64,000 bases of DNA from Carcharhinus amblyrhynchos (lineage: Eukaryota): assembly GCA_965287045.1 (NCBI GenBank), contig OZ336872.1, positions 83,824,001 to 83,888,000 on the forward strand, in the 5' to 3' direction. Made by a program: the position numbers and the translations under genes. The notes under the pieces were generated by a model. The model made no database searches. It was not told where the DNA came from and saw nothing but the letters and a program-made list of their open reading frames with translations. Below, one piece after another: positions 1-64,000 of this stretch; the first letter of the stretch is position 1, and each line of letters starts with the position of its first letter.

Positions 1-724
1 AAGCAGCATGCATAGATTTCAATCAAAAGCCGATATAGTTGCATATTCCTACTGTTTTAGTGACTGGATTTTTGTGCATCCTTCCCTCCTCTGTCTAGTA
101 TATTTGTGCTTTTAGTTGATTAAGATTCTGAGCTCTGGAATTCCATTTATAAACATTTATATCTTACCAGCCTGTTCATAACTTGTCACTTTACCAAGTT
201 TCTGGCCATCCCTCCTTGTATCTTCCACTTTGTCTTGGCATCCAATTTCGTCTGACCAGGCTTTGAAGTGTGTTTCTACTTAAAAGCACAATGTGAATGC
301 AAATTGTTGTATAGTGAGTTATAGCTGCCTGTAGTCACAAAATATACTCAGAATGTTGCAAGTTTTAATGTTCAGTTGGCTGGTAAATTAGGTGGAGAGT
401 TCATTTCTGAATATATGGAAGTTGCAGAAACTTCCATGAAAGTTGGATTTAAGCAGTAGCATTACCAGTGGTACCTTAACAGGTAAACTGCAGTACTTAA
501 GAAACTTGACGAAAAGAAGGCTTCAAAGTGAATCTTGAGGGCATTCCAAATTCTTTGTAATTTCAATATATACGTAAGCTCTCATTAAAAAAAAATTTTG
601 GAAATAACAGTTGTTTCCTTTTTTCCCCCTTTTCCTGTTTCTTTTTGTATTCCTTGAAATATTAATTTGCATAGATTAATTAAAGCCATCTTTGTCATTA
701 ATACTTATGATTTTGTCCACCTAG

Positions 725-844
725 GGAAAGCTGACTGCCAGGGAACGTGTCCAGCTGCTCTTGGATCGTGACTCCTTTGTAGAATATGACAAGTTTGTAG
801 AACATAGGTGTTCAGATTTTGGTATGGGCACAGAAGACAATAAG
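725..844 (+). CDS. PCCB: PCCB exon 2 (numbering by analogy to human)
   Basis: AG|...|GT, 120 nt; [40 protein letters not shown] is the carboxyltransferase N-terminal motif. Confidence 0.96.
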
Positions 845-1564
845 GTAACAGCAACAAGATATTCATTATAAATGTGGCATGCTCTTTTTTAATAGCAAGA
901 ACAAATAATCCAGTTTTAAATTTTGATGTCCCTTTCCCATGGGCACTGGAGTGATGCAAATTACAGATTATATTCCAGAGAGCCAGCAGCTATATTTTGG
1001 ACTGGCCTGAAGATTGTCAAGGCTCCAAGAAATCTACTGCTTGAAGATGCAGACCTTTCAGGCATCAGTAATATTGAGAATTAAACAAAAGATATTCATG
1101 GGAAGAATATCATTTTTTTTCCATTTAAAAAAAAATTGAATGCTTTAAACCATTCACTCCATCCCCCATCTTCAGAATTTCTTTTAATGTCAACTTGTTG
1201 ATTCAGATTTTGTTTTCATTATCACTTTTGGTGAGCCGGATGAATGGCACAAATGAATAAGATGCTGAAACAGTTCCATGCTAACATGTTGTTATGGCAA
1301 AAAAGCAAGGGTAATTCTGTGCAATAGAGTGCCACTTGCTGTGGATTGTGTTGCGCTTCAGCGGACATGCTTTAGAAAACGACTTTTTTACCACTTGGAA
1401 GGAAAACAAGCCCTAGCAATCTGACTACGCAATTACAGATAGTCTGTGTCTTTTGAGGAAATTTCTCTGTATGCTTGAATGCTGAACAATAATTTGTACT
1501 TCAGGTGAAGTCCATTTGTGCTTGCTTATCCTCTACCCAATGTTCCCAATTTCACACCTTAATT

Positions 1565-2130
1565 AATCGAAGATCAAACGTATGATTAAAAGGATAGGTT
1601 TTGAAGGATAAGGGGGATCATGTGGTGCAGAGGGTTGGACACTGTTACCTCATCTCCCCTGGGTTCAAATCTAACTTGGACTAAGGGGACCCAGTTCTGT
1701 TGAATGAAGTTAATTAATTTTTGATTATAATTTGGTTTCAATTTTTTTTTACATTTTTGTGAATTTTATGCTTATCATAGTTGAGGATGTTTTTGATGGG
1801 GCATAAATCCATTTTGGGCAGCGGTTGTTTTCAACAGCACATTTCTGTTCCACACTCAGAAATTGCTCTCTACTAACATCCTGTCACCTTTGTGAATGTG
1901 TACTAAATAGTGCCAAATTAGGGGTAGTATTATGTACATATGCACATGATGAATTGGATTGATACTGCTTATTTAACTAAGGAAACTTCATTCAACAGAA
2001 CTGGGTCCCCTTAGTCCAAGTTAGGTTTGAACCCAGGGGAGATGAGGTAACAGTGTCCAACCCTCTGCACCACATGATCCCCCTTATCCTTCAAAACCTA
2101 TCCTTTTAATCATACGTTTGATCTTCGATT
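1565..2130. repeat. About 146-bp inverted repeat (1565-1711 / 1984-2130) containing a degenerate tRNA-SINE head
   Basis: Arms are reverse complements apart from one substitution and one C-run indel; A-box TGGTGCAGAGGG and B-box GGTTCAAATC-like motifs are present. Confidence 0.92.
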
Positions 2131-3618
2131 GCTCACCAACTGTTTCTTACCTGTGCAAAATATCTTGGGATATAAAAAAACTCTTTGCCTATTTCCTTCA
2201 ATAAAACCACTGTTAGCTGATGTAAGCTATCACTTGCATCAAATGTTAATGGTACAAAGAATGGCTCAGCATTCTGTTTGGGAGAATGAAGTATGACACT
2301 TGACAAGTCTCAGTACCTATGCATTGATTTCCTTTATTACTAATGACAATGATGGAACAATTACTGAAAGGTATGGGATGTGGATCATTCACCAAACTGT
2401 TCTGTAAAGCTGTATTTTAGAGACAAGCAAAATATTTATCAAGGTTTATGATTTATCATTTTGAAGAGGGTACCAAAAACATTGTATCACATTGTGGCAA
2501 ACTTGCCAATTAATTAAAAGCCCCCTTCTTCGTCAGTTTTTATTTTGCTTACACAATATCTTGCTTCCTGAGATTGTTATAGGTAGTACATCCAACACAG
2601 ATTAAATTAAAATTTTACAGCAAAACATTCCAAGTCAAAGCAGTTATTTAAAAGTTACAGTGATAGTTCTTCCAGTAAGTAGAACCTTCCTGTTTGAATG
2701 TTTTCAAGTGTTTATGTTTAAAATCATAATTTAATATTGGACTGCATTTAAAAAGAATCAAATTTTTGTTATTGGCTCAGTGCATCATCACCTCATATCT
2801 GTTACAAAAATAGATTAGTCACATTGTTCAATGTAAATGTAGGAAATTTTGAAGCGCAATTCAGTTCTCTTAACTAAACAGAATACTTTAAAATGCATCC
2901 TTGGTGAGTTGATTATAGAGCTTTCTTAGATGTGTCCCCAGTTGCAAGTATCTTTAAAGGAAGACCTGTATTTGATCAACCAAGATTGTGATGGGGACAG
3001 GTTATAGTGAGTTAATATACTGCCCTCTTCTTTGGCAGTTTCATTTCATATCAAACTGCACTGGTGTTCAAAGTTTTTCTGGGGAATCAGTTGGGGTGTG
3101 ATCAATCCAGCGCCTGAATGTCAGGGGCCCTAAGTACAAAGTTGCCCACATATGACCTCTGTGAGGTATGGCTGGCATGAGAAATTTAAAAGAAAGAAAT
3201 AATATTGCTGGAGTACACTTCTGAGCTGGGCTGAAAGCACATTGTTGGGATAGATTAGAATAAAACTTTATTTTTGTATCCAAAAGTTTTTTCTGAAATC
3301 AAATTGCTTAATGCTGATTTTGGTATACTAGTATTCCATTCACAGTCATGACATTTCTCCTCTTGTTGTGCAGAGAAGCGTAGTATAGTTCATAATGTTT
3401 ATTAAATCCATCACTCTGCAAAATATTTCTGTAAAGTATAATTGCTTTTAGTACTTCCTTTTCCATGTTCAATCAGGTACCAAAAAATGCCCTAGAGCTT
3501 TGAAGAATCTGAGTGGGTGCTATCTCAATCCTACACTTGATCCAGTATGGTTTCACGTTGTCAAACATCTAACTTCATTTGTTATTGGTTTCTTCTTTGT
3601 TTTTAAACCATTTTATAG

Positions 3619-3708
<90 letters not shown>

Positions 3709-4651
3709 TAGTTTCTCTTCTTGAAAAAATTTCACACATCTAAACCACCACAAGGTTTTGCTTTAAATCTCATAGTGATAACGTTTTTTGATTGCATCGG
3801 TGAAATGAAGTATGGCATGTAACTTAATTTGAAGAATGATAATAGAAAGAACAAAAATGAATAATCACTATCTCAAATACCACTACCTCAATTGGAAAGG
3901 TCAGCACGTTCGTCAGCTTTCCTTTTGCAATCGATGAGAGCACAAACTCACTATTTTGTCTGACCCTCTGTTCCCTTTGAATTAAGGTAGTGAAAACATT
4001 CTATAAATTTAATGTTGAGACTTGAATAGTCTTTCAGTATTTTAGGCTATTTTCTATAATCTGGACCCCAATGATACAAAACTTTGACCCTTTTGACATT
4101 CTGGACCTCATTGATACCAACTAAATGAAAATTCTTTTCTAAGAATTTGTTAAATTACCTAATGCATGAAGAGATGCTATTGTGAGAGGAAAAGATTTGA
4201 GAAATTACTGAAATGTACGTTTTGCTGAATTCATGAAAATTGCCCTGTTACTCCACTGGTAAATATAGCCACCTTCTAACAAAAAAGCTGGATTGGCAAA
4301 CAAATATTGGTGGGCTGATCAGGTTGTTTTAAAATGCATATGCCCACCTTGACCCTGCACGGTTAAGTTTTGTCTTTTAAATCCCTCTGTCCTCCTGATC
4401 TATCTCTAACTTCTTCTGTGCCCTGCTGGGGTATGGTCACACTTACGAAGTGCCTTGGTAAACTTTGTGTGTTATTGAAGCTACTGCATAAGGGTGAGAA
4501 TAGTTTTTGTCTTTTAGATATTGGGCAAGAGTATTGCAGTATTTAAACTTGCTGGTTATACAATGGAAAAAGTAAAGCAACTTCACATTATTGTACAAAA
4601 CTGATGCATGTTGTATGTTGCTCATTTTATAATTCTTGTTTCTTTTGGTAG

Positions 4652-4708
4652 GATTTTACAGTGTTTGGAGGAAGTTTGTCAGGAGCTCATGCGCAGAAGA
4701 TCTGCAAG
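4652..4708 (+). CDS. PCCB: PCCB exon 4
   Basis: 57 nt, AG/GT; DFTVFGGSLSGAHAQKICK. Confidence 0.97.
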
Positions 4709-4949
4709 GTAAAAGGATAAATGAATGGAAGCGACAGTCTGAGTGCGGGTCATCCATTAATTCCCAAGTAGCCCCTTGTTGATGTAGATGTAACTTGTGT
4801 GATTTAGAGTTGACTCAGCTGCTGCTACACATACAGGATGGTTATCATTCAAACAGAAATAATAGATATGCCAAAGCAAAATACCCTAATTCCTCCTTAA
4901 GTTTGCCAGGGTACTGTCAGTAAGTTCATGCGGGTGCAAGAAATATGAT

Positions 4950-5070
4950 ATAAAAATAGAAATGCTGGAAATACTCAGGTTTGGCAGTATCTGTGAAGAG
5001 AGAAGCAGTTAACATTTCAAGCCAGTTACCTTCAGAAGTGATGAAAGGTCATTGAACTGAAACGTTAACA
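4950..5070. mobile_element. Short Penelope-type terminal-repeat remnant with an inverted half and a hammerhead-like core
   Basis: AAATGCTGGAAATACTCAG...GTTAACATTTCA.../...TGATGAAAGGTCATTGAACTGAAACGTTAAC; related sequence at about 38955, 41650-42030 and 46060. Confidence 0.55.
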
Positions 5071-5108
5071 GAAGTGGGATGGTAATTAAGGATGGTGTAA
5101 CAGATATG

Positions 5109-7137
5109 GGCCAGGATTCTCCCCAAAAAAAATTCTAAGTTCCCACAATAACCTGTTCAGTGATGCCCAGTTTGGATTTTCCCAGCGTCACTCAGCTCCT
5201 GACTTCACAGCCTTGGTTCAAACATGGACAAAAAAGCTGAATTCTAGAGGTGTGACAGAGAGTGACAGCCGTTGATATCAAGGCCGCATTTGATCGAGTG
5301 TGGCATCAAGGAACCCTATGGGTATCGGGGGCAAACTCTCTGCTGGTTGGAGTCATACATGGCACATGGGAAGAAGGTTGTGGTTGTGAAGGGTCAGTCA
5401 TCTCCGCTCTAGGACATCACTGCAGGAATCCCTTAGAGTAGTATACTAAGCCCAACAATCTTCAGCTGCTTCATCAAAGATCTTCCCTCCGTCAAGGTCA
5501 GAAGTGGGGATGTTAGCCGATGACTGCACAATGTTCAGCACAATTCGTGGCGACTCAAATACTGAAGCAATCCCTGTTCAAATGCAACAAGATCTGGACA
5601 ATATCCAGGCTTGGGCTGACAAGTGGCAAGGAGCATTTGCGTCACACAAATGCCAAGCAATGACCATCACCAATAAGACACACTGTAACCACCATCCCTT
5701 GACATTCAGTGGTGTAACCATCACTGAATCCCCCACTGTCAACATCCTTGTGGTTACCATTGACCAGAAACTCAGCTGGACTCGCCACATAAACAAAGTG
5801 GCGACAAGAGCAGGCCAGAGGCGAGGAACACTGTGGCAAGTAACTCAACTCCTGACTCCCCAAAGCCTAGCCACCATCTACAAGGCACAAGTCGGAGTGT
5901 GATGGAATACTCCCTACTTGCCTGGATGGGTGCAGCTCCAACAACACTGAAGAAGCTTGATACTTTCCAGGACAAAGCAGTCCACTTGATTGGCATCGCA
6001 TCTAAAAACATTCAATCCTTCTACTACCAATGCTCAGTAGCAGCAGTGTGTATTATCTACAAGATGCACTTCAGCAATTCACCAAAAATCCTTAGACAGC
6101 ACCTTCCAAACCTATGACCATTTACATCTAGAAGGACAAGGACAAGGGCAACAGATAAATGGGAACACCACTACCTACAAGTTCCCCTTCAAGCCAGTTA
6201 CCACTCTTACTTGGAAATATATCGCCGTTCCTTCGCAGTCACTGGGTCAAAATCCTGGAATTTCCTCCCTAATGGCATTATGGGTCAATCCGCAGTACAT
6301 GGACAGCAGCGATTCAAGAAGGCAGCTCACCACCTTCTCAAGGACAACTAGGGATGGGCAATAAATGCTGGCCGGCCAGCGACGCCCGTGTCCCATGAAT
6401 TAATTCTTTAAAAAGTGGGAAAATGGGTGTAAATCATGCCTTTGTTTGTGTAATTTCCAGAATGAATCTCCGACACTCTGCATCAGAGTACCTCAGCGGG
6501 ATTCACTCTGGAAATCTGTGGGTGGAGCTTACACCGCCCAAGAGACTGGCAGCGTAGCGCTGAGTGGGCCACTGCACATGTGCCGATTTGTCAGTGTGGA
6601 GATCAGTGCATGTGCGGTGACCCTGCATTGCTGGCCTTCCTAATACTCCACCACCACCACCCAGGATGGCCAGCCCTGATTGCCCTCTTCTCCTCTGTCC
6701 TTTCCCAATGCTACAAGTGCAAAGTGGCAGCAGTATGCCTCACCTTGGCACTGCCTGATGTCCAGTGGGCAGTGCCCAAGGGACACATCTCCTTACCCCC
6801 GACCTTCTGGGGTGTGGAGGGGGCCTCAGTGGCCTCTCTTTCCTCCAGTAAGGTCAGGCTGCCTGTTCCCCGTTAGTGGGGAGCAGGACTAAATATTGCT
6901 GGAGGGAACCACTCCTGGCAGGGGTGGGGAAAAGCTAGCTGGCCCAGAAAATTGAGTCACAGGCTCACTAATGTTAAAATAGTGATTTCAACATGATAAT
7001 CAACTCTGCACTGATTTCTGGCGTGGAGCTAATTACGTGAAAAATCTTGGTCCTAGTGTGGAGGCCGTGATGCTCAGTGGGAAGCCTGGTAAAGGTCCCT
7101 ACTGGAGCAGTGCAGCAGGCTGGGAGAATCACCCCCA
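5109..7137. mobile_element. Non-autonomous PIF/Harbinger-related element interrupted by a LINE
   Basis: Ends GGCCAGGATTCTCCC / GGGAGAATCACCCC; 5109-5140 plus 6416-6590 align with the reverse complement of the Harbinger end at about 18630-18848. Confidence 0.6.
5141..6410 (+). mobile_element. 5'-truncated CR1/L2-clade LINE (RT pseudogene and 3' tail)
   Basis: ORF 5504-5902 has ADDCT, QQDLDNIQAWADKWQ and IYKAQV motifs; tail CTAGGGATGGGCAATAAATGCTGGCC also occurs at about 10160, 23880 and 38500(-). Confidence 0.88.
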
Positions 7138-7564
7138 TGATCTTTTAGGCCTCATTCTGTTGCTGTTCTACTTGCAATTCTTCCTCCTTCCAATTACAAT
7201 TCCAATTGACGTTACAACTGTACGCAAAGATCCCAGAATGGAACCCTGGCTCAAAAGACTCTCACTTTTACTTCTTTGTTTATAAAACACGGAGAAATAG
7301 CGTTGCAGGGCCACACAGGAAAAAGTGATAAAATATGTTTTTTTATATATGATTCTTCTTTGGCGTAACAAATACACGTAGATTTTAAGATTCACATCGA
7401 TTACAATGATCATCTTAAGCAACAATGGTCTCAGCATCACAAGTCTCTTTAAACACACATATGGGCTGTGGCCAAATGTGTACGTTCCATTCGGAATTCA
7501 AGTTAGTATCTGTGACTTTCTCCTCAGAATCCCCCAGATGATTGAGAGAGTTTTCAAGCTCTAA

Positions 7565-7807
7565 CAATCCCACTCAGGCCCTATATATCCCTGTAACCCA
7601 ATGTATTGACCCTGCTAATCCCCCTAAGGGACAATTTACCATAGCCAATCAACCTAAACTATGCATACTTGGAGTGTGGGAGGAAACTGGAGCACCCACA
7701 GAGGAAATCCACGCAAGACATGATGAGAATGTGCAAACTCCACCAAAGGCCAAAATTAAACCCATCTCTGGTGCTGTGAGGCAGCAGTGCGAACCACCGT
7801 GCCACCC
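7565..7807 (-). mobile_element. tRNA-derived V-SINE (HE1-like)
   Basis: Reverse complement begins GGGTGGCACGGTGGTTCGCACTGCTGCCTCACAGC and contains the GTGGAGTTTGCACATTCTC...GGTGCTCCAGTTTCCTCCCACA V-domain. Confidence 0.8.
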
Positions 7808-8427
7808 ACAAAGTCATGTAGTCAACAGAATTGAGAGATGTTCATTCCCTGATGCCCTGTCTTCAATTGCCTATAAATTCAGCTACACTAGGAACAAAAA
7901 CCTTTCTACCTTAAAAGAGCTTCCAGTTGCTAATCAACACCTACATACTTCTGCTGGCTCATTTACTCTTTACGCTGTAGTCCCCTCTAAGCAGTATAGA
8001 AACACAGTTGGAACTGAATCAACCCCCACACATGATACCTTTGTCCAGCATGAACCTAACTATAGGTTTTGCCCTTTCTTTCACAGAAACATTAAATTAA
8101 ACCCACTTAAACTTTATAAATAAGGTATAGTTTTATCAATACAAATCCCTCAAAATTATCTTTATTTTCCTAACATTCCCAACCACCATTTGAGAGCCGA
8201 TATCCACTTGCTTAATATACCTGTTGCATATTTCTATACGTCGCTTTTAAAAGGCTTGATGAGGTTAAGTCATCCCAAGTAACATGTAGGGAAAGTGAAC
8301 CACTGATATATTTGTACCTAATTGCTACATATTTTGCTGTGGTATAACAAGCGAGTACAAGGGGGTGGGGACATTTTTGGCTTCCAATTTTAAATGCATT
8401 GATAATGTCATTTGTGTCTCTGTCTAG

Positions 8428-8601
<174 letters not shown>

Positions 8602-8834
8602 TAGATTTTATTTTGAGTGGGAGGGAGATGAAATAGGAATTTGTATTTATTATGTTTTTATTCCACCTTTAAAAGTACACTTTGAACAATATTAAGTGTA
8701 CAGTTGAAGGTATTTGCATGCAAGTTTTGTTTACCTGATGCATCACTTGTAAATGATGACGGATTTATTACTTGTAAATATGAAATTCATTGTCATAGTA
8801 TCTTCTGTTTGGAGCTAATTATTTATTTTCACTG

Positions 8835-9116
8835 CCTCAAAATTACTTTTATTTTCCTAACATTCCCAACCACCGATATCCACTTGTTTAATATACCTGT
8901 TGCATATTTCTGTACGTTGCTTTTAAAAGACTTGATGAGGTTAAGTCATCCCAAGAAACAAGTAGAGAAAGGGAACCACTGATATATTTGCATTTAATTA
9001 CTAAATATTTTGCTGTGGCATAATAAGCGAGTACAAGAGGGTGGGGACATTTTTGGCTTCCCATTTTAAATGCATTGATAATGTCATTTGTGTTTCTGTC
9101 TAGATTATGGACCAAG
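8835..9116 (+). repeat. Local direct duplicate of 8148-8440 (end of intron 4 plus first 13 nt of exon 5)
   Basis: Colinear and highly similar; the ORF track shows twin peptides at 8212-8439 and 8888-9115. Confidence 0.93.
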
Positions 9117-11803
9117 TTGTGGAGAGCTTGTACTTTAAAATATTTTATTCACAGGATATTGGTATACTGGCAAGACTTATTTATTGTCCATCCTTATTCT
9201 CCCTTGAGAAGGTTATGGTGGGCATTTTTAAACAATGTTGCTCACTTCAAAGTCTTTTGAAGTATATTAGGTGATATATTTGCAGGTGTCTGCTAACACT
9301 GCTCTGCAACTACTCTTTCGAGTGGTCTGGGTAACACTTGGCTTTTGTTCCTCCAAATCTACTCTGGCTTGGCCTAAAACCTACTAAATACAGGAGGAAA
9401 TATTTTTTGTTTTTTAAATTTATTATGTGGTCATGGGATGTGGTTATAGTTAACAAGGCCCATATTATTGGTGGCCTTCTTGGTTATTTTAAAGAGCAGT
9501 TAAGAGACAGGCACATTGCTGAGAATCTGAAATCACAAACAACAAATAGACCAAACTGGGTAAGGGCGATAGGTTATTTTCCTTAAAGGACATCAGTTAA
9601 CTGGTTGAGTGTTTGCAACAATCTAGTAGTTTAATCGTCACTGCTACTAGTGTTGGCTTTTTATTCAAGATTTATTTGTTTAACTGAATTTAAATTCTTT
9701 ACTATTGTAGTCAGATTTGAACTTGATCTCCAGATTATTGGTTCAGGCTCTAGGTTACCAGTCCAGTAATATAATTGTGTACTGCCATGGCCATGTTGTG
9801 AATTTTGATGTGGAAGTGTTACCACTTTGCATTTATCATGTTTTCAGAATCTTACTGTGAATGCTGTAATGAAATATACTCTACTACCAGGACAGAATTA
9901 TTTTGGGATGTGAAATTTAACACATAGCAGTGAATGTCCGATGGCATTGGTTGCTAAGCAATTTTACATAATGTAATACAATGTATTCTGCTGGTAATGT
10001 CCATTTTGGTACGATTGTTAAATAAACAAAGCTTCAAGTGATTTTATAATTAATTGGTTGGGAAATTTTGCAAGTTGAATGCAGAACCTCTGGTCATGAC
10101 CTAACAAAAACTGCAGTGACTCAAGAAGGCAGCTCACCATTACCTTCTGAAGGGCAATTAGGGATGGGCAATAAATTCTGCTCTTGCCAGCGATACCCGT
10201 ATTCCATTAGCGAATGGAAAAACAACCATTGCAACTTGTTCACTTTTGTGTTCCAGGTGAGAAGTGTAGAGCATTTCAGGACGGTTTTCCTTAAACAATG
10301 CCTGATGCTTACATACCACTTTCAAAAATGAATGAAATATTCATAAATAAATTCTGTGTCCCAAAAAAGCAAAATGTGTAGGGGTGTTTTGGAGGCGTTG
10401 TCAGTGCTGCTGTATGGTTGGCTTTTGTAGGAAGGAATTTTCTTTGCACCTGTTCTCTTTCCCTCTGCCAAGTTGAGTTTGGCAAACCAACCATCAGGAA
10501 TAATATTTTGACTGCAGTTTGGTTTTAATGAGTTTTGACCTACACCATGCTTTCTTGACTTTGGTGTTGTCTTGACGATGTTGTGCTTTTTGAAGATATG
10601 ATTTTTCCTTGATTTTAAAATGGAATCCTATATATCGACAATTGTGCTTTTTTTGAAGAAGCAGCCCAGACAGGCTGACTTGCTATAAAACCCAATTTTG
10701 TATTCCACAAAGTTTGAAACGAAATTGACAGTCAACCCGTGGGAAGCATCTTTTGATACACTGAGAATCCACAAATGTTTCTGAGAAGAGACATTAAAAT
10801 TCCGTTACCTGTTCTGAAACAAGAACTGCTGCAGACATGAACTGATCAAGCCTCTCTGGAATGTACAACCAGCAAAGTATTTCAAGGGAATTCATGTCAA
10901 GCAGGAGAGAAGAAATGAAAAAGAACAATGCAGTACTGGAATTGACTGTTAGAGCTGTGTGCCTACTCTCTCTCTACCCAGTTTGTAAAGTGACCATTTT
11001 GAGAAGAAAATTACTGCGAACCATGATTTTTTTTCAAATGTAGAAATCTGTTCCATGTGATTGCATCCAGGAAAATAGCTGAGATAAACTTCCCCATTGT
11101 CAAAATCAATGCGCCAAGATCAATCAAGCTAATATGTTCTTCATATTTTTCTTTCAATGGATTGTAAAATCCTTATAAGCCTATTTTCCTACACAGCATC
11201 TGCACTTGTTCACCTTGGTCCACAAACAAATATATGTGACCATGTGAATGGTCTCACGTTTCTCTTTAAACTTGGAAATAGTTTCAATAAACTTAGCTTG
11301 TTCTTCGTTTAACCTAAGAAAACCTGTCTGAGTAATACTCTGCAGCCTCAACATGTAAATAGCAGGACATTTGCAAAATTGGCAAAGCACATCCTCTCTC
11401 AATTCTTAAAAGACAAACTGTCTTGAAGTCAAAAAAGCACCAGAAGAATAGGGGAGTTATTTCATCTTCCTCACCTTGTTGTAGCTATGTTTATGAAATT
11501 AATATACTTTGATTTTGTCATGCAATTTATTAAATAAAATGCACTTCAGAATATGCAACCAGTTTTTAAATACATAAAAATTACAGAAATGATAGCTACA
11601 TTTTGGGTGGTGCACTTAACATAGTTCAGTTTATGGATAGATAAAACTGATTTTATGAACTACTGTAATGAAATAATCTTTCCAGAAGTGTAAAGGTTGT
11701 TGTTTGGGTTGTGCTTAATTTGTCTTCCAACATAATAGATGGTGTGGCTTATTTTTGGACAAGTTCATCAACACAATAGTAAAGTGTTCTTAATATCTTA
11801 CAG

Positions 11804-11914
11804 AGAAATGTCCTGTCCTCTGGAGTCATTCCTCAGATATCCCTCATAATGGGTCCCTGTGCTGGTGGTGCTGTCTACTCACCTGCTTTAACAGACTTTA
11901 CATTTATGGTGAAG
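11804..11914 (+). CDS. PCCB: PCCB exon 6
   Basis: 111 nt, AG/GT; [37 protein letters not shown]. Confidence 0.97.
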
Positions 11915-12419
11915 GTAATGTACATTGGTTCATGATTCAACTAACAATTTGTTGTTTTCTGCACCTTTTAGTAGCCAGGACACCATATCAAATACTTTTA
12001 GATGCAATTTTTTTCTTGGCATACCAAGATGATTAGCGAAAGTTGTTGAGAATTGTGAAACAGATTTATTTTCTGTGCTGTATTATGCACAACAGTTCAC
12101 CACATAATGGTACGGGCCATACAACTCCGGGGTCTGAAGGGAAATTATGAAATCTGGAGCGGACACTGACTTTATTTTCCTGTAAACTATTCTGGCTCAT
12201 TTGTGCACTCAACATGCTAAATGATTTAAAAGGATGGTTGAAGCAAATGTGCTTTAGAGCAAGAAATTATGTGAAAATTTGTAAGTTTTTCTTTTTTGAA
12301 ATGAATTATCCCACAATTTCATAGTCTTCTGCTAGGATGGCTAAGTTGTTTGAACTGACGTTAATTGTAGGGAAAGTGCAAGAATGCAGTATTAGCAACG
12401 TGATTATGGATTTATGAAA

Positions 12420-13120
12420 AAAAATCGAGCTGTGAAGTTATACAGTTTGGAAGGAAAAAAAGAGAAGCAGAACAATATGGAGAATGTGAGAGACTGGGAA
12501 ATTTGATATTCAGAGCGATTTCCATGTTCTTGTACATGAATCGCAGAAAATTAACATCCAGGCACAGCAAGCAATAAGGGAAGTGAGTAATGTATTAACC
12601 TCCCTTGAAAAGGGATTTGTGAACAAGAATCAAGAAGTGTCTGTGCAAGAATATAGAAATGTTGTGAACACTACAGCTCGGTCTCCTCAGCTAAGGAAGG
12701 GCCCTGGAGAGAATGCAATGAGGAGTTCACTTGACTGATTCCTGGGATAGGAGGAGATCAAGTAGTCAGCCCAATATTTCCTAGACTATAGAAGATTGAG
12801 AAGTGATCTCATTGAAACAAATTCCTGTGGATTGTGGAAGAATGTTTTCCCTGGCATGGTGGTCTAGAATTGGGGATTAGAGTCTTCATAAGTGGTCAAC
12901 CATTTAGGACAGAGCTGAGTGTGTCTCTTTGGGATTCTCAGTTGTAGAGAATGGTGGATGTTCACTTTATTCAAGATAAAAATTGATTGACTCTTGAATA
13001 CAAAGGGAATCAAGTGAAATCAAATTGTGCAAGAAGGTGGAATTGAGGTGATGATCAGCCATGATCTTGGTGAATGATGGAGCAAGATCAAAGGGTCAAA
13101 GGACCTCTGCCTCCTGTGTC
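12420..13120 (+). mobile_element. Old CR1 LINE 3' fragment
   Basis: Degenerate match to the CR1 RT C-terminus and the GATCAGCCATGATCT...GAATG tail. Confidence 0.7.
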
Positions 13121-13825
13121 TGGGTGGCTGGAATTTGAGTTAGCATGACTGGAAGCTCTTTCATATGAGTCACTTTGGCCTTGTATCTTTTGGAGCAATG
13201 CCGGTTTGTCAACGTTGGTTACTTACGCACAACAAATGATGAGCTCCTTGCATTTTCAAGACGCTGTGGAACATGCAATGAAAGCAAGTGTCTGCTTTTG
13301 TATACTAAACATTATTGGGTAAAGTACTGATTTTACTACCTTTGCATAATCAAATTACTGTACAAAATAGCAGGAATCTAAGGTCAGGGAAATATAGGAA
13401 GCAGCAGTGCTTTGTGAAAATGCAGGGTAAGTTGTTATCCACTTTTGAGGATTGGCTTAATATTTGATTTAATAAGCAGGATCTGTTTTTTTTCCAGGTC
13501 CCACATTATTGAAGCTCTTCTACTTTTTGTTTTTACACATGAAACTTTCCTTGTGTTGCTGACTTGCACGTAAATGTTAACCCGGGTCTGGTGCAATGAC
13601 AGTGTGTTGGTGCTGCGTTTTTACTTTACAGTTTTGAGTCCATCTTCCAGAATTACACTTTTTTTAAACAAAAGAAGACGTGTGATAATACTGAATGGGT
13701 GGAAAGTGCTGTTATCCCCTAGTCTCTATTTTAAAAACTGTCAGTATATTCATGCAGCATTTTCCTTTTTAAAATCAGAGTTGACAATAATTAGATTGGT
13801 TTTGGAATTTTCTTTCATGTTGCAG

Positions 13826-13934
13826 GATACCTCGTATTTGTTCATCACTGGCCCTGATGTGGTGAAATCTGTCACAAATGAGGATGTGACTCAAGAAGAT
13901 CTTGGTGGTGCTAAAACACACACTGCAGTCTCAG
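13826..13934 (+). CDS. PCCB: PCCB exon 7
   Basis: 109 nt, AG/GT; [36 protein letters not shown](G). Confidence 0.97.
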
Positions 13935-14714
13935 GTGAGATGGCATTCATTTCCAGAGGAAACCTTTTTACAAAGCATATACTGTACTCCTAAATTGTCA
14001 ACCGAAGTGGACTTTAAATGCACTGAATTCCTGGTTACCATTTATTTTGCTCAGGCATTGGTGTTATCACATCCTCTTAAGTTCAGATCTTATTTCAGCT
14101 GCATTTAGATTCTGATTTTAATTTCAGTGGGGAATGTATAGACTGTGATTTGTATGACTCAAACACCATGCCCTAGTGCTTTTCCTGGTATGACCCCATT
14201 TTAAGACAGTTTTTAATTGGACCCAGGACCATTCCTGTTCTTGTTATATTTTGTTGGACGTGTGAAAATTTCAAAAATGATCTTAAATATTTGTACTTAA
14301 CATTGCTGCCAGCTGAGTCAGAAAGTACACTAACCTGACAAATTATTATCTTAAACATCACATGCTGATTACAGCTTTCTGTACATAAAATGGACATCAA
14401 CTTCATGTGCCTCAATATTAACAAATAGTTCTTCCCAAAGACTCTTGATCAATGGGATTGATGCAGCATTGATTTTATCACTGGTTGGATTGATATTAAT
14501 AATAGGAACAATGATCAGTGATGGGTTTTTAAAAAACTGGCATTATTGCCTCTGCTACAATTTCTTGATGACCTTTATGAAGTATTACACAAACCATGAC
14601 ATACAGTGCTACATAAATAAATTTGTAATTTGTCTTAGTAGTAATAGCAATCATTTCTTTATTGTGAAGCACCAGCATGGATTTTTAGTAATACTAAATC
14701 TGTTTATGCTGCAG

Positions 14715-14835
14715 GTGTTGCACACAAGGCTTTTGAAAATGATGTTGATGCCTTATTGAACTTGAGAGAGTTTTTTAATTTTATACCTCTGAATAATAAA
14801 GATCCCCCTCCTATCAGGGAGTGTCAGGATCCCTG
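14715..14835 (+). CDS. PCCB: PCCB exon 8
   Basis: 121 nt, AG/GT, phase-compatible; [39 protein letters not shown]. Confidence 0.96.
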
Positions 14836-15399
14836 GTAAGTGAAAGAATCAAGTTTCACATGATATCCTACACTTCAATACAAAATCATAGAAGATTTAA
14901 TACATTACAGTGGTTTGTCAAACTGATTTCCCAGCATTTTAATTGCAGGTTCATGTTCTGATGGGGAATCCATACGATTTGCATAAGTTATAATAGTTTG
15001 TATGTAGATTACAGCTGTTGCATTCTAGATATAAACATCAACTGACCTTAAGGTGGAGCTGTGACCTTTTAGCAGCGTCGTAAAATGCTCATATCCTTAT
15101 AAAATAAGATTGTCCAATTCTTCTATGAGCCTTGAGAAATTTGCTGCTGCATTAATTTTGTTTACCAATCTTCAGAGATGCACAAAATGATGCACACAAT
15201 GAAATTAGAAAGGGAGCATTGATAGTGGCCAGGCAAGTATACCTTACATGTTGAGTTTTATCCAGGGTGTAAATTATGTGATTGACCAAAGAAAAAATGA
15301 ATTTCTAGTAAGTATGGAAAATAAAAATGTAAAGTAGGCGTGGTTGCTTGCAGAGGTCATTAAACATATAACAATTCTGCCAAGACTTCATTTACAGTA

Positions 15400-15965
15400 A
15401 GGGGCTGTGCCATGTAACTGGGGCTGTTGAAATGATTGAACTGAGGTTGACTGATTTTTGTTTCATTAGGTAAGGAATATGAAGGAAAGTCAGGTAAATG
15501 GTGTTGAGGTACAGATTAACCATGATCTAACATAGGGGCTGAGCGGTCCACTGTTTTGCACAAACATACGAATTAGCAGCAGGAGTCGGGTACTTGGCCT
15601 CTCAAGCATGCTGTGCCATTCAGTATGATTATGGCTGATCTGATTGTAACCTCTTGTCAACACCCGATAAACTTTCACTCCTTGTTTATTAAGGATTTAT
15701 CTACTTCCACCTTAAAAATATTCTCAGACTCTGCTTCCATTGCTTTTTGTGGAAGAGAGACTTGCAACCCTCAGAGAAAAGAAAATTCTCCTCATTTTTG
15801 CCTTAAATTATATTTTTAATCAGTGATCCCAGTTCTAGATCCTCCATGAGAGATCACATCTTCTTCACATCCACCCTGTCACTACCCCTCAGGATCTTTT
15901 AAAGTTTCAATCAAGTTACCTCTTATTCTACTACAAGCCTAGCCTGTCCAACCTTTTCTCGTAAG
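15400..15965. mobile_element. Old CR1 3' fragments in both orientations
   Basis: CR1 tail motifs (AGCAGGAGTCGGGTACTTGGCC, CCATTCAGTATGATTATGGCTGATCT). Confidence 0.65.
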
Positions 15966-16059
15966 GCAGTTCTGTGCTGTGATAGTTAAAAGCAAAGACG
16001 TATGTATCAATCTCTCTCTCTTTCTCTCTCTCTCTGTAACCCTCACCTTGTAGATAAAT

Positions 16060-17100
16060 TTCAGACTGATGGGTCCAGAGCTAGCTGTCATGGTGGCAGC
16101 TACTAAGGAGGAGGTGGAGAGAGTCATACGGCCATTGCAAGACCAGCTTGTGGCAGAACCTGCAGAGGGAGGGCAGGAAGTAAGACTGTGATTTCCCACA
16201 GTGGGGAAGGGGGGCTGCAGGAGGATGCTGAGATGGAGGGCTTACGGGACAAGGAGATTCTTATCTGAGGCCACGTGCCTGTGCTGGCAGAGCCAGCGCA
16301 AGGAGATGGTGCAGCATTTGTGAGATGTTCTGGTGGACCTGAGGAGGGGAGGGCACCTGCTTCCAATGGAAGTCAAGGGGAGGGCAGCCCTTAACTTCTG
16401 TGTCACATGATCGTTGTAGGTATGCAGTGGCGACATCTGGAACTTTGCAGGCCTTTGCACACAGATGTGTGTGCTAGTTTGTAGATGCCTTTTACGTTCA
16501 TGCAGGCCAATGCATCAAGTTTGATGTTGGCCAGGGTTGCAGGCTTCGCCATCATCACTGGAATGCCCCATGTGCAGGGGGCTGTGGATAGAACGCACAT
16601 CACCCTGTGTTCCCCGAAAGGTGAAGGGCAACCATTTATCAACAGGAAGGGCTTCCACTCACTAAATCTTGCGGATTGTTTGTTACCACAGGCTGATCAT
16701 TTTGCAGTTGTGCGCATGGCACCCAGGGAGTGTTGTTGACATCTATGTCCTGAGGCGCTCAGACATCCCTGGGCTATTTGAGAGCCAGCCCAGGCTGCCA
16801 GGATGGCTCATGAGGGACAAAGGCTACCTGCTGAGGTCATGACACCAGTGTGGAGGCCTGAAACTGAGGCAGAGACCCACACTGCCACTGAGTCCGTTAT
16901 TGTGCATAGACCTGCTAAAAATGCGGTTTTGGTGGCTGTGCTGCTCTGGAATGCCCTTCAATACAGCCCTGTGTGGGTCTCCTGCATCATCATTGCACAC
17001 CGCACTCTGCACAATATCACGCAGCAGCGGGGAGACAACCCGTTTGAAGGAGGAGGAGAATTGACACTAGTAGAATGTGGAGGAGTAACTGTATGAGGAA
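16060..17100 (+). pseudogene. Decayed PIF/Harbinger DDE transposase
   Basis: GMPHVQGAVDRTHI, FINRKGFHSLN, GWLMRDKGY, MTPVWRPETEAE and LQYSP...LHNI motifs, broken by frameshifts. Confidence 0.88.
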
Positions 17101-17339
17101 CTGGAGGATGGAGGACAGGTGGTGATGATTTGGCAAGGCAGTGTTGCAAGGGATGCTTTAATTGTAGCACGATTCACCTAGATGCTGCAGTGTGGTATGG
17201 CAGATGCCACCACCACCCTCCCACCATACCCCAGGAGATGATGTAGCTGTGCTCCCCTCGATGCCAAGCCCTCGAATGTTCCCACCTCCACCTGATGTGC
17301 ATCAGCAGCTGTGATGTGCTCACCAATAAGTGATCCAGA

Positions 17340-18350
17340 AGCCTCACTGCTAACATGCTGGACTGTCATGATAGTTTGTGTTGTTGATGCTTGCGCTGAT
17401 TCACAACCTCAGGGCTTCCCTCCAAGGTGTTGACTGAGGTGGTCTCAGCAGGAGCAATGGTTTGCGGGATGGGGGGGAGATGGCGACATCCAAAAGGCCC
17501 AGAGCACGGGGATTGTCCCCTCTAAGAAAAGACATATGTTAGCGGAAGGGAAGGAAAAAAGGCGTGGTACCTACTTCAGAGAAGGTCCTAGGAATAACTC
17601 ACTTGCATGCAGATGCCGACCTGGCTGTCTGTGACCATTCTCTGTTTCGTTTCCCCTGCCAGCTCCAGGACTCGCTGCTCAGATCCTGTGACAAGGCGCA
17701 GCTCAGATACTGCACCACCAATTTTCTCCCCCGTCTTGGTGGTTATGTGCAGTTTTCTCCTGTGGGGACATAAAGAGGATTGAAAGCATGATGTATTGGA
17801 GGGCATGAGGGGCAACGCATGTTGAGAATGGGTAATTTCGGGACAATGCCGGCCCACAGTGGAGTACTGATTGGGGAGTTCCACAGGGGTTGAAGGCAGT
17901 GCTGGGGTGGGGGAGTTGGTGCTGTCTGGGGGTAGTTTCACACGGTAAGCACAGCACGTGTACTGGTCTCAGAATGGATGCTCACATGCCGTTGATGCTC
18001 AAAGAAGGTCGTTCATCTTTTTCTGGCATTAGTCCCTGGAACGATGTGCCAGTGCCCTGGCACTTACAGCTGCAACCTCCCAGATGGCATTGGCTGCGTG
18101 ACTTTGACAAGAGCCCTCAGTGGGATTGAGTAGCTGGCGGTTCTCCTCCATAGCATCCAGCAGGCAGGCCTGCTCAGCCTCGGGGAATATGGGAACACTT
18201 CTCCTGTTAGCCACCTTCCTGGTGTGATTGCCTGTGTCCATACCTACAGCCCATATACAGCTCTGCCTTTGCATCTGGACTCCCTGCACATCAGCTTGGG
18301 CCACCCATGGGCCCATTAGTTTTAATTTTGTGATGAATAACATACAGGCA
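17340..18350 (-). pseudogene. Decayed Harbinger Myb/SANT-like accessory gene
   Basis: RSVPIFPEAEQACLLDAMEENRQLL...WEVAAVSA resembles the Myb/SANT-like domain; QEKTAHN...GG segment lies downstream; convergent with the transposase. Confidence 0.7.
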
Positions 18351-18886
18351 ACCTGGTTTCACTAGAGGGTTAGCCATCTCCAACCAAACACAAGGTACTA
18401 TGTTTAGGAGAAGGGGGGGGTGTGTTTGTGTGTGTGGTGAGAATGCTCAAAGGTCTCATTCAACAAGGGGGAATATTGCGTGGCAGCCCAGCGCTCTGTG
18501 TGAAAGGCAGCAGTGATGCCAGCGCTCTGGGTGAACGGGGATGGGGAGGCCAACGATGTCCAGAGTCAGTGACGGTTGGGAGAGGCCAGCAATCTGAATG
18601 CTGGGAGGAATTGTTTAGTGATCTCCCACCATCGGCGCATGTGCGAGGGCCAGCTCAGTGCGCTGATTTCAGCCTCTTCAATGGGAATACATCCACCCAT
18701 CACTTTTCAGCATGATTCACGCTAGTGCATTCTGCAGTGCTCAATATGACAAATTCATTTTGAAAATCTCAATGAAAAAAGTCAGTGGGATTTACTGCAG
18801 TTTTTACGTGAATTTGAGAGTTAAAATTTTTTATGGAGAATCCCAGCCAGCTTTTATTAGGAACAGACTGGTCCGTGGTAAAAGGT

Positions 18887-18983
18887 TGCCCTCTAGTGGC
18901 TGCTGGGGGAAAATATTTTTCTGGTGTCTGACAGTGTGGTATTTTCCCACCACTTATAAGGGAAAGGATGTCACCTAGTGGCC
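18887..18983 (-). promoter_or_regulatory. Two co-oriented CTCF-like motifs
   Basis: Reverse complements GCCACTAGAGGGCA (18887-18900) and GGCCACTAGGTGACA (18969-18983) match the CCASYAGRKGGC core. Confidence 0.5.
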
Positions 18984-19666
18984 ATTTGAGTTGTGCACTC
19001 TTACCAGGTTATGGCTGGAATTTTTGTACAAATGACCCTTTATAACTTTGAAAATAAAGACATTTTTGTAACCATGCACACTGGTAACATAGATGCACAC
19101 TGATTATTCACAAGAAAGGAATAAATATTGGTGGAAATTTGCTGCTGCTCACAGTTGGATCATGCCCACCATCCCAATGGTTGACCTATAACAATTTAAA
19201 GCTGGGAAGAGCGTTAAATGCTTAAAGGTGAGACTTCTGCCTCTTTCTCAGGGCCTTCTGTAGATCTATCTGCACCTGCCATTAGCAGTGGCTGATGGGT
19301 CTGCCTGCCTGGGATGACAGGCAGTCCCATCAGCCCTAAAACCCTGGTAAGTCTGGGATTGCAGGACTGTGAGGAGGAAGTTGGTTGGGCGGGGCGGGGG
19401 GGGATTGGTGGGGGGAAATGTTGTTGGGAAACCAGGTTCAAGAGACCAGGACATAGATTAAAAGGGAAGGGGTGAGGTGTGGTGAGGATCTTGGGTGGAG
19501 GTCTGGGGAGTGTCTCTGAGAATCAGCGAAGGAGGTTCTTCCCCATCCTTTTGCCCTGCTAAAGGCTTCCTGCCTGGTGTGGATCTTGTGGGTCTCTGTG
19601 GATGATTGCATCAACAGCATGCCTTTAAGGGAAACTTGGTTGAGGGATGACACTTTTACCACCATT

Positions 19667-21040
19667 GGTTGCTAGAATCCGTCATCAAAGAAGAAATAGC
19701 GAGGCACCTAGAAAAGAATGGTTTGATCGAGCAGACGCAGCACGGATTTGTTCAGGGGAAGTCATGTTTGACAAATTTATTGGATTTCTATGAGGATGTG
19801 ACTAGTGCGGTAGACAGAGGGGAACCAGTGGATGTGGTGTTTTTAGATTTCCAAAAGGCGTTTGATAAGGTGCCTCACAAAAGGTTGCTACAGAAGGTTA
19901 GGGTGCACAGAGTTGGGGGTATGGTGTTAGCGTGGACAGAGGATTGGCTGTCTAATAGGAAGCAGAGAGTTGGTATCAATGGGTGCTTTTCTGGTTGGCG
20001 GTTGGTGACTAGTGGAGTGCCGCAGGGATCGGTGCTGGGGCCTCAACTATTTACCATTTATATAGATGATCTGGAGGAGCGGGCTGAGTGTAGGGTGATG
20101 AAATTTGCTGATGACACGAAGATGAGTGGAAAAGCAAATTGCGTGGAGGGTATGGAAAGTCTGCAGAGAGATCTGGATAGGCTGAGCGAGTGGGTGAGGA
20201 CCTGGCAGATGGAGTATAATGTTAGCAAATGTGAGGTTATCCACTTTGGCAGAAATAATAGTAGGAGGGATTATTATTTAAAAGGCGAAAAGCTGAAGCA
20301 TGCTACGGTGCAGAGGGACCTTGTGCACGAATTGCAAAAACTCAGTCTACAGGTGCAGCAGGTGATCAAGAAGGTGAATGGAATGTTGGCCTTTATAGTG
20401 AGGGGGATAGAATATAAAAGCAGGGAGGTCTTGCTGCAACTGGACAGGGTACTGGTGAGGCTGCAGCTCGAGTAGTGTGTGCAGTTTTGGTCGTTGCACT
20501 TGCGGAAGGATATATTGGCCTTGGAGGGAGTGCAGAGGAGGTTCATTAGGCTGATACTGGAGATGAGGGGGTTGGCCTATGAAGAGAGACTGAATAGACT
20601 GGGTCTGTACTCGTTGGAGTTTAGAAGAATGAGGGGGGATCTTATAGAGACGAATAAGATAATGAAGGGGATGGATAGGGTAGAGGTAGAGAGATTCTTC
20701 CTGCTTAGAAAGGCTAGCAGGACTAGAGGACACAGCCTCAAGATAAGTGGGGTGGGGGGGGGGGTGTGCAGTTTAGATCAGAGTTAAAGAGGAACCTCTT
20801 CACTCAAAGGGTGGTGAATCTCAGGAATTCTCTTGCCCGTTGAAGTGTTGGAAGCTACCTCGTTGAATATTTTTAAGTCACGGGTAGATAGGTTTCTGAT
20901 AGACAGGGGAATTAAGGGTTATGGGGAGAAAGCAGGAAAGTGGAACTGATCCACTTCAGATCGGCCATGATCTTATTGAATGGTGGGGCAGGCTCGAAGG
21001 GCCAGATGGCCTACTCCTGCTCCTATTTCTTATGTTCTTA
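19667..21040 (+). mobile_element. Young 5'-truncated CR1 LINE
   Basis: 268-aa ORF with [27 protein letters not shown] and KFADD; TTCTTATG tail repeats. Confidence 0.96.
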
Positions 21041-21349
21041 TGCCTTCAGTTGCCTGAGTCCTACACTCTGGGATACCCTCCCTCTACCTCTCTAGCTGGC
21101 TTTTCTCTTTGAGACATTCCTCAAAACCTACCTCTGTGACCGATCCTTTGGCCTATTATCTCCTTTGTGGTTGGGTGTCATACTTTGTTTTATAATGCTC
21201 CTGTAAAGTTCCTTACATGGGCTGTTTCATCACAATATAAATGCAAGTTATTTTCTTCTAAATGTTTTCTTGTGAATGTACCAAGTGTCACAGTCCATTC
21301 TCTCATCATTGTCACAGTGTCAGTATTGCATACTCTACAAGATGCAAAG

Positions 21350-21665
21350 TAGGTTTGTCAAGTTGGGCTGTGTCCTTTGGGGCTTAAAAGAATAGGTGTT
21401 GATCTTTATTGAAATATATTGAACCTGACTTGACAGGGTCAATGCTGAAAGGATGTTACCCCTTGTGGGAGAAACTAGAGCTAGGGTCTCCCATTTAACA
21501 TGAAGGTATTTTTTCTGAGGGTAGTCTGTTGACTGTTCTTTTCCCCCTCAGAGAGGCTGAGTTAGATAGTTTCTTTATGGACAAGGTATATGGGGTAGAC
21601 AGGAAAGTGGAGGCAGAGCAGGCTCAAGGGGCCAAATGCCCTGTTCCTGCTCCGAATTTGTAGCT
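21350..21665 (+). mobile_element. Old CR1 3' fragment
   Basis: Degenerate CR1 3' end. Confidence 0.6.
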
Positions 21666-22963
21666 TTGTATGTACTGTCTGCACTAAACATGATTCTGAA
21701 TTGTAATCCAACAGCATTCATTCAGGGTGATGTACAACCGCTATATACTCATGCTGTGCTTTTTGGGTTGAAGTGGTTCCCATGCTTTGAATGAATTGAG
21801 TATAGTATCATTAGTGTCAAATTGGAACATTCCATTCTAAAGTTAAGTCCAATACATGGATTGATTTGGAGAGGAAGATTGAATGAATGTCTTGCTAAAA
21901 TAAATTAAAACTAGATTAGCAAAAAAATCATTAACTGAGGCCACTTTGTGAAGACCTGAATTTTTTTTGTTCAAAATTGTTGTTGAAGGGAGAGGGTAAA
22001 AGAATTTTTGTGACTTCTTAAATCTGTAGTTGAATATAACTTACAATAGTGAGCATTTAGAAATACATGAGTCATAATCAAGGACAACCAACATGGCATT
22101 GTTAAAGTTAAGTTGTGTTGACGACTTCAATAGAATTTTTCAAAGCAGTAACTAATTTAATAAAGGTTTTGGATGTTCAGGAGCAATTTAATATATTTAA
22201 TGTTGTTAAATATGAGGTAAAACACTTTGAGGTTTGACTGGGAAAAGATAATGGGAACAGTCTTGAGAGACCTAGGGTTCAAGTACTTAGTTCTCTGAAA
22301 GTGGAATTGAAGTTTGATTAAGCTTTTTGTTTTGAAAAAAACATTCTGGGTTCTGTGTGCAGTTTTGTCTGTCTCCTTATAAAAGGTAGTTAATGCCATA
22401 ATGCATGCAATGTAGATCTGCCACGAACAAGGATTGGAAACTTATTATGAAAACTATTCATTGGGACCATTTCCATTGAAGTAGATAAATTAGTGAGGAA
22501 ATTCTGCAGATTTTTAAAAATTATAATTAAAATGACCCCTGAGATTGAGAAGAGGTTAGGAAAATTTTATTTACAGGATTGTTGGAAAATAGAATGCTAC
22601 TCCACAGGAAGTGATTTAGTCAGAGACCATTGTACCTCTCGAGGGCAAATTGGAAAATTATTTGAAACTGATAAAGATACCATTGGGATGGGGATTCGGA
22701 GGGAAAGAGGAGTAGTGGGATTAATTTTAAATCACAGGAGCTAAGAGTGAGCACAGCCGTGAAGCCCTCTTGTGCTGTCAATCTCTGACTCTTGGACCAA
22801 ATTGCTGTTGGTATGTTATGCTGTGAGGAGAAGTCTTAATTTTGAGAATCGTGGTGGATAATCAAGAAGGTTGATCATAGAAATATGAGTAATTAATATT
22901 TCACTGTGCATAGGTGGTTGACAAATATTAAAAATTCTACTTTTGTCCTTTTGCTCCTCAAAG

Positions 22964-23045
22964 TGATCGGTTGGTGCCGAGTCTGGATACAGTGGTTCCT
23001 CTGGAATCCACAAAAGCATATGATATGTTGGATATCATCAGTGCG
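22964..23045 (+). CDS. PCCB: PCCB exon 9
   Basis: 82 nt, AG/GT; [27 protein letters not shown]. Confidence 0.95.
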
Positions 23046-23559
23046 GTAAGATGTTTGATTTAATTTCTCAGTATTCCTGTAAAACACAATACACTCCCAA
23101 AACGCAGGGTGCAAGGTTGTTTGCTGAAGGGATTATATGTTGTTGTCAGATCCTCTCCATACCAAGAGAGGGGAGTTTCCAATTTTTACCTTTTCTGCAC
23201 ATTAGCAAATTGTAAAACAAGTTATGTTTTATCTATAACAGGAGTGGGCCATTCAGCTGCTCAAACGTGTTCTGCTGTCCGTCGATCATGCTTGATCTGT
23301 TTCGTAACTGTATCTACCCACTTTGGTTCCAGAAGCCTTAAAGCCTGATTTCCTAATGAAACTATGTCAGTCTCACTTTTGAAACCTTCAGCATTCTGGC
23401 TTCAATATAGCTTTTTGGGAGACATTTCTTCCACTGCCCTTACGTAAAGATGTGCCTCCTAACATCATTCCTGAACATCGTGGCTTTGATTTCAAGGTTA
23501 TGCACCTATTCTGGAGACCCCACCAAAAAATAGGGTAAATAGAAATAATCTAACAAAGC

Positions 23560-23920
23560 ATGATTGGTATCCCATCCATTCACAGTAAACATAACTGCCA
23601 TCTACAAGATACACGGCAGTAACTCACCAAGGTTCCTTCGACAGCACCTTCTAAACTCTTCAACTTTATCATCTGGAAGATCAAGGGAAGCAGACGCATG
23701 GAAACACTTGTACCCTTTGTTCCCCTCCAAGTCTTGCACATCTTGACTTGAAACTATATTGTTGTTCCTTCAATACAACTGAGTCAAAATTCTAGAATTC
23801 CCTAATAGCATAGTAGGCACACCTATACCAGATGGACTGCAGCAATTCCAAAGAGTATCTTTGAATCATCTTGAGGGCATTTAGGATTGGGAAATAAACG
23901 CTGGCTTGCATCACAAGAAC
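23560..23920 (+). mobile_element. 3' fragment of the LINE family at 5141-6410
   Basis: IYKIHGSNSPRFLRQHL peptide and shared tail. Confidence 0.75.
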
Positions 23921-25129
23921 AAGTTTAAAAAATTCTTTAATATCTGAAGCACTCCAGTTAGATCAAACTTTTAATCTCCTGCATTCAAGCAAATGCAAAC
24001 CTATTTTGTGCAACTCGTCGTCTTAATTTAACCTTGCGTGTGTAAATGCACAAGTGCAATAAATAATATTGGTGAACTGAAGACACAAGTAGTCATGTGG
24101 TTAAGATGTAGTGACTCAAACAAGGAGGGAAATGAACACTTGCATTCATTCTGGAAATATGAGGAAGGCAGTGCTGAGATGAGGCAGGACTCAAAGACTT
24201 GATTTGATAATTAATGGACAATAGAGGAGTTGTTCCTCTGCTCGGTTTACACCATCAGCCAGTAAGGGCTGAATTCTCCCATTTTGAGACTGAGTGCAAT
24301 GATAGGTGCAGAAATGTGGAGTGTTTCCTGCTGCAGAGGCTGGCAGGAAAGCACGTCAAATATTTCAGCCTCATTCTTATTAATTATGCACCCAAGTGTT
24401 CACACCATATTCAGTGGCAGGGCAGGCCTGGAGGATGCATTGGCCGCTCTCCTGTCTGGAAGCCATATTGAAAAGGTGTACAACATCACTGACCCATTAT
24501 TGAAGAAAGAAGATGGACCACCTGAAAATGAAGATAGATCTCCAGGAGCACTCTGAGACTGGGCAGTGGACCACCTGAGAACAAAGGTGGACATTCTGAG
24601 CCTGTAAGATGGACCTTCAGGGCATCCAATCTGGAAGAGTCCAGATTAGATGCCCTGACCCTGACCACTGCTGTGGTGTTCCACGGTTACTCCATCATGA
24701 ATTCTGGAGACGATCTCAACCAATGTTCAGCTGAGTCATGACACCTGCACACCATGTTGTTCCAAACGTATTTCACACCAGTGTGTTTTCATGCCAGCAT
24801 CAAAGAGAATCTGGCATGGGGACCGTGCCTCCATCTGCATCCCATTAATTGGAGGAGAACCTTTTGGTCAAAGTATCTCTAATGAGGAAATTAACAGCGC
24901 TGAATCTTATTTCAGGGAATGAAGATTAAGTGGAGCATGTTTCAGTTGGAGGGCATTTGATCATCATCGTAGCCTAAATTTTGCAGTTTGTGGTGGAGGA
25001 ATGTTGAGTGGGCTTTCCAGCAATCTGCCATTTGATCCAGTGTACCAAACCCCTCTTAGGTCATCTGTTCAATCAGTCAATCAGATTGAAGAATCTTCAC
25101 TGAGATGCACACTGCAAAAGCAGAAAATA

Positions 25130-25705
25130 CTGTATGGGGCACTGGTGAGGCAGCAACTGGAGTACTGTGTGCCGTTTTGGTCCCCATATTTGCGGAAGGA
25201 TATATTAGCCTTGGAGTGAGTACAAAGAAGGTTCACCGGGCTGATACTGGAGATGAGGGGGTTAGCTGTAGACTGGGTCTGTACTCGTTAGAGTTTGGAA
25301 GGCTGAGGGGGGATCTTATAGAGACTTACAAGATACTGAAGGGGCTAGATAGGGTAGAGGTAGAGAGATTCTTCCCGCTTAGAAAGGATAGCGGAACTAG
25401 AGGGCTCAGCCTCAAAATATGGCCGGGGTCGGGGGGGCAGTTTAGAACGGAGTTGAGGAGTAACTTCTTCGCTGAAAGGGTGGTGAATCTCTAGAATTCT
25501 CTGCCCCTTGAAGTGGTGGAGGCTACCTCATTGAATATATTTAAGTCACGGGTGGATAGATTTCTGATAGACAAGGGAATTAAGGGTTATGGGGAGAAAG
25601 TGGGAAAGTGGAACTGATTCACTTCAGATCAGCCATGATCTTATTGAATGGCGGGACAGGCTCAAAGGACTAGATGGCCTACTCCTGCTCTTATTTCTTA
25701 TGTTC
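25130..25705 (+). mobile_element. CR1 3' fragment (same family as 19667 and 27785)
   Basis: ALVRQQLEYCVPFWSPYLRKDI and LYSLEFGRLRGDLIETYKI; same tail. Confidence 0.93.
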
Positions 25706-25899
25706 GTGTGTTCAGGGGAAGTTGAGCTTCTAAACCCTTGCACTGGAATTTCAAGAGGAATTCCCTGACAAATCATTGGGGTAACACCCCACATCCATGA
25801 TGCTGGGGAGCCAGGCAATTGTGGGCCAGAAAAATTAAAATGAGTTGTAAAACAAAGCTTATGATAAGAATTCATAATTCATCAAAGAACCAAGCTGAT

Positions 25900-27360
25900 A
25901 ATGAAAAACACAAGTGAGAATTGAAAAAAAATTAATGGGGCAAACAAAGAAGAGTGGATATGAGAATAAATTACCCAAAATTTGTAAACTTAAAGGAAAT
26001 ATAGGGGCAATAGGGGACCAAAAGGAAGATTTTGTGATGGCAGAGAATGTGGCTGAAGTATTAAGTTCTGTGCATTTGTCTTCGCTAGAGATGACTCTGC
26101 CAATGTCATAGTAATTTGGGAAACTTGAGTTGGATAAAAATTAATAGAGGAAAAACTTGAGGTTGGTGGGGCTCAAATCAAAAAGTCACTTTGTAAGATG
26201 CATTTAAAATTGCTGAATTGTAGGGGAACTGGTCATGATCTTTCAATCCTCCTTGAAATGGGAGTGGTGCCAGAGGTTTGGAGGATTTCAGATCTTGCAT
26301 CCCTGTTCAAAAATGGGGAAGAGAGAAACTTGACAACTACAGAACACTCAGCCTGAAATAAGGAAGCTTTTAGAGGCTATAAGCTGGGAGAAAATTACTT
26401 AACAGTTGAAAGCGTAAAAAGTATAAATGAAGCTATCATAGATTTGTTAACGACAAATCATATTTGATTAACTTGATTTTCTAAATGAATGACCGAATGT
26501 TGATGTTTGGTGCAAACTGTCAGATTTTATTAACTACCCCACATAATAGACCAATTTGAAACCTATTGGGTAAAAGGAGCAGTTGCTGGGTGGAGCAGTA
26601 ATGAACAGTTGTTTTTCAGATCAAAGAGAGTGTGCGTTTGTGTTCCCCCGGGGTCAGTCTTCGGACCAGGGCTCATTTTTGATTTTTTTTTTGTTTTATT
26701 AATGACCTTGCGTAATTTTAAAGTTTGTAGAAGAGTTGAAATTCAGAAATGTGGTAAACTGAGAGGACAATAGGAACAGCCTACAGGAAGAAGTATATAT
26801 TGGTGCAATGGGTAGACACGTGGCAGATGAAATTTGAAGTCATTTGGTACGTAGTTTGAAAAGAGGCAACTTAAGCTAAATGGTACAATATTGAAACCAA
26901 TGCAGGAAAAAAGGACCTGGGAATGGACATACATAAACAAATCAAGAAGGCTGTGAGAAAGGCATTGAGTACAAAAGCAAGAAAATCACAAACCTTTATT
27001 CAAAAAAAAATGATTAGGCTGATTCTAGGCACCATTGTTTAGGAAGAATGTTGAGGCCTGAAAGAGCGAAGAGGAAATACTTGAATGATACCAGGGATGA
27101 TCTTATTCAAGGCTGGGTTTGACAGATCTTAGACCTGCAAGGAAGGCAAGGATTATCATGAACAAGCAGGAAAGTGGCAGAGCAGACTCAGTGGCCTACT
27201 CCTTTCTTTATTCTTATGAAGGATTTAAGTTGTGTGGAAATACTAGAGGTGCTGGGATTGTTAACTTTGGTAAAATGAAGATATCGGGGGATTTGATAGA
27301 GGTGCTCAAAATCATGAGGTTTTGGTAGAGTAAATAAGGCGAAAATGTTTCCAGTGACAG
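25900..27360 (+). mobile_element. Old, heavily decayed CR1 LINE
   Basis: Scattered RT motif remnants (e.g. GTTCCCCGGGGTCAGTCTTCGGACC, encoding a VPQGSVLGP-like segment). Confidence 0.65.
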
Positions 27361-27784
27361 AAGGGTCAGCAACCAACCAGAGGGCACAGATTAATAGTAA
27401 TTGATGATAAACTAGAGACAGTAAGAGACATGATGATCTGGGGTGGTGGAAGCAGATCAATAACTTTGTGGGGGTGAGGGTAAGAGCATAAAAATGGCAT
27501 GAATTGGATAGCTGTCCTTTCGTGATGCATCTTTGTGTGAACTCATTTAATACATTTATCATTCTGGTCAATCTGCTGTGCCCCTTCCATAGCCAATATA
27601 TTCTTCTTAAGTTGCGATGCCCAGAACTGCAAGCAGTATCCAGATGTGATCTAAACAAAGCTCTGCACAGTTGCAATATAACTTCAAGCTCTGTTCAGAT
27701 GAAGAACAATGTTAAGTTACTGGAAAGACTTTCACCTTATTTACTCTACCAAAACCAAAAGATTTTGAACATCTCTACCAAGTC

Positions 27785-28975
27785 TTGATTTTCAGAAGGC
27801 GTTTGACAAGGTACCTCACAAGAGGTTATTGCAGAAGGTAAGGGGGCATGGAGTTGGGGGTAGGGTGTTAGCGTGGATAGAGGATTGGTTGTCAAATAGG
27901 AGGCAGAGAGTGGGGGTTAGTGGGTGCTATTCGGATTGGCGGTTGGTGACTAGTGGAGTGCCCCAGGGGTCGGTGCTGGGGCCTCAGCTATCTACCATTT
28001 ATATAGATGATCTGGAGGAGGGAACCGAGTGTATGGTGTCGAAATTTGCTGATGACACCAAGATTGGTGGAACGGCAAATTGCGCGGAGGGTGTGGAGAG
28101 TCTGCAGAAGGATCTAGATAGGCTGGGCGAATGGGCCAGGAACTGGCAAATGGAATTTAATGTTGGCAAGTGCGAGGTGGTCCACTTTGGTAGGAATAAT
28201 GGTAGGAAGGACTATTACTTACGTGGCAAAAAACTGCAGCAGGCGACGGTGCAGAGGGACCTCGGGGTCCTTGTGCATGAGTCGCAAAAACGCAGCCTGC
28301 GGGCGCAGCAGGTGGTCAGGAAGGCGAATGGGATGCTGGCCTTCATAGCGAGGGGGATTGAATATAAAAGTAGGGAGGTCTTGCTGCAGCTGTATAGGGC
28401 ATTGGTGAGGCTGCAGCTGGAGTACTGTGTGCGGTTTTGGTCGCTGTACTTACGCAAGGATATTTTGGCCTTGGAAGGAGTGCAGAGGAGGTTTACTAGG
28501 CTGATACCAGAGTTGAGGGGGTTGAGCTATGAGGAGAGGCTGAATAAACTAGGCTTGTACTCGTTAGAGTTTAGAAGAATGAGGGGAGATCTCATTGAGA
28601 CATATAAGATGATGAATGGGTTGGATAGGATAGAGGTGGAGAGACTCTTCCCGCTCAGAAAGGACAGTAGGACTAGGGGGGCACAGCCTCAAGATAAAGG
28701 GGGGACGGTTTAGAACAGAGTTGAGGAGGAACTTCTTCACTCAAAGGGTGGTAAATCTCTGGAATTCTCTGCCCATTGAGGTGGTGGAGGCTGCCTCGCT
28801 AAATATTTTTAAGACACGGGTTGATGGGTTTTTGGTAAGCGAGGGGATTAAGGGTTATGGGGAGAGGGCGGGAATGTGGAACTGAGCCACGACAGATCAG
28901 CCATGATCTTATTGAATGGCGGGGCAGGCTCGAAGGGCTAGATGGTCTACTCCTGCTCCTATTTCTTATGTTCTT
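27785..28975 (+). mobile_element. Young CR1 LINE with an uninterrupted 294-aa RT ORF and AAGTC target-site duplication
   Basis: ORF 27829-28713; AAGTC at 27780-27784 and 28976-28980. Confidence 0.96.
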
Positions 28976-29857
28976 AAGTCCCCCTATTCTTTTTTCCAAA
29001 GTTAATAATCCCAACACCTCTAGCTATTCCGCACAACTTAAATCCTTCATAAGAATAAGAAAAGGAGTAGGCCATTTGGCCCATTGAGCGTGCTGTGCCA
29101 CTTTTCTGCCTTTTCATGATAATCCTTGCAGACTAAGATCTGTCTCACCCAGCCTTGAATAGGTCATTCCCGGTATCATTTTAGTATTTCCTCTTCATAC
29201 CCAGGCCTCAAAGTTCTTCCTAAATAATGGTGCCTAGAATTTGACGCAATATTCCAGCTAAGCCTAATCAGTTTTGTTTTTAATAATTGTTTGTGACTTT
29301 CTTGCTTTTTGTATTGAAGTCTTTCTCACTGCCTTCTCAACTTGTCTTATCACATTCAAAGACTTGTTTATGTATGTCCATTCCTAGGTCCTCTTTTCCT
29401 GCCTTGGCTTCAGTATTGTACCATTTGGCTTAAGTTATCATTTGTACTTACTTCTTGTACTTGTCCACTATTGATTTCAGCACTTGTATCTCTAAATACC
29501 TCAACCCATCCATAGTTGATGCCGCCTTGCCGTTTAGAAAATAAAAATTTCTAAATCATTATTTCTCAGACTTGCGGGTTAATTGGAAGAATATAAAAAT
29601 GTATCTTTCACACTGAGTAGTCCTTTTAGAATTTTGGCTGAACATAGGAGATTAATTTAGGACTTTTAATCAGGCTCTGATGGTCAATGATTTCCAGGCT
29701 GCTGCTCTTATGGAATTATTCCAGTGATTCCTGTGATGAGCCATCCTGTTCTTAGCACATGGCCTTATCTTGGGCTTCAGTTTGTAGTTTGAGGCTCTTT
29801 CTACAGCACCAGCCATTTAATATTTATATAGCACGTTTAAACAAAACTCTGTTCTAG

Positions 29858-29981
29858 ATTGCAGATGAAAGAGAATTTTTTGAGCTCATGCCTAATTATG
29901 CCAAAAACATCATCATCGGATTCACCAGGATGAATGGATGCACAGTGGGAATTGTTGGCAATCAACCTAAGGTGGCTTCAG
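29858..29981 (+). CDS. PCCB: PCCB exon 10
   Basis: 124 nt, AG/GT; [41 protein letters not shown](G). Confidence 0.96.
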
Positions 29982-32489
29982 GTGAGTGTTTAATTTACTG
30001 TTCCAAAACAAAATTCCTATCTTAGTGAGAATAATAGTAAAAGATTTGATAAATGTTGTTCCATGTTTCGCCTACCCTACCCACTGCTCATTGGCTAAGT
30101 TTGTTGCCATCCATGTTGTCATGTGCTTCCTGCTCTTTTCTATCCACACTTTTTAGGGCTTTTTTAATTGTGACTATCATATAAAAAGTTCCATTTCATA
30201 CTGTCGGTTTTTTGGCTGAGGTCAAGCCCGAGATTGGGTGTAATGCCTGTTCTCATCAACTTGGATCGAGTATGTCTCTTGTGGGAACCAGGAATTGGAT
30301 TCAATTTGTACTGATTCTTGGAGCAAACCAGGAGACGGATTAAGGGCATTCCCTATTCCCTCTTCATTTTGTCTTTGTAACTTTGAGAAAAGAATAACAT
30401 TAAAAATCCTGACTCCGATGCCACCGAATTTGACCAAAACACAACTATGGGAGTAATCTTAGAAAGAAAGCCATTTAACAAAATGATGGAAGGAAAAGAC
30501 CAACTGAACTTGTCACACAGCCATGTTCCAACTGAATATCAAGTCTAATGCTCCCTACTCACAAGCAGCCTTTTTACGACCTAGAGTTGGCTTAAAAATA
30601 AATTAGTCTACTCGGGACAATTCCTGTCCTAAACATGCTCAAAATACTTTGAGATCAATGACCATGAGGCATGTGACCTAACATCTCGTGTACTTTTAGT
30701 ACACCAGTATCTGCCACAGCTTGGAGTTTGTCTAGCTTTCTTTACAGTGTAGTAGCGAAGTCACACTTGTTGCATGAGCTTTGTTCTCAAAGTTGATAAA
30801 CATGTCTGCCGAGAAGCCCTCCTTCCAGTGCCTAACAGAGTTACTTTATTGTCCCATGATTTTCTTTAACCTAAGCTAATTAATCTATCCAAATGGGGAC
30901 AGTATGTGGTTCCATCATTATTTTAAACATGTCAATCAAATCTCCTTGAAATCAATGTTTTCAGAATAAAATGACCAGCTGTCTTGCATCTTTTGTGGTA
31001 ATTATGATCTTTTAAAACAAATATCCTCCTGGTAGCTAACATTGCTTCTAATTTCAGCTTGCTGTGTCTGACTGGCTTGTTGCACTTTGTCCTTTATGAT
31101 GCATGCCTGCACTTCAATCTTAAAGGGAGTGTTTCTTCTGCACAGCCTGTTCTAGATGGGTGTTTATTCTTCTAACCTTAACCAAGGGCTGCATCACCTA
31201 CCGTGTTGGGACTAGTGATGGACACACAATTCTTGATGAAACTTGACCACTGTCTTGCATAAGAAATTAGTGTTTTTTATTTTAGCCATGTGACAATAAC
31301 CATGAATCTTTGGAGAATCATGTACTAATACACCTGTATGTTTCTACCATCAACGTACTTGGAATCCTAAATGGTATATGTATGGTTGACATTTTCCCAA
31401 CCTGTGCATATTACACTACACTTATTTATGTTGAATACCATTTATGAGATATAGACGTATTTCCCCCATCACATTGAAATCAGAGATTCATTTTAAAAAT
31501 TCTAACGTTGATACAAATCACTGTCATGATTTGTAGATGGCTCCCTCACCACCACCATTATTGATTGCTGATGTACATCATGAACAGCAACAATGCTAAT
31601 ATTCATCCCTGAGACACTTAATGAACTAGTCACCACTCAGAACCACTAACATTAATTACAGCCCTGTGCTTGTGAGAGTGCAACCAATTTCTTTTCCTAC
31701 CAATGATCTACCCTCCCATCTCTCAGAAAGAGATGGTGTATCTGCACCTTCTGAAAATTAAAGTACATAATGCACAATAGTAACTTTGTCTAAAACTGCA
31801 AAGAGACACAAGTACTTTTTTCAGAAGCAATACTGAGAGGCTGATACCTTCTCTGCCTAAGTGGTCTCACAGTATTTTTAATAATAGCAGCTTGACTAAA
31901 TTTTAATGGTCAAACTAATGGACTCTTAAATTTCATTTTGGTTTGTTTTAGATATTGGCATAGACCATGAGAACAGAACTTGGCTCCAGCAAGCTATTAA
32001 ATACATAAGCACTTTCTTTAAATAACTCTCAGTTCAGTGTTGTCAGAACCAACAGTCAGATCTAATTTGCAGTCCCTTATTCTTTCCAAGATTACATTTG
32101 CATCTACTTTAATACAATATAAAATTAACGCTGAAATTTTTTGATAATTAATCCTAATCAGCTTCAGTGTAGATTGATACAGAGTAGCGACTTGAAACTT
32201 CAACCACATCCTGGAAGCCAACCATGAAGGTGGCCAAAGTGAACCTGTCCTAGTGAATCCTTCAGTGGACCTATGAAGTTAATCATTTTTCTCTGATTTC
32301 TAACATGGCTAACCAGAATTTTACAATTGCTAGTGTGGCTTTCCTCCACCTTCTGTAATGACCTTTGGCTGTTTTGCTGCCTTTTAAATATGGATTTGTT
32401 TTAAAATATCTTTCTGCTAACTTCATTAAATGGAACAGTGTGGAACAGGTTAAAATGAGTCCACTAGTTCCTGTTGACTTGTCAACTTT

Positions 32490-34720
32490 TACTTCTATTT
32501 AGCTTTCTCAGTACCCTTTGGGAAGTACCTCTCTCCTACCTCTTGCAAATATTTCTGGGATACTGTTTTTGTTTACTATGGTGAAAACAGATATGAGATA
32601 TCTGTTCAATGCTTCTAGTATTTCCTCATTTCCCATTGTTAATTCCCAGGGCTCTCTTGAGGAACCTTGTCACTTCACTTATTCTTACTTACTATCTGTT
32701 CCTATAGTTCTGCTAATTTTCTCATACATTTATTATTTTTTCATTTATTCTTTGCTGTTTTAAAAATTCTGTCCCATCTTTTGACTTTTCACTTATCTTC
32801 ACAAAAATGTTTTTTTTCAATATTATGCCATCTTTTAACTTTCTTAGTTAGCCATGAATGGTGCATTTGTTTCCTAGCTTTCTTTTCCACTAAAATGTAA
32901 GTTTGCTGACTGTTATGAAATATCTCCTTAAATATCTGCCACTCCATTTCCACTGACCTACCCATTTTTCCAGCTCACCTTGGCCAGCTCCACCTTCATA
33001 CTCTTGTAATTACCTTTATTCAATTATAAAACACTAATATTGGATCCATTCTTCCTGCTTGATTGCACACAACCAAGTCTAGAGTAGCCTACTCTGGTTG
33101 GTTGTAGAGTGTGCTGCCAAATCATGTTCCAGGCTGTAGAATAATATCACCCATGATAATTGCAATGGCTTTCTTAGAAGTCCCATTATTCCTTCCTGTA
33201 TATCTTTACCTACAGCATAGAAACTGTTAGGCAGCTTATAAACTACGCTCGCAATTGACTTCTTTCCTTTGCTATTTGTTAAAACTATCCAAACTGATTC
33301 AACATTTTTAATCTTTAGAACCAAGATTATTTCTCATTGTTATATTAATATCATCTTTAATTAACAGAGTAATTCCATCATCCTTTTCAGCTAACCAATG
33401 GTTAGCACTGCTGTCTCTCAACTCCAGGCACCCGGGTTCAATTCTGACCTTGGGATGTCTGCATGGGTTTCCTCCCACAGTCCAAAGATGTGTAAATTAG
33501 GGGAATTAGTGGAATAAATACATTCCAGGGGTAGAGTGGGGTCAGGCCTGGTTAAAATGATGTGTCGGAGAGTCAGCACAGACTTGATGGCCCAAATGGC
33601 CACCTCCTGCATTGTCAGCATTCCATGATCTTATCCTTCTGAATCTTTGAATATTCAGATCCCAGCATTGGTCACATTGCAGCCACATCTCTGTAATAGC
33701 TATCAGATCATACATATTTGTTTCTATTTGAGCTGTTAATTCTTCTGTTTCATTCCAAATGCTATGGGTATTCAGATAGAACCATTAGTTGTGTCTATCT
33801 GCAAACTCTGGCCTATCTACTGTCACAGGTTTGTATGCTGTGTCCCTTTCTGCCTGACTCTGACTACCGTTGCCAGATTGCTACCTTGCTCTCTTGCCTT
33901 GTTCTTTTCCTTTAATATATCACATCTTCCCTTGTGTGATACCTCATTCCAAATTTAAAGTCCTCTGTTCTGCCTCAGTTATAAAACTTGCCAGAAGACT
34001 GATTCCAACACTGTTCATGTGAAGGCCATCCCACAAGTATAGCTCTTATTTTTCTTAGTACTGGTGCCCGTTTCCCTTGAATTGAATTTTCTGCCACACC
34101 AATCCTTGAGCCACACAATCAACTTCCAAATCTTTCTTACCTTTTGCCAGTTTGCTTGTGGCTGAGATAATCCAGCAGTTATCATCATTGAGGTTCTGCT
34201 TTTTAAATTTAGCCTCTAAAGCTTCCCATATATCCAATATACAACCTACCTAATTCTATCAGTGTCTTTGACACCTGTGAGGACCGTGACAACCAGATCC
34301 TTCCCACTCCTACTGCAAGTTCCTTTGCAGTACAGAGCATATGTCTGGAATCCTGGCACTGGGCAAATAATAGCCATCTGAACTCTCACTCTTGGTTGCA
34401 GAGAACTGTCCATTCTCTCTGATATACTGTTGCCTACTACCACTCACACTCTAATTTGTCCCTGCTTGAATGGCCTCCTGTATAATAATGCCATAGTCAG
34501 TTCATTCATCCACCTTGCAGCCTCAACTTTTATCCATACAAGCTGCGAAAATCTCAAACCTGTTGGAGAACTGCAAGGGATAAGCCTCTGCCACTTCTAC
34601 TTTCTGGATCCCCAAAGCTGCCTCACTTGCAGTTACATATCCTGTCCCTGATAATGGAGCAATTTGGATGACCCTAGCCTCAAGGCTGTGACTGCCTTCT
34701 GAAACAAAGCATCCAGGTAA
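32490..34720 (-). mobile_element. Old CR1 5' half: APE endonuclease and SGNH/GDSL-esterase ORF1 remnants
   Basis: VESVWIVLTNSKGKKSIASVVYKLPNS (APE); VVGNSI...PG...VVTVLTGVKD and LQFSNRFEIFA (ORF1). Confidence 0.72.
33398..33628 (+). mobile_element. HE1-like V-SINE nested in the CR1
   Basis: TGGTTAGCACTGCT...CCCGGGTTCAATTC head; GATGGCCCAAATGGCCACCTCCTGCA tail. Confidence 0.8.
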
Positions 34721-34723
34721 CAT

Positions 34724-35492
34724 TGTTAGAGTATGAGATATGAAACCCCAAGGTATATTGTTATTTTGGCATTAATGTGAGGTTTAAGGTGTTTCATTCC
34801 AGGTGTGATTCTGTTGACACTAAGAAGCTTTTATGGAAACAAACTTTATTTAATAATATAGTGTAACTATAACAAATTAATTAGCTTAACATTTGCCAAT
34901 TAAACAAAACTTAAACATGACAAGTTACAGTTCTTAATTGTTAACCTATCCTTAAGAGTTCCAATTCAAGCAATATTTCTCTTAACTCTGCTTCAAAATC
35001 AGTTAGCAACCCTCAGGCTTGTGTCTGTACTTGTTAACAGTGCTAGAGTCTTTTGAACACCACTGGAGAGAGTGAGAGACACAAAGAGACACCTGTCTTC
35101 CGACAGCTCCTAACAGCAGCCTCCAGAGAGAGCAAGACACACAGACACATCTTGCTTCTTTTGGGGCCAGGCAGAAAACTGACTGTTTCAAAACAAAAGA
35201 GAAACTGTGTTTATTTCCTCAAGCTTAGCTCCTCCCATTAGCATGTGACTCTATCTCCAATAAACCTAATCAAAACCTTACTCTGAAACCTCAAGGGAAA
35301 TCTAAGTAAACATAAATGCAGTAATCTGTTTAGACAAACACACCATTAGCTAAAATCGGTTATTATCCTGTATTCTCAACATTTGAGCTGCCTGCTGCGC
35401 AGATAAATTGACACCTTATACAGACTGACTTTCAAACTGACGCCTTACAAGAAAAATAGTAAAAATATATTTCTTAAAGACACAGTATCATC
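34724..35492 (-). mobile_element. Possible solo LTR inserted in CR1 ORF1
   Basis: About 770-bp insert bounded by TG...CA, with a minus-strand AATAAA; CR1-like sequence resumes after it; TSD imperfect. Confidence 0.4.
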
Positions 35493-35570
35493 ATAATTAC
35501 TACTCCCTAATGCATTGCAATGTCATCTCACTGGGCTTCCAGCTCAATGAATTTGAGCAACGGACACTTG

Positions 35571-35676
35571 GGGTGGAATTTTCTGACTGCGCTCGCCTCA
35601 AGTTCAACGGACCTTTGCATGGCATGATCCATCCTGTTACAATTCGAGTGGTAGGCAGGACAATAAAATTCCACCC
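35571..35676. mobile_element. 106-bp MITE (Harbinger-type TIR)
   Basis: Perfect 12-bp TIR GGGTGGAATTTT / AAAATTCCACCC. Confidence 0.65.
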
Positions 35677-36234
35677 TTCGTGTAGAAATAGTAACTTTGG
35701 ATCATACTGACATCCACAAGCTTCTGTTATTGCAGCTGCAACACATCACCTACTGTGTTTGTTTTTAATTATTTATTTTCTTAATCCATCTAGTCTTGTT
35801 TATGCTTATATTTTAAACAAATGTTAGAATTACTGCGCATGAATTTCCACAGTTTTAAGTAAGAAAAATAGAAAATAGTCAATAGATAATCACCTATCTG
35901 CTTCCCTGTAATGTCACATTGTAATTTTTGTTACTGAGCTCTGATAGGCTGTTGGTGGCAGCAGCAGCCTCAGTGTCTCCCAAGTCTCTCTCGTGCGCTT
36001 CCCTGCTCCTTTATACCTCACTGTCACCGTAGTCTCTTATGCTCTCTCCAAGCCCTCTATGCCTCATTGTGTCTCCCAACTCTCTCTCTTGCTGTTCCCT
36101 GCTCCTTTATGCCTCAGTGTCTCTGAAGTCTCTTACTTTCCTCTTAATTCATTTGTGGTATCCTGCCATTCACTGAGGATTTTCAACTTTGCCAAGAATA
36201 GGGAGTAAAGAGAGTAATTTTATTTTGTTTTTAG

Positions 36235-36342
36235 GTTGTCTGGACATCAATGCTTCAGTAAAAGGAGCTCGTTTTGTCAGATTCTGTGATGCGTTCAACA
36301 TCCCCATCATTACATTTGTGGATGTGCCTGGATTCTTGCCTG
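36235..36342 (+). CDS. PCCB: PCCB exon 11
   Basis: 108 nt, AG/GT; [35 protein letters not shown](G). Confidence 0.97.
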
Positions 36343-37268
36343 GTAGGACCTATAAACTTGCTGGCATGAACAATGTCCATGTTTGGCAGTGGTTCCAAAT
36401 AATTACTCCCATTCTGTGGTACCAAAGCCATTATATGCTACAGTATTTAATTTTAATTTGTTAATTTGCATGCACTTGTCAATATGAAGCATAGGCAGTG
36501 TTTCTGGTACTCTAATTATTATCCATTTGAGCTTCTCAGCATTTTCTTTGCTGTAATGTACAAATTTGGGAGCAACTCCCTTGCTTGTATTGTAGTACTT
36601 GTGAGTAAGTGACTAATGTTTTACTATTCAGACAGTTAGCAATAACTAGGATGCTAAGTAACTTTGAGTGTTACTTCTAATTAATTTATTCTGCCTATTG
36701 GCATTCAGTCTTGAATTGTGGACAGCTTATTCAGTGCTTTTTTTATTCATAGGTACCTTTCTTCTCATTGCCAATAAGCAGTTTACTCATATTACACTAA
36801 TCCTAGGTTGCTTACCTGCAGTATATAACTCTGTCTGTAGAATGAATGTGTTAACTCATGACATAAAATACCAGTAAAGAACTGCATTACTGTAACGTTG
36901 TATTGGACTGGCTGAAACTGTGCCAAGCCTCTTTGAACTTTTTTCCCCAACTTTTGGCCAGGTGCATTCTCTTTATAAACTGGGTCATCTTGGGTGCTGC
37001 ACATCTTCTGTTCTGGTGACACTTAATCTTTGACATGATGTTAGTATTTGGTGCATACTGCTGTCCAAACTAGTAGCTAAGATCTACTTTGTAACGGATT
37101 CACATGGAAAACTGCTTATTTTTGGAATTTTTCTTCTTCCACTTGCCTGGTGTGTGTTGTCATAAACTGGAAATGTACATCCCATGCAACTGAATGCGAG
37201 AAAAGAATGAACAATTTTGAGGGAAATCCTTTTGCGATTTTTGAATAACGTTCTCCATCTGAAACATT

Positions 37269-37807
37269 GGCCTGGATTTTGTACTAAAAAGTGATATTAG
37301 AGTTCTTTATTGACCATACAGTCATAATTAAATGTGGAAATCAGGACATTCCTGTCGGTGTTGCAATACTCCTCCAGAATCCTCAATATAATACTATAAT
37401 GCTGCACTAAGTCTTGATTACTGCCAAACAATCCCTTGGCGTTGGCATTTTTTTGTAGATGTTTAATTTCTTCAAATTTTAATTATTGTTGAAGATTTTT
37501 AAAAAAATTTGTCTCATCTCTTAATCCCATCTTTCTTTCTCTTTATTTTTCTCTGTGCATTATTCAATATTAAATTATAACCATTGTATTCTAACTTACA
37601 GTTCCTGGTTCAGAATCTGTGCCTCAATAAGAATCCTTCAGTGTGATTGGTTAAGGAGATGCCCAGTTGTATTTGCTGTTTATATCAGTCCTGGATCCTC
37701 TAGCAACTGATGCACTGAAAAGCTTTCTAATAACCAGATTTCAATGTAAAAGCAAGTGTGGGCAAGTGGGGCACCATTCATTTGTTGCTGACTGCAAAAT
37801 TTGGGCC
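37269..37807. mobile_element. MITE with Harbinger-type TIRs and a 3-bp TSD (ATT)
   Basis: ATT-GGCCTGGATTTTG ... CAAAATTTGGGCC-ATT. Confidence 0.6.
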
Positions 37808-37891
37808 ATTATCCTTTTTTTTTGTTTGACGCAGACCGGTGACATTTATTTCTGGATTTATCAGCTATATTTTTTTCATGTAACTATGCAG

Positions 37892-37992
37892 GAACTAGCC
37901 AGGAATATGGTGGAATCATCAGACATGGTGCAAAGTTGCTCTACGCATTCGCTGAGGCTACAGTGCCCAAAATTACAGTGATCACACGAAAG
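37892..37992 (+). CDS. PCCB: PCCB exon 12
   Basis: 101 nt, AG/GT; [33 protein letters not shown]. Confidence 0.97.
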
Positions 37993-38954
37993 GTGAGGGG
38001 TGTGACTACTGAACTTCTACTCAGAGTAAACTCTACCTGGTCATTCGGGCCTGCAATTGATACACAAAGCTCTCAGAATTGAAGTGAAGTCTCGAAGAAT
38101 ACAGTTTCTGCACCAATGATCATTTTATTGTGCATATTTAACTGAAAATTTACAAGACTTTAGTAAGAAGAACTTGATAGTGAGTTAAACCTTGTTTCTT
38201 TACATCTGGGACAGAGGTTCAAGTCTGTCCCAGTGTATATGTTGAAACTTTGCTCTGGTAGATGTAATAGGTGGGTTGTCTAAATTGTCATCTTGGTGCA
38301 CCGAGGCTCCAAACACACAACTTGCTTATTTGGAAGAAAACAAAAGCTTTTGCATTGGTGCGGTAGATCTGGGATACCCAGATCTTGACTTTATTTGGTC
38401 CTCAAGTGCTCTTAGTCATATTAATTCTACCCTGTCTTCTTTTGAAAAAAAATCTTTCATGTAATGTGGATGATGCTTGCTCAACCAGCATTTATTGCCC
38501 ATCTGTAATTGCCCTTAAGATAATGGTGAGCTGCTGCCTTCCATGTGGGATAGGTACACCCACAAGGCTGTTAGGAAGAGAGTTCCAAGATTTTGATCCA
38601 GCAACAGAGAAGGAACGGGGATAACAGTTCCAAGTCAGGATAGTGTTTGGCTTGATGGTGAACTTGCAAGTTGTGGTGTTCCTATGCATCTGCTGCCCTT
38701 GTTCTTTGAGATGTTTACACGCTACCTGATGAACAGTTTATAGTTTCCATGGGAGACAAGCCAAAGTAGTTTATGGCAAACTAATTTTAAGTCATTTTGT
38801 GTTGTAAACTGGAGTGAGTGCATGGAATGGATCAAATTGGGATATGCTCCATGTACTTGGTTGTTGGAGTAATGTTGGTTTTTAAAGCAACACTGAATTT
38901 ATTAAGTAATGTGAATAGTTGTCCAGTTTTCTGTGCAAGTTCTATTGATTCAAG

Positions 38955-39600
38955 ATTAACATTTCAAGCTGATGAACTTTCATAAGAACTGGGAAAAGTA
39001 GAGATGGATAAAACCCAGAATTTTGAGCAAGGGGTGGGTGGGAAAGGCAGGAGAAAGGAGTACAGGAGGATTAAGTGACAAGAGTTAGTCTTACAGACCC
39101 AGAGGGAATGATGAAGGGGCAAGAAAAAAGATACATGGGGCAAGTGTGCTGCTGTCTGAAAGCTGAGAAAAACCAAAATATTCCAAGAAAAGGAAACAGA
39201 ATTGGAGGAGACAGAGTTTACCTTCTGAAAGGCTGTCCAGTGCCTGATTGGAAGATGAAGTATTGTTCTCAAGCTTTCAAGCTTGGCCTGTTACATTGAA
39301 ACAATGTAACAGGCCAAGGACAGAATTGTCACCATGAGGGCAAAGTGGAGAATTAAAATGACAAGCAATAGGAAACTTGGAGTCATGTTTGCAGGCTGAA
39401 TGGTATCCTGCAAAACAGTCACCCAATCTGTACTTGGTCTCCCCATTTGTAGAGGAGACCACATTATGAGCAGCAAATACAGTATACGAAATTGAAGTTA
39501 ATACACGAAAATCACTGCTTCACCTAAAAGGAGTGCTTGGGGAGGAGAGAGGATTGATCCCATGTAATAATTTTACATTTTGAATAGAAGTGCCAGGAAG
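38955..39600 (-). mobile_element. Old Penelope-like element 3' fragment (GIY-YIG endonuclease)
   Basis: GETKYRLGDCFAGYHSACKHDSKFPIACHFNSP...SVLGLLHC; terminal sequence shares the hammerhead-like motif seen at about 5040. Confidence 0.78.
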
Positions 39601-40108
39601 ATGTCGCAACTGTATATGATTATACAAAATGGATTGGGAGAAAACAGATTTGCTACTACAAAGAAATGTTTCTCCAATAAGTGTAAAAAAAAATGTCCTA
39701 CTAATCATGAGTTAACCCTGCTTTGGGCTGATCTGATTGTTTGAGACTGATTTACATTGCTGAGACAGAGTAGATGCAAATTTATCTTGTAATTTGCCTT
39801 CTTCAGCATTATCCTCAACCTGAATAGAACTGAAACACCAAACAAATGGTGCAAATAATTCATTACATCTAACATGTATGTCAGAGGAGAATAGCTATTG
39901 TGTTGACTATCTCAGCTGCAGATTGCTACTGAAACTTGTGGACAATATTTTGATGAACAGATTTGGTCTGCCACCAGGTCCTTTCAAAGCCAATGGTGAA
40001 GTAACACATTTAGGCTGTCCAAAAATAGTCCTAATTATTGTGAAGAAAATTCCTGACTTTTTCATTGACTACTGTATATGAAATGCTGTAATATGCTTTT
40101 CTTGGTAG

Positions 40109-40207
40109 GCCTATGGTGGTGCATATGATGTGATGAGCTCCAAACACCTGAGAGGTGATTTGAACTATGCTTGGCCAACAGCTGAAGTTGCAGTTATGGG
40201 CGCTAAG
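40109..40207 (+). CDS. PCCB: PCCB exon 13 (non-canonical GC donor)
   Basis: 99 nt; [33 protein letters not shown]; ends AAG|GCAAGT. Confidence 0.95.
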
Positions 40208-40684
40208 GCAAGTGACACCTATGCATTTCTGATCATATTCATAGTTGCCCCTGTGGATATGTATGTCCTAGAAGTCAAACAAATAGCTGGCCTTTCTCTA
40301 CATGAGATGGGGTGTGGGGCAATTTGCAGAGACTGCAGTTTAGTGGCACGAAGTTTAAATTGCTTGAACCTAGGACAAACATGAAGTGAAATGAACAACC
40401 TCATCCTGAAGGAAAATCAGTTTTTGATCAATTTAAATACGAATTGATTATCCTGCTCAAAAATCAAGAGAGACTGGGGTCATGCAAGCTCCAGCTAGTT
40501 TGTTCAGTTCGATTGCAGCCTAACCAGTAATCTAAACATTGAAGGGTAGGGAAAGGTGCCTTTCCAGGCTTACAGTCTGCCCTCCTACATTTTCTTCTGC
40601 TTATCTCAAGACTTATCAGCAATGCAGCAGGTCTAGATTTGATCCTTAGTGTGGCTGGCTCACTTTATTAGAATGTAATAAAGA

Positions 40685-40839
40685 CAGATTATCTTTAAAG
40701 GGAGTGAAGTCGAGGCGGAGGTAGAATATGTGGAGACATTTGCAAATCCATTCCCAGCAGCTGTGAGGTAAGTACCATAGAAAGAATATGTTATGCACTT
40801 TCAAAAATATTTTAAATATTCTGCTTAGGGCTGCAAAGT
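40685..40839 (+). pseudogene. Partial duplicate of PCCB exon 14 and its downstream flank within intron 13
   Basis: Copy of 41241-41403; reads [26 protein letters not shown] then GTAAGT. Confidence 0.92.
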
Positions 40840-41231
40840 CTGCTTTGATTTGTGACCATATGTATTAGCTAGAAAAGAACAAATTGTTTTGATACTTTGT
40901 GCAGCTTACACCAGAAAGGAGAGGAAGTTTACAATTTCTGTCCCAGGAAATGAGAAATTTCTCCTGTGATTTTCTCAGAATTTAGGAGTTACTGTGTTGC
41001 AGCAAGGGTTATGGGAGTGATATCTAAAATTCCTGACAGGTGAATGGAAAAAGTGGGAATACCAAAGGATTGCACAAAAATGAGGGATCAAACAGACTGA
41101 GTTGATGAGCTATGGGGCTGAACATAAACAATACCTCATGAGTAGCCATCCAGTTTTATTTATTTTTTTTGCATGTGAAAGATGTTATTGTAAAGTTGGG
41201 TCTTTCATTGTTTGACATTTTTCTTTTAAAG

Positions 41232-41331
41232 GGTGCTGTGCAGATTATCTTTAAAGGGAAAGGGAACGAAGTCGAGGCAGAGGCAGAATATGTGGAGACA
41301 TTTGCAAATCCATTCCCAGCAGCTGTGAGAG
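41232..41331 (+). CDS. PCCB: PCCB exon 14 (non-canonical GC donor)
   Basis: 100 nt; [33 protein letters not shown](G); ends GAG|GCAAGT. Confidence 0.94.
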
Positions 41332-42705
41332 GCAAGTGCCATAGAAAGGATATGTGTTTCACTTTTAAAAATATTTTAAATATCCTACTGAGGGCTGCAA
41401 AGTTCCCAATTTGATTTAAAATTCAGGATTTTAAATCAACATAATAATGGGAAGCAGAATAATGGGAAGCAGCACAGTAATATGACTTAATGCAAGGATA
41501 CAGAATTATGCCTACAAAGCTCAGCCACATTATAGAACATGGGCAGAGCAGGCAAGACTGGTGTGTTCCTCCCACCTTCACCTTTTACAGTCAAGAGTTC
41601 CAGTCATGGAGAGAAGTCTTTTGAAATCCAATAATGATAGCAGGTAAAAAAACAAACTGCTGGAAATGCTCAGCAGGTTTGGAGTATCGTCAGACCCTGT
41701 CACAACATACTTGGGGATACCATAACTTGCCCCAGTGCAATGATGGAGAAGCACAAACCATGATTAATATGATGACGTGTGCCCTGACCTTGATCTGTCC
41801 TTCAGTGGTGGTTTCACTGCCCTACACCAGGCTGATGTGGAGATTGCCAACTGGCTGAAGAATTACAAATTTAACATCTAGCTGGTTCATCAGTACAAAC
41901 AATAATACTGGTAATTCCAAAAACAATTCAAATTCAATTTTAATGGTTTTTGTCCAAAGATGTTGCTGAGTATTCCAGCACTTCATTTTTATTTCAATTT
42001 CCAACAGCTTCAGCATTTTCTGCTTTTATTTTAATGGTAGAAAAATTGCTTGATTTCCCTCGTACCAGAATGAATCATGAGCACTTTGATAACCTCGCCT
42101 TGAAAGAAAACCAGAAGGCTAACTTAAGGCAGGGTAAATTGGAATTCAAACCTAGCTATTCTTTATTCAAAAGGAGTCAAAATAAATAACTTCTATATAG
42201 TAAAAGTTTGTTTCCTTCCAGGCATTCTGTCTCCGATTAAGATATTTAGCACTGGGAAAAAAAAACTTTGAATTTGAGTTTGGTTATAAAAAACAGTACC
42301 TCTGCACGGGTTATCTTATAACAGTGACTTAGTAAATGTAGTACTAAGAGGACTGGTATGTGCGGTTAGCATTGGGATTTCTGTTATTAAGTGTTGTGTT
42401 GCACTAGGGATGTGTCACATGACCTGCTCAGTACCATTTTGAAGCACCTCTTTTGCGCGCACTTCCTTTCCTGAACCCTGCTTGCAGAGAGCACAGACGA
42501 GGGAAACAGCATAGGGAGGTAAATAAAAAAGATTTTAAATTGTAGGGTATAGTGCTGCATTAACAATGTTACACGTAACTCATGGTTTGCTGTTTCACCA
42601 TTTCCCCAAGTTTAGGGCAGTTAATAGATCAGGCAGATGTTTTTATGCTTGACTCATGAATTCAGTCTGCAAAAACTGGTCTAATCTGGTCATGTGTCCA
42701 CACAG

Positions 42706-42827
42706 GTTTTGTTGATGACATAATCGAACCAGCAACCACTAGAATGCGTATTTGTCGAGACCTCGAAATGCTGGCAAACAAGAAACAGACAAACCCCTGG
42801 AAAAAACATGGCAATATTCCTCTGTAA
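42706..42827 (+). CDS. PCCB: PCCB exon 15 (terminal, to TAA)
   Basis: 122 nt; [39 protein letters not shown] (KKHGNIPL C-terminus typical of the family). Confidence 0.97.
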
Positions 42828-42846
42828 AATTCAAACATGACAAACT

Positions 42847-43088
42847 AATAAATAGAATTTTCTTTATTACTACAAGTGTCCATTCATTCTTTGCAAATGA
42901 CACTATCCGGAATCCCCACAACATGCACCAAGAATTAGCTACAAAATAAAAAAAGTAGTAAATTATTTTCTCTGGCTGAATTGATGGGCAATGCATTTAT
43001 GTGTTAAATCAGTAAATATCTGATTCCATCACTGCCATCACTGTCAAGAGTATTTCAGTAAAATCTCTTAGCAACTCAATGAAATAAA
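42847..43088 (+). terminator. Candidate PCCB polyadenylation signals (AATAAA at 42847, 42945, 43083)
   Basis: Three AATAAA hexamers shortly after the stop codon; which is used cannot be told from sequence. Confidence 0.5.
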
Positions 43089-44127
43089 TCAATAATAAGC
43101 AAAAAAATACAAGATTGGTGAAAAGGACAGACTCTAATAAATTTGAGTGGGGACTTGAATATTGTTGAGCTCCAACTGTAATCTAATCCACCCGAATAGG
43201 AGCTGGCCAGATTGCGTCATATATCCATTTTAATGCTTCAGACATGTTGCAAATCGGATGCCTAACCTGAATCCAGTTGGATAGGTTAGTTTAAGTTTCA
43301 AGTCTCTGATAGCAACACGTCATAATGTTGATGCATGGATCTTTCAAGATATTATCACTACAATTAATGGGAATCTGAGTATTTAATAATCTTGTTTGAA
43401 TCATTGAAAATGGCATTGATCATTTACTTTTATGCCTTTTCAAATCACACTTAGTTTTCAACTTATCCATTTATATTTAAGATGGTCAGTGTGATGTAAA
43501 AACAAAATAGTAACATCATGGTATTAAATCAACTGGAACAGCATTGACAGTACTCTATAAATCCTGAATGTTAACAGTTTAACAGAGTTGCCATACTTAG
43601 GAGACATTAAACCCTCAAGGCTGTAGATGATCCTTGCAGTGCTATTCAAAGAGCAGTGGAAATCTCCTGACTAATATTTATAATCCCTTAATTGACTTCA
43701 CCAAAACAGATTTTCTGATTCCTTGTGGGCATATTGGTTGTAAAGCACTTTGTGACATCCTCAGAAGGTACAGTGACATAATGGTTGCACAGTGTTTATA
43801 TTTCTAGACTAAACATCCAAAGACAAGTTCAAATCCCACTATGACAACTGAGAAATTTAAGCTAATTAGGTAATTATGATCCCATAGAGACCAACAACTT
43901 CTACAAAGAAATGAATTTCCAAATGAAGGAAAGAACTTAAAAACTTATATTGCCATAAGCTAAAATCACCACAGATCAAACATTACTTAACAGGCAACCA
44001 ATGCATCAAAATAAAAATACTTCTACATTAACTGACACAACAGATACTTCTTACAAACACTTCGATGCAATACCTTGCTTCTGGCAAGTAAGTAGCACAC
44101 CTGCAAATACACCCAGTTCTCTAGCAG

Positions 44128-45950
44128 AAGAACATAGAAAAACTACAGCACAAATAGGCCCTTTGGCCCACAAGTTGCACCAAACATATCTCTACCTACT
44201 AGGCTTACCTATAACCCTCAATCCTATTAAGTCCCATTTACTCATCCAGAAGTCTCTTAAAAGACCCTATCAAATTGGCCTCCACCACCACCGACAGCAG
44301 CTAATTCCACTCACCCATCACCCTCAGTGAAAAACTTACCCCTGACATCTCCTCTGTACCTACTCCCCAGCACCTTACACCTGTGTACTCTTGTAGCAAC
44401 CATTTCAGCCCTGGGAAAAAGCCTCTGAGAATCCACCCGATCTATACCTGTCAACATCTTATACACCTCTAACAGGTCGTCTCTCCAAGGAGAAAAGACC
44501 GAGCTCCCTCAACCTTTCTTCATAAGGCATGCCACCCAATCCAGGCAACATCCTTGTAAATCTCTGCACCCTTTCAATAGCTTCCACATCCCTCCTCTCA
44601 TGAGGTGACCAGAACTACGCACACTACTCCAAGTGGAGTCTGACTAGGGTCTTATAAAGCTGCAGCATTCTCTCCTGACTCCTAAACTCAATCCCTCGAT
44701 TGATGAAGGCCAGTACACCATATGCCTTCTTAACCACATCCTCTACCTGCGAGGCCGATTTAAGAGTCCAATGGACCCGGACCCCAAGGTCCTTCTGATC
44801 CTCTACACTGCTAAGAGTCTTAACCTTGATATTATACTCCTTCATCCCATTTGATCTGCCAAAATAGACCACTACACATTTATCCGGGTTGAAGTCCATC
44901 TGCCACTTCTCCGCCCAGTCTTGCATCCTATGTCTCGCTGCAACTTCTGACATCCCTCCAAACTATCCACAACACCACCAACCTTCGTGTCGTCAGCAAA
45001 CTTACCAACCCATCCCTCCACATCCTCATCCAGGTCATTTATGAAAATTACAAACAGCAAGAGTCCTAGAACAGATCCCTGGGGCACTCCACTGGTGACT
45101 GACCTCCATGCAGAAAAAGATCCATGTACAACCACTCTCTGCGGGCAAGCCAATTCTAGATCCACAAGGCAACAGCCCCTTGGATCCCATGCCCTCTCAC
45201 TTTCTCCAGAAGTCTTGCATGGGGGACCTTATCAAACGCTTGCTGAAGTCCATATAAACCACATCTACCACTCTTCGTCAATGTATTTAGTCAGATTTTC
45301 AAAGAACTCAACCAGGCTTGTAAGGCATGATCTGCCTTTGACAAAGCCATGCTGACTACTTTTGAGCATAATAAACTTCTCTAAATGTTCATAAATCCTG
45401 TCCCTCAGGATCTTCTCCATCAGCTTACCAACCACTGAGGTTAGACTCACTGGTCGGTAATTTCCTGGACTATCCCTATTCCCTTTCTCGAATATAGGAA
45501 TCACATCTGCAATCCTCCGGAACCTCTCCCGTCTCCATCTCGCAAAGATCATCGCCAGAGGCTCTGCAATCTGTTCCTTCACCTCCCACAGTAACCTGGG
45601 GTACATCCCATCCGGTCCTAGCGACACATCTATCTTGATGCTATTCAAAATTTCCAACACCTCCTCTTTCTGAATGTCCACATACTCAATCTTTTCAGTC
45701 CGCCATAAGCCTGCAGCACAACCACCCAAATCTTTTTCCACCATGAATACCGAGGTAAAGTACTCATTAAGCACCTCTGCTATTTCTACCAGTTCTGTAC
45801 AAACTTTTCCACCTTCACATTTTATAGGCCCTATTCCTTCACATCTCATCCTTTTACTCTTCACATATTTGTAGAATGCTTTAGGGTTCTCCTTAATCGT
45901 ACCTGCCAAGGCCTTCTCATGCCCCCTTCTGGATCTCCTAATTTCCTTAA
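44128..45950 (-). mobile_element. CR1 LINE (second subfamily), 5'-truncated and frameshifted
   Basis: ORFs 45265-45909, 44872-45165 and 44624-44953 with [22 protein letters not shown] and FADD. Confidence 0.95.
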
Positions 45951-46467
45951 GTTTCTATGCCACACCTAGTTGTAGCTTACACTGGTCTAGTATCCCTAGT
46001 CAGGGGCACCTTGGCAACTCTTTATTTTTTCAATATCCAAGAGCTCTGTCTTTTCTAAAAACAGAAAATGCTGGATAAACTCAGCAGGTCTGGCAGCAAC
46101 TTTGGAGAGAAACAGAATTAACGATTAATCCATATGGCTCTTCCCTGTCCCTTTCTGAACAGGAAGCTTCTCCGCAGTAGTAGCTTCTATGTCTCTGGGC
46201 TTAAAAGCATCAAAACGGGCACCTAACCCTGCAATGGGTTTCTGTTTGTGTTTGTGTTTTTCTCTGCCCATGGCAATGGGATCACATGGGCATTTTTCTA
46301 AACCAAAATGTTTATCATGATTTCATCAAACCTCTTTTCAGAATATTCTGTTTTACCTTCAGTTAAAGGGGACTTTTTACAATATACCCATCTAGTAAAG
46401 TTCAGTGTTCATGACAAAATCCCATCAAAAGCTAGTATCCTTTAATGATTATTATGAAATTATCACT

Positions 46468-47520
46468 AATAGGAGCAGGAATAGGCCATTTAGCTCTTTG
46501 AGCCCACTGTGCCATTCAATGAGATTGTGGGTGATTTTCTATTTCAACACCATTTTCCTGCACTATCTGCATCCCTTTATGTTTTAATATATTCAATGAC
46601 TGAGTTTCCACAGCCCTTTGGGGTAGAGAATGCCAAAGATTCACCTCCCTGAGTGTAGAAATTCCTCTTCATCTCAGTCTTAAATGGCCTGCCTCTTATT
46701 CTGAGGCTGGGTTCCCTAGTTCTAAACCACCCAGCTAGGAGGTAATGTCCTTTCCACAACTGCCATATTGAGCCCTGTAAGAATTTTGTATATTTGAGTA
46801 AGATCTCTCATTCTTCTAAATTCCAGAGAATAAATCTCTGGTCCATTTAATTCTTCCCCAAATGACAATCCATCCATCCCATGAATTAATTTAGTTAATG
46901 TTTGATGTGCTTCCTCAATGGCATGTATACCTTTCCTTGGGTAAGGAGACCACAACTCCAAACAATATTCCAAGTGTAGTCTCATCAAGACACTATAATT
47001 GCCATAAAATATCTCTACTTCTGTACTCTTGTAATAAACGTCAACATATCATTTACCTTCTTAATTGCTTGCTATACGTGCATTAAAGCTTTAAGTGACT
47101 CATGAATAAGGACACCCAATTCTCTTTGAAGTTCAAAACCTCCCGTCTTTTACCATTTAAGAAAGTCCATTTCTGTTTTTCCTACCGGAGTGCATAACCT
47201 CACATTCTTCTGCCTACTCACTTAGCAAATCCTCTTGAAGCACAATGCACCTTCACAACTCACACTTCCACCCAGCTTTATGTCGTCTGAAACTTGGAAA
47301 TATTATATTGTCTTCTCAACCAAATCATTGATATAGATTGTGAATAGTTGGGGCCCAAACACTGATCCTTGTGGTACACCACTAGTTACAGCCTACCAAT
47401 CTGAAAATGATCCAGTTATTCCTATTCTGTCTTTTCTGTGCATTAACGAGTTATTAATACATGCCAGTATGCTGCTCCAATCCTACATGTTCCGAGTTTG
47501 TTTACTAACCTCCTGTTTAG
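46468..47520 (-). mobile_element. Older CR1 LINE 3' fragment
   Basis: RLHLEYCLELWSPY and YSLEFRRMRDL peptides; CR1 tail at about 46470. Confidence 0.85.
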
Positions 47521-48119
47521 CATCTACAAGGCACATGTCAAGAACACTTGTGTTGTTGGAGCCAATCATCCACACAAGAAGCTTGACACCATCCAGGACA
47601 AGGTAATTGGGTGTCCTTATTCATGAGTCACTTAAAGCTTTAAGCAGATATAGCAAGCAATTAAGAAGGTAAATGATATGTTGACGTTTATTACAAGAGT
47701 ACAGAAGTAGAATTTGAATAGCATTCCAAACACAACCCAAAATGTTCATTCCTTCAACCTCAACACACAGAGGCAGCAATGAGTACCATATACTAGATGC
47801 ACTGCAATGACTTGCCAAGCCTCTTACAGCACCTGCCAACCCCTAGAAAGACAAAGGCATCAGATGTACGGTAATACAATCTGCAAGTATCTCTCCAGCC
47901 ACACGCCATCCTATCAATATTCCCTCTAAGATACACATCTGTGTGGCTGTTATGATTCAATAATAACAGGTTATTATTGAACAATAACCTGTTCAATAAC
48001 CAGGTTATTGAACAAATACCCTGGTAGTTGGTCAACTTGTGAGGAGAGGGGACTATAGGCTTCAAATGGAATTGAAGTAATGGAAGTGAACCTGCAGAAC
48101 ATCTGACTGTGAGCCTTGG

Positions 48120-49740
48120 ATTACAAGAAATAGGAGCAGGAGTAGGCCATTCGGCCCTTGATCTTATTGTGGCCTGAAAGCCACTTACCTGCGCACGCGC
48201 GCCCCCTCCCCTTACCAGCTTTAACTTCCTTCATGATAAAAAAATCTAATTCAGCCTGAACGTATTGAATGACCCAGACACATACAATTTTGCAGGGTCT
48301 GTTGGTGTCAGCATTTCAGACTCAGAACTCAATGGATTAAGCCATGTCCACAGCCAGAAAATCACAATTAGAGGGATCTTGAAGCTGATCCCAGGATTGC
48401 AAAATCTGAGTCTTCACTCCTCATTGCTGCCTCAGAGCCTGCATCCCCAACTGCTTGTCCCTCAGCCCCATTGAGGTTCGTATCCATAGCTTGGGAAGTC
48501 CTGCCCCACAGCGAAGACAGACAAAATATTGGTTTGCGGTTTCCTTGTTTCCCGTATTAATTCCCCAGTTTCACCCTCTTAAGAGGCCAATGCTCACTTT
48601 AGCTACTTTTCTTTTTTAAATACTTGAAGAAACTCTTACTGTCTGTTTTCATATTTCTAGCTGGCATTCTCTTATACTTCAATTTCCCCCTCATTATCTT
48701 TTAGTCATTCTTCACTGGTTTCTGAAGTCTGTCAGATCTTCTGACCTACCACTACTCTTCACAGTATTGTATGTTTTATCTTTCAATTTGAAATTATCCA
48801 TAACTTCCTTAGTTAGCCACAGTTGTTAAATCCTTTGCATAGAATCTTCATTTAATTGAGCACATCTTTGCTGTTCTGAAATGTCTGCCATTGTTCCTCT
48901 ACTCTCTTTTAACCTATTTTCTTAGTTCACTTTATCCAAATCTGTCTTTGTACCCTTGTAATTGCCTTTATTTAAGTTTAAGACACTATTCTTAGACCCA
49001 TATTTCTCACTCTTAAATCGAATGTGAAATTCAATTTTACGATCATTGCTACCTTAAGGCTCTTTCACTGTGAGGTCTTTAATTAATCTGTTTCATTGCA
49101 CATTATGTGGAGATGCCGGTGTTGGACTGGGGTAAACACAGTAAGAAATCCCACAATACCAGGTTATAGTCCAACAGGTTTATTTGGTAGCAAAAGCCAC
49201 TAGTTTTCGGGCCTTTGTCCCTTTGTCAGGTAAGTGGAGAGGTCAGGTGAACTTTTGCTACCAAATAAACCTGTTGGACTTTAACCTGATGTTGTGAGAC
49301 TTCTTACTGTCATTGCACATTTCCAGATCTAAAACAGCCTGCTTTCTGGTTGACACTAGATGTACTGTTTCAAGAAGTTGTCCTGTATATACTCTATGAA
49401 CTAATTGTTCAAGCTACCTTTGCTAATGTGATTTGTCCAATCTGTAAGAAGATTAAAATTACCCACGAATATTTCAGTATCTTTCTTTCATACTCCCCTT
49501 TACCCCATCCTACAGCATGGCTACTGTTAGAGTCCCAGTTTTGGCCACTTCGCACCCACATCTCTGAAATGGCTATTAGGTCATACATAGTTATTTCCAT
49601 TTGTGCTACCAATATATCCATTTTGTTATGAATGCTGTGAGTATTCAGTTACAGAGCTTTTAATTCTGTATTTTTTTAAACCATTATTGCAAACCCAGGC
49701 CTTATCTGCTGGTGCACTCAAGTTTGCACACACTGATTTG
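48120..49740 (-). mobile_element. Old CR1 pieces including the APE N-terminus
   Basis: LVAQMEITMYDLIAISEMWV motif; CR1 tail at about 48125. Confidence 0.7.
49105..49309. mobile_element. 205-bp mini Penelope element with inverted terminal halves and a 12-bp TSD
   Basis: TSD TCATTGCACATT at 49093-49104 and 49310-49321; about 59-bp internal inverted repeat; homologous to the ends of the 53349-54461 element. Confidence 0.88.
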
Positions 49741-49849
49741 GGAGTGCACACCATTCAGCAGCTCTCAGTGAATTAAAGCTTAACCTGGAGCTGAATGGAC
49801 CAGGTAATGCTGGCCTTACGCGTGAAACCCACATCCCTTGAATTAATAA

Positions 49850-50058
49850 AATCAAGAACTGCTTCTTCCCTGCTGCTGCCAGATTTTTGAATGGACCTAC
49901 TTCATATTAAATTCATCTTTCTCTAGATTCTATGATTGTGACACTACATTCTGCACTCTCTCATTACTTTCTCTGTGAACGGTCTGCTCAGTATAGCACG
50001 CAAGAAACAATACTTTTCACTGTATGCTAATACAAGTGACATTAATAAATCAAATCAA
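49850..50058 (+). mobile_element. LINE 3' end, Rex/Babar-like
   Basis: KNCFFPAAARFLN C-terminal motif and AATAAATCAAATCAA tail. Confidence 0.5.
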
Positions 50059-50460
50059 TTAAGGAAAGACAGATGACAATAAGTTTGAGATATAATCACA
50101 GCCTGGTGAGATTAACAAGAAATTATTTATAAATCATAAATATAAGTACCTGATGAAATATTAAATCCAAGTGATAGACAATCTGCTCACATTGTTTAGG
50201 CATTAACAAGAAAAAAAAGTCAGATTTCTACGAATATTTCCCAATTTTTCAGTCAGCGATTATTAAAAACTAAGTTTGAAAGTTTTAAAAATTTGCTAGT
50301 TCACGCAATGTAATTAACTGGTGTCTCTCACATAAGAATGTAAAATAAGTAGTCAATTGGTGTTGAAAATTAGGAAAAGGCTGATTAAGTGAGAAAATGC
50401 AGCAGCATCTTACTGGTAACTAACAGTTACCAGTAACTGGTAACTAACAGTTGCCAGTAA

Positions 50461-50786
50461 GGTGGCATGGTAGCACAGTGGTTAGCACTGCTGCTTCACA
50501 GCTCCAGGGAGCTGGGTTCGATTCCCGACATGGTTCACTGTCTGTGTGGAGTTTGCACATTCTCCTTGTGTCTGCATGGGTTTCCTCTGGGTACTCTGGT
50601 TTCCTCCCTCAGTCCAAAGATGTGCGTGATAGGTTGATTGGCCATGCTAAAATTGTCCTTAGTATCCTGAGATGTATAGATTAGTGGGTAAATATGTAGG
50701 GATATGGGGCAGGGCCTGGGTGGGATTGCGGTCGGTGATGGGTCGAATGGCCTCTTTCTGTACTATAGGGATTCTAAGCCATTCTA
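50461..50786 (+). mobile_element. Full-length HE1-like V-SINE
   Basis: A box GGTAGCACAGTGG, B box GGTTCGATTCC, V-domain, and CR1-derived tail GATGGGTCGAATGGCCT...GGGATTCTA. Confidence 0.9.
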
Positions 50787-53348
50787 ACAGTATAATCCAC
50801 AGTGGGTTCAGTTTACATTAATGGTGGAAACTTTTCCAAGCTGGAGAGTCAGAAATAAAATGTATTTGATAACGACCAACAAGCCAAGTTATTTTTGTTC
50901 AGGAATGTCATCGTCTAAGGCAGGAGGAACACCTCAGCTGACAATACTCCAAGATAAAAATGGCTTGAATTTCCTTGACTGTTGAGCTTTTGTACTTTTA
51001 CCTTGTATTTTTCACCTACTCAGCATCAAAGACTGTTCCTGCCATATGGATTGGCCCAGATTGCCTTCATACCCCTAGAAGAGATTAACAAGCACACAAG
51101 CAAATCATAGCAAAAACATCTACGTTAATGTACAAAATGCAGGTATTCCAACTCAGAGCATAAAAATCAACAGTTATGCTAGCTATACTACTGAACGTTG
51201 AAACAAGGTCCTCACTGGTATTTGCTGCCTGTCATCAACAGAACTTGGTCCCCTCCCCCTCCCCTGTTTGAAGCTTCACTCAGGCTATTAATTCAAGCAT
51301 GTATTTCTGATGATTGTATCATGCTAAAAAAAAACAAGGTGACAAAGATAAAGTGCACTGAGTTTCCTGTAAACTTGATTCAAGAAACTGCTCAAATTTG
51401 ACAGATGACCAGAAATATGTACAACCGTCACATAAAGGGACAGATCACGAACCAGCTCCAGTTGCTGCAAATTGTCACCTAGCTGTGGAATCCCATCTCA
51501 ATTCATACTTATAATGCCATGTAACAATATTGGTGATCTTAAATATGAGGGATATTTCTGGATAGAAGAGGATATTAACATTTAAAAACACTTACATTGC
51601 CTACGTACAGATCACCAGTTCTGCATTGTTATGTGTCAGCTGAATTGGGTAATTTATTCAAATGGAATCTGATTTTAACCCCATATGTTCTGAACTAGAA
51701 GGAAACAAATAATTTAAGGACTTCCAATTGCTGAGCAACTCCAAAGACATGCCAACTGATGTTTACATTAGTGCCTACGTGCTTCCCTTAATTCACATCA
51801 ATGCATGTACTAGCAGACTGTACATAATGTATCTAAAAAGTTTTTATTTAAATTACCTGCGTTTGCAGAAATCTGACACACCTTAAAGTCAATTCTTTTT
51901 CCAATTTTCAGTACCCCCATTCAATCAGTTCTCCACTTTGAATTAATAAGCTTGTCAATTAAAAAATCCCTTACCCTCCCGAATACCTGTCAACTCTTTT
52001 TTCAAACTGTTGTGTCTGACTCACTAATTGGCTCACTGGTGAACTGCACTGCCACTAATATCCCTACAAGATATTTCTTGCTGACATAATTTGCCATTTC
52101 TTGCTGCTGTCCTCTGCAGGCCATTACTCAGCCATTCAAGTATTTCTCACTGCTGCGTGTACAATTGATGTGCACACAATTGAACCACAAGTCACATTCC
52201 TGCAACCAATTAGACAATCTGAATATACTGCAGAAACGTAGCAGCCACCGTTTCTGAGCTGGCCGCTCCTGTCACTCCATGAATAGCTACATTAAATTGC
52301 CTATTTAAGTAAAACTTCTAGAAATGTTTCAGGTCAAAATCTTCTCCAGCACTTGTTTGGCTCATTTCCGGTGGCGTGCAATCCTTCCAAGTTCTCTAAA
52401 TGACTTTAAGCTTAATGCTTAATTCTCTTTTTCTCCATTAACATTTCAACAAATAGAAAATAAAACAGGAAACTTGATATATTATCTTAATTTAACTTGG
52501 TTGGAGTACACGTAGAGAGAGTCCCTGAAGGCAAGTTTGATTTTAATTGGTCTGAGGTTGAATCTCAGCACTGGTATTCCTTTCAAAATCACGTTCAGAG
52601 AGTTTTCTAAGGCAATGTTGAGAGGAACTGTAACACAGAAATCAATTATTACTGTTGAACAATGTCTGATAATACCTATGAAACTACACGGGATGGATTT
52701 TATGTGGATTCCCCAGATCCCAGTGCCTCAAGTCAGTTGTCATTGCCCTGACTCAGAAGTCACCTGTCCTCATAAGTCAGCAATGTTATGCTGGCAGCAC
52801 CCTTATTTGAGTTAAGGTGAGTCTTTTGTTCTCATCTGGTGGGAAGTCCTGCCCTAGAGAGCTGCTGGCTCATCTGATTTGGCTGATAGGTCTGCAGTCC
52901 CAGTAATGCTTAGATTTTGTACTGGTCACTTCTGGAACTACAAGCATTCCTACAAGGAAGAGGAGCCACGGAGGCAGGCTTCGGAGCTTAATCCAGTATT
53001 TCTGATGGGCCTGGCTGGAGAGCCCCAGCAAGTGGGTTGGGAGCCCAGGTTATTTTTGGGGAGGAGATGAGGAGTATTGAAGGGATAGGATCTAATTTTG
53101 CAAGAGGTACCCTCCCCTTTTTCTTGACAGTAGCCCATGCAGTAGCAAAAACTTATATCCTAAAACATAAATAGTGGCAAAAGCAGAATGATGTCATTAC
53201 TTGGCGATTAATGGTGTCAACAGGCCAAAGGGTGGACAGACAACCTGGCACCTTTCCTGCCTGCCTTAAAATGGGAGACAGATTGGGGGTGGGTGAGAAT
53301 GCCACCCATTTTATTTTACAAGTCCCTTCCTGGCTTTGAATATACCAG

Positions 53349-54461
53349 TAAAAAGTCTCACAACACCAGGTTAGAGTCCAACAGGTTTATTTGGTAGCAA
53401 AAGCCATTAGCTTTTGGAGCGCTGCTTCTTTGTCAGATAAGTAGCAGTTCTGTTCACAAACAGGGCACATAAAGACACAAACTCAATTTACAAAATAATG
53501 GTTGGAATATGAGTCTTTACAGTAATCAAGTTTTAAAGGTACAGACAATGTGAGTGCAGAGAGCATTAAGCACAGGTTAAAGGGATGTGTATTGTCTCTA
53601 GACAGGACAGTTAGTGAGATTTTGCAAGCCCAGGCAAGTCATGGAGGTTACAGATAGTGTGACATGAACCCAAGATCCCAGTTGAGGCCGTCCTCATGTG
53701 TGCGGAACTTGGCTATCAGTCCCTGCTCAGCGACTCTGCGCTGTCGTGTGTCATGAAGGCCACTTGGGAGAAAGCTTACCCGAAGATCAGAGGCCGAATG
53801 CCCGAGACCGCTGAAGTGTTCCCCAACAGGAAGAGAACACTCTTGCCTGGTGACTGTCGAGCAGTGTTCATTCATCTGTTGTCGTAGCGTCTGCATGGTC
53901 TCCCCAGTGTACCATGCCTCAGGACATCCTTTCCTGCAGAGTATCAGGTAGACAACGTTGGCCAAGTTGCAAGTGTAACGTTGGCCGATTTGCAAGAGCT
54001 ACTGTGTACCTGGTGGATGGTGTTCTCACCATCACAGCGCAGAGTCGCTGAATAGAGACTGATAGCCAAGTTCCGCACACGAGGACAGCATCAACTAGGA
54101 TTTTGGGTTCATGTCATACTAACCCCCACGACTGGCCTGGGCTTGCAAAATCTCACTAACTGTCCTGTCTGGAGACAATACACATCTCTTCAACTGTGCT
54201 TAATGCTCTCTCTCCACTCACATTGTCTGTACCTTTAAAACTTGATTACCTGTAAAGACTTGCATTCCAACCATTATTTTGTAAATTGAGTTTGTGGTTT
54301 TATATGCCCTGCTTGTGAACGGAACTCCCACTTACTTGATGAAAAAGCAGTGCTCTGAAAGCTAGTGGTTTTTGCTACCAAATAAACCTGTTTTTCTTTA
54401 ACCTGGTGTTGTGAGACTTCTTACTATGTTTACCCCCAGTCCAACGGCAGCATCTCCACAT
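53349..54461 (-). mobile_element. Penelope-like element: GIY-YIG endonuclease C-terminus with an inverted pseudo-LTR and about 15-bp TSD
   Basis: ORF 53648-53995 (YTCNLANVVYLILC...WYTGET...VGEHFS...AEQGLIAKFRTHEDGLN); about 53349-53745 is inverted at about 54035-54425; TSD TTTGAATA(T)TACCAG. Confidence 0.93.
54328..54368 (+). ncRNA. Minimal type I hammerhead ribozyme motif (degenerate)
   Basis: CCAC-TTAC-TTGATGA-[helix II]-GAAA-GCTA-GTGG; sister copies at 53404-53444(-) and 49197-49235(-). Confidence 0.7.
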
Positions 54462-54819
54462 TTTGAATATTACCAGCTAGGGGTCAGTAAAGCCCATCCC
54501 TACATCATGCCATTCCAAGACCCTTAGAACCTACAGCTTTACTGTCCAACTGCTGCCATTTTATTCAGCTGCTTTCAATTTATTAATCTGTTTCCTTGCT
54601 GTGAAGTACTAAGCCAGGGAGCAGAACAGGAAGGAATTATTAAAATGTTATAAAATAATATATCAACATTAACAACTAGTTGATATGAACATTTTTATAA
54701 CCCTGTGATATTTCTACACACTAGCAGGTATAGATAATGGATAGATATATATTCATGGAAAATGAAAGTACAGTGAAGAATCAAAGCATCTGATAATAGC
54801 TCTGCAATTATACCAAATC

Positions 54820-56050
54820 CAGTCATGAATGACCAATTAAACTAACTGTAGGGAGAGGACGCTCAAAAACCTTTGCATCCTCAATGACGGGGAACCCAGC
54901 ATGCCAGTGCAACAAAGGCTGAAGCATTCGCAACCATCTTCAACCAGAGGTGACAAATGAATGATTCACTTTAGCTTTGTCCTGAAGCCCCCACCATCTT
55001 ATGTGCCAGTCTTAAGTAAATTTGATTCACTTCACGTGGAACCAAGAAATGGCTGAAGGCACTAGTTACAGCAAAAGTAATGAGTCCTGACAACATGCTG
55101 CTGTAGTCCTAATGACTTATGCTCCAGAACCAGTGGACCCTTGGCCAAGCTATTCCAGTACAATTGCATCATCAGTATCTAGTCCACAATGGGGAAAATT
55201 GCTCAAACATGTCCTGTCCACAAAAAAAAAGCAATTCGGCCAATTATTATGCAATCTGTCTACTCTGATTAATCAGCAAAGTGATGGAAAATGTCATCCA
55301 CAGTGCTACCCAGCAGCACTTACTCAACAATAACCAGCTCACCAATGCAGTTTGGGTTCCACCATGACCATTCTGCCCCATACCTTTTTACAGCCTTGAT
55401 CCAAACATGGATGAAAAACTTAACTCCAGAGATGAAACTGCCCTTGACACCAAGGCAACAGTTGACTGAATGTGGCATTCAGGTTCATGCCCAAGTAAAT
55501 TTGAAGTCAATAGGAAACTCTGCACTTGTTGGAAGCCAACTATTTTAGTTCCAGTACTTCATTGCAAGAGTGTCCTGGGTATGGATGAGGGTTGCAGTAG
55601 TAGCTAAGCAGAGGCTCAGTCAAGCAATGTTAAGGGAGTGAAAGTAGGGGGTCTTGATGACAGAATGGATATATGATCAGAAACTGATGTTGGTGTCAGG
55701 TTCTGAATGGTCTGTTCAGCCTCAGGCAGTTGCCAGGATGAAGAAAAGCAGATAGCTGGAGAGTAGAATTTGTGGCGATCAGACAAAGGCTTCATATTTT
55801 CCAGTGTTTCGAGGTTGTAAATTGATGCTCATTCTGAATTGGAGGTCAAAATATGTGACAAATTAATGAGGGGTTGAGAAAAGTGGTGGTGAGGTAGAGT
55901 TGAGAGTGTCATCAAAGTAGATGTGGAACCTAACATTGTAATTATGGTTGAAGTTGTTGAGGGGCAACGTGTGGTTGGGAAGTAGGAAGGGAACCACAGA
56001 CAGATCTTGGGGGCCAAAAGACACTGGAAACAGAAGGTATTGACTCACTT
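54820..56050. mobile_element. Old LINE fragments (CR1/L2-clade on +, L2-like on -)
   Basis: QFGFHHDHSAPYLFTALIQTW on +; FHIYFDDT RT motif remnant on -. Confidence 0.65.
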
Positions 56051-56092
56051 GTCCTCCTTAGATCTTGTGCAATGAAAACTATTTTAAAAGTG

Positions 56093-56220
56093 GAAGCTGT
56101 ATTGCCAATGTTCAGTCACCCATAATAAGTCATGCTAAGATTCAGATATTTTTCCGAGAAGCTGTATTGCCAATGTTCATGCACCCACATTAACAGCCAT
56201 GCTAAGACTCTGACATTTTT
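56093..56220 (+). repeat. Tandem duplication of about 62 bp
   Basis: GAAGCTGTATTGCCAATGTTCA...ATGCTAAGA...ATTTTT occurs twice. Confidence 0.85.
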
Positions 56221-56394
56221 CTGTAAAAGATCTATTTACCGTTATAAAACTGTGTAAACGACTTATACTATACTCAGAAAAGCTTCTTTTAACTCTCGAG
56301 TTAAAAATGGAGATTCAAATCATCAGTTTAAAGGCAGGAATCAATCTATATAAAGACAATACAATTTTAAAAAACACAGAGCCTCTGCAACCAA

Positions 56395-58549
56395 TTATTT
56401 TCAAACAGTTTATTAAAGGAAAGGTGAAGCATCAGCTTTAAAATGTACAAAAAGAAATTTTATACTGAAAATGTACAATTTACAGTATTACTAGTAAAAC
56501 CAATCAAGGTAACACTCAAAATATAAAACTTATTAACTTCAAACTCAATTTCAAGCCCAGCGTGGAGGTACCCAGACATGAAACCATCGTTTCACATTCT
56601 GCTACAATACTGCCAAAGAATTCAGATTTAAAAAGTTGACTGCACAGCGTAAGTTGATGCAGAGATGATTCTAACCATGCAGTACTTATCATCGCGCCAC
56701 TCAATCCACAGAACTATTTTCAGATCATTGACAATTTAGCCTGAAAACTGTACAAAACTAACCAATATCGCATATTTCACAACTGCTTAACAGCAATACC
56801 AAAAAGTCAAGACCTTTAAAATCAGATTTGTTGTTCAGCTAAGTTAGTTATTGGTAGATTAGTAAATGACTCATATGACCTTAAAATTTAAATCTAAACT
56901 TATAACTATTTTCAAAATGTGAGCAAAAGTTAAAATTTTAATGCAATATTCTTTCCATTTACTGCAGTAGCTTTCAAATATTTTCTGCAAACAATTTCAC
57001 ATAACATTTTTAATTATCTTTTGTTCTGTGAAATTGCAGGTGTCAAATTGTCAATTTCTACATTGGAAACTGTCCACTGAACAGGTGAATTAAGATGGTT
57101 AAAACGTTAAAATTGTAGTTTACAAAATTAATTTGCTTTTGACTACTTTAAAAATACGTCTAGATGGAAAAAAATGGCATTAAAAGAACATTTCAATACT
57201 GCAGGTAACTAATCAGAAGCAAGACAGATGGAACACACATCCTAGCACATTGGGTTAATCCTCCACTTAGCCAATTACTGAACTCTGTTTTGTATAAAAT
57301 TAACATTATCTGTAAAAGTACATTTAGACAATTGAGAAAGTCAAAAGTGGGCATTGCTTACTACTGTATAGAGTAAATCTGGAATTGAGGGCAACTGCAC
57401 ACCAAAATTTAACTATGAAATGTGCTCTTGACCTGGATTTTACACTTTCGGGAGTGTACAGCATTGATTTATACAACCTGGTTTTAATAAAATGTACTTT
57501 ATTGTGAAGTGTCATCTAATAATAAACACCTCTCAATCAACTGAATTTTAGGAAGCTATCCCAAGCTTCTAAATTTCAACTGTTGGGTTCTGAGCATTAA
57601 AACTAAACGCAAAATGCACAGAACTAATGATGAAAGTGTACATCTCAACTCTCTTGCCAAAGTCAAACTTAAAGCAGCTAATGAGTAGTCTTCACAGTAA
57701 ATAAGGCAGCTTTTATTATGAAAGGGAGTAGCTTGCTGTAGACATATGTATAAGACCTTAGTAATAAAAAGAAAAGAAAATCTCTGGATTATTCTGTTAC
57801 CTGTGATTTGCGGCAGCAATATTTCACATTTCTAAAAAGCCCCTGCAGAATCTACTACCCATTTATACATGTACTGTATACAAGTTTTTGCAATTGATTT
57901 CCAGTTACCCACCCCACCCCCTCAATAAAATAAATGCGTACCACAAAGAAACCAAACTCCAGTGTGAGAAAATTGCTTTGCTCCTAAACTAGTTTTTTTA
58001 GCATTGCTGCCTTCTGAAAAATTTATAAGCTTGAATTAAAAAACATAACATAAACTGCTGATCTCAAAAGTTCTTTATATTAAACTGTACAGCAGAAAAA
58101 AATTACAAAAACTCAGGGAACTCATCTGTACTTTTGGTGTCATCTGCTGTATGTGCCACCCTATCTTTTTAAATATGCCTTCATGATTTTAATACAATTT
58201 ACTCTTGGTTGATATATATATTTTTAAAAATCCTACTGTAGCACTTCGCAGTCGTGCTACAGCCCGTGCGTCAGATCAATTTTGGGGGAGGGGGTAATTC
58301 TTCCCATGAAGATGCCACGTTTTTCAGTCCATAAGAAAATCTGTCTCAGTAACAGACCATTATAGTGCTTCCTCCTTCAGGCTTCCCCATTTATCATAAT
58401 CAAATCTTCATCAAGTTTATCCTTTGATAAAAAATAAATCAGATCTTGAGTATGTAAAATTTAGTTTAAAAGTTGCTGTCACAGTATTTAGATCTTGGAT
58501 TCTCTTTAGACGATGGAGTTCTTAAAAATATAAAACTTCCAGCAGTGTC
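56395..58549 (-). other. STAG1: STAG1 3'UTR (about 2.1 kb) with AATAAA at 56409-56414 and a proximal AATAAA at 57498-57503
   Basis: AT-rich stretch after the stop codon with no recognisable repeats; minus-strand polyA hexamers. Confidence 0.6.
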
Positions 58550-58573
58550 TCAGAACATAGGCATTCCAAAGCC
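58550..58573 (-). CDS. STAG1: STAG1 last coding exon
   Basis: TTTAG|GGC TTT GGA ATG CCT ATG TTC TGA = GFGMPMF*, the SA-1 C-terminus. Confidence 0.95.
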   Translation of the reverse strand, partial: GFGMPMF

Positions 58574-59660
58574 CTAAAGGGAAGAAAAATAAAAACAATC
58601 CATCTTCAGACTGGTGGGAGGAAATAAATCTAAGCAGCACAGAGCATTTTCAAATATATTAATTCAAAACATTTGATATTCTAATCCATGTACAAGTATG
58701 CAAGTAATACAAAAACTGAATTTACAAACGGACCGGTATAAATTACAACATTTAGTACAGAACGGATGATAAACGTTCTAAGCAAGATAACTAACTGTAC
58801 TCCCAATTCTGGTTAGTGCTAATCCTGAACACATAAATTTAACAAGTTAGAATTTGAAATTCAATCCACTATCATCGCTCCACATTTAGAAATATTCACG
58901 ATGCACAACAGAGCAATACATCAAGATGTTGAAAGTTTATATAAGAAAGAAGCTCCACAGTTGAAAAAATACATTTAAGAGCGTATCGAAGATTTTGTTT
59001 TACAGAATAGACTACCAGAGGAATAAATAAGGATGGGAAATTTGAAGATTTCTACTTTTAAAAAAGCACACAGTGAACACAAAAGTAACTGTGTCAATGA
59101 TTTACATAAGTGGTATCAAAATCAACTTGGCATAGACACTTAAATAGAATATACAAAACATAATGATTTCAAGATGCTTGACTTTGGGAAGATGGAATTG
59201 TGGCACTTCCCACCCCAGGGAAGGGGAGGGGGAAAAGCTACAAAGCCCAGATTCTCAGAGCCATGTTCCCCAGGATTTTTACAACATACACTTAAATGGT
59301 GTACAGTATTAGTCAAGAAAACAGTTCATCATTTACATTAATATATTAACATTACAACAGGAAATGTTAAAAGGAAAATATTACAAAAAAGCCTTTCATT
59401 TCACTGATGCGCCTTAGACAACTGCAGCTGTAAATATTTAATTATTTGAGGATGACAGTTGCATTTCACTACCAAATTTGGAAAAAAATAAAATTTTTGG
59501 TTGAGTTGAGAAATAGTGAATAAAAAGATCCTGAGAGCTCTAACCTTTTCCAATTACATTACATATTCAGGCTTTTTGTGGCTATTATCAATATTTTGAC
59601 AGCTACATGGGTATGAGTACTTATAAACTTAATTTATCATAATTAATAGAGGATGTATCA

Positions 59661-59771
<111 letters not shown>

Positions 59772-60834
59772 TTAGAAACAATCACAATTATTGTAAACAC
59801 GCTATTTGCAAAATCTATGAGCACAGACAAGAAGCTGCTTACAAATCAAGATGTAAACACAAGTGAAAGCAAATCATTTCAATTGTGACGGGAGAACATA
59901 AACTGAGTACATTCGGGGAAGTGTAATGGCAAACTTTGATCCCGAGGTTGACAGGCATTTATTGACCATGAGGGACAATCATCAAAATTTGGTTTACTAA
60001 ATTTGAATATTAAATTCTGCTAAGCATAGGATTCACTCTTTGGTTCGGCAACAAACTTATTTTTACTCATAAATTCATCCACATAAATTAGTAAAAAGCA
60101 ACAGAAAAAATATTCTTAAATGACAGCTGTTCTTCTAACTTTATTTTGCTATTTAGTCAAATAATACTAATCGATCTTGATGCATTTAAATGGAGTAAAA
60201 TTTACTCCATTCTCAAGCATCACAGCCGTGATTAGTTATGAAACAGACAAAGTACCATCCCATTGCTTTATATGGCTTTCTTACAGCTACAGCATATTTT
60301 CATCTCCAAGTCAAACAAGCATATTAATACAACAATCTCACCTATATTCATTGAAATAGTTTTGAAATCAATCTCACCACCCCAGTGAATTACCAATTAT
60401 ATTCCCTGGTTATGATATATTTCTGTAAACTCAGTGGTAGTGCATCACTGCAATCATTAATTAAATACAAGTCTCTCAAAGTCTCTAATTCTAATGAAGC
60501 TTCAAGTTGAACTTCATGCTGGTACAAAATGAAATTCCGATATAAATTATAAAAATTAAGACACAGAAACACAATGAATAAATCAATTCTAATTTTTACA
60601 ATTTGACATTTAACTTGTATATTGGTTGCCATACTTACAAACAGTCAATATTGATGTTATAAACGAAAAGTTAGTAACAAACTAGTCAAAACAGTGATTC
60701 TATGATATGACAGTTCTTTCACTTTTATCAAAAGCAAACGATAAGACACTCCTCACAAGCTGACTTATGAGTTTCTTGAGTTCCTTAGTAAAATCTTGGA
60801 ATGGACTATTCCAATGGAATATTACCGGATATTA

Positions 60835-61056
<222 letters not shown>

Positions 61057-61170
61057 CTATTTCCTTTTAAAATTCAATGGAATTAGTGCTATATTTCTTT
61101 AAAAAAGGATTAATTTCAATAAAATCCAAATCTTATCATCCTAGTGCGCCAATGCTATCAAAGAACCTGA

Positions 61171-61200
61171 ACACACACGCACACACACACACACACACAC
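61171..61200. repeat. (CA)n microsatellite
   Basis: Direct reading. Confidence 0.95.
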
Positions 61201-61624
61201 AGGATTCTTGAGTGTTGCAACTGATCGTAAATAGGTCAACAAAGGATTTCTGTAGGGATAATTAAATATCATTCCTCGCACCTATCCTATAAATTCTTCT
61301 TTTAAAGTAACAGGTCAGCTCAGGTCTTGAACCCTTGTGACTTCTGGTAATGCATTCTTTATCTCAATATTTGCTTCAATGCATGACTGGAATTCAAATA
61401 ATACTGTTGCACGCATCTTAAAACTGTGACATAAAGGGATTATCTGATTTTACTTCAAACCAGAATTTCATTCAAATTAATCTCAACAATTTAAATGTAA
61501 CAAAAATGTATCAATGACTAATATCAGATATGACCCCAAATCACTGGTATCGTGGCATCACCTTTCGCTTCTATTTGAGTACCTTAACATGGCAACCAAA
61601 GTTTGTAATAAACTATGAACTTAC

Positions 61625-61735
61625 ACTGATTGCCTTACGCCACCTCTTGCTTTCATGTAGTTCATGGCCACTCGGTCTTTTCGGTGTGCTTCCTCCAGCT
61701 TATGTTGACCCAACCAAGGTATTTGCATTTGAGGG
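61625..61735 (-). CDS. STAG1: STAG1 exon
   Basis: 111 nt, AG/GT, phase-compatible; [36 protein letters not shown](V). Confidence 0.93.
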
Positions 61736-61971
61736 CTTCAGAAAAACAGAAAAGTGCTTCATTTAAGAAAAAAATGGATTGATATTTTGTTCTAAATTGG
61801 TACAGTTCTATACAGAAGAAAGAAACTCTTAGGCCATATAGTTGGAATAAAAAGCAGAGTTATTCAAATTATTGAAAGCATGGGCTAGATCCCGTCAGTA
61901 TTGTACTTTTCTCTTCTGTGTTCTATGCTGCTAATGAACTACCAGTTTGGCCATAAGTAAAGGTCGCTTAC

Positions 61972-62146
61972 TTCTGAACAAAATCAGATTCAGAGCCCCG
62001 TTCAGATTCCTGATCTTCCATGTTGTGTTCTGCTGGTTGTCGAGGATTTTCCCGCATGACTGTGGAAGTCAACTGTGGAGGATGCAAGACTCCTGGAGTC
62101 TGAACAGTGTCATTCCTGTTCATCCATGAGTTGTCCACATTCTCTT
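61972..62146 (-). CDS. STAG1: STAG1 (cohesin SA-1) fifth-from-last coding exon
   Basis: 175 nt, AG/GT; ENVDNSWMNRNDTVQTPGVLHPPQLTSTVMRENPRQPAEHNMEDQESERGSESDFVQ resembles the SA-1 C-terminal region. Confidence 0.92.
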
Positions 62147-62785
62147 CTATAAAATGAAGCAAAATAACATATTGCTATAAAGAAATAATGTTATAGTTCG
62201 TCTGCATTCTGTGTTTGAATGGTCCAATTCTGAATTCTGGGAGTGGAAGATCAACATGACACTGTGGAAACAAATTTATGTATGGAATGATTGAGTTTTT
62301 TTATTGAAATAGAATATTCTAAAAAGATAATTTCGAAGGACATGTATAGAGACGTTGTGTAAATTAGCATGGTTAAATTTCTCCCAAGGTTGATGGACCG
62401 TTCGATAAGTGTCCCTTAATACTTCAACCTGAGTGATGCCCACTCTTCACCTGAGCTAACAGAGTTTTAATAGAGGATATCCAACTATGGAAGAGCAGAA
62501 AGGTGGGGCAGGGCGAGAAAAATAAGACTTCAATTTGATCATGTCCTTAGAAATACAAGGATTATAAATTTGTTATGTTTTGAGATTGCCTATTTAACGT
62601 TAAAATGGAGTAGTTAAAGTGGTCAGGTAATCTGCTCCAAATCTGGGTTGACAACAAGCCTGCAGGGCTTGACTGTATAAGACAGTGAGGCCCACACTGA
62701 TATATTAGGATGATGATGAAGATGTTCACACCTGTAAACATGGCCAGAACAGCTATGTAGGGGCAGTGGAGGAGGGAGCAGGTAA

Positions 62786-63230
62786 AGGGATGGGGGGGGA
62801 GGGGGACAAAAAAGGGATGGGGGACAAAAAAGGGATGGGGGACAAAAAAGGGATGGGGGACAAAAAAGGGATGGGGGACAAAAAAGGGATGGGGGGGAAA
62901 AAAGGGATGGGGGGGAAAAAAGGGATGGGGGGGAAAAAAGGGATGGGGGGGAAAAAAGGGATGGGGGGGGAGGAAAAGGGATGGGGGGGGAGGAAAAGGG
63001 ATGGGGGGGGAGGAAAAGGGATGGGGGGGGAGGAAAAGGGATGGGGGGGGAGGAAAAGGGATGGGGGGGGAGGAAAAGGGATGGGGGGGAGGAAAAGGGA
63101 TGGGGGGGAGGAAAAGGGATGGGGGGGGAGGAAAAGGGATGGGGGGGGAGGAAAAGGGATGGGGGGGGAGGAAAAGGGATGGGGGGGGAAGGGAGGGAGG
63201 GGGGGAAGGGAGGGAGGGGGGGGAAGGGAG
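62786..63230. repeat. G-rich minisatellite with 18-20 bp units in a STAG1 intron
   Basis: GGGATGGGGGACAAAAAA, GGGATGGGGGGGAAAAAA and GGGATGGGGGGGGAGGAAAA arrays. Confidence 0.95.
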
Positions 63231-64000
63231 CGGGTAGAAGGAGGTTGGAGAGCCAGGAAGGGCAGGTTGGGATGGAGGACTGGTGAGATGGGTATGGATT
63301 GGGTGGACTGGTGGGAGTCATGGTGGACTGGCGGGAGTCATGGTGGACTGGCATCACAGAGGACAGGGGGGACAGATAGGCAGCTCAGAGAGAGAGCCTA
63401 ATTTTGGCTAGAATGAGAAAATCTCCAGGGTAAACCCCATTGTGAAAGTCCATTCAAGGATTAGTAGTTATCCAGTTGGAAAAGTGAAAAGGAAGCAAGC
63501 CATTGGGAACTGGGAATTGTTTTGGAGAATGAAATCTCCATTGTAGGGACAGAATAATGTATAACCAAGGATAGCGGGTTATGGTTGGTTAAAAGTTAAA
63601 TGGCAGATCTTTTCACTACTTTATTTGCCTACAAAAATATTGGTTAGTCATTAAGTAAAAACAAAAAAAAAATTGGATGAACACTTGAAATATCATAACA
63701 TTCAAGCATATAGGACAAGTGCAAGAAAATGGGATTACGCAACACCTTATTTAGCACCTCTGAAACCTCAGATTAAGCAGCATTCATAGGTAGGTTTCTT
63801 TTGTCAATGTGCTGACAACCCCTCAAAATAGTATTAAATTTGTTAGACATAACTGCAATCCACATTTCTTGGTTTAAAAATACTGCTTGAAATAACTTTT
63901 AAAAAATATGATTCATAACAATGTCACACTACAGTTCAGAAGTGCAAATACAAAGCCAAAAATCAGAAAATTTGTTTACAAAATATACACAAATAGCATT

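Follow-up and report, generated by a model that had tools for sequence, protein, structure and literature searches.

A decayed head-to-head insertion of a probable Neptune-type Penelope-like element in Carcharhinus amblyrhynchos, with a mutated minimal hammerhead motif in each arm and likely priming from both sides of the target cut

Metazoan Penelope-like elements are described as carrying minimal hammerhead ribozymes (min-HHRs) in their pseudo-LTRs (Cervera and De la Pena 2014, PMC4209133); among fishes these are reported in Xena, Poseidon and Neptune elements, and the same study notes opposite-strand pairs lying 100–700 bp apart. Within these elements, a CX2-5CxxC linker is described for the Neptune and Nematis clades and as absent from Penelope/Poseidon, and a bias toward microsatellite targets is hypothesised for Neptune without strictly defining it (PMC8557442). 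In PAc, the Poseidon element of Anolis carolinensis, both target strands are nicked and extended, two start sites bound the tail, and a dimer of the protein is predicted (Frangieh et al. 2024, PMC11167929). The available text of that study does not link the two start sites to inverted insertions, and our search of the main texts of the open literature found no paper tying the one to the other or describing two-ended priming for these elements. Related to the hammerheads of Penelope pseudo-LTRs are those of vertebrate non-LTR retrozymes, one of which is chondrichthyan (bioRxiv 10.64898/2026.07.22.740005, in the text available). The element class, the inverted layout, the one-sided tail, the target duplication and the minimal hammerhead are all already published (PMC4209133, PMC3846280, PMC8557442); a shark-specific description of a family such as the one treated here was not found in the open literature searched (the supplementary tables of PMC4209133 may list cartilaginous fish).

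In the 64,000-nucleotide stretch of Carcharhinus amblyrhynchos DNA that we analyzed (the window), one locus is almost certainly a single dead, 5′-truncated and decayed insertion of an abundant Neptune-type Penelope-like retrotransposon. Its arms, at 53,347–53,744 and 54,034–54,425, are inverted with respect to one another and share 87.0% identity over 401 nt (E = 1e-136). Alignment to family copies places the left arm at 53,347–54,030 on the minus strand, 5′-truncated, without a tail and with its 3′ end facing outward. The right arm, likewise delimited by alignment (54,034–54,425, plus strand), comprises the gene's last codons and the 3′ UTR/pseudo-LTR and is followed by a 36-nt tail (54,426–54,461, plus strand), with which it spans 54,034–54,461. 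The head-to-head junction consists of three untemplated or ambiguous bases (54,031–54,033), as judged from both 5′ ends aligned to three long family copies. A 14-bp target-site duplication flanks the whole insertion: its left copy (53,335–53,348, plus strand) is made up of a 12-bp core and two bases common to the element end, and its right copy (54,462–54,476, plus strand) has one later-added T at 54,470. This T is absent from contigs of two other organisms, X19 and X20, so the target repeat was perfect at insertion; the X19 contig alone bridges the right junction by at least 31 nt, the X20 contig having just 22 bases on the element side. The one target duplication and the bridging X19 contig together indicate that the insertion is single and was in place before the lineage of at least one other organism separated. 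Outside CpGs, the left arm diverges from the subfamily majority by 5.2% (17/328) and the right arm by 5.2% (17/324), the subfamily mean being 5.0% (46 arms). An AATAAA lies downstream of the hammerhead motif in each arm, at 53,386–53,391 on the minus strand and at 54,381–54,386 on the plus strand, and is kept in old and young subfamilies; the distance from predicted cut to AATAAA is 16 nt. An earlier note on this DNA had read here head-to-head pseudo-LTRs, an inverted duplication of about 400 bp, a target-site duplication, the end of a GIY-YIG frame and a motif just upstream of AATAAA, and the alignments uphold all of these readings.

The GIY-YIG remnant is an open frame on the minus strand (53,648–53,998) that aligns with the last 115 residues of an 893-aa family frame encoding a reverse transcriptase (RT) and, at the C terminus, a GIY-YIG endonuclease; of this gene, the window insertion holds the endonuclease end only. 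The remnant is 81–86% identical to 149 other genomic matches and is visibly damaged: YIG reads YTG, a substitution displaces the first CCHH cysteine, and the frame is broken upstream by a left-arm duplication of about 20–23 nt near 53,954–53,996. A Pfam search with the window fragment alone gave no match. The full protein is represented by family copy L051, a natural 893-aa single frame from ATG with an RVT_1 match (E = 3.8e-9), DKG at position 298, YIDD at 534, a C-x4-C-x2-C linker at 755 and VYLI...YIG at 793. Its endonuclease domain has C-x3-C between the motifs (VYLI-C-x3-C-YIG) and histidines downstream (CCHH); searched against PDB sequences, this protein found no match at E up to 1. The family accordingly shows the features of EN+ Penelope-like elements, namely an RT with a C-terminal GIY-YIG, CCHH, DKG, pseudo-LTRs, a tail and a target duplication. 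It resembles the Neptune clade as described in PMC8557442 in having the RT followed by a C-terminal GIY-YIG with CCHH, DKG, the CX2-5CxxC linker and a hammerhead near the 3′ end, and because L051 carries the linker by which that paper sets Neptune apart from Penelope/Poseidon, the family appears to be Neptune-type. As to the microsatellite bias hypothesised for that clade (PMC8557442), 50 family target duplications look mixed-sequence by eye (39% GC), with no such bias seen. A reading as Poseidon was rejected once the cysteine linker had been found in L051. The term "Penelope element" in the earlier note therefore stands in the sense of a Penelope-like element and needs changing as to clade, which by its linker appears to be Neptune-type rather than Penelope/Poseidon. 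Nematis was set aside for this family by what we take to be its host range alone.

The family is large, with at least 5,139 DNA candidates for its 3′ end, at least 53,690 candidates for the protein fragment, and 40,702 relatives at E up to 0.001. Its full layout can be seen in one copy, L114 (G000:C1:1568500-1574230), which reads in order as an inverted tailed copy (2.6 kb), a short repeat (173 nt plus tail), tail, ATG, gene and a tail-less end, with a unit of 3,014 nt and a 12-bp duplication. From this order (repeat, tail, ATG, gene) it follows that the tail is a leader that ends at the start codon. L114 also contains three identical intact hammerhead motifs, two of them on the same strand 3 kb apart, an arrangement permitting a dimer. 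In having a head-to-head 5′-truncated copy, a tail of 30–40 bp at one end, a short duplication and partial tandems, the family is like Pen2/Pen2a of Adineta vaga (PMC3846280; PMC8557442). It differs from them in that its duplication is mostly 12 bp rather than 8–10 bp, the inverted layout is dominant and the single tail is nearly a rule (PMC3846280). It is like PAc in its two internal start sites bounding the tail, a probably uncut RNA template and a hammerhead in the repeat; PAc belongs to another clade, however, and its gene begins inside the hammerhead with the tail within the gene (PMC11167929), whereas this family has its ATG some 100 nt downstream of the cut and its tail forms the leader. 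Unlike the non-LTR retrozymes, described as head-to-tail tandem units without a gene (bioRxiv 10.64898/2026.07.22.740005), the locus consists of two inverted arms and retains part of a gene. Two parts, the tail and the sequence running from AATAAA to the tail-less end, are conserved between subfamilies as strongly as the catalytic core, and both are likely to be protein-binding and start signals. Two copies, L064 (3403–7175) and L066 (2480–5673), have extra internal inversions between their arms, which suggests repeated template switches. At G000:C1:5337800-5527900 a small inverted pair and a neighboring motif recur four times at a spacing of 50–75 kb, likely a segmental tandem duplication.

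For the hammerhead motif, the consensus that the earlier note had drawn from three copies equals the majority sequence in 51 arms of the family, a set selected by likeness to the window's right arm. The exact intact-core pattern has 40,004 matches in the genome and its reversed control none, compared with about 4,000 in coelacanth and about 9,000 in Xenopus as counted with a different descriptor (PMC4209133), and the core is intact in 140 of 222 distinct sampled arms. Of these 140, 138 have A as the extra base following A9, and position 17 is U in 89, A in 42, C in 5 and G in 4. A palindromic AGCU stands in place of helix III in 44–50 of the 51 arms, depending on the position. The family motif is like the min-HHRs of PMC4209133 in its type I order, CUGANGA core, one additional base preceding G10.1, G10.1-C11.1 pair, palindromic 15.2/16.2 and short helix I, and also in its many variable consensus families; its helix II of 3–5 bp, with G10.1-C11.1, is unlike that of the Schistosoma min-HHR (7–8 bp). 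Across 19 recurrent helix II variants (each seen at least twice), 3.74 of the first four positions pair, versus 3.29 ± 0.09 with halves swapped (0/10,000). Across 18 intact copies picked by hand, pairing holds in 98.6% of cells and both partners change in three pairs of helix II, with slid controls at 20–58%; these counts come from alignment A2, excluding L133 (a wrong row) and the three damaged window copies. A pair-level shuffle of the covariation in the 18 copies was not significant (93/500), and the counts are uncorrected for relatedness. The catalytic positions are all kept while helix II is rewritten across the 19 variants, and position 7 is free to vary but G8 is not (TG 30, CG 10, CA 3, with a query bias toward TG). 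Given these patterns of sequence conservation, we consider it very probable that the family motif is a hammerhead maintained by selection, and the proposal that the family encodes a minimal type I hammerhead is borne out by the intact-core count against its control and by the covarying helix II. In active source elements, the motif likely supports slow, dimer- or protein-assisted self-cleavage in tandem transcripts.

The register that the earlier note gave for helix I had to be given up. Helix I had been read as CCAC/GTGG; it must adjoin C3, and its register is therefore UYAC/GUGG. In the 18 copies, the UYAC/GUGR register that abuts C3 pairs in 100% of cells, whereas CCAC/GUGG pairs in 81.9%, its outer pair failing in 10 of 18, and the helix varies on one side only (U-G/U-A, C-G/U-G). 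CCAC/GUGG is instead a competing fold. In the older subfamily, to which the window copy belongs, this off-register fold is lowest (−12.1 versus −7.7 kcal/mol), leaving the cleavage-competent fold 4.4 kcal/mol above it, and in young copies the in-register helix I belongs to the best fold. A scan with hammerhead models had also been suggested; those of Rfam, which do not fit the minimal form, matched nothing around the window insertion (E up to 10) or in three loci where intact copies lie (E up to 5).

Both hammerheads of the window insertion have decayed. A covariance model built from 18 other copies strongly matches the window at three places, with 48.3, 45.8 and 37.8 bits (the next best reaching 11.5), and young loci at eight, with 60–71 bits and mostly 64–71. 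The left motif (53,404–53,440, minus strand, 37.8 bits) carries G8A, G12A and G10.2A, and its first helix I pair has gone from C-G to U-A. The right motif (54,332–54,368, plus strand, 48.3 bits) carries C3U, G10.1A, G10.2A and C11.1U and has the AGCU palindrome; its helix I is formed by 54,332–54,335 with 54,365–54,368, its core lies at 54,336–54,342, helix II at 54,344–54,356, and the predicted cut falls after 54,364. Neither arm thus retains an intact core and helix II, the right failing by C3U, the left by G8A and G12A, and helix II being broken in both. The earlier note had called the copies crippled, and the core lesions and low scores agree; its C3-to-U change is found in the right arm and its CG-to-CA changes at both core CpGs in the left (G8A, G12A), so its list of lesions is correct as far as it goes and lacks the broken helix II of both arms and the changed helix I pair of the left. 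Its suggestion of methylation-like CpG decay fits as well: at the C11.1-G12 site, arms of the old subfamily read CG in 24, TG in 12 and CA in 8, a loss resembling that of CpGs outside the motif. U3, present in 8 of 51 arms, was considered as a sub-lineage marker and rejected as query bias, the C3U core pattern having 881 scattered matches versus 40,004 for the intact core. Because CpG loss proceeds as elsewhere in the element and U3 is sporadic, the window lesions represent decay, and both hammerheads are predicted to be inactive. The two motifs lie on opposite strands, and a read-through transcript would contain one sense motif within a 400-bp hairpin; with the sense motif paired to its own complement, no dimer could form in cis from one transcript. 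Wherever transcription runs through inverted pairs of this kind, they supply much long hairpin RNA. The window also holds a separate mini-insertion of the same family and layout, recognized by alignments at 49,105–49,309 (about 205 bp) and having its own target duplication, with a tailed minus-strand arm that bears a decayed motif (G8A, G15.2A) at 49,195–49,242 and a short tail-less plus-strand arm. Its junction contains a short extra minus-strand piece of the motif.

The layout of the window insertion is the norm for its family. Among the first 100 young-subfamily matches, all 27 close pairs (within 6 kb) are head-to-head and none is in direct orientation. Fetched loci gave 83 adjacent head-to-head pairs, 62 with a target duplication of at least 10 bp and 21 in which none was detected. 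Every one of the 62 has exactly one tail; 50 of them come from sets not selected for the tail, and two locus pairs look like segmental duplicates. The remaining 21 comprise 17 one-tailed pairs, two inner repeats of tandems whose outer ends are one-tailed, one pair whose tail carries a deletion, and one (L008) with two tails. In the short-arm sets, 42 of 45 pairs are one-tailed. The exceptions to the rule are L008, with two tails and no duplication found, and L157 and L177, tail-less on both sides. Fifteen apparent single arms have a credible nearby duplication; inspected by eye, 10 hide a partner of the other type and five are truly single. Partner arms of 10–27 nt, invisible to ordinary repeat annotation, occur in L101, L070, L045 and L009, and apparent singles are often two-ended. 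The target duplication is 12 bp in 24 of 50 cases and longer in 25 of 50. Microhomology between element and target averages 1.7 and 1.9 nt at the two ends versus 0.45 and 0.49 nt when shuffled, figures that run too high, since any longer duplication by definition extends into the element (about 1.2–1.3 nt by hand count in 12-bp cases). Arms diverge by 1.0% within an insertion and by 3.2% between insertions, and in 2 of 40 insertions, L062 and L075, arms of different sub-lineages lie under one duplication. In each of these two (L062, 3021/4648; L075, 1488/1837), the arms differ in their helix II variant and in linked positions, as though two source elements had been copied; the case of L122 (1491/1636) is less clear. 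Of 46 pairs, 14 have the tailed arm as the longer one and 11 as the shorter, while 21 have arms of equal length; the junction shows overlaps of 1–9 nt in 19 of the 46. Long pairs whose arms start within 40 nt of each other number 6 of 29, versus 0.75 expected.

To account for this layout, we propose that the element's protein, likely as a dimer, would make a target cut staggered by 12 nt, with 3′ overhangs, and that one overhang would prime at the end of the tail beside the ATG and the other 36 nt upstream. Both cDNAs would halt early and then be joined end to end, the template usually being one RNA or source lineage and sometimes two, and uncut or religated at the hammerhead. The one-tail rule and the mixed-lineage arms favor such two-ended priming, and on balance we lean toward it, with one start site per end and mostly one RNA or source. 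That every insertion of the family began from both ends of a 12-nt staggered cut, each end priming at a different one of the two fixed start sites, by a dimer able to hold two different RNAs, has a slightly better than even chance of being correct. For the window insertion, the whole reading, a dead inverted Neptune-type insertion with a mutated hammerhead per arm that was likely primed from both cut sides, is a likely one. In PAc the start site did not differ between strands in vitro, so the account in PMC11167929 leaves a strict one-of-each pairing unexplained. The main rival, which we hold to be a weaker though serious possibility, is fold-back self-priming of one cDNA (or an antisense template) that would yield the mirror image, with endonuclease resolution producing the one-sided tail, as proposed in PMC3846280 and PMC8557442. 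The near-identity of arms within an insertion and the excess of co-starting long arms also fit fold-back copying, which explains the co-starts as well as two-ended priming does, and the short junction overlaps point the same way. Mixed-lineage arms under one target duplication speak against it, however, as do the microhomology with the target at both outer ends and the arm lengths, by which in many pairs a tail-less first strand could not have served as template. Ends at two fixed sites, matching in kind the two published start sites (PMC11167929), are a further point against fold-back. It is most improbable that the window pair arose as two independent insertions or by a later rearrangement: the family is dense, and nested and adjacent copies do occur, but both arms are framed by one target duplication, are of equal age and follow the family's usual layout. 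If such priming holds for every insertion, a single mechanism would explain why Penelope-like elements have inverted repeats, a tail on one side only and duplications of fixed length, and tens of thousands of genomic copies would form a test set. The near-rule of one tail, the 12-bp duplication and the mixed-lineage arms are countable predictions that separate two-ended priming from fold-back, and the family is in this respect informative on the origin of inverted repeats and of the one-sided tail.

The family is informative as well on the hammerhead's role in Penelope-like elements. If cut RNA were copied, arms would begin at the predicted cut, and among 3,357 young arms that reach it, 13 do so, versus 31 starting five bases upstream and 22 five bases downstream, a rough comparison given that the three start-site patterns differ in their fixed parts. 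Inspection left 12 true starts at the cut, 28 upstream and at least 16 downstream, with four further +5 cases misclassified as continuing arms. Both arms co-start in 5 of 12 cases at the cut, not clearly above the controls (6/28 and 5/16), and once the pattern's capture rate (about 0.42) is allowed for, starts at the cut amount to about 1% of arms, which does not exceed background. We therefore rejected cut RNA as the template; templates would be uncut or religated, in agreement with PMC11167929, and the roughly 99% of cut-reaching arms that were copied across the cut point either to religated, circular templates or to a function of the hammerhead other than in forming the template. These start counts also bear on a different reading of the motif, namely that its fold is kept without cleavage in the animal, as a protein-binding or 3′-processing signal or as a passenger. 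For this reading one can also cite the anole core mutants, which left in vitro insertion unaffected, together with the lack of RNA ends at the cut (PMC11167929, in the text available), the weak cleavage of minimal motifs (PMC4209133) and the Naiads, which thrive without a hammerhead (PMC8557442). We consider it unlikely in view of the catalytic positions kept while helix II is rewritten, the fixed G8 beside a free position 7 (with the query bias given above), and the anole motif, which cleaves with protein and shows C3-G8 rescue (PMC11167929). Less likely by far is that the host has retained the window hairpin or one of its hammerheads for a function. The presence of the junction in at least one other organism (X19) is compatible with retention, as are the first helix pairs kept by double changes (U-A in helix I on the left, A-U in helix II on the right), yet the divergence of both arms equals the subfamily mean, the cores of both are damaged, and their covariance scores fall well below the 64–71 bits of most young copies.

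The locus itself is minor, one decayed copy and an ordinary member among tens of thousands. Among window frames of at least 130 aa no host exon was identified, these frames being LINE-like or low-complexity by eye. LINE-like reverse transcriptase fragments, also recognized by eye, lie at 19,670–21,040, 25,130–25,710, 27,780–28,980, 44,130–45,940 and 54,850–55,560, and we take them to be CR1/L2-like. Short high-copy repeats are present at 50,440–50,790 and 7,560–7,810, the former presumably resembling the HE1 SINE of cartilaginous fish. At 62,565–63,400, a G-rich low-complexity tandem repeat gives rise to long spurious frames on both strands.
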